NCBI GenBank assembly: GCA_002772645.1
Contig: PFDK01000003.1
Coordinates: 1 to 40,492 of the forward strand
DNA: 40,492 nucleotides
Direction: 5' to 3'
DNA from: Candidatus Pacebacteria bacterium CG10_big_fil_rev_8_21_14_0_10_56_10
GTDB lineage: Bacteria; Patescibacteriota; Microgenomatia; UBA1400; PJMF01
Part shown: positions 1-40,492 of the stretch, piece after piece
How the letters are laid out: each line of letters starts with the position of its first letter
Numbering within the stretch: the stretch's first letter is position 1
The notes under the pieces: model-generated
What the model saw: the letters and a program-made list of their open reading frames with translations, nothing else
What the model was told of the DNA's origin: nothing
Database searches by the model: none
Position numbers and translations under genes: made by a program

Positions 1-1601
1 TCGAAGGCGTTGAAGTCCTTGACGTGGAACGAGACGGTGAAGCGGCCCGGCGGTACCTTGCCTGTTAAAGCGTACAGCGGGGCGTTGGTACCCCAGATGA
101 ACAGTTGGGGGTCCTGACTGCCAGCGATGATAGCCGCCGCCCGGTAGTTGTCGGCCGTCAAAGCGTCAAACGAGTTGAAGTAATCCGTTCGAGAAAGCTG
201 GCCGCCGACAAACTCCAAGCTGCGCCGATAGTAGCTCAAGGTGGGGTAGAAACCTACTTGCAGCAGTTGCAGAACTTGCCACAGGCCGGCCAGCAGGACC
301 AGGCCGATAGTTGTCTCGGCGAGCAGGTAGCGGCGGTACTTGAGGAGTTGACTAGACTTGCGGGCGGCAGACTTTTTGGCAGCGGCAGGGCCGGCCCAGC
401 CAAGGTGCTGGCCGATCAGTCCCACCACCAGTCCCCCGCTCAAGGCCAGTCCTGGGACAACCTGCTGAAAGTAGTGGGGGTAAGGCCGGTTAGACAGCAG
501 GGCGGCGAACAAGGCCAGCACCAGCCAGCTGGCCGCGAACTGGAAAGCCGGTCTGACCCGGCCGCGCAAAATTGTCAGCAGCCCCACCAGGCCGCCGGCC
601 AGCGCCGCTTTGCCGCCCAGACTGAACAGCCCGACCAGCAGCGGTCCGTCGAACGGCAGTCCGAAGGCTTGGGAGTAACGGAAGTTGTACAGCAGGCCGA
701 ACTCCAGGTAATCTGGTACGGCGCCCAGCAGGGCAAAGTAGCCGATCGAAGCGGCAATAGCTGCCGCCATGCCTACCCCAATCAAGCTAGTCCGGGCCAG
801 TACTTGGCGGGCTAGCCGCCGCCAGTTGGCAAACTGCTGTTTGGTCCAGGGCCAGCGGTTGGGCACGGCGTTGGTAAGCGTAAACCAGCTGACGCTGATC
901 AGCGCCACCGCGTCAAACACTGCCGGCACTTTAGTCAGCACCGCCAGCCCCAGCAACAGACCGGCCGCCAGGTAAAGTACGGCATCGTGGGTGTTGGTCA
1001 GTACATCTGCCAGCGCTTGCTGGAGTGATCGGGCCTGGGACTTGACTTGCTTAGCCTGGGCTAATCTCAGGCCGGCCAGTGACAGCTGACCGCTGGCCAG
1101 CCGGCGGCTATCTTCGAAAAATCCCGAGTAGAACTTGGTGTACGACAGCAACAAGGCCGCCACCATCACAAAGCCAATCACGAACAGCTCGCCATTGGGA
1201 ATGTTGCCTTCAAAAGCGGGAATGCTGGTCAAGATGACGAAAGTCAGGGTGGCCAAGAACGCCGGTCCCAGCCGCGAGAAAATTTTGAGGCTTAAGTGGT
1301 AGAAAGCGATGGTGGTGACGATCATCCAGCCCGTCAATAGTACCCGGAAACTGAACTGGTCGGGCACTAAGCTGAGCAAGTAGATGACCGGCGTTTTGTG
1401 GTCGACGATGTCGGTGTAGAGAGTAGCGCCTTGGCGCAAAGCGTTGCCGATGGTCAGGTAGATGGCCTCGTCGCCGTACCAGACCGGCTCCAGGAAATTG
1501 GGCAGGCGCAGTACCACCAGCACTAGCAACAGAACCAACAGCGGCAGCTCACGGTCTAGCGCCGCGTCCCAACCACGCAGTCGGGCAACGAATTTGGTCA
1601 C
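1..1601 (-). CDS. Membrane glycosyltransferase, GT-C/ArnT/PMT-like (3' end runs off the window)
   Basis: Absent from the ORF track, consistent with no stop inside the window. Hand translation from GTG 1601: MTKFVARLRGWDAALDRELPLLVLLLVLVVLRLPNFLEPVWYGDEAIYLTIGNALRQGATLYTDIVDHKTP; the same frame reads ...QLFIWGTNAPLYALTGKVPPGRFTVSFHVKDFNAF at the left edge. DE motif after TM1, DHKxP motif, many hydrophobic segments. Confidence 0.8.
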   Translation of the reverse strand, partial: MTKFVARLRGWDAALDRELPLLVLLLVLVVLRLPNFLEPVWYGDEAIYLTIGNALRQGATLYTDIVDHKTPVIYLLSLVPDQFSFRVLLTGWMIVTTIAFYHLSLKIFSRLGPAFLATLTFVILTSIPAFEGNIPNGELFVIGFVMVAALLLSYTKFYSGFFEDSRRLASGQLSLAGLRLAQAKQVKSQARSLQQALADVLTNTHDAVLYLAAGLLLGLAVLTKVPAVFDAVALISVSWFTLTNAVPNRWPWTKQQFANWRRLARQVLARTSLIGVGMAAAIAASIGYFALLGAVPDYLEFGLLYNFRYSQAFGLPFDGPLLVGLFSLGGKAALAGGLVGLLTILRGRVRPAFQFAASWLVLALFAALLSNRPYPHYFQQVVPGLALSGGLVVGLIGQHLGWAGPAAAKKSAARKSSQLLKYRRYLLAETTIGLVLLAGLWQVLQLLQVGFYPTLSYYRRSLEFVGGQLSRTDYFNSFDALTADNYRAAAIIAGSQDPQLFIWGTNAPLYALTGKVPPGRFTVSFHVKDFNAF

Positions 1602-1700
1602 CTTGCCATTATGCCGAATCAAAAGCCGGTTGTCAGCGGGAAACCAGCCAGCTCCGTGCAACCGGCGGCTTGGGAAACCGGCGGCGGCCGAGCAGTACGC

Positions 1701-3197
1701 TCAGACCTTCTCGGTGACCCGGTACTCGATGTAGCGGCCCAACATCAGCCGAGTGTGGGCGTCGATCCCCGGCAGGGCTGAGAAAAAGAAACCGATCACC
1801 GGCAGCATCAGGAACTCGAGCGGCTGGAGGATGACCGACAGCACTCGGCGGCGGCGCGGCCGGGGCGGCCGGTTGATGGCGTCGATCACGAACACTGTCA
1901 CCATCGACACCAACGACAGCGTCAGCAAAGTAGAAGTGACCTGCGGCAAAGTTTTGCCCAGCACCGTTCGGCTGAACTGATCATTGAGCAGCGGCGGCAA
2001 CATTGCCGAGATGGTGATCGCAAACCAGTTGACCGGCCACAAGAAATGGTCCTCGATCACTTTGAACACCCGGATAGTTTTGTCCAGGAACGGCACGTCC
2101 TCAGCCAGGATGTACTGGCGGATGATGTAGGCATCGTCGCTAACTCCCCAGGCCCAGCGCTTGAGCTGTTCGTACTGGTTGATGTACGACTGCCAGGTGC
2201 CCTGGGCCTCAGGAGCGTCGGCGGTGATCGGCAGGAAAATGGGCTTGACCTCAAACTGGCCTTTTTTGGCGAAGTACGACTTAAAGAACAACCGGTAGTC
2301 CTCGGGGATGACGTCGGTGTCCCAGTAGCCGATGTCATCGACGTGCTTGAGCGTAGTGGAGTAAGTGGAGAAGTTGACTAGCCGGTCCTGGCGCATCAGC
2401 ACGTACATCTGGGTCACCGAGAAAATTGAGGCCAGCACCCTGATGGGCGCCGGTACTTGCCAGATGTTGTTGTAAAACACGATCACGCCCTGCCAGATCA
2501 AGTTGTACGGCTGGTCGCTCTTGAGGAACTCGAACGTTAAGTTGGCAAAGTAATGGTGGTGAAGGATGGCGTCGGCGTCTTCGCTGGTGATGGTGATGTT
2601 GCCGATGGGGATACCCTGCCGGTCGACCAGCAGTTTTTTGGCTTGTTTGGCGCCCCAGCTGGTGTTGGCCGACTTGCCTTTAACTTCGCCGGTGATGTCG
2701 GGGTGAAAAGTGGTCCAGAAGTTCCCAAATATCTGGCCGTACTTCTCCTGGAGGTGAGCGGCTTTGTCTCGGGCGGGCTTGCCTTCGCGCTCTTCGAACG
2801 ACACCATTACGTGAAGATTGGTCAGCGGCATCGACTGTTGTAGTAAGGCATCGATAGTTCGCTCCAGGGTGGCTTGCGGCTCGGTAAAGGTAGGGATGAT
2901 GACCAGGTGATGGATCTGGCGCCAACGCTGGGGAAAGGTCTTGTCCAGGTCAGCGATCCAGTCAAAGTTGACGGCGGCCTTGATCTTGAGGTGGGCGATG
3001 ACCGAGCCGACCGCTAACGACACCGACCGGAACAGCCAGTACACGGTAAAAGCGATCACGTAGTAGGCCACCAGAGTAGGCACGATCAGCGATCCCCAGA
3101 TAGGAAAGAGGATGAAAAACCAGGAGAACGCCCCCGGCAGGATCTCGAGGGCGCGTTGGGTCCGGACCGGGTGTCGGCGGACGTATCGCTTGAGCAT
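1701..3197 (-). CDS. Membrane-embedded processive GT2 glycosyltransferase
   Basis: EDADA (DxD), VIPED, QLKRW (QxxRW) motifs; N- and C-terminal TM helices. Confidence 0.85.
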   Translation of the reverse strand: MLKRYVRRHPVRTQRALEILPGAFSWFFILFPIWGSLIVPTLVAYYVIAFTVYWLFRSVSLAVGSVIAHLKIKAAVNFDWIADLDKTFPQRWRQIHHLVIIPTFTEPQATLERTIDALLQQSMPLTNLHVMVSFEEREGKPARDKAAHLQEKYGQIFGNFWTTFHPDITGEVKGKSANTSWGAKQAKKLLVDRQGIPIGNITITSEDADAILHHHYFANLTFEFLKSDQPYNLIWQGVIVFYNNIWQVPAPIRVLASIFSVTQMYVLMRQDRLVNFSTYSTTLKHVDDIGYWDTDVIPEDYRLFFKSYFAKKGQFEVKPIFLPITADAPEAQGTWQSYINQYEQLKRWAWGVSDDAYIIRQYILAEDVPFLDKTIRVFKVIEDHFLWPVNWFAITISAMLPPLLNDQFSRTVLGKTLPQVTSTLLTLSLVSMVTVFVIDAINRPPRPRRRRVLSVILQPLEFLMLPVIGFFFSALPGIDAHTRLMLGRYIEYRVTEKV

Positions 3198-3391
3198 TGG
3201 GGGTATTATACGTGGTTGGGGCGGGTAGGGCAGGTAAGGGAGGCAGACGAGTCGAGGTGATCTTCAATCCTGAGGCAATTTAATTATGCCTAATTATGCC
3301 AATGTAGGCATTTTTTAACACCTTTTTTTGGGGTTCTCAAACGATGGGCCGTTAGTGGGCCATTTTGACCCACGCTTTGAAACAGTGTTTT

Positions 3392-4243
3392 TTAAGACAC
3401 TAAAATTTTTGAGGACAAATTGTGAAAGCACGTCAAGGTATTTTGACAAAGTTCGTCGAGTGAAAGGTTGAGTTGATGGTGGAGGTACTGGGCGGTGTCA
3501 GCAACCATCCAGGGTAGGCAAGTTTGGCCGCGGTGTGATTGAGGCGGTAGGAAAGGGGCGTCGGTCTCGACGAGGAGGCGGTCGGGCGGGATCATAGTAA
3601 CCAGCTGGCGCAGGCCGTCGGCACTCGGGTAGGTAACGTTGCCGGCTAGGCCGACGTACGCGCCCAGCTCGAGCGCCTGCTTGAGGTACTTCTCAGGCCC
3701 GGAAACGCAGTGGAGGATGAACGGCCAGCGGCCAGGGTGGTTTTCTTTAAGAATAGATAAAGCGTCCCAGTGGGCCTCGCTGTCGCGGTCCCTGATGTGG
3801 ATGATGACGGGCAGGTCAAGCTTGCCGGCTAGTTCCAGCTGGGCGGCAAAGAGTTGTTGCTGACTGTGCTTGAGCTGTTGGGCCTGGGATGGCACGCTGG
3901 GCAGGCGCAAGTAGTCCAGGCCGGTTTCGCCAACGGCAACAATCAGCTCGCTGCGATCTTTGGCAAGCTCCTCGAGTTCCTGGATGCCGCCGCCATCTTG
4001 ACTATGAATAGGGTGGATGCCGATGACAGCCCCCAGGCCAGGCACTTTAGCGGCGATGTCGATACTACGCCGACTAGTCTCAACGGTAGTGGCCGCCACT
4101 ACTCCACCTACCACCCCTTTTTGTCGAGCGATCTGCCAATGACGGCGCCAATCACCTTCAGGCGGCTGTTGGGACCAAGGCGCGGCCCGACCGCTCCACA
4201 ACGGCTCCAAGTTGTAGTGGACGTGGCTGTCGATGATCCTCAT
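3392..4243 (-). CDS. tatD: TatD family DNase
   Basis: IDSHVH, GIHP, GETGLDY, HIRD, LHC, ETDAPFL motifs; directly downstream of metG (known synteny). Confidence 0.93.
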   Translation of the reverse strand: MRIIDSHVHYNLEPLWSGRAAPWSQQPPEGDWRRHWQIARQKGVVGGVVAATTVETSRRSIDIAAKVPGLGAVIGIHPIHSQDGGGIQELEELAKDRSELIVAVGETGLDYLRLPSVPSQAQQLKHSQQQLFAAQLELAGKLDLPVIIHIRDRDSEAHWDALSILKENHPGRWPFILHCVSGPEKYLKQALELGAYVGLAGNVTYPSADGLRQLVTMIPPDRLLVETDAPFLPPQSHRGQTCLPWMVADTAQYLHHQLNLSLDELCQNTLTCFHNLSSKILVS

Positions 4244-4249
4244 GGCCGG

Positions 4250-5752
4250 CTACGACTGCTCCAGGCGAGGGAAAAGTGGCGCCAGCGCAGCGACGCGCTG
4301 TTGGCGAAAATGCTCCAGGATAGCGCGGCTGGTTTGCGGCAGGAAAGGGCGCAGGTTGGTAGCAATCTGGACGATTTGCTGGACGGCCGCCCGCAGTACT
4401 TCGGCTTGAGCTTCGACTCGCTTGGTCCAGGGGGCAGTGTCGCTCAGGAACTGGTCGGCGGCGGCTACTCGCTGGTTGATTATCTCCAGCGCTTCACCGA
4501 GCTCTAGTTCGTCCAGCCGAGCGGCTACCTGCGGACTGAAAGCCGGCAGCTGGTCCGCGCCCGCCTGGCCATCCCCGCCGGCCAGGCCAGCTCGGTGACA
4601 AAGGGCCGCCACCCGTGAACAAAGGTTACCCAAGCCGTTGGCCAGTTCGGCAGTGTAAAGGCGCTCAAAACTGTCGTAACTAAAGTCACCGTCGCCGTGA
4701 CTGGGAATGTAGCGCAGTAAGTAGTAGCGGACAGGCTCCAGGCCGTAGCGCTCGATCAGTTGGAAAGGATCGACCACGTTACCTAGGCTTTTGCTCATCT
4801 TGCGCCCGTCGGCAGTCAGGAAGCCGTGGACCGAGATGGCTTTGGGCAGGGGCAGTCCCGCCGACAGCAGGATAGCCGGCCAGTAGACGGCGTGAAAACG
4901 GAGAATGTCCTTGCCGATGAAGTGAACGTCGGCCGGCCAGAACCGCAGCCAGCGCTGGTGGTCGTAACCCCAGCCCAGCGCCGTCATGTAGATCGTCAAA
5001 GCGTCAAACCAGACGTACATCACTTGGCTATCGTCGCCCGGCACTGGTACGCCTACTCCTCGCGCCCGCCCGGCTCGGCGCGAGACGCTGAAGTCCTCCA
5101 GCCCCTGATCGATAAAGCTCAAGACCTCTTTTTTAAACTTCTCCGAGACGATCTTGAGCTGGTCGGTCTCGATCAGCAGACGCAGCTGCCGCTGGTACTT
5201 GGACAGCCGAAAAAAGTAGTTCTCTTCCGAGACTTGTTGGGGCGACTCCTGATGTTGGGGACAACGGCCATCTACCAGCTCTTCGGGCTTGTAGAAACAC
5301 TCACAGCCCACGCAGTACAGGCCGGTGTAGGTTTTTTTGTACAGATCGCCGGCTTGGTCGGTGGCCCGCCACAACTGCTGGACGCCGGGCCAGTGCTTGG
5401 TTTGGTCACTACCGCGGCGAAACTCATCCAGCTCGATACCAAGACGCTGGTAGGCATCTTGAAAAATCTGGGCGTACTTGTCGAGCCAGTCCGAGACCGG
5501 TACACCGGCCTTTTCCGCGGCCTGGACGTTTTTCAGGCTGTTTTCGTCGGCGCCGGAAGTAAACATGACGCGCTTGCCCAGCAGCCGCTGGTAGCGGTTG
5601 ATGACGTCGGCTTGGAACCACTCCAGGACGTGGCCGATGTGCGGCCGGGCGTTGACGTACGGGATGGCAGTGGTCAGGTGGAAGCGGTCGGCGCGTTTAG
5701 CGGGTTTGGTAAGTTTGGCGCGTTTAGTGGGTTGAGCATTTGGTGAAGTCAT
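4250..5752 (-). CDS. metG: Methionine--tRNA ligase (short form without C-terminal tRNA-binding domain)
   Basis: TTAIPYVN..PHIGH, CVGCEC..CPQH Zn knuckle, YVWFDAL, GKDILRFH, KMSKSLGN. Start placed at ATG 5752 (MTSPN); the longer 5944 ORF overlaps apt. Confidence 0.96.
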   Translation of the reverse strand: MTSPNAQPTKRAKLTKPAKRADRFHLTTAIPYVNARPHIGHVLEWFQADVINRYQRLLGKRVMFTSGADENSLKNVQAAEKAGVPVSDWLDKYAQIFQDAYQRLGIELDEFRRGSDQTKHWPGVQQLWRATDQAGDLYKKTYTGLYCVGCECFYKPEELVDGRCPQHQESPQQVSEENYFFRLSKYQRQLRLLIETDQLKIVSEKFKKEVLSFIDQGLEDFSVSRRAGRARGVGVPVPGDDSQVMYVWFDALTIYMTALGWGYDHQRWLRFWPADVHFIGKDILRFHAVYWPAILLSAGLPLPKAISVHGFLTADGRKMSKSLGNVVDPFQLIERYGLEPVRYYLLRYIPSHGDGDFSYDSFERLYTAELANGLGNLCSRVAALCHRAGLAGGDGQAGADQLPAFSPQVAARLDELELGEALEIINQRVAAADQFLSDTAPWTKRVEAQAEVLRAAVQQIVQIATNLRPFLPQTSRAILEHFRQQRVAALAPLFPRLEQS

Positions 5753-5774
5753 GGCGCCTTTCGATTGTCTCACA

Positions 5775-5840
5775 ACTAAAAAACCCCGCGGCGCGAGGCT
5801 TTTCACACCAGCACCTCGCGCTTTACAGTAGCGGCGGTGA
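5775..5840 (-). terminator. Intrinsic terminator with overlapping antiterminator between apt and metG
   Basis: Minus strand AAAAGCCTCGC-GCC-GCGGGGTTTTTT stem plus U-run; competing stem GCGCGAGG (5821-5814) / CCTCGCGC (5798-5791). Confidence 0.6.
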
Positions 5841-6437
5841 TTAGTCATCGTTGTCGATAAACACCGGCAGGTGGCCCAGCGCGATGACGTCGGACCACTT
5901 GGCGCGGTCGCCTTCGGTGAATATTGCCGCTTCCGCGACCACATCAGCCTGTGCCTGAATCGTGACGAGCCGCATCCCCTGTAGGGTACTTCCCGTGGAG
6001 ATCACGTCATCAATCAAAATGACGCGCTTACCCACCACCAACTGGCGGTCTTTCTCATCGAGGAACAGTGTCTGCGGCTCACCCGTCGTGATGCTCAGCG
6101 TTTCGGCACTCATCGCGTTGCCCATGTACGGCTTATACTTTTTTCGCAAAACGACGTACGGCAGATCCAACTCAACGGCCAGCGCGTAAATTAAAGGAAT
6201 ACCCTTAGCCTCAGCCGTGACCAGAATGTCCGGTCGATAACTCTTTAACTTCGGCGCCAACTCTTTACTGACGGCCTGCACCAACTCGGTATCCCCGAGA
6301 ATGTTGAGAATGGCGATGCGCACGCCGGGCTTGATTTCAAACAGGCGTAAATCACGCTGAACACCGGCCACTGTGACCGGATAGGTGTCGTGCCGGGGTG
6401 CTGGGGACGGCTCTTTGTGTTGTGATCTCTCAGTCAT
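5841..6437 (-). CDS. apt: Adenine/purine phosphoribosyltransferase family protein
   Basis: EAKGIP, VVLRK and PRPP-binding VILIDDVISTGSTL motifs. Start at ATG 6437 (6461 also possible). Confidence 0.8.
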   Translation of the reverse strand: MTERSQHKEPSPAPRHDTYPVTVAGVQRDLRLFEIKPGVRIAILNILGDTELVQAVSKELAPKLKSYRPDILVTAEAKGIPLIYALAVELDLPYVVLRKKYKPYMGNAMSAETLSITTGEPQTLFLDEKDRQLVVGKRVILIDDVISTGSTLQGMRLVTIQAQADVVAEAAIFTEGDRAKWSDVIALGHLPVFIDNDD

Positions 6438-6462
6438 GCTTAACGACTGATATGGTATCACA

Positions 6463-6722
6463 TCAGGTCAGCGAGCCGGACGCGCTCGATCAGTGTCCAG
6501 CGGTCAAAATAGTCACGACCTTGTCCTGGTGATCAATGCCGTAATAATTCTAAACCGGCCCAACCGATAGACATACTTTCCGGTTAAGGTGCGAGTAAGT
6601 GGCTTGCCGGCCCTGGGGTTTTCTCGAAGTTCTCCGAGCGCTGAGATCACTGCCCGCCGATAAAGACGTTTAAGGTTCTTGAGTTCTGAGCGAGCTTGGG
6701 CAGCGACAACAACCCGGTACAT
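6463..6722 (-). pseudogene. relE: RelE/ParE toxin with a frameshift and an in-frame stop
   Basis: MYRVVV..ARSELKNL..LRENPRAGKPL..YVYRLGRFRII, then a missing T near 6543. The restored frame reads YGIDHQDKVVTILTAGH, followed by TGA (6492-6490) where the conserved GHR Arg is expected. Confidence 0.85.
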
Positions 6723-6997
6723 TACTTACCGAGCCTGAGTTCTTTTTTCAGCTCTGCTAAGCTGTATACCTTTCCCTGAGATACGTCTTTCTCCCCCTTG
6801 GCAATGGCGCCTAAGAGATGTTGGTCGCTTTCAATCCAGTTCGTTTCTTTCCATGACTCAAACTCATCGGCAGAAATCAAGACAGCCGCCGGTTTACCAT
6901 TAACAGTGATCACATACTCATCCAGCTTACTCTTGGCGTTGTTGACAAGAGTGGCGAGCTGTTCACGCACTTGGCTGATTGGCAGTGTTCTGATCAC
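6722..6997 (-). CDS. Phd/YefM family antitoxin
   Basis: LPISQVREQLATLV..YVITVNGKPAAVLISADEFESWKET; TAATG overlap with the toxin. Confidence 0.92.
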   Translation of the reverse strand: MIRTLPISQVREQLATLVNNAKSKLDEYVITVNGKPAAVLISADEFESWKETNWIESDQHLLGAIAKGEKDVSQGKVYSLAELKKELRLGK

Positions 6998-7004
6998 ATC
7001 TTTA

Positions 7005-7027
7005 ATAGTACAAAATTAAGTACAAAA
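7005..7027 (-). promoter_or_regulatory. TA autoregulatory operator and -10 box
   Basis: Two AGTACAAAA units with cores at 7007-7012 and 7019-7024 (12-bp spacing). The first overlaps -10 TACTAT (7010-7005). Resembles the TGTACA cores of yefM-yoeB operators. Confidence 0.7.
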
Positions 7028-7090
7028 GATCATTCATTAGCTAGTTGATGCCTAGCTTAAGGATTGCGGCGCCGGGCCGAAAAGTAAGAC

Positions 7091-7540
7091 TTAACGACTT
7101 CGAAGTTTACAAAGGATTACAGCCGTAATCTCCACAACTGCTAGTACTATTGCTATCACTGCAAACACTTCGGCAGTCAGCACCACCGCTTGAAGTTTCA
7201 AGAACAGTAGAGTGGTCACTCCCAGCGCCACCAGCAAACCACGGCGAGTGTGGAGCAAGGCAAAGGCGGCACTGAAGAACGCGCCCAGGAACACCACGCC
7301 CAGCAGTGGGAGGTAAGCGGTAGGAACAAGGAAGTCACGGATGGCCGCCGGCTGGACGTTGCCCAGGATAAATCCGGTCAGGCTGTAGAACAGCACCCCT
7401 AGGAACAGCAGTGGCAAGTGGCGCAGGTACCGCTTGGAGCGCGGCGGCGATGGTGTGGCGTGGCGGTCAGAGCGGTCACGGCGGCCGGCTTTGCCCCGAC
7501 CGCTCTTTTTAAGCCGAGATTTACCTTTGGGTGGTGTCAT
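7091..7540 (-). CDS. Hypothetical 4-TM membrane protein with a basic N-terminus
   Basis: ORF from MTPPKG; four hydrophobic segments. Confidence 0.7.
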   Translation of the reverse strand: MTPPKGKSRLKKSGRGKAGRRDRSDRHATPSPPRSKRYLRHLPLLFLGVLFYSLTGFILGNVQPAAIRDFLVPTAYLPLLGVVFLGAFFSAAFALLHTRRGLLVALGVTTLLFLKLQAVVLTAEVFAVIAIVLAVVEITAVILCKLRSR

Positions 7541-7713
7541 GTTTTTTTGGTTGCTGGGCGGTAATTGAAATAACTGGAACCTGGCAACCAAGCAGTTCAA
7601 TTTTAGACTAAATGCTTGCCTGCCAATATGGTGAGTCCCGTGTTGCCGCTACTGACTCTTTGGCTCTATCCTAAGTTCTCGCCACCCAGCCCACTTGTCA
7701 GTATACTAAGGAC

Positions 7714-8853
7714 GTGTCTACCGAGCTGCTAATCGTCCTACTCGTCATCGTGGCCGGCTTTGCCGGCTTGTATTGGCTGCTGCGCCAGCACTTGGCCGAC
7801 CAGCGCACCGGACCGGAAGAGCTGGAAAACCTGGTCAACCGCGTTTTTGGCCAGAGCGCTCAGAAAATTGCCGAGCAGAGCCGGCATATTCTCCAGGGAG
7901 AGAAAGAGACCATTAAAGTAGACCTCGACAACAAGCATAAAACCATCGAAAAACTGGTCAAAACTCTCCAGGATGACATCAAAGTTCGTCAGCAGGAGAT
8001 CCGCGGCATCGAGCAGGACCGGACGCGCAAGTTTAGCGAGCTGACCTCGGCGCTGGAACAGCATCGCAAACTGACCGACGAGCTCAACGTCTCCACCCAA
8101 GAGCTGGCCAAGGTGCTGTCCAACAACCAGCAGCGCGGTGAGTGGGGCGAGCGGATTATCGAGGACCTGTTGACCTCCCATGGATTGAGGGAGGGCAAGC
8201 ACTACCGGCGGCAATCCACGATGGGTACTGGACTGCGGCCGGACATTACCCTGCTTTTGCCCAACAACCGGACCGTGCCGATCGACGTCAAGTTTCCCTA
8301 CTCTGCCATCCAGCACATGTCGCGGGCCGATACCAAGGCTGGTAAACTGCAGTACCGCAAGCAGTTTAGCCGGGACGTCCGGCAAAAGATCGACAAAGTA
8401 GCCGAGTACATCAGCCCGGCAGACGACACCCTGGACTACGCCATCCTGTTTGTGCCCAACGAGATGATCTTTTCGTTCATCAACCAGCAGTTCCCAGAGC
8501 TGGTGGATCGGGCCATCGCTCGGCGGGTGCTGATGGTGTCGCCGTTTACGTTCCTGATCGTGGCCCGGACGGTGATGGAGAGCTATCGCAACTTCATGAT
8601 CAGTGATAAGTTAAGAGATGTGATTGGCTACGTTGATGACTTTGTGGGCGAGTGGGGCAAGTTTAAGGACCAGTTCGAGAAGTACGGCCGGTCAATTGCC
8701 ACCCTGCAGAGCGACTACGAAGCGCTGACGGGCACGCGGGTTAGACAGATGGAGCGCAAGGTGAAGCGAATCGAGGACTACGGGGTAGCTAAGCTGGAAG
8801 AGGACAAGCAGCTAGAGGAAACTGGCCAGTTGGGATTGGAGAAGGGGGAGTAA
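7714..8853 (+). CDS. rmuC: DNA recombination protein RmuC
   Basis: N-terminal TM, coiled coil, RGEWGE, RPD..IDVKFP, LFVPNE, SPFT motifs. Confidence 0.93.
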   Translation: MSTELLIVLLVIVAGFAGLYWLLRQHLADQRTGPEELENLVNRVFGQSAQKIAEQSRHILQGEKETIKVDLDNKHKTIEKLVKTLQDDIKVRQQEIRGIEQDRTRKFSELTSALEQHRKLTDELNVSTQELAKVLSNNQQRGEWGERIIEDLLTSHGLREGKHYRRQSTMGTGLRPDITLLLPNNRTVPIDVKFPYSAIQHMSRADTKAGKLQYRKQFSRDVRQKIDKVAEYISPADDTLDYAILFVPNEMIFSFINQQFPELVDRAIARRVLMVSPFTFLIVARTVMESYRNFMISDKLRDVIGYVDDFVGEWGKFKDQFEKYGRSIATLQSDYEALTGTRVRQMERKVKRIEDYGVAKLEEDKQLEETGQLGLEKGE

Positions 8854-9717
8854 GTGCGCGCAAGAGATCACAAGGCCATCATCTCCGATTTTGATGGCAC
8901 TTTGGCCGGCGCCGACAGCGTTATTTCTCAGCCGGTTAGCCAGGCGATCGGTCGGTGGCTGGCCGCGGGCAAGCACTTCTCGATCGGTGCTGACCGGCCT
9001 GCTGCGCGTTCGGGGCAGCGTTAAGGAGCTGGGTCTGACCAATCCCCAGATTGTTCGCGGCGGGGCCGAGATTGTCGAGGCCCAGACCGGCAAGGTCCTC
9101 CACGGCGAGTACTTGGACGCCGGCGAGCTGCGTTTGCTGGTCGAGTTCCTGATTGAGCACCACCTGCCGTTTTTCGCTGAGGAGGGAGAGCATATCTACG
9201 CTGACGACGGCCTGGAGAAAATAGTGGTACCTGTAGGTGTCACCGTCAAACCGCTTGACGAAATGCCTGATGAGCGCATCGCCAAGCTGTTGGTGATCAC
9301 CTCTGATCTTGATGAGCGCCGGGTCAAGCACTTACTGAACGACATCATTGGTCAGCGCCTACCTAGCACACACATCGTCAAGAGCTACAGGCCGTTCCTC
9401 AAAGCCTGGACAGCCACCTCGCAGAGAAAGGCACCAAGCACCTGGCAGCACTGCGGCTGGCCCAGCTGCTAGGCCTGGAACCCGATCAGATCGTCGGCAT
9501 TGGCGACAACCACAACGACTACCCACTGCTGACTGCCTGCGGTTACAAGGTGGCGATGGGCAATGCCCCCGACGAGCTCAAGGAGATCTCCGACTGGGTA
9601 GCGCCGCCGTATTGGGAGGACGGGGTGGCGGAGGCGATTGGTAGGCTAATGAACCAAAGCTCAACTTGCTCACTTGACACGACTATTAAAGGTGCTAGCC
9701 ACACATCATGCTCTTGA
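8854..9717 (+). pseudogene. Cof-type HAD-IIB hydrolase split over three segments by two frameshifts
   Basis: Frame from GTG 8854 gives ISDFDGTL (motif I) and stops at 9022. The middle (PQIVRGGAEI, cap domain) is in the 8891 frame. The C-terminus (TKHLA..GIGDNHND..VAMGNA..EDGVA) returns to the first frame from about 9421 to TGA 9717. Confidence 0.85.
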
Positions 9718-9795
9718 TACTTTCAAGCGGTTAATATGTCCCTCAAACCTGTTCGCTACTCCATTGCAATGTCGGATTTGACCCAAACTTGACTC

Positions 9796-11058
9796 TCAAG
9801 TGTCCAGATACGTCCTCAGCACTTGCTTTTGGGCTCGAAGCGCCGCAGGCGTGCCCAACTGGGAGCGCCAGTTCTCAATTGGTACCTGAGCGAGTATGTA
9901 ACTGAGCAGCGCCTCGGCTTCAGGGTCGACGAGGTAGTAGGTTTGTGTCAGCAGGTGAATTGTGTTGACAGCATTAATCAGAATATGACGGTAGGTATCG
10001 AGGGCTTCGATCTGAACCTGCAGAAGTACCGATCCAGACAGAGTTGTTGTGGTTAGACCAAGAACTTCAAGAAACTCTTGGGTTAGAAACTGATAATAGG
10101 GGTATTCACCGTTGGTAACAGGGCTGAAGTTGGCACTTGGGCCATCTGTTCCCAACCTAACCAGCAGTTCGGCCTTGGCACGGGGCAGCGCCCGTTTGAG
10201 AGCGTAGTCGTGGCTAACACCTCTAAAATCTTGAGGGTCATGAATCTTCCTTTGATACAACAGGTCGTATTTGTCCCATGGCGAAAACCCGCCCCAGATG
10301 GTGTTGTAGCGGTCGAATTGCTGATCCAGCACTGACTCAAAAACCTTGTCAAAAGCGTGTCGTAGTTCGTGGCGCACATTCTGCTGATTGAGAAACTCAT
10401 CATGCTGATCGAGGGTGAAAATCACGGGTATCTTCACGATTGTTCCAGGTTGGGTGGGCAGGGGCTGAGGTACCGTTTTTCTGGTATATGTACCACTACT
10501 GCCCGAAGAACAGCCCAGTGCTTGATAGTCTTCATCCAAACTAATCATTAAGCCCAACGCAAACGGAACAGCCATCACTTGGATTTTCCCTTGAGCTTTT
10601 TGCCCTTCTGTCAGAGTACTAAATACCTGCTTGCCAACTTGTTGAAGCTCTTCAGGTGTCCAGTCAATCAGGTGCTTAGCTTTGAAAGAGGCGTCACTCC
10701 TTTCCGGTTTGAATTTAAGGTAGTAAAGATACTGAAGTAGATGGTAGGCGTCACGGTGATCTTCAATCAGTTGCTGAGCAAACCGCAGAGCAGTATCCGC
10801 ATCAGGGAGCGTTGGCAGTAACTGCTCAACGGCTTGGTTGGCATACTTGACGTTTGGTGAGAGGTGAGGTTGATAAAGCAGTCCGTTTTCAAACGCTTCT
10901 CCCATGAATGCCGCCATTATCAGCCTTGTTTTCGCCATTATCAGCCCTGTTTCGACTTGGCGCGACTTATCCCGATCGCTATTTGTGGGCGCAAGCTCGC
11001 TCTCGTGCTCAGGACTCTGGCTGGCTCTCGATAAAATTCGTTCGTAAACTGACATCAA
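9796..11058 (-). CDS. Hypothetical protein with an HExxH motif (possible zincin)
   Basis: 420-aa ORF; VRHELRHAFD with a downstream Glu (AKAEL); TATAAT 6 nt before the TTG start. Confidence 0.65.
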   Translation of the reverse strand: MMSVYERILSRASQSPEHESELAPTNSDRDKSRQVETGLIMAKTRLIMAAFMGEAFENGLLYQPHLSPNVKYANQAVEQLLPTLPDADTALRFAQQLIEDHRDAYHLLQYLYYLKFKPERSDASFKAKHLIDWTPEELQQVGKQVFSTLTEGQKAQGKIQVMAVPFALGLMISLDEDYQALGCSSGSSGTYTRKTVPQPLPTQPGTIVKIPVIFTLDQHDEFLNQQNVRHELRHAFDKVFESVLDQQFDRYNTIWGGFSPWDKYDLLYQRKIHDPQDFRGVSHDYALKRALPRAKAELLVRLGTDGPSANFSPVTNGEYPYYQFLTQEFLEVLGLTTTTLSGSVLLQVQIEALDTYRHILINAVNTIHLLTQTYYLVDPEAEALLSYILAQVPIENWRSQLGTPAALRAQKQVLRTYLDT

Positions 11059-11108
11059 CTCATGATTATAAACTAGTCATGTGTTGATAGCATTTGATCC
11101 GATCTTGA

Positions 11109-11417
11109 ATTAAGCAGCCGGATTTTTACTTTGAGGTTGGTATTTTGAAGCCTGAAGAGATCACGCGAGTTGGGTACATCGACTTGCCAGACTACCAACA
11201 CGACGCTGTCTACATCATAGACACCAAAACAAGCGACAAGAGCTTCGAGCAATATCTTGACCTAGAAAAGAATCAACATAGCCGTTGGGCAGTGCCTTTT
11301 ACCTATGTGGAAGCAGGCGCATCGTCAACACGCTCTACCAAAGTAGTTTTTGAGACGTCGCGTATAGAAAGTTATTTCAATGCTGGTGTTGGTTCAGGTG
11401 AGCACAACTCGTCTTGA
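11109..11417 (+). pseudogene. Probable 5'-truncated PD-(D/E)XK (RecB/Cas4-like) nuclease fragment
   Basis: The frame reads FYFEV..RVGYIDL..YIIDTKTS, with a TGA at 11106 just upstream and no good start codon. Confidence 0.45.
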
Positions 11418-11475
11418 CTTGCGGTTTGGTCTTGCCCAAGTGGTGAGCTAACCGAGGGTGTTAGCGGCACCGTAA

Positions 11476-11919
11476 CTACCCCTCAATGATGAGCTTACCT
11501 TCCATCCCCAGATGCCGATGGTTGCCGACGCTGCAGTAGAAAAAGACCTCGTCCTGCTCGAAGTCCTCCGGAATGGTGAAGGTGACAGAGTCTGTCTGGC
11601 CGGCAAAGATCCGCTCACTGCGCACGTCCAGCTCATCGATCACAAAATCGTGGACATTTTGAGTACTGTCCACTTTGACAGTCACGGCCTGGCCGCGTTT
11701 GACTCGGATCTCCGGCTGGGAAAACTCGAAGTTGCTCAGTTCCAGCACCACGACGGCTTGTTCGTCAGAAACTTCAGCTTGCTGAGAGGTAACGTCTGGG
11801 TTGTTCGGGACGCTGGGACGTTGGGCTTGAGTGCAGGCGGCCAAGATGAGCGAAGTAGAGACCAGCGCGGCCCCGGTGATGGCCAGACGGCCGGCAGGCA
11901 GTGGTGGCAGAAGTATCAT
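11476..11919 (-). CDS. Cupredoxin (type-1 copper) lipoprotein
   Basis: Lipobox-like LILAAC; ligand pattern H (NVHDF) ... CSVGNHRHLGM. Confidence 0.88.
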   Translation of the reverse strand: MILLPPLPAGRLAITGAALVSTSLILAACTQAQRPSVPNNPDVTSQQAEVSDEQAVVVLELSNFEFSQPEIRVKRGQAVTVKVDSTQNVHDFVIDELDVRSERIFAGQTDSVTFTIPEDFEQDEVFFYCSVGNHRHLGMEGKLIIEG

Positions 11920-12051
11920 CGCAAAAACTCCAGTCGCGCTTTAAGTGTAGCTATCATAATCAAGGAGGCGGTCGTCGGCAAGAGTCAGGTTACAGGTCAG
12001 GTTGCTACCAGCGACACTGCCGGCTGAGGCCAGTTAATGAGCTGGTGCGTG

Positions 12052-12088
12052 TTGCGCCACCGCCCGATTATGACTACACTACGTAGTA
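12052..12088 (+). promoter_or_regulatory. blaI promoter (TTGCGC-17-TACACT) with overlapping operator
   Basis: -35 at 12052-12057, -10 at 12075-12080; operator GACTACACTACGTAGTA at 12072-12088 ends on the A of the ATG. Confidence 0.75.
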
Positions 12089-12510
12089 TGAAGGCAACGG
12101 CGGCCACCGGACCAGGATCTCTGGAGCAACTAGTGCTCAATACTTTATGGGAAGGACGCCGATTAAGCTGTGGCCAAGTGCGCCAGTCACTGGGCCGCCG
12201 GCACCGAAAACGACTGGCCTACACTACCGTGCTGACGGTCCTTGACCGGCTGTACAAAAAAGGAGCGGTGGACCGGCACAAAGAAGGCAGGAAGTTTGTG
12301 TATCGGCCAGCGGCCAGCAGGCGCTCGTACGTCAAGTCTTTGATCCAGGGTACCGTCCGCGGCTTAGTCCATCGATATGGCCAGGAAGCGGTGGTGGCTT
12401 TTATTGAAGAGGCTGATGAACTGACAGAGCCCCCGGCTAGTGATGGGAAAGGTGATGGGGGTGGCGGTGAAAGTGCTGGGAAGGGTGACGGGAAGGGCGA
12501 CGGGCGATGA
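12088..12510 (+). CDS. blaI: BlaI/MecI/CopY family repressor
   Basis: GSLEQLVLNTLW, LAYTTVLTVLDRLYKKG.V.R.KEGRKFVYRP; no CopY-type C-terminal CxC; Gly/Asp/Lys repeat tail. Confidence 0.92.
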   Translation: MKATAATGPGSLEQLVLNTLWEGRRLSCGQVRQSLGRRHRKRLAYTTVLTVLDRLYKKGAVDRHKEGRKFVYRPAASRRSYVKSLIQGTVRGLVHRYGQEAVVAFIEEADELTEPPASDGKGDGGGGESAGKGDGKGDGR

Positions 12511-13436
12511 TCATCACCCGGACGCTGGAAGCCTGTTCACTGGCGGTCAAACTGTTGTCTTCGTACTTGATAGCGCCACGGCAGCTGCTGTGGGTAGCAG
12601 TGGTGTGGTTGGGAGTGTGGGTAGGACTGTCCGTGGCTAAAACGCTCGAGGTCAGGCGCGGCCGAGCTCGGTTGGTGGTCAGGTCCGGCAAACTGCACTG
12701 CTACTTGCTATCGGTCTGTATTCGCTTGGGCCTGCCGGCCCACCAGGTTCAGCTGTTTAGCTCTCGCCGACCGGTGGCGGTAGTGTCGGGGTTACTGTCC
12801 CCCAAGATCACTGTCAGTACCGGGCTAGTGAGCAGTTTGGAGAGGTCTGAACTAGAGGCGGTGTTACTGCATGAGCGCTACCACCTTGAGCACGGCCACG
12901 TGTTGCTGAGGTGGGTACTCGGCGTAGCGGCTCGGACAGTAGTGTTTTTGCCAAGTTTGGGCGATGTGGTCCGGTACTGTCGAGACTGGTGTGAGTTCAG
13001 GGCGGACAGGTACGCTTCCCGAGCACAAGGAACCGACCGGTTTTTGCGCCAGGCCCTGGCCAAGTCCGCCGCTGTCCAAGGCGGTGGGCAAAGTTTCTCG
13101 CTAAGGCAGATTGGCCTGAGCGAACCGGCCTTCGCGGCCGCCAACATCACCGAGCGCGTTGGCTGGCTAAGCGGGGTGGGTGGACCGCGGCTGCGGCTGT
13201 CACTGCGAAAGTTAACGGTATCTGGACTGATAGTCTTGGCTATGTTTGCGTACGGTTGGTTGTATGGCCGTGTTGAGGCGCTCGGGCACGACCCGACGGC
13301 TGTCAGGCTGTGCGCGCAGGCCGGTGAAGCACCGGCGGCCAGCCGCCAATCAGTCCCGGCTTCTTCCAGTCCGGTCCCTGCCAGTTCGTCGTCAACAGAC
13401 CAGTCGTTGTTGTTAATGTCTAGCTTTCAGCCATAA
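12507..13436 (+). CDS. M56/M48 (BlaR1-like) membrane zinc metallopeptidase without a penicillin-binding sensor domain
   Basis: GLLSPKITVSTGL, ELEAVLLHERYH, EFRAD, ITERV motifs; ATGA coupling to blaI. Confidence 0.9.
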   Translation: MIITRTLEACSLAVKLLSSYLIAPRQLLWVAVVWLGVWVGLSVAKTLEVRRGRARLVVRSGKLHCYLLSVCIRLGLPAHQVQLFSSRRPVAVVSGLLSPKITVSTGLVSSLERSELEAVLLHERYHLEHGHVLLRWVLGVAARTVVFLPSLGDVVRYCRDWCEFRADRYASRAQGTDRFLRQALAKSAAVQGGGQSFSLRQIGLSEPAFAAANITERVGWLSGVGGPRLRLSLRKLTVSGLIVLAMFAYGWLYGRVEALGHDPTAVRLCAQAGEAPAASRQSVPASSSPVPASSSSTDQSLLLMSSFQP

Positions 13437-13500
13437 TGGCAATGGCCTGAGGCGCGGCAAGCGAAGTATCAAGGCGGACCATCGAAAGCGAACCATCAGC

Positions 13501-13537
13501 TTGACGATGCCGAGGATAAATACTACACTTTGTAGTA
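13501..13537 (+). promoter_or_regulatory. dsbA promoter (TTGACG-17-TACACT) with a perfect palindromic operator
   Basis: -35 at 13501-13506, -10 at 13524-13529; TACTACA-CTT-TGTAGTA at 13521-13537. Confidence 0.8.
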
Positions 13538-13574
13538 ATAGTGGGTAATCAACACATTTTTTAGAAAGCCTCTC

Positions 13575-14354
13575 ATGCCAAACAATCAAGCCTACTCTTT
13601 CCGATCAAGTATGTCGTTCCTCAACCGCCACTTTGCCCTACTGGTGATCGGGGCGCTGCTGTTCGCGGGCGGTTTCCTGGTAGGGTCGCTGAGGACCGAG
13701 AACCAGCTGTTAAGTCAAGGCGGCGAACCGTCCAGGTCAGCTGGCACGACCGCGGCGGCCGGCACTGCACCAGCCCAGCCACCGGCGCCAGCCCCGGCCA
13801 ACGTGAGCGGCATGCCGGAGCTGGCCGACCAAGACCACGTCCGTGGGGCAGACAACCCGTTAGTGACGCTAGTAGAGTACTCCGATTTTGAATGCCCGTT
13901 CTGCCAGCGCTTCCACCCGACTATGAACCGGGTGCTGGCAGAGTACGGTGACCAAGTGGCCTGGGTATATCGACACTTCCCTCTGAGTATCCACGCCAAT
14001 GCCCAGAAAGCTGCCGAAGCGTCTGAGTGCGTGGCCAAGCTAGGCGGTGAAGAAGCATTCTGGAACTTTAGCGACTTGTACTTCGAGCGGACCACCTCGA
14101 ACGGCACCGGCTTTCCGTTGGATGGACTGGCCGATCTGGCGGCAGAAGTGGGTGTTGACGCCGCGGCTGTTCAGACATGCCTGGATAACGACGAAATGGC
14201 CGACCGCGTTCAAGAAGACGTTGACGGTGGGGCGCGAGGCGGGGTGACCGGCACTCCGGGCACGATCGTGGTGACCGATGGCGGTCCTCAGGAGCTCATC
14301 CCCGGTGCTTTGCCCTATGAGCAGGTGAGCCAGGTAATAGACCGCTACTTGTAG
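13575..14354 (+). CDS. Membrane-anchored DsbA/BdbD-type thiol-disulfide oxidoreductase
   Basis: N-terminal TM, EYSDFECPFC, YRHFPL, AAEASEC, GVTGTPG (cis-Pro loop), GALPY. Confidence 0.93.
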   Translation: MPNNQAYSFRSSMSFLNRHFALLVIGALLFAGGFLVGSLRTENQLLSQGGEPSRSAGTTAAAGTAPAQPPAPAPANVSGMPELADQDHVRGADNPLVTLVEYSDFECPFCQRFHPTMNRVLAEYGDQVAWVYRHFPLSIHANAQKAAEASECVAKLGGEEAFWNFSDLYFERTTSNGTGFPLDGLADLAAEVGVDAAAVQTCLDNDEMADRVQEDVDGGARGGVTGTPGTIVVTDGGPQELIPGALPYEQVSQVIDRYL

Positions 14355-14381
14355 CTAGGACCAGTTTCTACCTGCTGGCGG

Positions 14382-15584
14382 CTAACTGCCTAGCAGTTCC
14401 TCAAAAAAGGCGATGTCTCGGGCCACTACCGTGTTCCAGTCCGGCTGGAGGTTGTGATCGGCGCCGGGGTACTCGAAGTAAGTAAGTTCGATGGGCTCGA
14501 GCAAGGCTGCGGGAGTGCCGTCGGTGAGCTGAGTGCCGTCAGCGGAATTGGTGGCGGTGCCTGGGCTGGGTACGTTGTCCGCAGCCGATTGGACGGCCAA
14601 ACCATCCGCTCGATTCTCCATGATCTGCAGCCGACGATCGTTCTCGGCCGCTACTTTGTCCACCAGCTCGTCGCTCCATTCTTTGAGGGCGGCTTGGTCT
14701 GCCCCGCCGTGGTGGAGCTGGATCGGCCCGACCAGCCGGTCCAGGTGCCGCGTCAAACTAAACTCAAAAACATCGTAGACCTGTTCAAACTCGGCCAGCC
14801 AGGCTCGGGCTGCCTTGCCCTCGTCGTCGTGCTCGTCGCTGAAGAACAAGATAGAGTATGGAAACGGTGCGGTCACCGGCGCCCACAAACTGGTGGGGTA
14901 GGGCTGCTGAAGGATTTCGAGGACGCTCAGGGCTATCTGACCGCCGTTGCTGTGGCCCCACAGCCCCAGTTGGCTGCTGGCCGCCACGAACGGCTGGTCG
15001 TCGCTGGTGACGCCAAACTGCTCGACGCTCTTGAGAAGTTCAATGATGTTGATTGGCTTGACGAACCGAGCTTCCCAAGGATCGACAGGCTCTGGGGCGC
15101 TGTTGCCGAAGCCAAAAAAATCAGGGGCCAGCGTGACCAAGCCGGCTTCGGCAAAGATCTCGGCCGCTCGCCGGGTACCCACCCCTGGCTGGTAGATCTC
15201 CGGCGGCACGAAGCCGCGAACCATGACCACCACTGGCGCCGGCCGCTCGGGATCAAGTCTTACTGGCACCGTTAGCCGACCGCTCATCGGCTTGCCCATA
15301 GTCAGGTACTCAAACTCATAGGCCCTAAAGGTGTTTTCTAAAGCCAGGGTTTTGGTGATCCGGATGGGAGCGGCCCGGTAGCGGCGCTGGGCCAAGTTGT
15401 CAAAACTGTACTCCAGCAATGGCCGCGGCACCGGCGAAGGCAAGCCGCTGAGCTTGAGCGGTGACAGCAGGCCTGACGCCCCCGACAGGATGTCATTCGA
15501 GCTGGCCCACCAGCCCAACACAAAGGATCCGGCGGTGGCAAACATCACCGCCGCTAAGAAGAACAACACGACTCGCCAGGACAT
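14382..15584 (-). CDS. Secreted or anchored alpha/beta hydrolase (S9-like)
   Basis: APDFFGFG, WGHSNGG nucleophile elbow, HHGGAD, YPGADHN. Confidence 0.85.
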   Translation of the reverse strand: MSWRVVLFFLAAVMFATAGSFVLGWWASSNDILSGASGLLSPLKLSGLPSPVPRPLLEYSFDNLAQRRYRAAPIRITKTLALENTFRAYEFEYLTMGKPMSGRLTVPVRLDPERPAPVVVMVRGFVPPEIYQPGVGTRRAAEIFAEAGLVTLAPDFFGFGNSAPEPVDPWEARFVKPINIIELLKSVEQFGVTSDDQPFVAASSQLGLWGHSNGGQIALSVLEILQQPYPTSLWAPVTAPFPYSILFFSDEHDDEGKAARAWLAEFEQVYDVFEFSLTRHLDRLVGPIQLHHGGADQAALKEWSDELVDKVAAENDRRLQIMENRADGLAVQSAADNVPSPGTATNSADGTQLTDGTPAALLEPIELTYFEYPGADHNLQPDWNTVVARDIAFFEELLGS

Positions 15585-15595
15585 AGTAGTAGTAT

Positions 15596-15610
15596 TAGAC
15601 CTGTCGCCAA
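15596..15610 (+). repeat. 15-bp repeat TAGACCTGTCGCCAA, copy 1
   Basis: Identical to 16755-16769. Confidence 0.85.
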
Positions 15611-15617
15611 GTAATAA

Positions 15618-16028
15618 TCATCGCTCTTTTGGGCCCACATACACCACCTCAAACAGGATCTTGTCTGGAGACTCGAACATGATTTGGTAGTAAGTACTGT
15701 TTTCATCGCTGGCATACTCGAGCCTATGCCTGGGGGTACCAAACAGCATAGGCACCCTCAAGCTTTCAAGTAGTTCTCGGACGGCATCGACATCCTGACG
15801 CTCAGCCGTGCCCAGCGCCAGGTGATTAATACCTTTGGCGTCGTAGTTGGCACTGTCGTCGCCGTCAGTCTTGACCAGCCACAGGTCACCGTTGGTTTGG
15901 CTGTGGTATCCCACCACGTGATCAGCCGCAACGATCACTTGCCAGCCCATAAACTCCAGCAGTTGTTGGTAAAAAGACAAGTTGGCAAACTCGATGTTGA
16001 GTTGGAGGTGGGAGAAGTAGGTTTTCAT
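15618..16028 (-). CDS. VOC/glyoxalase family protein
   Basis: FSHLQLN, SFYQQLL..GW, GINHLA, YYQIMFESPDKILFEVV. Start at ATG 16028 (16079 also possible). Confidence 0.88.
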   Translation of the reverse strand: MKTYFSHLQLNIEFANLSFYQQLLEFMGWQVIVAADHVVGYHSQTNGDLWLVKTDGDDSANYDAKGINHLALGTAERQDVDAVRELLESLRVPMLFGTPRHRLEYASDENSTYYQIMFESPDKILFEVVYVGPKER

Positions 16029-16160
16029 GTCGTCAACCGATTGTACCTTAGACGACGTAGAGAACTGGTTTAAAGTCATCAGCACCAATCGGTGCTTGCG
16101 CAGCGGATCGCCGTTAAAAGTGTGGTACAAAATCAGAGTGAATACTTTTGATACAATTCG

Positions 16161-16754
16161 ATGGTGATGACAACTATGAATCGGGTGGCCAGCACCCTCT
16201 ACCGTTCGGCCTCCGCCTGTGCCAACCGGTTGCCCCGCCGCGGCATCAAAACACTGTACCTAACCATAGTAGGCCTGGGACTGGGCTTTGGATTTTCCGT
16301 GACGGTGTTTAGCCAACCGGGAATGACCGCCGCCCAGGACCAGGGAGTTTTTGACCGGCCCCACCAGGCAGTCACAGCCACTTCCTTAACGCTGGAGACA
16401 ACCGTCGCCAATCAGCCGGTAACTTCGGCGCTCACCCCGGGCTTGGTGCCGCTGTGGAAAAGCAAGCAGGTGGTCCACACCGTCGGCTCGGCCGGCTTGG
16501 GAGAGGCGGGCACGGTAGTGCTGGCAGTGGGTGGGCTTAATCCTGCCCACCAGCCGGTAACTAAGCTATCTCTGGGCGAGCAGATCACCCTGACCGGTAC
16601 CAACCAGGGACGCTACCGCTTCACGGTGGTGGAGCTCTATCGTCGGTCTTTCGGGGAACTTAACTTGGCTACCACACATCAGCGGCCTACCCTGGTGCTG
16701 TACACCCCCAGCTCGTTGATCGACACCAACGTCAATGTTGTCATCGGTCGTTAA
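16161..16754 (+). CDS. Sortase-fold protein lacking catalytic His/Cys/Arg
   Basis: TM anchor; VVHTVGSAGLGEAGTVVLAVGG, LSLGEQITL, YRFTV, PTLVLYTP follow the sortase pattern. Confidence 0.7.
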   Translation: MVMTTMNRVASTLYRSASACANRLPRRGIKTLYLTIVGLGLGFGFSVTVFSQPGMTAAQDQGVFDRPHQAVTATSLTLETTVANQPVTSALTPGLVPLWKSKQVVHTVGSAGLGEAGTVVLAVGGLNPAHQPVTKLSLGEQITLTGTNQGRYRFTVVELYRRSFGELNLATTHQRPTLVLYTPSSLIDTNVNVVIGR

Positions 16755-16796
16755 TAGACCTGTCGCCAAACAACATCTTTTTTGATAACAGGTTTA
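16755..16796. repeat. Imperfect inverted repeat (copy 2 of the 15-mer plus an inverted arm) between convergent genes
   Basis: TAGACCTGTCGCCAAA (16755-16770) against TTTGATAACAGGTTTA (16781-16796): 12 of 16 positions Watson-Crick. Confidence 0.6.
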
Positions 16797-16828
16797 GTGA
16801 GACCGCCAGGCAGAAATCAGCGTAGAAA

Positions 16829-17317
16829 TCAGCGGTAAGTCGAGCGAATTTCGAAGAGAATATAGAAGCCGATCAGCGTGGAGATCACCAGGCCGAAAAT
16901 ACCGCCCAGCCCAAAAACCACTCCGACCACCGACTGGGCCAAGCCAATCACTGTTACCCAAAAGAGCAACGCCCAGCCGCGCCGACTGTGCTGGCGCAGC
17001 GGAGTGAAAGCCAACAGCATCAGCGCGCCGATGATGACTTGGAGCACACCGACGATTGTCAAGTAGTTGGGATCAAGCGTCACACCCACCTGGGCGGACA
17101 GGCCTTCCAGCACGGTCCCGCCGCGAACGCTGCCCAGGGCAGACAGGCCGCCGAGGGTGTTAAGCACGCCAAACAGACCGGCTACCCAGGGGGCGATGCT
17201 GACCATGAAGCTGACGATGCTGTCGGGCAAGTGAGGAGCGTTTTTAAAGTAACGGCCGATCGAGTCAATGAACTTGATGGCGGGCGCGCCCCATAAAAAT
17301 TCAAGCCGAGAAAACAT
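16829..17317 (-). CDS. Hypothetical 4-TM membrane protein
   Basis: APHLP..IAPW..GWALLFW..YILFEIR; hydrophobic helices. Confidence 0.8.
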   Translation of the reverse strand: MFSRLEFLWGAPAIKFIDSIGRYFKNAPHLPDSIVSFMVSIAPWVAGLFGVLNTLGGLSALGSVRGGTVLEGLSAQVGVTLDPNYLTIVGVLQVIIGALMLLAFTPLRQHSRRGWALLFWVTVIGLAQSVVGVVFGLGGIFGLVISTLIGFYILFEIRSTYR

Positions 17318-17479
17318 ACTACCCTTTTTGAGTACCTGGTACCAGTATAGCGGATCGGGGACAGCCTGTCAGGGGACAGCGAGCAGGGACAGTGAACGGT
17401 GTGTCACCGAAGGAGGTGAGCAAGACAGCAGGCAGGGACGGCCGGCCGGACACCACTGCCAATCTTGTACAATACGCGG

Positions 17480-18022
17480 ATGGTTATGCCCTCAGTTTTA
17501 GTACCGATCCTGATGCTGGTGTTGATTGCCTTGTTGTTGTTGCTGATAGCACTACTGGTCTACATTTTGTTCGGCCTGTACATCACCGCCCAAGGACCAC
17601 CGTTCGCGCCCAGTTCCGATGAGCGCGTCGAGCACATCTTACAACTGGCCCGCGTCAGGCCCGGCAAGCGAGTGGCAGACTTGGGCTCCGGTGACGGTCG
17701 AGTGCTGATAGCTTTGGCCTCGGCCGGCGTCCGGGCAGACGGCTACGAGATCAATCCCTGGCTGGTGTGGCGCTCGCGCCGCGCTGTCCGCCGGGCCGGT
17801 TTGGAGGACAGCATCGCTATCCACTGTGCCAGTTTCTGGAAAGCGAACTTGGGCCGTTACGACTTGGTGGTGATTTACGGCATCGGCTACATCATGGAGA
17901 ACTTGGCCGCTAAGCTGGAGCGGGAGCTCAAGGACGGCTCCAAAGTGATCTCGGTTTACTTTGAGTTCCCCGAGTGGCAGCCCAAAAAGGTGTTGGGAGA
18001 CGTTAGGCTGTACCAGGTGTGA
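17480..18022 (+). CDS. Membrane-anchored class I SAM methyltransferase
   Basis: PFAPS, DLGSGDGR, GYEINP, KLERELK.GSKVIS..F motifs; TACAAT 6 nt before ATG 17480. Confidence 0.9.
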   Translation: MVMPSVLVPILMLVLIALLLLLIALLVYILFGLYITAQGPPFAPSSDERVEHILQLARVRPGKRVADLGSGDGRVLIALASAGVRADGYEINPWLVWRSRRAVRRAGLEDSIAIHCASFWKANLGRYDLVVIYGIGYIMENLAAKLERELKDGSKVISVYFEFPEWQPKKVLGDVRLYQV

Positions 18023-18064
18023 TGTACTTTGATTGTTTTAGTATCGAAGCAACGCAAGATTTTG

Positions 18065-18295
18065 ATGACCAAAAAAATTACCATCGCCCTAGCAGTCTTG
18101 CTGGCAGTAGCGGCCTTTGGCTGGTTTGTTGGCCGGCCGCTGTGGGGCCGTCACCGCTGTGGTCAAATCAGAGAGAGCAAGCTCCAGAACCTGCGCGACA
18201 ACAACGTTGATCTTGAGGACCCGCGCAATCAGTACCTGCTCAACATCGTCGACCACGAGAACATTTTTTGCGAACAGTTCTACGGACTGCGATAG
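18065..18295 (+). CDS. Small exported protein with two Cys
   Basis: MTKK plus hydrophobic signal/anchor; HRCG ... FCEQ. Confidence 0.6.
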   Translation: MTKKITIALAVLLAVAAFGWFVGRPLWGRHRCGQIRESKLQNLRDNNVDLEDPRNQYLLNIVDHENIFCEQFYGLR

Positions 18296-18403
18296 GGTGG
18301 CCGGTCTAGCTGGTCACCAGTGCCGCTCGCCGTGGCGACAGCTTAAGTCATCAGCCGGTTTAGCGTCTTTACAACCGCGTTCATTTCGGATTTAATTTGG
18401 GTG

Positions 18404-18649
18404 ATGTACCAATCTATTAACGAGCCGGTGACGGTGGTAGGCGTTTACCACCGCGGTCAGTTTACCCCGAGAAAATTCCGCTGGCAGCGGCGCCAGTACG
18501 TCATTGACGAGGTGACGCTGAGCTCAGACACCAAAGACGGCGGGGTTCGCAAGCGCCTGTACAGCGTTACCGCGGGGCCAAACGTCTACCGCCTTGAGTT
18601 CAACCGCGAGACCGAGCAATGGCAGTTGGCGGAGTTATGGGTGGAGTAG
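18404..18649 (+). CDS. Small beta-rich DinB-associated protein (DUF6504-like)
   Basis: EPVTV..PRKFRWQRRQYVI..YSV..YRLEF..WQL; overlaps the dinB start region. Confidence 0.75.
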   Translation: MYQSINEPVTVVGVYHRGQFTPRKFRWQRRQYVIDEVTLSSDTKDGGVRKRLYSVTAGPNVYRLEFNRETEQWQLAELWVE

Positions 18650-19983
18650 CGGTTGGGCGCGCCACCACCGAGCGTACCGCTGTCGGACCCACCACTGGGC
18701 GCACCACTATCGGTCACGCCACCGTCGATGGCGCCACCACCAAGCGCACCATCCTCCACGTTGACATCAACTCCTACTTTGCCACCCTGCTCCAGCAGGA
18801 AAACCCTCGCTTGCGCGGCCGGCCGATCGGCATCATCAAAGATGTTGGCCGCAGCTGCGTGATCGCCGCTTCCAAAGAAGCCAAGCAGCACGGTGTTCGG
18901 ACCGGCAGCAGCCTGGTTGAAGCTCGGCGCCGCTGTCCGGGGCTGATGGCGGTGCCGGCCAGTTTTGACCGCTACCTTGATGCTACCAAACGTCTCCAGC
19001 GCATTTTTTTGGCGATAGCGCCGCCACCGAACGTCTACATCTTCTCGCTTGACGAAGCTTTCATCGACATCACTACTTGCCGCCGCTACCTTTACCGGCG
19101 GCCTCGCTGGGCTGCCGAGCGCCTTCAAGCAGACATCAAAGTAGAGCTGGGAGAGTGGGTGACGTGTAACGTGGGTATCAGCCACAACCGGCTGCTGGCC
19201 AAGATCGCTTCCGAGATCTCGCCCAAAGGCAGTGTCGCCGAGATCAGTCACGCCAACTTGGACGCGGTGCTGGCCAGCATCACTTTCAGTGATGTCTGCG
19301 GCGTAGGCTACCGCCTTGAGAAAAAACTGGCCAAGCTGGGTGTTAGCAGGCCGTACCAGCTTCGTTTTTACTCGGTGGCAGAACTGGAGCCGGTGGTCGG
19401 GCCGTTCTGGGCCAGGGAGCTGCGGCGCATAGCATACGGCCGGGAACCGCACGTACTGCGGTTGATCGACCGGCCCCAACCCCACATGAAGAGCGTCGGC
19501 CGCTCGATCACCGGCTATCGTTTGTACGACGACGAAGCCGAGATCCGCGCTATTCTGCTCAACCTGATGGAGGAAGTTACCGCTAAAGTCAGGCGGATGG
19601 GCCTGGCGGGGCGGCTGGCGTTTATCCGTCTCTACGGTCACGATGATTCCTGGGGCGCCCACCGTACGCTCCGCTACCACCTCCAGCGGACCGACCAGCT
19701 GTTTGAGGTACTGTACCGTCAGCTGTACCAGTCATGGCCGCGCCGCTTTCAGATCATTAAGTTTTGGGTGGGCTTGGGCCTGCTCCAGCCGGTCTCGACC
19801 GTCACGCCCTCGCTGCTGCCCCAGGACGGACAGCGCCAGGCGGTAGCTACCGCCGTCGACACCATCAGCCGCCGCTATGGACTGTTCACGGTTCGTTCGG
19901 GGGCGTTGCTCAACCAGCCGATAATTCGACCGGAAGTAACCGGCTACTTGGGTGACCGACAGTATCAACTTGAGCACGTTTGA
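18637..19983 (+). CDS. dinB: Y-family DNA polymerase IV
   Basis: ILHVDINSYFA, ASKEAK, FSLDEAFID, LAKIAS, GVG, KSVGRS. Start uncertain (18619 or 18637). Confidence 0.93.
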   Translation: MGGVAVGRATTERTAVGPTTGRTTIGHATVDGATTKRTILHVDINSYFATLLQQENPRLRGRPIGIIKDVGRSCVIAASKEAKQHGVRTGSSLVEARRRCPGLMAVPASFDRYLDATKRLQRIFLAIAPPPNVYIFSLDEAFIDITTCRRYLYRRPRWAAERLQADIKVELGEWVTCNVGISHNRLLAKIASEISPKGSVAEISHANLDAVLASITFSDVCGVGYRLEKKLAKLGVSRPYQLRFYSVAELEPVVGPFWARELRRIAYGREPHVLRLIDRPQPHMKSVGRSITGYRLYDDEAEIRAILLNLMEEVTAKVRRMGLAGRLAFIRLYGHDDSWGAHRTLRYHLQRTDQLFEVLYRQLYQSWPRRFQIIKFWVGLGLLQPVSTVTPSLLPQDGQRQAVATAVDTISRRYGLFTVRSGALLNQPIIRPEVTGYLGDRQYQLEHV

Positions 19984-20007
19984 TATGATGTACCAAGATA
20001 CAGTATG

Positions 20008-20049
20008 TGCCCGGGTGCAAACTCTAACCTAGCCTAGACCCGGGCATTT
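20008..20049 (+). terminator. GC-rich stem-loop after dinB
   Basis: TGCCCGGGT (20008-20016) / ACCCGGGCA (20038-20046), 21-nt loop, then only TTT. Confidence 0.4.
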
Positions 20050-20064
20050 CCAGACCGCCAGGAT

Positions 20065-20880
20065 ATGTCAGCTAACCGAGAAACACTTGCTCAACTGGGA
20101 CGTGGCCGCCAACTGCCCGACTCATCTTTGGAACCAAAAGAGTACTATCGGTTCGAGTCTGGAGAACCGAGCAGGCTTAGTCGTTCTAATGGGCAGGTCG
20201 ATATCACTTTCGCGCTAGCGGCCGGTGCTGGTCCATCGCCATCGCCCGTTCAGCAGTTATTACTCACTCACGCGCCTGGCCAGCCGCGGCGAAGATTGGA
20301 AATTAACCAAGCTGAGATCGAGATAACAGACCTCAACAACTACTTTCTTGCCCAGGTCATGTTGAAAACATACCTCAATGGAGTTGCCTGCCGCTACCAA
20401 CTTCAACACACCGCAGGCTGGAGGTTGAGCGGAGCGTACATCAACACTCTGGTTCTAGAACTGCGCCAACGACTTGCACGACAACTTAAAGTGCCTATGG
20501 AGTACGCGCACTGCCTACTAAAAACACACAGAAGGATAGGCATAGAGTTTACGCCGATTGCCCAGCCCGACACCGGCCAGACATTAGTCTTAGCTGGCGG
20601 AGACCTACTCTGGCTAGTCGGTACCAGCCTTCACATCAATCAACAAATGGTGGTCCTGAAACCTAGACTTGCCCAGACTATGTTAGTGTTGATGCGCCAC
20701 CGTGGAGTAGTAATATCTCACCTAGATATTGAGTCTCAGGCAAACCACTTCGACGAAAGCTACGACCACAAGGCAGTAGCTCGCCGGTCTAAGGAAAAAA
20801 TAACCAGCCTTAGAAAACTGCACCCGGTACTGAGAGAACATATTATTACCGTTTCTGGTAAAGGATACTTTCTTGAGTAA
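20065..20880 (+). CDS. Protein with a C-terminal OmpR/PhoB-type winged helix (probably two wHTH domains)
   Basis: VVLKPRLAQTMLVLMRHRGVVIS..ITSLRK..HIITVSGKGYFL. Confidence 0.75.
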   Translation: MSANRETLAQLGRGRQLPDSSLEPKEYYRFESGEPSRLSRSNGQVDITFALAAGAGPSPSPVQQLLLTHAPGQPRRRLEINQAEIEITDLNNYFLAQVMLKTYLNGVACRYQLQHTAGWRLSGAYINTLVLELRQRLARQLKVPMEYAHCLLKTHRRIGIEFTPIAQPDTGQTLVLAGGDLLWLVGTSLHINQQMVVLKPRLAQTMLVLMRHRGVVISHLDIESQANHFDESYDHKAVARRSKEKITSLRKLHPVLREHIITVSGKGYFLE

Positions 20881-21707
20881 TGGCTCATCTGGAAGAATCT
20901 TTACTGACACCGCTGACTCCTTGTGAGTTCAAAGGCTTGCTACCAGAGCTGGGTGCTGATCATCAAAACGGGTTCTGGGCGAATGGCCCGAACGGCTTGT
21001 TCTTAAAGTTTGCCTTGAGGGAAGTGCCAGGTTTAGCTCTGAGCGTACTTCAGCCTCTTATTTTTAGGCGCGACCCCGGTAGTGACCGCCGTGAATTTTG
21101 GCTACGGCTCGGCCAGGAGACAATCCAGCTCGAGGACCGGGAAAGTTTCTTCATGGCCATGTACATCTTTCACACCTTTCGCCAGGGGTACGCTACCTAC
21201 TTTCAACTAGACAATCAGGGTCTCCCTGCTCCTGATAACATAGACGAAAACTTTGACCTGGATTCTGTCCGCAAAAGGTTGACTAATCACTCCGAAGTTT
21301 CCATCAAACAATCTCGCCAGCTGATTGTTCGTCATATAGAGCTAGGTATTGAGGCGGCGTTCATTGACCGGCGGGTGCGGGAGAACACGTTCCAGCTTGA
21401 TAACGGTACCCTGTTGCGACTGCTTGGCAACAGGCTAACCATTGGTAACGACACCGTCTGGCTTAGCAGGCTACAGCGGGAAATATTTAGGTACCTGATG
21501 GATCAGCAAGGCAGAATGGAAGGAGTGCCGTTGCTCAGCCTCGCTCAATTTCTAAAAGGGAGCGGCAAAGAGGATTCATACAGTAGTAATCTAGAACAGA
21601 GATTGTCAGTACCGATATCTACACTTCAGGGAAAACACCCCGCGCTAGCAAAAGTTATCCGCGTGGAAGACAATTATTACTTACTTGATCGTACCGCTCA
21701 AACCTGA
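20880..21707 (+). CDS. Paralogous winged-helix protein
   Basis: VWLSRLQREIFRYLM..LSVPISTL..HPALAKVIRVEDNYYLL; colinear with the upstream ORF; TAATG coupling. Confidence 0.7.
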   Translation: MAHLEESLLTPLTPCEFKGLLPELGADHQNGFWANGPNGLFLKFALREVPGLALSVLQPLIFRRDPGSDRREFWLRLGQETIQLEDRESFFMAMYIFHTFRQGYATYFQLDNQGLPAPDNIDENFDLDSVRKRLTNHSEVSIKQSRQLIVRHIELGIEAAFIDRRVRENTFQLDNGTLLRLLGNRLTIGNDTVWLSRLQREIFRYLMDQQGRMEGVPLLSLAQFLKGSGKEDSYSSNLEQRLSVPISTLQGKHPALAKVIRVEDNYYLLDRTAQT

Positions 21708-21719
21708 GATCCTAGCAGA

Positions 21720-22568
21720 GTGACAGATAATCAAGACAACCAGAGCCAACCAGACCGGCAGCTTCGGCCAGACCAACCAGACCCGCCAGCTAGGCAGCCT
21801 CGACCAGACCGGCCGAACGGGCCAGACCGACCGAACGGCTGCGTTTTTTTCATCGACGTTGACAACACCCTGCTGGACAACGATAAAATTAAAGGCTCGA
21901 TCCGCCAGGCTTTGGTGACGGTACTGGGCGAACAAGAGGCTGGCCGGTTTTGGCGCCACCACGATCAGTTCCGCTCCCGCCAGGAACTGGTAGACTTCCC
22001 TAACATCATTAAAGAGTACTGCCAAGATCACCACGCCCAAGACTGCGATGTCAGGCTGGGCCAGATATTCGAGAACATTTTTTTTCAGGCGGCACTGTTC
22101 CCGCGAGCGCTGGAAGTGGTTCGGCACCTCAAGCAGTTTGGCAGTGTCTTTGTTTTTTCCGAAGGCGATGCTACCTACCAGCGTCGGAAGATCGACGCCA
22201 GCGGCATCACCGCGGCGGTTGACGAGGTGTACTGCTACACTCATAAACTGCAGTACTTACCGGAGCTGATCGAGCGCTATGCCGAGTCGCGGCTCTACTT
22301 CATCGACGACCGAGGCGAGAAACTAGCCGACATCAAGCGCCAATACCCTCAAGTGACGACGGTGCTGGTTTGTCAAGGCCACTACAATCAGCAAGACCAC
22401 CAGCCGCATCAGCTGGCCGACCTGATCGTAGAAAAAGTGGGGGAGTTAATCGAGTTTGACCCCACTCGGCCGCTGCCACCCCAGTCAACTCAACCACCTC
22501 AACCACGTCAGTCACCTCAACCACCTCAGTCATCCGCCGACCAGCCCGCGCCGCCCTCCACCTCTTGA
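21720..22568 (+). CDS. HAD-superfamily hydrolase with Q/P/D/R-rich tails
   Basis: FIDVDNTL, FSEG, HK, FIDDR motifs. Confidence 0.85.
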   Translation: MTDNQDNQSQPDRQLRPDQPDPPARQPRPDRPNGPDRPNGCVFFIDVDNTLLDNDKIKGSIRQALVTVLGEQEAGRFWRHHDQFRSRQELVDFPNIIKEYCQDHHAQDCDVRLGQIFENIFFQAALFPRALEVVRHLKQFGSVFVFSEGDATYQRRKIDASGITAAVDEVYCYTHKLQYLPELIERYAESRLYFIDDRGEKLADIKRQYPQVTTVLVCQGHYNQQDHQPHQLADLIVEKVGELIEFDPTRPLPPQSTQPPQPRQSPQPPQSSADQPAPPSTS

Positions 22569-23344
22569 TTCACTCCAGCCACTTCAAGTATCGCTCCGGC
22601 AGCAAAAAGGTGGTGGGTGTCGATCCCCAGCTGGGAGTACACTTGGTCAGGTACCGACAGGTCACACAGGTAGAGCCGACCGACGTGACGGCTGGCGCTA
22701 GCTGTTGTCAGGCCAGTTTTGGGCAGTGCCAGCGTCAGCGTCCAAGTGGCGGTGATACAAGGGGTCCGTGGTTGACCAGTGTCCCCGTCCAGGCCCGAGG
22801 GAATGTCGACCGCCAGCGTGGGCCGGCCAGCCTGATTAGCGGCCGCGATCAGCCGCGCGTACTCGCCGCGCGGATCGCCTTTCAAGTTGTAACCAAGCAG
22901 AGTGTCGATGATTAGGTCTGCCTGGGCCAGCAGCTTAGTCAGCTGATTTCCATCGATGTCGTTCGCCTGGTGGATGGGTACTCCCAGCTTGTCGAGCACC
23001 TGCTGTTGAACGAGGGCATTCTCCCCCAGATCGCGCCGCTCGCTAGCCAGCACCACTGTCACACCGGCCCCAAAGTTTATCAGGTGACGGGCCGCGCCCA
23101 GCCCGTCGCCGCCGTTGTTACCTTTACCAGCCAGCACCAGTATTTTTTTACCAGGGAGAGTGCCGCCTAATAGTCGCTGAGCCAACCGAGCTGTGTTGAT
23201 GCTGGCGTTTTCCATCATCATGATGATGTCGACGCCCACCTCCTCGACCATCAGCCGGTCTACCTGGCGCATTTGCTTAACGGTGACTACCGGCAGCCGG
23301 TGGATAGGCAGGCTGGGCAGCTGGCGGTTGGTGTTGGCAGTCAT
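22526..23344 (-). CDS. nnrE: NAD(P)H-hydrate epimerase (stand-alone YjeF_N)
   Basis: MMENA, GKGNNGGDG, IIDTLLG, AVDIPSG, TLTLALPKTG. Confidence 0.92.
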   Translation of the reverse strand: MTANTNRQLPSLPIHRLPVVTVKQMRQVDRLMVEEVGVDIIMMMENASINTARLAQRLLGGTLPGKKILVLAGKGNNGGDGLGAARHLINFGAGVTVVLASERRDLGENALVQQQVLDKLGVPIHQANDIDGNQLTKLLAQADLIIDTLLGYNLKGDPRGEYARLIAAANQAGRPTLAVDIPSGLDGDTGQPRTPCITATWTLTLALPKTGLTTASASRHVGRLYLCDLSVPDQVYSQLGIDTHHLFAAGAILEVAGVNQEVEGGAGWSADD

Positions 23345-23430
23345 CTTTTTTGTGTCCAGGTTTTGTGCCCACAGCTTTTGTTAAGCTTTACGGTGCGTTT
23401 AAGAAAACGGTTTTATGGTTTAATACTACT

Positions 23431-23757
23431 ATGAATTCTGTGCTGTCACGGCTTTGGCGTCGGTATTGGCTGAGGGTAGCCGCAACCATTATACTGGCTT
23501 ACTTATTCATTGCGATCTACACTTGGCTGGTTAGCCGCAACCCCAACGTCACCAGCGTCCCCATCCTGACCCCGATCTGGCTGATCCCGCTCAATGTGTT
23601 TATTTTTACGCTGGCGGCGCTGGCAGTCTACCTGGCCCGGGGCAGTATCGAGGTCCGTGCCCAGCTCAAGCCCAGTCTCCAGATTGGTGCCGCCACCACT
23701 GCCGGTGTGGCGCTGCTGCTGTTGATCTTAGAGCTGCTGCTGGGTGTTTTTAGGTAG
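23431..23757 (+). CDS. Hypothetical 3-TM membrane protein
   Basis: Hydrophobic ORF from ATG 23431; TTTAAT 6 nt upstream. Confidence 0.65.
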   Translation: MNSVLSRLWRRYWLRVAATIILAYLFIAIYTWLVSRNPNVTSVPILTPIWLIPLNVFIFTLAALAVYLARGSIEVRAQLKPSLQIGAATTAGVALLLLILELLLGVFR

Positions 23758-23899
23758 CGGCCGAGTAGCCACAACTCTATCCTGTAGCTTGCTTGGCGGC
23801 CTGGCTCTGGCTCTTTTCACCGACCATCTTTTTGAGTAAAATTCGCTCGATATCTGGAGACCAGTATGTTTGAGGTATCAAACTTTACAACAAACTGAA

Positions 23900-23972
23900 G
23901 GCGCCTTCGTCTAGCGGCCTAGGACATCGCCCTCTCACGGCGAAAACACGGGTTCGATTCCCGTAGGCGTCA
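23900..23972 (+). tRNA. tRNA-Glu (CTC), CCA not encoded
   Basis: Acceptor GGCGCCT/AGGCGTC; anticodon arm TCGCC-CTCTCAC-GGCGA (CTC at 23934-23936); T arm ACGGG-TTCGATT-CCCGT; discriminator A followed by CCC. Confidence 0.97.
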
Positions 23973-24046
23973 CCCAGTTGGGTAGGCTACGCGTAGGTGA
24001 TTAATGCTCTGGCACTGAGGAAAGCAAAACTGGCGGTTAAACCCAT

Positions 24047-24066
24047 AGCTCACAACGGGCTTTTTA
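24047..24066 (+). terminator. Weak terminator after the tRNA
   Basis: AGCTC-ACAAC-GGGCT followed by a T-run. Confidence 0.35.
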
Positions 24067-24145
24067 TGTTCCTTCAAAATTAATCACATTTACAGGACAC
24101 AACATCATCACTGTTTAGCATACACAAATCTATTAGTGGTGTTAA

Positions 24146-25552
24146 GTGGATACCCAGATTTCTAAATTGTGTCTACTCCACTGCTATACTAAAACAGCAG
24201 GATTTGTGCCAACCTTAGAGCCGCCGCCAACCAGCAAAGAACGACCTCGGCCTAGTCGGATACTTATTTGGTACTCGGGAGCGTTCGGCACAGAAGCAGG
24301 CGCGAGAGCAATCTTCAGCGGACTGAAAAAAAACTTGACTGACACTTCGGTGCGGGCGGTTCCCTCCAAGGTTTCCAAAGATGCCGCCGGACAGAACTTC
24401 GAGATCGATATTAACTCGGTAGAAGACCAGGTCCGCCAGGGTGGCAAAGTAACCTTGGTGAGCCATTCCAGTGGGGTGATTGAGATGATCAACCACCTAA
24501 GAGTGCTGGAGCGGAACTTGACAACTACCGGCAATACTGAGTTGCTGACCAAAAATGTCGACATTGTGCTGGTGGCGCCGGTGGGATTTGTCCACAGCTG
24601 GTCAGAACTGGCGGCTATGTTTCGCGGTGTGGCAGAAATAGCCAGGTCTAACAAATCTATTCTACCGATTGGTCGGCTGATCTCGTTTCGCCAGGGCATT
24701 GAGTCAATCAACTACTTGCCGCCTACGTTTACCCACTTGAAGCTGGAAGAGTTCAACCAAGTGTTGACCGAGATTTTTAGTCAGCATACTCAACGCCAAC
24801 GGGGAGTGCTGTCGACTGAGTTTGCCCCAGGAGAAGAAAGTTACTTTAATCAACTGGCACGTGAAAAACCTGCCCAGGCTGAACGGACCAGGGCGAAAAC
24901 TCAGGCCCAGCAAGCCAAAGATGCGCCGGCCCTTGATCAGTTGTTAGAGAGCAACGTAGTTGAGTATCTAACGGCTAAGCGCCGTAGCCAGCACCAAAAA
25001 CAGCAGCGCCACGCTCGGGCGATTAAGTCAAATCTCCAGCGTCGTGGCCGGCTGCTGGAGCCGGAAATGACTGCAGCTTATGCAGGTGAGGAAACTGGCG
25101 GCGGTTGGCTAAGTGTGTGGTGGCAAGCACTGCAGGGCTTGTTAGAAATTACTAAGCAAGCTGCTCGCGGTGAACCGTACCGGGCATTGACCAGGTACCG
25201 CGACATGGGTGTTAGGACTAAGTTTGTAGTGCCGGAGTTTGATCCGCTGGTTTCGGTGGAGCAAATCCGCCGCTTTGCGCAGGAAGGCAAGCAAGACGAT
25301 CATCCATACTGGCTGGCCGGAGTGAATTTTCCCGATCAGCACGCGAACGAGCTAAACTTGTTAAATCGAATGACTCGAGAAGAGTGGCAGATGATTAAGG
25401 AGATGGACCTCCAAGACCCCTTCTCGGACATGGATAAAGAAGACCCAGACCTACTGGACATCATGCTGGTAGGCACAGCCACCCACTCTTCGCTGGCGTT
25501 TGATGCCGGCAGCCTCGGTAGGGCCATCCGCCAGTTGCTGCACGGCAAGTGA
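24146..25552 (+). CDS. Divergent alpha/beta hydrolase-fold protein with a large helical insertion
   Basis: WYSGAFG, VTLVSHSSG, IVLVAP, VPEFDPLV, TATHSS suggest a Ser-Asp-His triad; start uncertain. Confidence 0.6.
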   Translation: MDTQISKLCLLHCYTKTAGFVPTLEPPPTSKERPRPSRILIWYSGAFGTEAGARAIFSGLKKNLTDTSVRAVPSKVSKDAAGQNFEIDINSVEDQVRQGGKVTLVSHSSGVIEMINHLRVLERNLTTTGNTELLTKNVDIVLVAPVGFVHSWSELAAMFRGVAEIARSNKSILPIGRLISFRQGIESINYLPPTFTHLKLEEFNQVLTEIFSQHTQRQRGVLSTEFAPGEESYFNQLAREKPAQAERTRAKTQAQQAKDAPALDQLLESNVVEYLTAKRRSQHQKQQRHARAIKSNLQRRGRLLEPEMTAAYAGEETGGGWLSVWWQALQGLLEITKQAARGEPYRALTRYRDMGVRTKFVVPEFDPLVSVEQIRRFAQEGKQDDHPYWLAGVNFPDQHANELNLLNRMTREEWQMIKEMDLQDPFSDMDKEDPDLLDIMLVGTATHSSLAFDAGSLGRAIRQLLHGK

Positions 25553-25619
25553 GCGTCGGCCGCACCGCTCAGGCTTTCTTCTCTTGCTCCGACTTGGCTT
25601 TGTCTTCATAATGATTTAC

Positions 25620-26567
25620 ATGAGCTTGGTCGAGACACTGCGGCATTTGTTTCATCCGCGCCGGTCAAACAACCACCGGCCGCGACTACTCCACCCCGAG
25701 GCATACCTTTCTTTGGCGCTGCTGATCGTGGCTTTCTCGGCAGTACTACGGCTACTGACCACTCTCAACCCCGAGTACTCGCAGATCCTGGGCTTTGCCT
25801 CCGATATCACTGCCGAGGAAGTTGTAGCGCTGACCAACCAGCAACGCTTGCGCAGCGGCGCCGGAGCCGTGCAAGCCAACCCTCAGCTGACCGCCGCGGC
25901 GACGGCCAAGGCCAGGGACATGTTCGAAGATCAGTACTGGGCACACGTAGCGCCGGACGGGACCGAGCCGTGGACGTTCATCCAACAGTCGGGCTACTCG
26001 TACCGGTTCGCGGGAGAGAACCTGGCGCGCGATTTCGACCACACCCCGGCTATGATCGCCGCTTGGATCGCTTCACCTTCACATCGGCAAAACTTACTTA
26101 ACTCGCGCTACACCGACATTGGGGTGGCGGTGGTTGATGGCGTACTCAACGGCACTGAGACCACCTTGGTAGTTCAGATGTTTGGTACCACCCCTGCCCA
26201 GGCTGCCCAGCTGCCGCCGCGGTCGGCGGCCATCGACATCAACACCGAGTTCGTCCGGCCCGTCCAGCCACAAGCAGGTATCAACCCCAGGGAGCTGGCG
26301 TTCTTGTCTACCGACCAGGAGGTTTTGGCGGGTGCCGACCCTCAACAACTGGCTGCCCAGCTGCCGCCGCTGATCTCACCGCTCGAACTCAGCAAAGCCT
26401 TCTTTTTAGCTCTCATTTTTGTGCTGGTAGTGACGCTGATATACGATACGGTAGTGATCACCAACAGCAACGTGGTTCGGCTGGTGGGCAAAAACATCGC
26501 CCACATCATGCTGTTGACGCTGGTGGCGTACATCTTGATCTTTTTTGAAGCGGGAGTAGTTGGGTAG
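25620..26567 (+). CDS. CAP/SCP-domain membrane protein
   Basis: LTNQQR, KARDM..YWAH, AGENLA, WIASPSHRQNLL, DIGVAV, VVQMFG; start ATG 25620. Confidence 0.9.
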   Translation: MSLVETLRHLFHPRRSNNHRPRLLHPEAYLSLALLIVAFSAVLRLLTTLNPEYSQILGFASDITAEEVVALTNQQRLRSGAGAVQANPQLTAAATAKARDMFEDQYWAHVAPDGTEPWTFIQQSGYSYRFAGENLARDFDHTPAMIAAWIASPSHRQNLLNSRYTDIGVAVVDGVLNGTETTLVVQMFGTTPAQAAQLPPRSAAIDINTEFVRPVQPQAGINPRELAFLSTDQEVLAGADPQQLAAQLPPLISPLELSKAFFLALIFVLVVTLIYDTVVITNSNVVRLVGKNIAHIMLLTLVAYILIFFEAGVVG

Positions 26568-26586
26568 CGGCTGGAAAGCAAGCAAA

Positions 26587-26859
26587 ATGAGAGAGTTTAT
26601 TATCAACCGCGAGCTCAATCGCCACCGGCTAGCGTACGCCGTTTTAATGATCGGCTTGTTGATGGCGATGGCGTCGTTCTGGCTGGCTTGGCCGAACCGC
26701 TTTTATCAGCGGTTGATCGTGTTGGGCCTGGTAGCTTTTTACGTAGTCTGGGGAACGCTGGCCCATCTGCACACCGATCACGTCACTCGCCGAGTAGTGT
26801 ACGAGTACTTAGGGGTAGGGGTGGTAGCCGGCTTAGTGCTGCTGCTGGTGACCCTGTGA
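26587..26859 (+). CDS. Small 3-TM membrane protein
   Basis: YVVWG..H...VVYEY pattern; hydrophobic. Confidence 0.7.
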   Translation: MREFIINRELNRHRLAYAVLMIGLLMAMASFWLAWPNRFYQRLIVLGLVAFYVVWGTLAHLHTDHVTRRVVYEYLGVGVVAGLVLLLVTL

Positions 26860-26910
26860 ACTCTTAAGTTGTAGAATAGCGACGGAGTATCAACGCCACA
26901 GAAAGGACGG

Positions 26911-27642
26911 ATGAAAGGTATTATTTTGGCGGGCGGCAGCGGCACGCGCCTCCGGCCTCTCACCCGAGTGACCAGCAAGCAGTTGTTGCCGGTGTACAAC
27001 AAACCGATGATTTTTTATCCGCTGGAAACGCTGATCCAGGCCGGCATCAAGGACATTCTGATAATTGTGGCCCCCGATCACGCCGGTGACTTTTTGAAAC
27101 TACTGGGCAGCGGTAAAGAGTTTGGCTGCCGATTTACATTTGAAATCCAGGACAATCCGGAAGGTTTAGCCCAGGCGTTCTTGATCGGTCGCAACTTTAT
27201 CGGTGGCGACCAGGCAACGCTCATCCTGGGAGATAACTTGTTTGAGGACGACTTTAGCTCGGCTATTCAGGGATTTGAGTCCGGTGGCAGGATTTTTGCC
27301 AAACAGGTACCCGACCCTAATCGGTTCGGAGTGGTGGAGTTTGACGATCAGCGGCGGGTGCTGTCCATCATAGAAAAACCTCAGCAGCCCAAGTCCAATT
27401 ACGCGGTCACCGGTATGTATATCTACGACAACAGCGTGGTGGACAAAGCCGCTTCTCTCCAGCCCTCTGAGCGAGGTGAGCTGGAGGTGACCGACATCAA
27501 CAACCTGTACCTCAAGGAAGGTAAACTGGACGTGGCGTTTGTGGAAGGGGAGTGGTTTGACACCGGCACGTTTGAGTCGCTGTTTGCCGCCACTCAGTTC
27601 GCTCGGCGCCAAGCTTTGGCCGCGCAGCCGGACGGCGGATGA
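26911..27642 (+). CDS. rfbA: Glucose-1-phosphate thymidylyltransferase (short form)
   Basis: [53 protein letters not shown]. Confidence 0.93.
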
Positions 27643-27654
27643 CGTGAGGATGAC

Positions 27655-28572
27655 ATGATGGTACCGTTTAGCGCTGTCCGTTTCTGGTTGGTTGGCAGTG
27701 TAGTTGTTGGTTTGTTGATCGGCTGGCAAGCGGCGGTGACAGGTTTGGCAGAGGCGAGCAGGGTGAACAATCTGATCGGGGTGATCTCGGTGCGGGCCCA
27801 GTCACCGCGAAACAGCGGCCCTGGAAGTACTTCAACCGTGTTGCGCAAAGAAGGCCTGGCGGACGAGATCGCCCAACTTCGCCAGACTTACGGCGGACAA
27901 CTGGCCGAGTACCGAGCTGCTTACAACGACTATCAAGTCAGCCGAGCCGAGCTCCAACAGCTCAACACTCTCAAGTCTCTCGAGAAAGCGGTCCAGTCTA
28001 CCAAGGAAGCGATGCGGCTGCGCGACATGGTGCTCAAAACTTACTTAACGCTGGTCAGGTTGGAGCTAATCGATACTTTTGGAGTGACCGCCGAGTACCG
28101 GCAACTAGCTGTGGACAACATCGATGCCACCATCGCCCAGCTCGACAACCATCAGTTCGAAGCTGAACAGATCGGAAACAGGGCCGAAGTAGTGGCCCTA
28201 GCTGACCGGTTTGGTCCGATCGGCACTGCCGCTGATCAGAACGCGGCTTACGCCAAGATTTTGCTCAAGTTAGGCCGGCTGCAGAATGTTTTTGAGCTAG
28301 CTGAGTCACTCAATGAACGGATACAAGCTACCGACATTACGGACTTGCCGCAGCTCACTCAAAACGAGCGGTTACGCGCTTATGACCAGACCAACCTGGA
28401 GTTCAGCCGGGTTGAGGTCAAGCTGCGAGAAACAACAGCAGGGTTGGCGCCCGACGACGGCAGGAACCGACTGCAAACTGACCTTAACCGAAGGCTATCA
28501 GAAGTGTTTGCCGAGTTGTCCAGGTTGGTGGCGCTACTGGACGAGCTAGCGGGGGAGGTTAGTGATGGCTAA
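27655..28572 (+). CDS. Exported helical/coiled-coil protein
   Basis: N-terminal hydrophobic segment followed by heptad-rich helices. Confidence 0.75.
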   Translation: MMVPFSAVRFWLVGSVVVGLLIGWQAAVTGLAEASRVNNLIGVISVRAQSPRNSGPGSTSTVLRKEGLADEIAQLRQTYGGQLAEYRAAYNDYQVSRAELQQLNTLKSLEKAVQSTKEAMRLRDMVLKTYLTLVRLELIDTFGVTAEYRQLAVDNIDATIAQLDNHQFEAEQIGNRAEVVALADRFGPIGTAADQNAAYAKILLKLGRLQNVFELAESLNERIQATDITDLPQLTQNERLRAYDQTNLEFSRVEVKLRETTAGLAPDDGRNRLQTDLNRRLSEVFAELSRLVALLDELAGEVSDG

Positions 28573-29029
28573 GCGCAACAGCGACAGTCAGACTGAGTTT
28601 CAGGCCCAAGCCCCGTTGTACGAGCGGGCGGGGTCACTGGACGAGCTGACGGCCGGGGACGGGACCGGACCTGGCCCGGACCAAGCCGATCCAGCCAACC
28701 ATGCCGATCAAGCCGATCAAGTCGATCGAGCGGACCAAGCTCGGCAGCTGGCCGCCGCCCGCTCGCCGACACGCCGCCGTCGGTGGTTAATACTGGGTGG
28801 GGCGGTAATTGTGTTGATGACGGTAGCGGCGGCGGCGCTGTTACTGTTGTCCGGTCCCCAGCAGTCGGTTTCCACCCAACCGCCGCCGCTCAAAGTTACC
28901 CCTCCGGCCCAGCCGTCCAGCTTGGAGGAGCGCGTTGTCCAGCTGGAGCAGCTGCTCGATGAGGCCGATCCCTCCGGCAGCGAACTGCCGTTCCCACCGG
29001 TAGATATGGACATCCGCTTGGAGCAGTGA
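28565..29029 (+). CDS. Single-pass membrane protein
   Basis: GGAGGT SD upstream; DQAD repeats, RRRR-TM, LPFPPVD tail. Confidence 0.72.
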   Translation: MAKRNSDSQTEFQAQAPLYERAGSLDELTAGDGTGPGPDQADPANHADQADQVDRADQARQLAAARSPTRRRRWLILGGAVIVLMTVAAAALLLLSGPQQSVSTQPPPLKVTPPAQPSSLEERVVQLEQLLDEADPSGSELPFPPVDMDIRLEQ

Positions 29030-29077
29030 ATCAGTGATCTTTATCAGCCGGCTCCACTTCACCGCTGCTCGCACTCA

Positions 29078-29998
29078 CTACTTTTGTTTGGGCGTCGTCC
29101 CGCCCATCGAAAATCGCCACCAGAGAGTGACATAACTCAAGATCAGCCAGAAAGCCACTACAAACACCGGCAAACCGGCCCGGACCAGTTGGGGAGCGAA
29201 GGCCCAGACAGTTAACTGGGCAACAAGTTCGGCTACTACCATCACGTGCAGGAGAAGCTGGATGATTTCTCGCCTTGATAATCCCAGGCTCAGTAACAGT
29301 ACCAGCACGTACGCCAGCACTAAGTCGAGTAAGGACGTCACTAACCGAAAAGGCAGCAGTAGCAGTGGTAGGACCACCACCCCGCCCGCCCGCAGTACCG
29401 GTGTCACCATCATTACTTGTGCTGTCCAGGTGTTAACCGCTTGGCCCAGCGATCCACTGGTGACAGACCAGGCTTGTTCACCCAGCACTGTATCGAGTCC
29501 CAGGCTACGTTGAGCACCAAGTTGGTCTTTGATCAAGATTTGGTCAGCGCTCAACACCACCAAAGCGGAGGCGGTTGCCAAGCCATCGGACCGGCTGGTG
29601 TCAATGACGGCCAAAGAGTCCAGCCGACGGCTGACCGGCTCGAGCACCAGCGGCACGGCACTCAAAGGGAACGGTACTTTGATCACGGCTGGCGGCTCGG
29701 TTTTTAGCCGCCCCTCATCCCAGCTCAAGGTAGTACTTTCAGGGAAAGCCTGTTGAAACTGTTGGCCCACGGCCAGGCTAAACTGGGACCAGCTGGGCGC
29801 GGTGACCACCGCGAACCTGGCCCCGGCTACCAGTCCCAGCAACAAGTAACTAACCACCACAAACCCGAGGGCCTCTGTCCACCTCAGTCGGGCCAGGCGC
29901 GAATAGCTGGCGGCCGAGCTCAAGCTAGCCAGCCAGATCTGCCGGAACTGTTGCCAAAATTGCTGCCAGCTACTTAACCAGCTTCTCAGGATTAACAC
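29078..29998 (-). CDS. Membrane protein (DUF1189-like architecture)
   Basis: TM, extracytoplasmic domain (FP...IDT), 3-4 TMs; TATACT 6 nt before GTG. Confidence 0.7.
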   Translation of the reverse strand: MLILRSWLSSWQQFWQQFRQIWLASLSSAASYSRLARLRWTEALGFVVVSYLLLGLVAGARFAVVTAPSWSQFSLAVGQQFQQAFPESTTLSWDEGRLKTEPPAVIKVPFPLSAVPLVLEPVSRRLDSLAVIDTSRSDGLATASALVVLSADQILIKDQLGAQRSLGLDTVLGEQAWSVTSGSLGQAVNTWTAQVMMVTPVLRAGGVVVLPLLLLPFRLVTSLLDLVLAYVLVLLLSLGLSRREIIQLLLHVMVVAELVAQLTVWAFAPQLVRAGLPVFVVAFWLILSYVTLWWRFSMGGTTPKQK

Positions 29999-30062
29999 CT
30001 GGTGAGTATAACGTGTCTACTAGGCCTAAACAAACTCTGGTAAACTCTGGTAAAATTGGCCC

Positions 30063-30617
30063 ATGGCGTTTGACTTTAGTAATTTTTCGGGCAAGATTGA
30101 CAAAACCATTGATCACATCCACGCCGACCTGGCCAGCTTGCGCTCTAGCAAAGCGGTTCCTCAACTCCTGGACCCGGTCCGAGTAGAACTGTACGGCAAC
30201 CGGCTAAAAGTTCAGGAAGTGGCCTCAATTTCGATCCCTAACGCCGAGTTGTTGCTAGTGTCACCCTGGGACAAGAACGTTATTGGGGAACTAGAGCGGG
30301 CCATCGCCAAAGCGGGCCTTAACCTTAACCCGGTGGTGGACGGCGATGTCATTAGGATTGTTGTCCCGCCGCTGACAGCGCAACGGCGCCGAGAAATGGT
30401 TTCATTGCTGCACCAAAAAACCGAGGACGGTAAAGTGATGCTGCGCAACATCCGTACCGCTACAAAACAGGCTATCGAAGCACAGCGGGGCCAGGCTGGG
30501 GTGAGTGACGACGACGTGGAGCGCGACCTAGCTCGGCTGGACGACCTGCTCGGACAAGCGATGACCACCATCGACAAGCTAGTTGAGTCCAAAGAATCAG
30601 ACTTGATGAAAGTCTGA
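30063..30617 (+). CDS. frr: Ribosome recycling factor
   Basis: LR..KA.PQLLD, PWD, GLNLNP..DG.VIRI.VPPLT..RR, LRNIR. Confidence 0.96.
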   Translation: MAFDFSNFSGKIDKTIDHIHADLASLRSSKAVPQLLDPVRVELYGNRLKVQEVASISIPNAELLLVSPWDKNVIGELERAIAKAGLNLNPVVDGDVIRIVVPPLTAQRRREMVSLLHQKTEDGKVMLRNIRTATKQAIEAQRGQAGVSDDDVERDLARLDDLLGQAMTTIDKLVESKESDLMKV

Positions 30618-30649
30618 CCGGCCACCTTAGGACAGCCTGGATACACCTC

Positions 30650-31888
30650 ATGACACTAGTCAGTATTATTACCTTCAGTTTAGTTCTATCGCTGATTGTG
30701 TTTGTCCATGAACTGGGACATTTTTTGGCGGCGATGTGGGCCGGCGTCAAGGTTGAGGAGTTTGGACTGGGTTTTCCGCCGCGAGCAGTCAGACTGTTCA
30801 AGCGTTGGGGGGTGGAGTTTAGCTTAAACTGGGTGCCGTTTGGCGGGTTTGTGAAGATGGAGGGAGAGGAACCGCCTGATGACGCCGGTTGGCCGTCGCG
30901 TCCTCGGCAGTCAGATAAACGGCTGACTCAGCTCTCTGGTCGGCGACAGCCGTTTTACGCCTTGTCTGCGGGCAAGCGGACTGGGGTGATCGTGGCCGGG
31001 GTAGCAGCCAACTTTATTTTTGGGTTGGTGGCGTTCACAGTAGTCTTCTCCCGGGTGGGTATTCCCACTCAGTTGGCAGAACCTCGGGTAGGCCAGGTGG
31101 CGGAGGACTCGCCGGCGGCCCAGGCAGGACTGCCGGCCGATGTGACGATCACCGCTATCCAAGTGCTAGGACCAGACAGTGCTCCTGACCAGTCAGCCGG
31201 TCAACCGAGCGACCAGTCAGCCGACCAGCTACCCGACTTGCCGGCTATCCCAGTCAAGACCCCAGACGATGTTATCGCCGTGGTCAACACCCACCGCGGC
31301 CGGCGGCTGCGGCTGAGCACCACCGGTGAGTGCAACAACCACGTGGCCTGCTCGTCCCAAGCGCAGCAGTTTGACATTTATGCCAGAACGGCCGAGGAAA
31401 CACCCCAGGGCGAGGGCTCGCTGGGAATTGGGTTTACCAACTCAGCGCTGAAGTTCTTCCCGTGGTACGAGATGCCGGTCAGGAGCGCTTGGGTAGGTTT
31501 TCAACAGACTACTATCCTGATCCTGTTAACACTTCAAGGATTGGGACGGGTGTTCCTTCAACTGTTCGGTGGCGTTGTTCCCCAGGATGTGGCCGGTCCG
31601 ATCGGCATTGTTCACCAGGCCCAGCAGAGCGGGATTTTTGAAGAAGGGGCGCTGGCCCTGCTCAATTTTGCCGGCATCATCTCGGTCAGCATCGGAGTGA
31701 TGAACTTACTGCCCATCCCGATTGTCGACGGTGGCCGAGCAGTGTTTGTGGGCTTAGAGCAGGTATTGGGGAGGTCCCGGGCCAGTCGGATCGAGGGCTA
31801 TGCCAACTATGGCGGAATGGCGCTGATTGTGGCGCTGATCGTGGCTGTCACGGTGCTCGACATTTCCCGAATTATCAGCCCGTCTTAA
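30650..31888 (+). CDS. rseP: RseP/RIP M50 metalloprotease with PDZ-like domain
   Basis: HELGH, EEFGLGFPP, PFGGFVK, AGV.AN, SPAAQAGL, GPIGI, NLLPIPIVDGG. Confidence 0.93.
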   Translation: MTLVSIITFSLVLSLIVFVHELGHFLAAMWAGVKVEEFGLGFPPRAVRLFKRWGVEFSLNWVPFGGFVKMEGEEPPDDAGWPSRPRQSDKRLTQLSGRRQPFYALSAGKRTGVIVAGVAANFIFGLVAFTVVFSRVGIPTQLAEPRVGQVAEDSPAAQAGLPADVTITAIQVLGPDSAPDQSAGQPSDQSADQLPDLPAIPVKTPDDVIAVVNTHRGRRLRLSTTGECNNHVACSSQAQQFDIYARTAEETPQGEGSLGIGFTNSALKFFPWYEMPVRSAWVGFQQTTILILLTLQGLGRVFLQLFGGVVPQDVAGPIGIVHQAQQSGIFEEGALALLNFAGIISVSIGVMNLLPIPIVDGGRAVFVGLEQVLGRSRASRIEGYANYGGMALIVALIVAVTVLDISRIISPS

Positions 31889-32053
31889 CTTTAGTATGAT
31901 AGGCAGACGGACAAAGTATCAGCTAAAAAATGTCTGGCCGCGGGTATCGGCAACCTAGCTTGCCGCAGTCGCAGTCATTGATAAATGCTCAGCAATTGGG
32001 GACAATAAGATTTAAGAGCGTTATAATACAGCCTCCGGAAAGGTATAAACTCA

Positions 32054-33244
32054 ATGTCAAAAAAGAGCTTAGTGATAGTGTTGCTGTTGTACGTAGTCTC
32101 CGCGGCGCTGTCTTTTGGAGCTTTTTCTATTTTGGCGAGTCGGCCGGTGCCCGCCCAAACCGGGCCCGAGCCGGAGGTGACGGCCAGCAGACTGTCCAGT
32201 CTGCTTGTCATCGACCCTAACGAACCGCTCGACCAAGCTTGCCCGCTTAGCGGCCAGCTTTATACCCAGACTGAGCGGAACGCCTGGGAAGAGAAACGGC
32301 CGCTGGCGGTGATGATCGAGAACGCGCCGGACGCCCGGCCCCAATCAGGCTTGTCTCAGGCAGACGTGGTGTTTGAGGCAGTGGCCGAAGGCGGGGTAAC
32401 CAGGTTTATGGGCCTGTTTTACTGCGATGTCCAGCGCGAGGACACCACTTTGGCTCCGGTCCGCTCAGCCCGAACCTATTTTGTGGACTATGCCTCTGGT
32501 TTTAACTTGCCGCTGTACGTCCACGTGGGCGGGGCCAACGTTCCCGGTCCCACTGACGCGCTGGGCCAGATCAGCGACTACGGTTGGAACGGCCGCAACG
32601 ACCTCAACCAGTTCTCGATTGGTTATCCCACTTTTGTTCGCGACTACAATCGGTTAGAGGGCAAGGCACTGGCTACCGAACACACCATGGTAGCTACCAC
32701 TGAAGGTCTGTGGAAAGTGGCTGCCGAGCGAGGATGGGGCAATGTTGAGCCTGATCGGACCGTTCGCGGCCAAACTGTCGAGGGCAAGCCGTGGCAAGAG
32801 GGCTACCGGAGTTGGCAGTTTGAGGATGGGGAGACCGCCACCGAACCTGTCCAGACCATCAGCTACGAGTTCTGGACGGGCTATGACCAGTACGCCGTTG
32901 ACTGGCAGTACGACCAAGCCACCAATACTTACCTTCGCAGTCACGGCGGGGAGGCCCACATCGACCTTAACAATGATCAGCGAGTGGCGGCAGCCAACGT
33001 CATTGCCCTGCTGACAACCGAGAAGGGCCCGATTAACGAGAAAAAACACATGTTGTACGGCACCACCGGCACCGGAGATGCTCTGATATTCCGCAATGGA
33101 GAAGCGATCGAGGGCAGTTGGTCAAAGCAAGACCGAGAGTCAGAACTAAAGTTTTTTGACGACCGCGGCCGGGAAGTGTCGCTGGCCAGAGGCATGGTGT
33201 GGATCTCGGTGCTCAACGAAGCTACTCAGGTGCAGTACCAATAA
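32054..33244 (+). CDS. DUF3048-family surface protein
   Basis: RPLAVMIEN..ARPQSGLS.ADVVFE..AEGGVTRF, PVRSAR, G.W.K motifs. Confidence 0.85.
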   Translation: MSKKSLVIVLLLYVVSAALSFGAFSILASRPVPAQTGPEPEVTASRLSSLLVIDPNEPLDQACPLSGQLYTQTERNAWEEKRPLAVMIENAPDARPQSGLSQADVVFEAVAEGGVTRFMGLFYCDVQREDTTLAPVRSARTYFVDYASGFNLPLYVHVGGANVPGPTDALGQISDYGWNGRNDLNQFSIGYPTFVRDYNRLEGKALATEHTMVATTEGLWKVAAERGWGNVEPDRTVRGQTVEGKPWQEGYRSWQFEDGETATEPVQTISYEFWTGYDQYAVDWQYDQATNTYLRSHGGEAHIDLNNDQRVAAANVIALLTTEKGPINEKKHMLYGTTGTGDALIFRNGEAIEGSWSKQDRESELKFFDDRGREVSLARGMVWISVLNEATQVQYQ

Positions 33245-33285
33245 TTGCCAGCTGTGGCAGTTGGCCGATTTACAGCGTATACATT

Positions 33286-33348
33286 GACAGCATGAGTAGA
33301 CAGCATCAGTAAACAGAACATCGGCATGGATACCATGCCCATCGGCAT
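33286..33348 (+). promoter_or_regulatory. Direct and inverted repeats upstream of the wHTH-MNT gene
   Basis: GACAGCATGAGTA / GACAGCATCAGTA (33286-33311); GGCATGG-ATA-CCATGCC (33323-33339); TTGACA at 33284. Confidence 0.45.
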
Positions 33349-33948
33349 ATGAGTAAACTTCAAGACTTTATGATCTCTCGGACTCGAGCGAGAATGATGG
33401 AGTTGTTCTTCCGGCAACCAGATGAGATGTTTTATGTTCGCGAAATTACCCGAGCAACCAAGGAGGAAATTAACGCCGTCCGGCGCGAGCTGGGGCGGAT
33501 GACCGGCTACGGCCTGTTGCTGAGCGAGCGGCGCGGCAACCGGCTGTACTATCGGCTCAACAAAGCCTACACATACTACCCGGAGTTGTTACAGATGGTA
33601 GCCAAATCAATCGGGCTGGGCGCCAAGATCCGCAAACTGCGCCGCAAGCTGGGTAGTGTGGAGTTCGTGGTGTTCTCGACCAAGTTTGTTCGCGGCCAGC
33701 GACCGCTCCAGGATGAAGTAGATATCTTAGTGATCGGTGACGTGGTTTTGCCCGAACTCCAGGCTTTGGTCAAAGAACAAGAAGAAGAGCTGGGCCGTGA
33801 GATCAAGTTTGCCGTTTTTGACAATGGTGAGTTCACTTTCCGCAAGAACCGCCGAGACCCGTTCATGATGGACATTCTCTACGGCAGCCGGGTAATGGTC
33901 ATCGGCAGTGAAGAAGAGTTCGTGGAACGCCAACGGGCCGGGTTCTAG
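33349..33948 (+). CDS. Winged-helix plus degenerate minimal nucleotidyltransferase protein
   Basis: SRTR..F..P...YVREI.R....INAVRREL..GNRLYY (wHTH); DEVDILVIG, LGREI (MNT-like). Confidence 0.82.
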   Translation: MSKLQDFMISRTRARMMELFFRQPDEMFYVREITRATKEEINAVRRELGRMTGYGLLLSERRGNRLYYRLNKAYTYYPELLQMVAKSIGLGAKIRKLRRKLGSVEFVVFSTKFVRGQRPLQDEVDILVIGDVVLPELQALVKEQEEELGREIKFAVFDNGEFTFRKNRRDPFMMDILYGSRVMVIGSEEEFVERQRAGF

Positions 33949-34023
33949 AGTTCTAGGGGTTGTTGGAGTTCTTAGGAGTTGTGGGGTCGCGGTTGATTAT
34001 CAAAGTTTTGCCGGCAGTAGCGC

Positions 34024-35667
34024 TTACTGCTGACGTTGCCTGGCTGCCGAGAGCAGTTGGTCACGGGTGTTCTTTTCTGGTTGCTCTAAGACCACTTCAA
34101 ATAAATGATCGAGAATAGTCCCGATTTCTGGCCCCGGTTTGAGCCCCAGCTCGCGTATCAGGTCGTGGCCGTTAATAGCTAGGTCTGTTACCTCCAGCGG
34201 TTGGTGAAGTTGGGCGATCATTCGTTGCTTCATTTCCTCGAGACGCCAGCTTGTCCGCTTGGCACCGGAGCCCAGTCGGTCAGCCTCACGCAAGTCAAGG
34301 ATGTCGTCGAGATTGTCGAGGTTGACTTTGCGCATAAAGCGGCGAATAGCACCATCAGTATTTTCCGGCTGGTAATGGAACATGTGGTAGCGCACCAGGG
34401 TGAAAACTCGGTCCTGATCTTTCTTTGACAGTCGCAGCCGCTTGGCAATGCTCTTGGCAATCCGGGCGCCGACGACTTCATGGTTATAAAAAGTGATGGT
34501 GTTTTTCTGAAACTGCTGGGTTTGCGGTTTGGAGATGTCGTGAAAGAGGGTGGCCAGTCTGACCACCGCGTCGGGCGAGGGGCACTCACGAAGCGAGTCC
34601 AGGCTGTGCCTCCAAACATCGGTAGTGTGATGGCCACCTTGCTCAACGCCTTTCGTCTCGAGCAGTTCCGGTATAAGCTTGGCCAGCAGCCCGGTTTCGT
34701 CCAGCAGTTCGATGGCCTCAGCGGCAAAATTAGTGGCCAGCATCTTCATAAACTCGTCACCGATCCGCTCCCAACTGACGTGGCCGATCAAGTCCCGGTG
34801 CCGGCAGATGGCGTCAAAAGTCTGCTCGTCGATGCCCATGTTGAGCTGGGCTGATAACCTGACGGCTCTGAGCATCCGCAGGGCATCTTCTTGAAACCGC
34901 TGATGGGGGTCACCGACGGTTTTAATGGTGCCCTGCTGTATGTCGGCCTGACCGCCAAAGGGGTCGATTAGCTGGACTGCTTCTGCTGGAATCGCCAGCC
35001 GCTCGGCAGCGGACCGCCAGTCGGTCCGGTTTATTTGGTGTTCCAGCTGATCAGGGCTGATGGCCAGCGCCATGGCATTGATGGTGAAGTCTCGCCTGGC
35101 CAAATCTTCCGAAAGAGAACTGCCCCAGCTCACTTGGCTGGGTCGGCGATGGTCGTGGTACGAGCTTTCCGAACGGAAGGTAGTGATCTGGTAGTTGGGG
35201 TGGTTTTGGCCGGGCCCAGAAGCCGTGGCGTCATCGTCAGCTTGGTTTGCTGAGCGCTGAAGAGAGCGATGGACTTTGCCGGCCCTGGCCAAGTCAATGA
35301 TCCGGTCCGAGGCCGGTCGCGAGCGGTGGTGGGCCGGCTGCTGTTGCTCAGCATTCTCGGCCGTGTCTCGGCCCAGCTGGGCTAGGGCTTGCCGGTGAGT
35401 CAGGCTGACTGTCCCAAACTCGTTTTCGTAAAAACTTTCCGGGAACAAAGCCATGATCTGGTCAGGGGTAGCATCGGTAGTAAAGTCAAAGTCGATCACA
35501 CCACTGGGCTCACTGGGCGTCCGCTCACCGCTTGTTGGCCCAGGTAAGCGGTGACTGACCAGCACGTCGCGGACCGCCCCGCCCACGATGTAAGCCTGGT
35601 GGCCGGCCACCGTTAGGGAACGGAGGATAAACAACACCGGTAGAGGAAGGATGAGATCTTGCTCCAT
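34024..35667 (-). CDS. cca: Class II tRNA nucleotidyltransferase (CCA-adding) with HD domain
   Basis: VGGAVRD, DFDFTT, EDLARRDFTINA, DPFGG, RFQEDALRMLRA, ERI..E, HSL..FHDISKP. Confidence 0.92.
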   Translation of the reverse strand: MEQDLILPLPVLFILRSLTVAGHQAYIVGGAVRDVLVSHRLPGPTSGERTPSEPSGVIDFDFTTDATPDQIMALFPESFYENEFGTVSLTHRQALAQLGRDTAENAEQQQPAHHRSRPASDRIIDLARAGKVHRSLQRSANQADDDATASGPGQNHPNYQITTFRSESSYHDHRRPSQVSWGSSLSEDLARRDFTINAMALAISPDQLEHQINRTDWRSAAERLAIPAEAVQLIDPFGGQADIQQGTIKTVGDPHQRFQEDALRMLRAVRLSAQLNMGIDEQTFDAICRHRDLIGHVSWERIGDEFMKMLATNFAAEAIELLDETGLLAKLIPELLETKGVEQGGHHTTDVWRHSLDSLRECPSPDAVVRLATLFHDISKPQTQQFQKNTITFYNHEVVGARIAKSIAKRLRLSKKDQDRVFTLVRYHMFHYQPENTDGAIRRFMRKVNLDNLDDILDLREADRLGSGAKRTSWRLEEMKQRMIAQLHQPLEVTDLAINGHDLIRELGLKPGPEIGTILDHLFEVVLEQPEKNTRDQLLSAARQRQQ

Positions 35668-35874
35668 GAGCCGATTAGTTCAGGGTGGCGTCAGGTCCAA
35701 CAACATCTCAAGTATACCAGGGCAACCCGGTGGCAAGTGGCCCAGACACTCACCTTTGCAGCATCATTTTGTTGAGGTGATTGGCGTGTGAAGCGCGCTT
35801 AGGTTCAACCCCGCCAGATTTAACGCCAGATTTAACTCTCCTCAGATATCCGGTAATTGGTTACACTTAGGCCG

Positions 35875-37572
35875 ATGCGCTGGCACCTTTCCCAACCGTC
35901 CCTGCCGCGTGGCCCCGACCAGGTGATTGATCTAGTGTTGGCCAACCGCGGCGTCAGCGACCGTCAGTCGTTCCTTGGCCCAGCCCATCCTAGTTCGCTC
36001 AGCCCGGCCAGGGTAGGAATTGACGACGACCAGCTGCGCCGGGCGGTGGACAGACTGGACCAAGCCCGCCGCCGCCGGCAAAAAGTGGCGGTGTTTGGTG
36101 ACTACGACGTGGACGGCATCTGCGCTGCCGCGGTGCTATGGCAAACCCTATACCGAGGCGGGTGGCAGGTAATGCCGTTTATTCCGCACCGACAGCGTCA
36201 TGGCTATGGTCTGACCGATGCTGCCCTGCGCTCGGTGCGGGCCGACCACCAACCGGACCTGATCGTGACGGTGGACAACGGCATCGTGGCCTTAGAACAG
36301 GTCAAACGGTTGGTAGACCAAGGCATCGACGTCATCGTTACCGACCACCACCTGCCCGAAGAGCGGGCCGGCCGGCAGCTGCTGCCGCCGGCCACGGCGG
36401 TAGTTCACACCACCCAGCTGTGCGGGACGACGGTAGCCTGGGTGCTGGCTCGGGAAGTGGCCCGGCAGTTGCTTGATGAGAGTGATGATCAGGCCATCAA
36501 CGATCAGCTAGACTTGGCCGGCTTAGCCACCATCGCTGACCAGGTAAAGCTCCATGACGCCAACCGGTCGTTTGCGTTCCACGGCATCGAGGCCCTGCGC
36601 CGGACCGGGCGGCCGGGCTTGACGGCGCTGATCGCTCAGGCCGGGATTGACCAACAACGGATCTCGGCCGGTCAGGTTGGCTTCGGGCTGGCGCCCCGGA
36701 TCAACGCTATGGGCCGGCTCGATGATGGGCTGGCGGCGTTGAGAATGCTGTGTACCGGCGACCCGGCTCAAGCCAATCGCCAAGCCGCTCTTCTTGACCA
36801 GACTAACTTAGACCGGCGCAACCTGACTAAAGAAGCGATCGACACAGCCCTGGCCCAAGCCGATGACTGGCAAGATGAGCACTTGATCGTGGCGGCGTCA
36901 CCCCTGTTTCACCAAGGCGTGGTGGGGCTGGTGGCCGGTCGGCTAGTCGAGCAGTTTGCTAAGCCGGCTATCGTGATGAGCGTTGATGACAAGGTTGTCA
37001 AGGCCTCTGCGCGGTCCATTCCGGGTGTGGACATCGTCGAACTGGTCCGCCAGGTTAGGGATGACTTGTTAGACGTTGGCGGCCACCCAATGGCGGCCGG
37101 TTTTTCGTTGGCGCCCGCCAAACTGGAGGCGGTCACCAGCCGGCTCTACGAACTGGCCCGGCGGCAGATCAGTCCGGAACTGCTCGAGCCCGCGGTGGTG
37201 ATTGACTGCCGCTTGCCGCCGGAGTTGGTAGGGCTGGAGCTGGTTGGGGAGCTGGAGCGGCTGGAGCCCCACGGCAGCGGCAACCCCCGACCAACTTTTT
37301 TGCTGGAGGGCTGGCGCCTCGACCAGTTTTCCACCGTTGGTAAAGAAAACAGCCACTTGAAGTTGCGGTTGAGCCGCGGCGGCCAGCGGGTTACTGGTAT
37401 GGGGTGGAGACTGGCTAGGTTGTCCGGTTTGCTGACGGCCCCGGGGGATGTCCCCGGCCACCCCCAGCTGGACTTGGTAGTAGAGCTGGAGCGCAACCAC
37501 TGGAACGGCCGGACTAGCCTGCAGTTGGTGGTCAGGCAGTTTCGGCTTGACCGACAGCGCCGGAGTAGCTAA
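35875..37572 (+). CDS. recJ: ssDNA exonuclease RecJ
   Basis: GDYDVDG, GYGL, TVDNG, TDHH, PRINAMGR, SARS, GGHPMAAG, LEPHGSGNP; ATG 35875. Confidence 0.96.
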   Translation: MRWHLSQPSLPRGPDQVIDLVLANRGVSDRQSFLGPAHPSSLSPARVGIDDDQLRRAVDRLDQARRRRQKVAVFGDYDVDGICAAAVLWQTLYRGGWQVMPFIPHRQRHGYGLTDAALRSVRADHQPDLIVTVDNGIVALEQVKRLVDQGIDVIVTDHHLPEERAGRQLLPPATAVVHTTQLCGTTVAWVLAREVARQLLDESDDQAINDQLDLAGLATIADQVKLHDANRSFAFHGIEALRRTGRPGLTALIAQAGIDQQRISAGQVGFGLAPRINAMGRLDDGLAALRMLCTGDPAQANRQAALLDQTNLDRRNLTKEAIDTALAQADDWQDEHLIVAASPLFHQGVVGLVAGRLVEQFAKPAIVMSVDDKVVKASARSIPGVDIVELVRQVRDDLLDVGGHPMAAGFSLAPAKLEAVTSRLYELARRQISPELLEPAVVIDCRLPPELVGLELVGELERLEPHGSGNPRPTFLLEGWRLDQFSTVGKENSHLKLRLSRGGQRVTGMGWRLARLSGLLTAPGDVPGHPQLDLVVELERNHWNGRTSLQLVVRQFRLDRQRRSS

Positions 37573-37616
37573 GTGGCAGCTGGGGAAATAAATTAGTTCA
37601 GCCCTTCGGCCGCTGA

Positions 37617-38135
37617 TCACTGATCAAAGATTGAGGGTTTTCGTTTTTTTGGAGGTCTATCAGTCCAATTAGGCCAGTTTCCGTTCGGCCCAAGCGACAA
37701 AATCTCCACCAAGGTCAATACCGAATCAATAAGCTCCGCCTGTTCTTGCTCTAAAAACTGCTTGCCAACCCTGTTTTCCAAGCTTTCAATCCTCCGGCCC
37801 AAATCCTCACTGTGACCCGTATTGTCACCGGAAACCGTCTTCACTCGGAGCCGTAAATTATTCAGAAATATAAGCAGGATTAGGCCAATTTCGTATTGAT
37901 ACTTTTGTTGATACTCTTGCCCATCTTTTTTTGTTTCGGCATTCTCCATAGCCACACCGGATGCGGAGTCTATGAATTCACTCTGCCGAACTTCAGTGCT
38001 GTTGACTTCTTTAATTAGCTCGACCGTCTCTTTAAGTAGCTGTTGTTGCTCGAGGGTTAAGAGAGTCCGGAACGCTTGATCAGCGGTTAACCGCGCCTCG
38101 GGTGGCAGCTGGGAGGGGTAAGGCGTCTCGGACAT
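37617..38135 (-). CDS. Hypothetical helical protein
   Basis: 172-aa ORF, E/Q/K/L-rich, visibly lower GC; no motif recognised. Confidence 0.6.
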   Translation of the reverse strand: MSETPYPSQLPPEARLTADQAFRTLLTLEQQQLLKETVELIKEVNSTEVRQSEFIDSASGVAMENAETKKDGQEYQQKYQYEIGLILLIFLNNLRLRVKTVSGDNTGHSEDLGRRIESLENRVGKQFLEQEQAELIDSVLTLVEILSLGPNGNWPNWTDRPPKKRKPSIFDQ

Positions 38136-38399
38136 TGGCTGTGGTCACTTAGAAACCATGGTACTTAACGGGCTGTACCACTTTACTTGATTTTCTTAGG
38201 CTGGTGACGGTCAGCGGTGATCATTAGTAACCAATATTTCGACTACCCCAGCCTGACGAAAAAAGTATTATAACAGTTTTTGACAGCCATATAGCTTTAT
38301 TTTGGAGGCAGGCTGGAAATCCTGCTACAATCAACTGTCTGTTGCCTGAGGTGGCAGCGGGAAGTACTAGTAACCACTCTACCGCAGTAAAGACAAGAG

Positions 38400-40265
38400 A
38401 TGTCCAGAACACTGGCAAACAACACAGTCGATCAAATTGGTCAGCAGGTCACCCTGGCCGGCTGGGTGCAGACCAAACGCGATCACGGCAAAATTACCTT
38501 TATTGACTTGCGTGACACCAGCGGCGTGATCCAGTGCGTCGGAGCGGGCACCATGGGCGAGCTGACAACCGAGTCGGTGGTGGAGATTGCCGGCCAGGTC
38601 AGGGAAAGGCCCGCCAAGATGGCCAACCCCAACGTGCCAACTGGCGCCATCGAGATAGAGGTGCGTTCATACCAAGTGCTCAACCCGGCTGAAGAACTAC
38701 CGATCCAAGTAGAGGGTGACGGCCGCCAGCTCGGGGAAGAGGTTCGCCTCAAGTATCGCTATCTTGACCTGCGCCGCCAGCGGCTCGGGCAGATGCTCAG
38801 ACTACGCTCGCGCTACTTTCAAGCTTTGCGCCAACAGCTCTACCAACGCCAGTTCACAGAGGTAGAGACGCCGCTGCTCACCAAGTCCACTAAAGAGGGG
38901 GCTCGCGACTTCGTGGTGCCGTCGCGCTTCCAACCAGGCAAGTTCTACGCCCTGCCCCAAAGCCCCCAGCAGTACAAACAGTTGTTAATGGCCGCCGGCG
39001 TGGAGCGCTACTTCCAGTTTGCTCGGGCAGTCCGGGACGAAGACTTGCGGGCCGACCGCGGTTTTGAGCACACCCAGCTGGACCTGGAGATGAGCTTTGT
39101 TTCTCAGCAGGAAGTGATGTCGATGGTTGAGGAAGTAGTTACGGCCGCGGTACAAGAGGTCGGCGGCCAGATTAAAGACAGCCCGTTCCCGGTGATTGAG
39201 TACGACGACGCTCTCAAGCGTTTTGGCGACGACAAGTTTGACCTGCGCTCTGAAGACGAAAAATCTCGGGGAGTGTTAGCCTTTACCTGGGTGACCAAGT
39301 TCCCGTTCTTCAAGAAAGTGGACCGCACGGACGCCGCCGAAACGGCCGATTCCAAGAGTGGCTGGACCTTCACCCACAACCCGTTCAGCCAGCCCCTGCC
39401 GGAATCCCTGGCCGATCACCTGGCCGGCCGGCGGCTGGACGGTATCGTTTCAGCTCAGTACGATCTGGTCTGCAATGGCTACGAGGTGGGCGGCGGCAGC
39501 ATTCGCGCCCATCGGCCGGAAGTACTCCGGGCTACCTTTGCCAACATGGGTTACTCGGACCGGCAGATCGAAGAGAACGTGGGCCATATGTTGACAGCTT
39601 TCAAGACTGGTACTCCGCCTCACGGAGGGATTGCGCTGGGACTCGATCGGCACGTGATGATCTTGTTGGGCGAGAGTTCTCTCAAGGAAGTGATTGCTTT
39701 CCCGATGACGTCGACCGGCCGGACGGCGGTGATGGACGCGCCCAGCGACATCTCCGACCAGCAGCTCTCTGACCTAGGCTTAGAACTGGCTGAGCGCCGC
39801 CAGTCCGCGCACGACGCGATTCTCAAAAAACTGGCCGATCACAGGGTGGCCCACCAATACCTTGAGCACCAGCCAGTGAGTACCAGCCGGGAGGCGGCTC
39901 AGCTGCGTGGCACCGCTCTGGACCAGTCGGCTAAAGCGCTGGTGCTGCAAGCCGATGGTCAGTTTTTGGTGTACGTCCTACCGGGTGACCAACGGGCAGA
40001 CCTGGAACACCTGCGCGCCGCACTGGGCGCGCGCAAAGTAGCCATGGCGTCGAAGGACTCAGTACTGGCCAAGACGGGCTTGGAAGTCGGTTCGATCCCG
40101 CCGTTTGGCTCGGTCTTGGGACTGCCTACCTATGTTGACGAGCGAGTCGCTAAGCTTGAGGAGATCGCTTTTAACGTGGCCGCCCTCGACAGATCGGCGG
40201 TCATCAAGACGGCCGATTATCTGCGGCTGGAAAGTCATGAGCTACTGCCAGCGCCCCAAACCTAA
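38400..40265 (+). CDS. aspS: Aspartate--tRNA ligase lacking the GAD insertion, fused to a C-terminal YbaK/ProX-type domain
   Basis: GWV..RDHG..FIDLRD, RLKYRYLDLRR, EGARDF, ALPQSPQ.YKQLLM, RDEDLRADR, YDLV.NG.E.GGGSIR, PPHGGIALGLDR, VIAFP; then SAKALV and GSIPPFG. Confidence 0.96.
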   Translation: MSRTLANNTVDQIGQQVTLAGWVQTKRDHGKITFIDLRDTSGVIQCVGAGTMGELTTESVVEIAGQVRERPAKMANPNVPTGAIEIEVRSYQVLNPAEELPIQVEGDGRQLGEEVRLKYRYLDLRRQRLGQMLRLRSRYFQALRQQLYQRQFTEVETPLLTKSTKEGARDFVVPSRFQPGKFYALPQSPQQYKQLLMAAGVERYFQFARAVRDEDLRADRGFEHTQLDLEMSFVSQQEVMSMVEEVVTAAVQEVGGQIKDSPFPVIEYDDALKRFGDDKFDLRSEDEKSRGVLAFTWVTKFPFFKKVDRTDAAETADSKSGWTFTHNPFSQPLPESLADHLAGRRLDGIVSAQYDLVCNGYEVGGGSIRAHRPEVLRATFANMGYSDRQIEENVGHMLTAFKTGTPPHGGIALGLDRHVMILLGESSLKEVIAFPMTSTGRTAVMDAPSDISDQQLSDLGLELAERRQSAHDAILKKLADHRVAHQYLEHQPVSTSREAAQLRGTALDQSAKALVLQADGQFLVYVLPGDQRADLEHLRAALGARKVAMASKDSVLAKTGLEVGSIPPFGSVLGLPTYVDERVAKLEEIAFNVAALDRSAVIKTADYLRLESHELLPAPQT

Positions 40266-40325
40266 CCGCTAAAAAAGTACTCCCCAGCATAGACGTAGTG
40301 AACAGATTGTAGCTACAATGACTGC

Positions 40326-40492
40326 ATGGCAGGACTGAGGCCCGACCAGTACATCAGTGTAGCGGCCGTGACGGTAGGTATGTTGTTGACGGCGGCCGAG
40401 TACCAACCTGTTACCGCTCCTCCACAACTGGAACTCAGCTTTATCGAGCCAACCGCGCTGGCGGTTCCCCGCGCAACCGCGGCCAGTATGGC
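40326..40492 (+). CDS. 5' part of a probable exported protein (truncated by the window)
   Basis: TACAAT 6 nt before ATG; open frame MAGLRPDQYISVAAVTVGMLLTAAEYQPV... to the edge. Confidence 0.5.
   Translation, partial: MAGLRPDQYISVAAVTVGMLLTAAEYQPVTAPPQLELSFIEPTALAVPRATAASM

Follow-up and report, generated by a model that had tools for sequence, protein, structure and literature searches.

The gene cluster described here encodes, as we tentatively propose with a confidence just short of even, a BlaI/BlaR1-type proteolysis switch in which extracytoplasmic cysteines replace the penicillin-binding sensor and dsbA is controlled, making the membrane protease a putative thiol/disulfide sentinel. 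Switches of this kind are familiar chiefly from penicillin sensing; because the candidate sensor here consists of a few outward-facing cysteines and the target is a predicted disulfide-making enzyme, this one probably serves to monitor the chemistry of protein folding in the cell's own envelope. The cluster lies in a 40,492-nucleotide stretch (the window, to which all coordinates refer) of Candidatus Pacebacteria bacterium CG10_big_fil_rev_8_21_14_0_10_56_10, a tiny groundwater member of the Patescibacteria with a 0.95-Mb genome (94% complete). An earlier note on this DNA had suggested that a disulfide between the two terminal cysteines of the protease reports oxidative folding, or binds copper, and thereby governs dsbA. 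Of that reading, the conserved, outward-facing terminal cysteines and the conserved link to dsbA stand, whereas the other cysteines it listed and the adjacency of a cupredoxin gene are not conserved. None of the contrary findings it had named that could be computed (terminal cysteines lost or on opposite membrane faces, dsbA linkage lost) was obtained.

On the reverse strand, positions 11476-11919 encode a blue-copper (cupredoxin) lipoprotein of 147 aa (PF00127, 30.3 bits against a cut-off of 21.2), divergent from blaI as had been described. Its translation contains the lipobox LILAAC and a C-x4-H-x-H-x2-M end, and the Copper-bind domain would draw its Cys, His and Met ligands from the C-terminal sequence YCSVGNHRHLGM. 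The forward strand encodes a BlaI/MecI/CopY-family winged-helix repressor (12088-12510), a sensor-less M56/M48 membrane zinc protease (12507-13436, 309 aa) and a membrane-anchored DsbA-like thiol-disulfide oxidoreductase (13575-14354). The stop codon of blaI overlaps the start codon of the M56 gene as ATGA, which bears out the translational coupling claimed for the pair, and dsbA indeed has its own promoter, TTGACG-17-TACACT (13501-13529, +), recovered by promoter scan. The putative blaI promoter, TTGCGC (12052-12057)-17-TACACT (12075-12080) on the same strand, was read off the sequence, its -35 falling below the promoter-scan threshold.

The same operator covers both -10 elements, in agreement with the earlier note, as O1 (GACTACACTACGTAGTA, 12072-12088) at PblaI, where it abuts the blaI ATG, and as O2 (TACTACACTTTGTAGTA, 13521-13537) at PdsbA, the palindrome common to both promoters being ACTACAC-N3-GTAGT. 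Two copies occur in the window against 0.03 expected by chance, a count equalled in none of 100 shuffles. A whole-genome search for ACTACACTNNGTAGT with at most one mismatch returned O1, O2 and one 1-mismatch site on contig 9 (reversed control, 0), leaving these two as the sole consensus operators of the genome; no operator was found at the three further Thioredoxin_4 genes or at either VKOR gene, which speaks against our proposal. Since O1 ends at the A of the ATG at 12088, blaI probably starts there, giving a 140-aa protein translated from a leaderless mRNA, rather than at 12037, from where the reading frame is open. O1-type operators end 0-4 nt from the blaI ATG in seven loci, including the window. 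Among relatives, the -10 hexamer (TACACT or TACAAT) likewise falls inside the operator, and the dsbA flanks have a TTGACA-like -35 at identical spacing. The best promoter-like site of the cupredoxin gene, a consensus match (TTGCCG-17-TATGAT, 11981-11953, -), is about 95 bp away from O1, and operator control of this gene is therefore not evident in the window.

The protease matches PF01435 (M48, of the same clan as M56) with 39.9 bits against a cut-off of 20.3, and scores just below the cut-off for PF05569 (M56; 28.3 bits against 31), so that Pfam does not place it in M56; the precomputed Pfam tags of its homologues name both families. No further Pfam domain was found in it, and the penicillin-binding (transpeptidase-like) sensor domain that the earlier note had reported missing is indeed absent by Pfam, the protein ending 54 residues past its last transmembrane helix (TM). 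It combines an HExxH...ExxxD gluzincin site (H122ExxH126, E163xxxD167) with a BlaR1 membrane-protease fold: H122, E123, E163 and D167 are invariant among the subfamily representatives, and H126 is His in 149 of 150. The family profile aligns with BlaR1 (8exp_A) over residues 105-328, from helix alpha3 to the last TM (E 1.6e-9), and the best structural matches of the AF2 model (pLDDT 82.6, pTM 0.74; tail pLDDT 51-77) are BlaR1 chains (Z 12.0-13.2, rmsd 4.3-6.7 Å over 183-195 residues). Model residues 2-10 superpose, at Z 13.0-13.2, on residues 89-93 of a BlaR1 chain; the EL1 stretch 87-94 of BlaR1, in the account of PMC9834060, occupies the binding groove of the sensor and is displaced on activation. 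As modelled, Cys10, in the EL1-like helix, sits at the counterpart of the extracellular-loop segment of Staphylococcus aureus BlaR1 that docks into the sensor domain, and Cys269, in the C-terminal tail, sits where the BlaR1 sensor domain would start.

The repressor belongs to the BlaI/MecI/CopY family by PF03965 (80.4 bits against 22.6; E 1.6e-22). Its identity as a CopY/TcrY copper repressor was considered and rejected (TIGR02698, 40.1 bits against an equivalog cut-off of 121.95); the hallmark of CopY/TcrY is a C-terminal Cys-rich metal site. The nearest solved structures are 2g9w, BlaI and MecI, and A104-F105 aligns with N101-F102 of MecI, at the start of the dimerisation region. F105 is invariant (17/17), and its MecI counterpart, F102, is the P1' residue of the repressor cleavage site according to PMC9834060.

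These results bear on the view that no signalling is involved, the M56 protein being a housekeeping HtpX-like protease whose operon happens to include an autoregulated repressor, or the pair answering beta-lactams via a separate penicillin-binding protein. The score just under the Pfam M56 cut-off agrees with this, as do the weak HtpX matches that are all NCBIfam gives for the protein, and separate weak HtpX-like matches in many family genomes indicate that such proteases are common there. We nevertheless judge it highly improbable, given the ATGA overlap, a pairing with BlaI that is kept in 17 loci, the BlaR1 chains as best structural matches, the conserved P1' Phe of BlaI and the lack of a beta-lactamase or PBP gene at any operator examined.

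Conservation of the circuit supports the sentinel reading. BlaI-M56 pairs are present at 17 of the 29 family loci examined besides the window's own, and in 17 of 100 other family genomes, representing 15 genera; BlaI is directly upstream of M56 at 17 family and 16 phylum loci, and the arrangement is met again in many genera of this Patescibacteria family and, beyond it, in further families of the phylum. The linkage to dsbA that the earlier note required is kept, with dsbA directly downstream at 12 of the 17 family loci and, at two of the remaining five, an unlinked dsbA ortholog carrying the operator 57-64 nt upstream. No operator was found at the dsbA ortholog in three family genomes without a detected M56 (0/3). 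In 35 oriented loci, 31 exact palindromes were located, 13 before blaI, 11 before dsbA and seven before other downstream genes, and an exact ACTAC-N5-GTAGT stands 15-44 nt before dsbA at 10 of 16 other loci with directly linked dsbA; its absence at the other six counts against our proposal. The great majority of outputs are proteins of thiol-disulfide exchange, with DsbA-like, CcdA/DsbD-like, GILT-like and CxxC-repeat thioredoxin-like members. Adjacency of a cupredoxin gene to the pair is kept in none of the 17 family loci. Regulons of other Patescibacteria also include proteins of unknown function, such as small membrane proteins ending in MVGGC.

The protease has cysteines at 10, 65, 71, 158, 162 and 269, exactly as previously listed. 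The subfamily numbers 576 representatives at E 1e-30 or better. In a sample of 150 of them (the window's own included), Cys occupies the C10 column 147 times and the C269 column 140 times, a conservation on a par with that of catalytic H122 and E123 (each 150/150), whereas C65, C71, C158 and C162, also listed in the earlier note, are not conserved. Homology places both C10 and C269 outside the cytoplasm, as had been supposed. An extra N-terminal TM in 113 of 147 homologues puts the Cys loop on the membrane face opposite the protease domain, and the tail should be external because the TM before it, the last, aligns with the BlaR1 helix ahead of the extracellular sensor. The window's protein is a short form with no TM ahead of Cys10, having a 26-residue N-terminus with three basic residues that would need to cross the membrane unaided, and this too speaks against our proposal.

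Loop and tail hold 1+3 cysteines in 119 and 1+1 in 22 of the 150 representatives, the second tail spacing being CxxxC in most three-Cys forms. The outward-facing total is even in 142 of 150, with fragments making up most of the eight odd cases, whereas the cytoplasmic domains divide into 75 even and 75 odd. The positions are tightly fixed, their distances to the adjacent TMs having interquartile ranges of 38-40 aa and 30-32 aa. No other loop or tail residue is conserved, His and Met included (142 homologous loops were checked for Met).

Even parity would be expected equally if the cysteines were purely structural, their disulfides stiffening a small ecto-module for another envelope signal (a peptide, lipid-linked precursor, host-derived molecule or partner protein) with dsbA as one general-stress output. 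Such an interpretation can draw on the roughly 94% of annotated BlaR-like proteins that lack a transpeptidase domain and whose signals are unknown, and on CenIR of Clostridioides difficile, which controls envelope genes with no identified inducer, both as reported in PMC13492132, as well as on the unknown-function proteins, MVGGC-ending ones among them, in other Patescibacteria regulons. We consider it unlikely, since loop and tail are without conserved potential binding-site residues apart from Cys, the short tail of the window's protein is rich in Ser and Pro and was modelled with low confidence, and the outputs are so largely thiol-disulfide proteins.

DsbA-like identity of the controlled gene is supported by two domains (PF13462, 71.3 bits; PF01323, 67.4 bits) behind an N-terminal hydrophobic anchor. 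C107, P108 and C110 of its CPFC active site and the second Cys pair, C152/C202, are invariant in 72 sequences, and its PDB relatives are 4n30, BdbD (E 8e-12) and ScsC-type proteins (1e-9). It is the family's main dsbA ortholog, and the single match in genomes G022 and G005. The genome also encodes two VKOR proteins and, in all, four Thioredoxin_4 genes. A crude ORF set counts 42 exported or N-anchored proteins with no cysteine, 35 with an even number and five with an odd number, and 154 even and 220 odd cases among cytoplasmic proteins; by the parity logic of PMC2823432, the organism is predicted to make disulfides.

Copper sensing has to be taken seriously as a rival, since the operator is also present at cupredoxin genes of relatives, and we regard it as possible, if on the unlikely side. 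Outward Cys thiolates would bind Cu(I) and activate the protease, and degradation of BlaI would release the cupredoxin and a DsbA/ScsC-like oxidoreductase that guards exported thiols. An exact palindrome lies 39-85 nt before the start codon of cupredoxin homologues in four of the eight relatives that have BlaI-M56, and two others show it with one mismatch, compared with none exact and one with a mismatch at 16 cupredoxin loci in genomes without the pair. Among characterised BlaI/M56 pairs that lack a sensor domain, the only one whose signal is known, PetR/PetP of Synechocystis, responds to copper: it degrades its repressor with copper and controls plastocyanin, a cupredoxin, as described in 10.1101/2020.07.31.226407. 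In the window, a cupredoxin gene is divergent to blaI. Elsewhere, near the operator or the pair, a DsbD_2-cupredoxin fusion lies beside a CPC-motif P-type ATPase, a multicopper oxidase neighbours the pair at locus L021, and a CsoR-like gene occurs with HMA-DsbD_2 at L045, L047 and L057; such recurrent copper-linked genes are superfluous to a purely redox reading. The DsbA itself is about as near ScsC copper-tolerance proteins as BdbD by the E values above, ScsC/ScsB being described in PMC10907172 as Cu-induced, Cu(I)-binding oxidoreductases, and the CxxxC tail spacing would also suit a copper site.

However, nearly all HMA and CsoR neighbours go with another protease clade, one with a CxC in the loop, the window's clade being the dsbA-linked one, and no target is as constant as the main dsbA ortholog of the family. 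Strictly even parity (142/150) would be meaningless for a metal site, whereas exported proteins avoid odd counts. No conserved His or Met accompanies the cysteines; the Met pair of PetP, compared by its description, is unmatched in the window's loop (residues 1-26), which holds only the initiator Met, and no HMA domain was found in the 94%-complete genome.

Under the disulfide-sentinel reading, the outward cysteines would be joined by DsbA/VKOR machinery, EL1 to tail, with a further disulfide within the tail in three-Cys forms. This tether would hold EL1 as the sensor domain does in resting BlaR1, and its failure, possibly caused by reductants, by copper that binds thiols or by insufficient oxidising capacity, would free EL1, the reduced state being our conjecture for the activating one. 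The freed protease could then cut BlaI at about A104-F105, and loss of the repressor would derepress dsbA, the blaI-M56 operon and, in several relatives, the cupredoxin lipoprotein gene. New DsbA would re-oxidise the sensor and switch the response off, the net result being a homeostat for envelope disulfide chemistry. A bolder version, which we hold to be a long shot, makes the protease a DsbA substrate, the EL1-tail disulfide a covalent stand-in for BlaR1 docking and the whole the first self-contained proteolytic disulfide homeostat, with the blue-copper lipoprotein as an extracytoplasmic electron sink that re-oxidises Dsb in a quinone-poor, host-dependent bacterium.

In the literature searched, we found no description of a BlaI/M56-DsbA circuit or of a cysteine-based BlaR sensor. 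About 94% of BlaR-like proteases are without a beta-lactam sensor according to PMC13492132, and nearly all of these have no assigned signal; for a large subfamily, the prediction offered here, with two to four outward cysteines as sensor and Dsb-type proteins as output, can be tested by mutation. If it is true, thiol/disulfide (or copper-thiol) sensing would join the inputs of regulated repressor proteolysis, the mechanism would parallel the displacement of EL1 in BlaR1, and the circuit would be one of few envelope stress circuits predicted in Patescibacteria, which have very few regulators and no cultured model.

The closest comparison is with BlaR1/BlaI and MecR1/MecI of S. aureus (8exp-8ext), which, as presented in PMC9834060, share with the window a winged-helix repressor whose palindromic operators, of the TACA/TGTA type, overlie promoters and whose cleavage site has a conserved Phe at P1', a membrane gluzincin that is transcribed together with the repressor and has an identical HExxH...ExxxD spacing of 41 residues, and an EL1-like element directly before the TM leading into the protease domain. 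Here, however, a 54-residue tail with one Cys (three in most relatives) replaces the transpeptidase sensor, EL1 has an invariant Cys, only one or two TMs precede the protease domain, and the output is dsbA rather than beta-lactamase or PBP2a. PetR/PetP of Synechocystis sp. PCC 6803 resembles the window, on the description in 10.1101/2020.07.31.226407, in coupling a BlaI-family repressor translationally to a sensor-less M48/M56 protease, in an inverted-repeat operator with a 5-nt spacer and in having a cupredoxin gene in or beside the regulon. The copper sensing proposed there involves two Met in the TM2-TM3 loop of PetP, whereas conserved cysteines occupy loop and tail here; the regulon described comprises petE, petJ and two small genes, without a Dsb protein, and PetR is also a transcription activator. 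CenIR of C. difficile and other atypical BlaIR pairs (described in PMC13492132 and 10.64898/2026.08.03.742534) likewise combine a BlaR-like protease that has no sensor domain and ends in a short, mostly unstructured tail with an envelope-related regulon whose main target gene is just downstream. CenR has no proposed signal, whereas the Cys pattern and Dsb-type targets here point to a specific chemistry.

Outside the BlaI family, the logic is that of Escherichia coli NlpE-CpxAR-dsbA, in which, according to PMC6593411, a disulfide of an exported protein is the sentinel of DsbA: when DsbA fails, NlpE signals this to Cpx through its C-terminal disulfide, Cpx induces dsbA, and copper stress also acts by this route. 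That system uses an outer-membrane lipoprotein and a two-component phosphorelay, in contrast to the one-protein sensor-protease and cleavable repressor predicted here. The ScsB/ScsC systems of Salmonella, Proteus and Caulobacter (4gxz, 6nen, 4xvw), as covered in PMC10907172, similarly have a DsbA-fold protein (E ~1e-9) induced by envelope stress, and their DsbA-like gene beside a DsbD/CcdA-family membrane protein is mirrored at L042, L043, L020, L051 and L052. Unlike them, the window's locus has no DsbD-like partner, its gene is the family's main dsbA ortholog, and regulation appears to run through BlaI/M56 rather than CpxRA.

In the window, contig 25 of a 94% complete genome of 0.95 Mb, a BlaI-family repressor gene with a probable start at ATG 12088 lies upstream of a membrane zinc protease gene (12507-13436, plus strand), and the two reading frames overlap as ATGA, the stop codon of blaI with the start codon of the protease gene, which confirms the translational coupling proposed in the earlier note. 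The 309-aa protease scores above the Pfam cut-off for M48 and just below it for M56, and no other domain was found, in agreement with the claim that it has no penicillin-binding domain. The next component is a DsbA-like protein that has a membrane anchor and a CPFC site, and whose close homologues carry the source labels Patescibacteria, Microgenomates or Woesebacteria. A divergent cupredoxin lipoprotein gene occupies 11476-11919 on the minus strand.

A palindrome of the form ACTACAC-N3-GTAGT (chance expectation 0.03) is found at 12073-12087 before blaI and at 13522-13536 before dsbA, and these are the only consensus operator copies in the whole genome. Each overlies the -10 element of its promoter (TTGCGC-17-TACACT for blaI, TTGACG-17-TACACT for dsbA), so the shared operator described previously is real. 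Since the blaI palindrome covers the -10 and has its end at the A of ATG 12088, this codon is probably the blaI start and the mRNA leaderless; operator-to-ATG spacing at blaI is 0-4 nt in 7 loci, window counted. A relaxed genome-wide scan allowing one mismatch gave 34 matches against 94 in a control, that is, no enrichment, and the exact palindromes of contigs 9 and 27, which are GC-rich, look like chance occurrences. An Rfam search of 9500-16500 returned no match, and a repeat search requiring 12-nt arms detected none because the operator arms measure only 5-7 nt.

Residue F105 of BlaI is invariant (17/17) and aligns with F102 of MecI, so that the cleavage site retains its P1′ Phe. A CopY-type, copper-binding BlaI was rejected because the C-terminal Cys motif is absent and the score falls far under the cut-off. 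The C-terminus of the window's BlaI (12400-12510) is a Gly/Lys/Asp-rich repeat, GKGDGGGGESAGKGDGKGDGR, absent from all 16 aligned relatives.

Conservation of the circuit was surveyed in 100 other genomes of the family, from which the best 29 loci, the window's own excluded, were retrieved. The BlaI–M56 pair is present in 17 of these (17 genomes, 15 genera), the remaining 12 being weak HtpX-like matches without BlaI. The dsbA linkage assumed in the earlier note is upheld: dsbA lies directly 3′ of the pair in 12 of the 17 loci, and two of the five genomes whose pair has no adjoining dsbA carry an ortholog on another contig with the palindrome 57-64 nt upstream. Another of these five has the palindrome ahead of a DsbD_2–cupredoxin fusion adjoining a CPC-motif P-type ATPase. 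Among family genomes without a detected M56, the palindrome precedes dsbA orthologs in none of three; in a fourth (G030, L076:1498-2729) a BlaI homologue stands directly 5′ of dsbA with no M56 between them and no palindrome before dsbA, which looks like a module remnant after protease loss. Across a phylum sample, the protease was detected at E 1e-20 or better in 15 of 401 genomes, adjoining BlaI every time; gene order is BlaI-M56-DsbA in four loci and BlaI-M56-CcdA-DsbA in two, and elsewhere the gene after the pair encodes a GILT-like or thioredoxin-like protein, an HMA-DsbD_2 fusion, a CsoR-like protein or an unknown. In all, 31 exact palindromes occur in 35 oriented loci (window counted); 13 of them precede blaI, 11 dsbA and 7 other downstream genes. 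Given this conserved pairing and the palindromes across family and phylum, the regulatory link from BlaI to Dsb-type genes has the strongest support that comparative genomics can give, and operator, regulon and circuit conservation are demonstrated at the level of sequence.

Several further features of these loci were observed. Two copies of the protease gene in a genome from another family (G251; L040/L055) are placed, with strong support, within the clade formed by the window's family (versus L018/L019; 64% identity to L019), and therefore the BlaI–M56–DsbA module seems to move between lineages. A circularly permuted DsbA ortholog occurs in two genera (L009:350-1132 in G023; L079/L082 in G001, C47:4569-5165), where a single open frame places the C-terminal part (query residues ~179-259) ahead of the part bearing CPxC (~61-176). 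In the DsbA family, conservation is unusually strong in the N-terminal cytoplasmic segment and the membrane anchor (window 13575-13700; PYS..S...F.N.NF ... GSLWTENQ), with F20, F34, G37, S38 and T41 each conserved at ≥90% in 72 sequences, and this may point to a specific partner within the membrane. Small membrane or exported proteins all ending in MVGGC (L049:2542-3276 and 3318-3617; L054:232-498, minus strand; L056:2595-2858) are encoded by operator-controlled or adjacent genes, neighbouring proteins with repeated CxxC motifs.

A word-indexed search with this protease alone found only 7 proteins; a profile built from 18 family proteases and run against 1.84 billion sequences recovered 576 representatives (E 1e-30 or better), of which the best 150, the window's own among them, were analysed for cysteines. 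The two terminal cysteines singled out in the earlier note are conserved, Cys10 in 147 of 150 (the other three are N-terminal truncations) and Cys269 in 140, alongside H122 and E123 (150/150 each), whereas C65, C71, C158 and C162, also listed there, show no conservation. A redox or metal role for the CxxxC formed by C158 and C162 beside the zinc ligand E163 was rejected because relatives have Met/Leu/Tyr and Phe/Arg/Leu at these columns. The outward-facing loop almost always has one Cys, and the tail has three in most (C-x4-C-x3-C in 58, C-x5-C-x3-C in 44) and one in 24. With loop and tail taken together, 119 proteins have 1+3 and 22 have 1+1, and the total is even in 142 of 150, the eight odd totals being mostly fragments. 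The cytoplasmic domain has no such parity bias (75 even, of which 41 have zero Cys, and 75 odd). The distances from the cysteines to the neighbouring TMs vary little, and no other loop or tail residue is conserved.

Copper could act as the signal through the same cysteines, a serious candidate, although less favoured here than the redox reading. The divergent cupredoxin gene, correctly noted in the window, adjoins blaI in 0 of 17 other family loci, yet a homologue is present in 23 of 100 family genomes. In the eight that also have the BlaI–M56 pair, the exact palindrome lies 39-85 nt ahead of the cupredoxin start codon in four (two from one genus) and a one-mismatch version in two; across the 16 loci of the 15 cupredoxin genomes without the pair there are no exact palindromes and one with a mismatch. 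Multicopper oxidase, HMA and CsoR neighbours point the same way, as does PetRP, a copper-sensing pair controlling plastocyanin (10.1101/2020.07.31.226407). However, nearly all HMA and CsoR neighbours belong to a different protease clade, an HMA domain was searched for in the window's 94% complete genome and not found, a metal site would give the even Cys parity no meaning, and the loop and tail contain no conserved His or Met. The clade in question, a second group of sensor-less M56 proteases from other families of the phylum (L045-L050, L053, L054), has CxC, mostly CGC, in an EL1-like loop and carries either four or two cysteines in its tail, with totals again even; its CsoR-like, HMA-DsbD_2 or GILT/thioredoxin-like neighbours have the same operator, and its members may be true copper sensors. 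In one genus (L070/L092 ~1501-1515 in G071; L094 in G033) the cupredoxin palindrome abuts the -35 of TTGCCA-17-TACACT rather than covering the -10, which could reflect a different control mode; its arms are kept between the two species and its spacer differs.

We tentatively prefer a thiol/disulfide sentinel. In this mechanism, the DsbA/VKOR system would form a disulfide between the loop, equivalent to BlaR1 EL1, and the tail, holding the protease off; when the disulfide fails to form, BlaI would be cut, the dsbA gene and the blaI–M56 operon induced, and newly made DsbA would close the feedback loop. We infer that the disulfide exists, that BlaI is cut and that the switch works in this direction. 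By the Cys-parity logic for exported proteins (PMC2823432), the genome bears a signature of structural disulfides: of 82 proteins exported or anchored at the N-terminus in a crude set of ORFs, 42 have no Cys, 35 an even and five an odd count, as against 154 even and 220 odd for cytoplasmic proteins in the same set. The genome encodes two VKOR and four Thioredoxin_4 proteins, one of the latter adjoining a DsbD_2 gene on contig 2. A predicted complex of the protease with the DsbA soluble domain (residues 78-259) scored 0.00, counting neither for nor against binding. The original observation is confirmed and extended, and its redox interpretation survives those computational tests named in the earlier note that were run.

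In 113 of 147 homologues an extra N-terminal TM is present, so that the Cys loop is flanked by TMs on both sides and lies across the membrane from the protease domain. The family profile aligns with residues 105-328 of S. aureus BlaR1, a stretch that starts with helix α3 and includes the final TM ahead of the sensor domain. The AlphaFold2 structure predicted for the window's protease (pLDDT 82.6, pTM 0.74), with helices at 2-20 including Cys10 (pLDDT 80-87) and 263-271 including Cys269 (pLDDT ~60-77), has BlaR1 chains as its best structural matches (Z 12.0-13.2), and its residues 2-10 are placed at BlaR1 residues 89-93. According to PMC9834060, the beta-lactam groove of the BlaR1 sensor holds EL1 residues 87-94, whose displacement shifts α3 and activates the protease. 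Therefore, in the model, Cys10 corresponds in position to the signalling part of EL1, and the sensor's place is taken by the Cys tail. Sentinel logic has a functional precedent in the E. coli NlpE–Cpx–dsbA loop (PMC6593411). Circuits of the BlaI/BlaR kind are already known, and what appears new here, judged from the genomes, is the input and the output.

Follow-up and report, generated by a model that had tools for sequence, protein, structure and literature searches.

An aspartyl-tRNA synthetase fused to a YeaK-like deacylase domain in an ultra-small groundwater bacterium

The fused gene and its synthetase part

The window, the whole 40,492-nucleotide stretch of DNA analysed here, comes from an ultra-small groundwater bacterium and carries on its forward strand a single uninterrupted open reading frame (ORF) of 621 amino acids plus a stop codon, in which an aspartyl-tRNA synthetase (AspRS) is followed by a YeaK-like deacylase domain. 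The features of the locus are as follows.

38400..40265, + strand: complete gene, encoding AspRS with a C-terminal YeaK-like deacylase domain (single ORF)
38448..38681, + strand: OB-fold anticodon-binding domain, aa 17-94 (Pfam PF01336, tRNA_anti-codon, E 1.6e-13)
38736..39710, + strand: class II (Asp/Lys/Asn) catalytic core, aa 113-437 (Pfam PF00152, tRNA-synt_2, E 1.2e-101)
39711..39866, + strand: end of the AspRS core and flexible linker, aa 438-489 (identity and pLDDT low)
39867..40229, + strand: predicted INS-superfamily aminoacyl-tRNA deacylase domain, YeaK/ProXp-ST1-like, aa 490-610 (Pfam PF04073)
39933..39935, + strand: Lys512 codon (invariance across fused proteins; YbaK alignment)
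40089..40109, + strand: GxxxP loop, G564-S-I-P-P568-F-G570 (invariance; YbaK alignment)
40326..40492, + strand: beginning of a further ORF that runs past the window end and probably encodes the N-terminal part of a D-Ala-D-Ala carboxypeptidase (Peptidase_S11)

The 3′ portion of the gene (39804-40265) encodes residues 469-621 and the stop codon. A preliminary description had read it as an in-frame fusion of AspRS to a domain of the YbaK/ProX fold (INS superfamily), and this fusion is confirmed: both Pfam domains lie in one ORF, and contigs of three further sequencing runs span the junction with no mismatch or indel (X2, 39500-39906; X3, 39525-40080; X4, 39608-39838). Run X1, from which the window DNA probably derives, does not count as independent support. 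An assembly artefact at the AspRS/deacylase junction is ruled out by the identity of the contigs of the three other runs there, and the stop or frameshift that had been named as a danger to the fusion is absent from positions 39711-39866 in the contigs of X2, X3, and X4. The motifs quoted at the outset (VIAFPMT, DAPS, EHQPVSTSREAA, SAKALV, and TGLEVGSIPPFG) all occur in the translation. The domain-architecture search proposed for tRNA-synt_2 plus tRNA_edit found the pair (PF00152 and PF04073) in 120/120 of the homologue clusters listed, 117 of which also carry PF01336; these clusters are 55-67% identical to the query, apart from one identical fragment.

The synthetase part passes the equivalog cut-offs of bacterial-type AspRS (NF001750 and TIGR00459: 567 bits for NF001750, whose cut-off is 443, with the match split in two stretches, and 492 bits against 374). 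A profile search for the GAD domain (PF02938) gave no match anywhere in the genome, and unfused relatives of the fused AspRS are likewise about 470 residues long. By these sequence criteria, the core is of the bacterial AspRS type but lacks the GAD insertion usual in such enzymes. The full-length model resembles known AspRS structures, 4o2d, 1c0a, and 4wj4 among them; the fold search with that model returned AspRS chains only and says nothing on domain arrangement.

The AspRS core and the C-terminal domain are joined by a linker that is modelled as flexible, about 40 residues long, and poorly conserved. AlphaFold2 pLDDT falls to 54-69 across aa 431-470, while a helix at aa 470-480, inside the aa 438-489 stretch, is part of the deacylase fold. 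Measured against the query, mean identity is 0.70 for the AspRS core, 0.32 for the linker (aa 467-489), and 0.52 for the C-terminal domain; the excess of the C-terminal domain over the linker points to constraint on the former. Complex prediction of the core (aa 1-466) with the C-terminal domain (aa 478-621) scored 0.00, which is no answer for or against binding.

Family and active site of the deacylase domain

The tRNA_edit match (PF04073) spans aa 490-610 and profile positions 1-123 of 123 with an E value of 7.7e-27 and 94.3 bits, far above chance against a cut-off of 25.5, and a whole-genome profile scan recovers the same match at 39867-40229. The domain is confidently modelled with a YbaK-type fold (AlphaFold2 pLDDT 96, pTM 0.90), and Foldseek aligns the model to 3op6, 1vki, 2cx5, 2dxa, 1wdv, 1dbu, and 8huz with TM scores of 0.76-0.86.

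The placement of the domain under the name YbaK/ProX holds at the level of the superfamily, but the domain does not belong to the YbaK family. On the profile built from the domain's own family, E. coli YeaK scores 153 bits and 3op6 125, followed by ProXp-x (2cx5) at 79, YbaK at 70-74 (E. coli YbaK 69.5), ProXp-ala at 63, and the ProRS insertion (INS) at no more than 55. YbaK (a Cys-tRNA(Pro) deacylase) has the fold, the lysine, and the GxxxP loop in common with the window domain, which does not reach the YbaK family cut-off (TIGR00011, 57.8 and 61.5 bits against 153.25; NF007951, 30-34 against 243), and YbaK identity is thus rejected. The INS score of at most 55 bits against 153 for YeaK likewise rejects identity with the ProRS insertion. 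Among the references compared (YeaK, 3op6, ProXp-x, YbaK, ProXp-ala, and INS), the closest characterised relative by sequence is E. coli YeaK (ProXp-ST1; BLASTP, 39% identity over 148 aa, E 3e-28). In a tree of 138 columns with most forks unresolved, YeaK nests among the top homologues of the domain in a separate, well-supported clade of 11 rows; the window domain sits in a different subclade, so that its specificity may differ.

YeaK, which shares fold, lysine, and GxxxP loop with the window domain, is an INS-superfamily enzyme that deacylates Ser/Thr-tRNA as a free-standing protein. It is a single-domain protein acting in trans on many tRNAs (PMC11295145, in part), whereas the window domain is fused to AspRS and some of its relatives are encoded directly after it. 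The best solved-structure match, Legionella pneumophila lpg1207 (3op6; profile E 2.1e-35, 125 bits; Foldseek E 7e-13, TM 0.82), is an uncharacterised, free-standing, single-domain protein and gives no clue to the substrate. INS-superfamily deacylases are also built into a class II synthetase in ProRS with INS and in the protist ProXp-ala-ProRS fusions. There, the INS lies inside the core or the ProXp-ala domain is N-terminal, and the substrate is Ala-tRNA(Pro), while the domain described here is C-terminal on AspRS and its sequence similarity to ProRS (55 bits at most) and ProXp-ala (63 bits) is weak. A 2024 review states that, INS itself apart, the members of the INS superfamily are single-domain proteins (PMC11295145); the fusion to AspRS is a departure from that form of ProXp-ST1/YeaK.

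The conserved lysine and the GxxxP loop pointed out in the preliminary description are both found, and we take them to be active-site features of the INS superfamily. In HMMER alignments, Lys512 corresponds to the lysine of the YbaK K-T-L-L motif and the loop to YbaK G-G-I-S-P-L-G. H490, K512, G564, P567, P568, and G570 are invariant across 114 fused proteins; Lys512 is also present in 39/39 AspRS-linked homologues. The domain is predicted on this basis to be catalytically intact. A non-catalytic appendage, which would bind only tRNA or some other partner after losing hydrolysis, could explain why the domain is frequently lost with no visible compensation and why residue 594 is Ala in the query but Gly in 97% of linked homologues. 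Since the invariance of the lysine and of GxxxP in the fused proteins and in all 39 linked homologues is the pattern expected for an active enzyme, such an appendage is very improbable.

Distribution and association with AspRS

The survey covered 92 homologue loci from 401 sampled Patescibacteria genomes. The domain is fused to AspRS in 9 of the 92 and encoded directly downstream of aspS on the same strand in 30; a further 8 lie 1.0-2.2 kb downstream, and at 45 loci AspRS is not seen within about 2.5 kb. The linked loci (39/92) span 20 genome families, as counted from the survey tables. The AspRS scaffolds that carry the domain are of three kinds: (i) bacterial without GAD, (ii) bacterial with GAD, and (iii) archaeal-type aspartate--tRNA(Asn) ligase. 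A 744-residue, GAD-containing fused form occurs in at least 120 clusters, the named ones being labelled Woesearchaeota or Nanoarchaeota (DPANN archaea), and the pairing of AspRS with the deacylase thus apparently exists in both bacteria and archaea. The link of the deacylase family to AspRS is systematic. The preliminary description had treated separate genes in relatives as a threat to the fusion. Split genes do exist (30/92 loci), and their position directly after aspS supports a functional link and leaves the fusion standing.

The family is not exclusive to AspRS, as judged from the 45 loci with no AspRS nearby and from one homologue fused to LysRS. This bears on a general trans-editing factor, that is, a broad deacylase of Ser/Thr-tRNA (or others) that serves several synthetases and sits near or within aspS for co-expression or borrowed tRNA affinity. 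The tRNA specificity of YeaK/ProXp-ST1 is broad and includes tRNA-Lys (PMC11295145, in part), one further homologue adjoins ThrRS (L099), and no residue separates AspRS-linked (39) from unlinked (45) copies at 80% against <50%. A factor of this kind is nevertheless doubtful. Three unrelated AspRS scaffolds show the association, in 39/92 loci and 20 genome families, and the 92 loci contain no other synthetase partner, as fusion or same-strand neighbour, than the one LysRS and the one ThrRS (the MetRS gene beside one homologue, L094, is on the opposite strand). Moreover, the ThrRS and AlaRS of this genome retain their own editing regions.

Within the genome family of the window, 5 of 25 genomes have the fused form and 19 lack the domain altogether, fused or free. 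The function is therefore not essential, and the domain is a dispensable accessory. In a tree of the AspRS core, fused and unfused enzymes are interspersed, with 12 parsimony changes, at least three of them forced by well-supported branches; the domain has been repeatedly gained or lost among close relatives. The tree of the domain itself (171 rows, 138 columns) resolves too few branches for independent fusions to be counted. A tblastn search for domain remnants in 26 unfused loci gave only chance-level matches, which by their coordinates lie within aspS, apart from the best (E 0.013). No AspRS-core column differs in frequency by 0.55 or more between 18 fused and 26 unfused relatives, so that nothing indicates a more error-prone synthetase where the domain is present.

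A suggestion that one 602-residue fused cluster is mostly Chlamydiota did not hold up: the named rows among the 120 relatives listed for P0169 belong to the Patescibacteria groups Pacebacteria, Roizmanbacteria, Gottesmanbacteria, and Beckwithbacteria. The single exception among the named relatives listed bears the label Candidatus Bathyarchaeia archaeon.

Possible substrates and mode of action

The genome (93.8% complete) has no AsnRS match above the cut-off and contains GatB, tRNA-Asn (GTT), and tRNA-Asp (GTC); the AspRS is thus probably non-discriminating. The acceptor stem of tRNA-Asn opens with U1-A72 and that of tRNA-Asp with G1-C72, a difference that such a deacylase could read, and acceptor-stem recognition is described for INS-superfamily relatives (PMC11295145, in part). 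This setting would suit a checkpoint on the indirect asparagine pathway, in which Asp-tRNA(Asn), or another G34-U35 tRNA charged with Asp, would be hydrolysed by the domain when it slips past GatCAB, so that Asn codons are not read as Asp. The archaeal-type aspartate--tRNA(Asn) ligase among the domain-bearing scaffolds fits the same idea, as does the clustering of asnS, aspS, and the deacylase gene in five genomes (G267, G208, G295, G334, and G116). Against it, an obligatory intermediate would be destroyed in genomes like this one, and the domain does not follow the pathway: relatives have GatB in 40/41 cases and AsnRS in 1/41, fused or not, and AsnRS occurs in 13/89 genomes with the domain and 31/312 without. 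No GatCAB gene occurs among 104 neighbours of unlinked copies, and the substrates of the nearest characterised relative are Ser/Thr rather than Asp (PMC11295145, in part). The checkpoint is unlikely.

Two substitutions for missing quality-control functions were also considered, and the presence of the domain tracks neither ProRS INS nor DTD, nor indeed AsnRS. Regarding the first, the suggestion that the ProRS of this genome might lack INS proved wrong; an INS-type domain is kept there, and the deacylase domain is consequently no stand-in for a lost one. Replacement of a missing ProRS insertion is also rejected across relatives, where an INS-type match is found in 5/9 fused and 13/32 unfused genomes. 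The second is removal of D-Asp from tRNA-Asp in a lineage without D-aminoacyl-tRNA deacylase. Neither this genome nor any of the other 24 in its family yielded a DTD (PF02580) match, and a distant free homologue adjoins an Asp/Glu racemase gene (G432, L058). Yet 20 of the 25 DTD-less genomes are without the fusion as well, and fused genomes of the same order (G431, G437, and G424) do have DTD, on which grounds DTD replacement is rejected. We also know of no member of the INS/YbaK fold with chiral proofreading, which counts further against a D-Asp role; it is scarcely credible.

On balance, the gene product is probably a working AspRS to which a deacylase of the YeaK/ProXp-ST1 branch is tethered and would act as a trans-editor on non-cognate aminoacyl-tRNA(Asp/Asn). 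In the proposed mechanism, (i) the flexible linker would hold the deacylase at the C-terminus of the synthetase, (ii) K512 and the G564-P568 loop would engage a mis-acylated tRNA at its 3′ end and cleave the ester bond there, and (iii) tRNAs freshly released by the synthetase would be re-sampled by the tethered domain, with no rigid cis-editing site. Tethered action in trans is proposed because the linker is modelled with low confidence and weakly conserved and because the split-gene form is frequent. In T. brucei, where product release is fast, a fused ProXp-ala domain is expected to do most of its editing in trans (PMC11286415, in part). If YeaK is a guide, small, Ser/Thr-like non-cognate amino acids on tRNA-Asp or tRNA-Asn would be the likeliest substrates. 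The module is an accessory that is fused, separate directly after aspS, or absent. We know of no mis-activation of Ser or Thr by AspRS, which counts against these substrates. Also weighing against the proposal are the loci with no AspRS nearby, the lack of residues peculiar to AspRS-linked copies, and the editing regions retained by ThrRS and AlaRS of this genome.

To our knowledge, AspRS is absent from the apparently long-settled list of synthetases with editing domains and is treated as needing no proofreading. A wider reading, advanced tentatively, is that AspRS has a dedicated editing partner in ultra-small bacteria and archaea, which either clears a so far unidentified AspRS error or polices Asp-tRNA(Asn). 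If the link holds, (i) an uncharacterised part of the YeaK-like family would gain a physiological partner, (ii) either an error of AspRS or a checkpoint in the Asp/Asn pathway, not yet known, would be implied, and (iii) the system is directly testable with a single protein, a point mutant of it, and defined tRNAs. Policing of Asp-tRNA(Asn), if true, would be a so far undescribed hydrolytic checkpoint on tRNA-dependent amino-acid biosynthesis. The literature searched, including the available portions of PMC4301749, PMC3367201, PMC5388404, PMC3973320, PMC11295145, and PMC11286415, holds no description of an AspRS with this domain. The novelty lies in function rather than in sequence discovery, given that public domain annotations already show the architecture, in proteins that carry the plain name aspartate--tRNA ligase. 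Its recurrence as fusions or adjoining genes in many tiny uncultured microbes hints at an unstudied proofreading step.

Downstream of the fused gene, the ORF at 40326..40492 and a Peptidase_S11 frame at 3674-4378 of locus L021 (E 1.6e-34) may be parts of one candidate gene. The order aspS, deacylase gene, Peptidase_S11 recurs in loci L010-L013.

Architecture and reality of the fusion

The AspRS-deacylase protein is encoded by an uninterrupted 621-aa frame at window 38400-40265 (+), in which Pfam recognizes three domains:

aa 17-94, OB anticodon-binding domain
aa 113-437, class II Asp/Lys/Asn catalytic core (E 1.2e-101)
aa 490-610, aminoacyl-tRNA editing domain PF04073 (94 bits, threshold 25.5)

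By NCBIfam the protein is an aspartate--tRNA ligase of bacterial type, scoring 567 bits over a cut-off of 443. The lack of the GAD insertion splits this match in two, and a genome-wide search finds no GAD domain anywhere in its genome, G000. The motifs from which the preliminary description read an AspRS followed by a YbaK/ProX deacylase are all found in the translation, and its coordinates (39804..40265) correspond to residues 469-621.

The proposed fusion is real: contigs of three other sequencing runs, all groundwater or aquifer, span the junction without a differing letter or indel. A fourth run, from which this DNA itself probably came, does not count as independent. Synthetase and editing domain share one protein of ~620 aa in 120 of the 120 listed homologue clusters (55-67% identical to the query, plus one identical fragment). 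Where a cluster has a name, it is aspartate--tRNA ligase or "amino acid--tRNA ligase-related protein", and the source is a Patescibacteria group, e.g., Woesebacteria, Dojkabacteria, and Beckwithbacteria. A junction-region scan of species-representative genomes covers both sides in 7 of 50 confirmed loci, Woesebacteria and Dojkabacteria records among them. Six genome_contigs records (L141, L146, L150, L156, L159, and L161) encode AspRS 56-71% identical to the query yet have titles like Pseudomonadales, Gammaproteobacteria, or Cyanobacteria bacterium; they are probably mislabelled bins.

Public domain annotation already shows the architecture. A literature search, mostly at listing level, found no paper describing or testing it. 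The deacylase family is known, and its recurrent synthetase partner is new; according to a 2024 review (PMC11295145), the INS superfamily apart from the ProRS insertion consists of single-domain proteins.

Immediately 5′ of aspS, on the opposite strand, lies a 172-aa ORF (window 37617-38135, -) with no Pfam family at E ≤0.001. Just past the window end, the downstream Peptidase_S11 gene is broken at its start by a short run of masked or unknown bases, X in translation (about 3590-3620 of the continuing locus L021; about 40490-40520 of contig C25).

Identity of the C-terminal domain and candidate substrates

Aligning 114 fused proteins shows no variation at H490, K512, G564, P567, P568, or G570. 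Identity to the query averages 0.52 for the domain, 0.70 for the catalytic core, and 0.32 for the linker, which is also modelled with low confidence (pLDDT 54-69, aa 431-470). K512 aligns with the YbaK lysine and the G564-P568 loop with the YbaK GGISP loop, the active-site hallmarks of the INS superfamily. The isolated domain is modelled at pLDDT 96 and superposes on all solved single-domain members with TM 0.76-0.86. AspRS thereby has an intact domain of the deacylase type tethered to it through the linker; the rival reading of a non-catalytic appendage has to be weighed against these invariant residues.

Scores of reference proteins against the family profile (query domain plus 89 free-standing homologues)
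E. coli YeaK (ProXp-ST1): 153 bits
3op6 (Legionella lpg1207, uncharacterised): 125 bits
2cx5 (ProXp-x): 79 bits
YbaK: 70-74 bits
ProXp-ala: 63 bits
ProRS insertion: 55 bits or less

YeaK shares 39% identity with the query domain over 148 aa (BLASTP) and falls inside the set of its best homologues, although the tree, which is poorly resolved, assigns it to a different subclade. According to the review (PMC11295145), ProXp-ST1 hydrolyzes Ser- and Thr-tRNAs and is broad in the tRNAs it accepts, tRNA-Lys among them, and the ProXp-7, -8, and -9 families, none of which is among the references scored here, are uncharacterised. Similarity to YeaK would place tRNA-Asp or tRNA-Asn charged with Ser/Thr-like amino acids first among the candidate substrates. 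The most likely mode of action would be trans-editing, by the tethered domain, of tRNAs that AspRS has let go.

Linkage to AspRS across the phylum

In an even sample of the phylum, 89 of 401 genomes hold a domain homologue at E ≤1e-8 (93 matches), and 92 of the 93 loci were fetched with about 2.6 kb on each side (G096:C174 was left out).

Position of the deacylase domain relative to AspRS (92 loci)
Fused to AspRS: 9
Separate gene directly downstream of the AspRS gene, same strand (29-634 nt from AspRS frame end to domain start): 30
1.0-2.2 kb downstream of AspRS, same strand: 8
No AspRS in view: 45, an upper bound since six loci (L016, L070, L102, L119, L120, L136) have <900 nt of upstream sequence

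The pair also occurs as two adjacent genes; the preliminary description had listed separate genes in relatives as a refutation of the fusion, but this arrangement supports a functional link. The 39 fused or adjacent cases are spread over 20 genome families (counted from tables), and the link between domain and AspRS is systematic. The 45 unlinked loci, together with a LysRS fusion (L078), support a rival reading, a general deacylase merely travelling with aspS; this reading has to accommodate the systematic link as well. The window, whose last ORF is probably the start of a D-Ala-D-Ala carboxypeptidase gene, shares with the split loci L010-L013 the order aspS, deacylase gene, carboxypeptidase; this suggests that aspS and the deacylase gene were fused or split in place.

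The partner AspRS takes three scaffolds: (i) bacterial without GAD, (ii) bacterial with GAD, and (iii) archaeal-type aspartate--tRNA(Asn) ligase. All 10 neighbour synthetases checked, as well as two fused archaeal-type proteins, exceed the AspRS cut-offs. The 744-aa fused form with GAD comprises at least 120 clusters, the named ones labelled Woesearchaeota or Nanoarchaeota, and the archaeal-type fused form at least 120 more, whose named rows are Patescibacteria groups except for one Bathyarchaeia.

The domain is an accessory. In the query's genome family, 5 of 25 genomes (G000 included) carry the fusion, one a free copy, and the other 19 at most a ProRS insertion; 4 of 16 genomes in the rest of the order are fused. 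Fused and unfused enzymes are interspersed in the AspRS-core tree (45 rows), with 12 changes by parsimony, at least 3 of them forced by well-supported branches. No AspRS-core column was found that tells the two apart, and a search of 26 unfused loci detects no domain remnant following aspS. In 18 of 41 related genomes (G401-G437) no tRNA_edit domain is seen, which suggests that ProRS has no INS-type domain there.

Genome context and other architectures

Genome G000 (0.95 Mb, 29 contigs) is 93.8% complete and contains no AsnRS over cut-off; GatB, tRNA-Asn (GTT, U1-A72), and tRNA-Asp (GTC, G1-C72) are present. Its AspRS is therefore probably non-discriminating, a setting in which the domain could instead serve as a checkpoint on Asp-tRNA(Asn). 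Among the 41 relatives, GatB occurs in 40 and AsnRS in one; across the phylum sample, AsnRS occurs in 13 of the 89 domain-bearing genomes and in 31 of the 312 others (G154, a genome flagged as unpublished that supports no claim made here, is counted in these denominators). The genes asnS, aspS, and the deacylase gene are grouped in G267, G208, G295, G334, and G116. As for the rival reading of a D-Asp deacylase, DTD is found in none of the 25 family genomes, G000 included, but is present in the fused genomes G431, G437, and G424. ThrRS and AlaRS of G000 retain their editing regions, and its ProRS, which the preliminary description proposed to check for a lack of INS, retains an INS-type domain. 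Domain presence follows none of these genome features.

A distant free homologue (L058:1150-2348 (-), genome G432; 50 bits to PF04073) directly follows an Asp/Glu racemase gene, with both genes on one strand. The LysRS fusion (L078:2595-4574 (-), genome G360; NF001756, 578 bits, cut-off 468) carries a C-terminal tRNA_edit of the query domain's family, and AspRS in that genome is unfused.

A second conserved neighbourhood involves scpA (SMC_ScpA). Of the 53 loci in which the deacylase is neither fused nor adjacent to aspS, 13 (including L090, L093, L101, L102, L104, L106, and L113) have scpA beside the deacylase gene, downstream where checked. Two stop-free frames are candidate fusions of the deacylase to Peptidase_S11 (D-Ala-D-Ala carboxypeptidase):

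L089:2493-4112 (+), genome G001, 540 aa
L095:1548-3074 (-), genome G146, 509 aa, with RecJ as upstream neighbour

Proteins P0123, P0151, P0196, P0132, P0242, and P0270 show further architectures of the domain family: two or three tandem tRNA_edit domains, or tRNA_edit joined to GmrSD_N, WD40, or ATP-grasp (1012 aa). Outside the window, the G000 LysRS (contig C10, L004:1159-3417 (+), 753 aa) ends in an HD (phosphohydrolase) domain that spans aa 602-690, and relatives G408, G423, G430, and G401 have LysRS-like frames of 679-728 aa.
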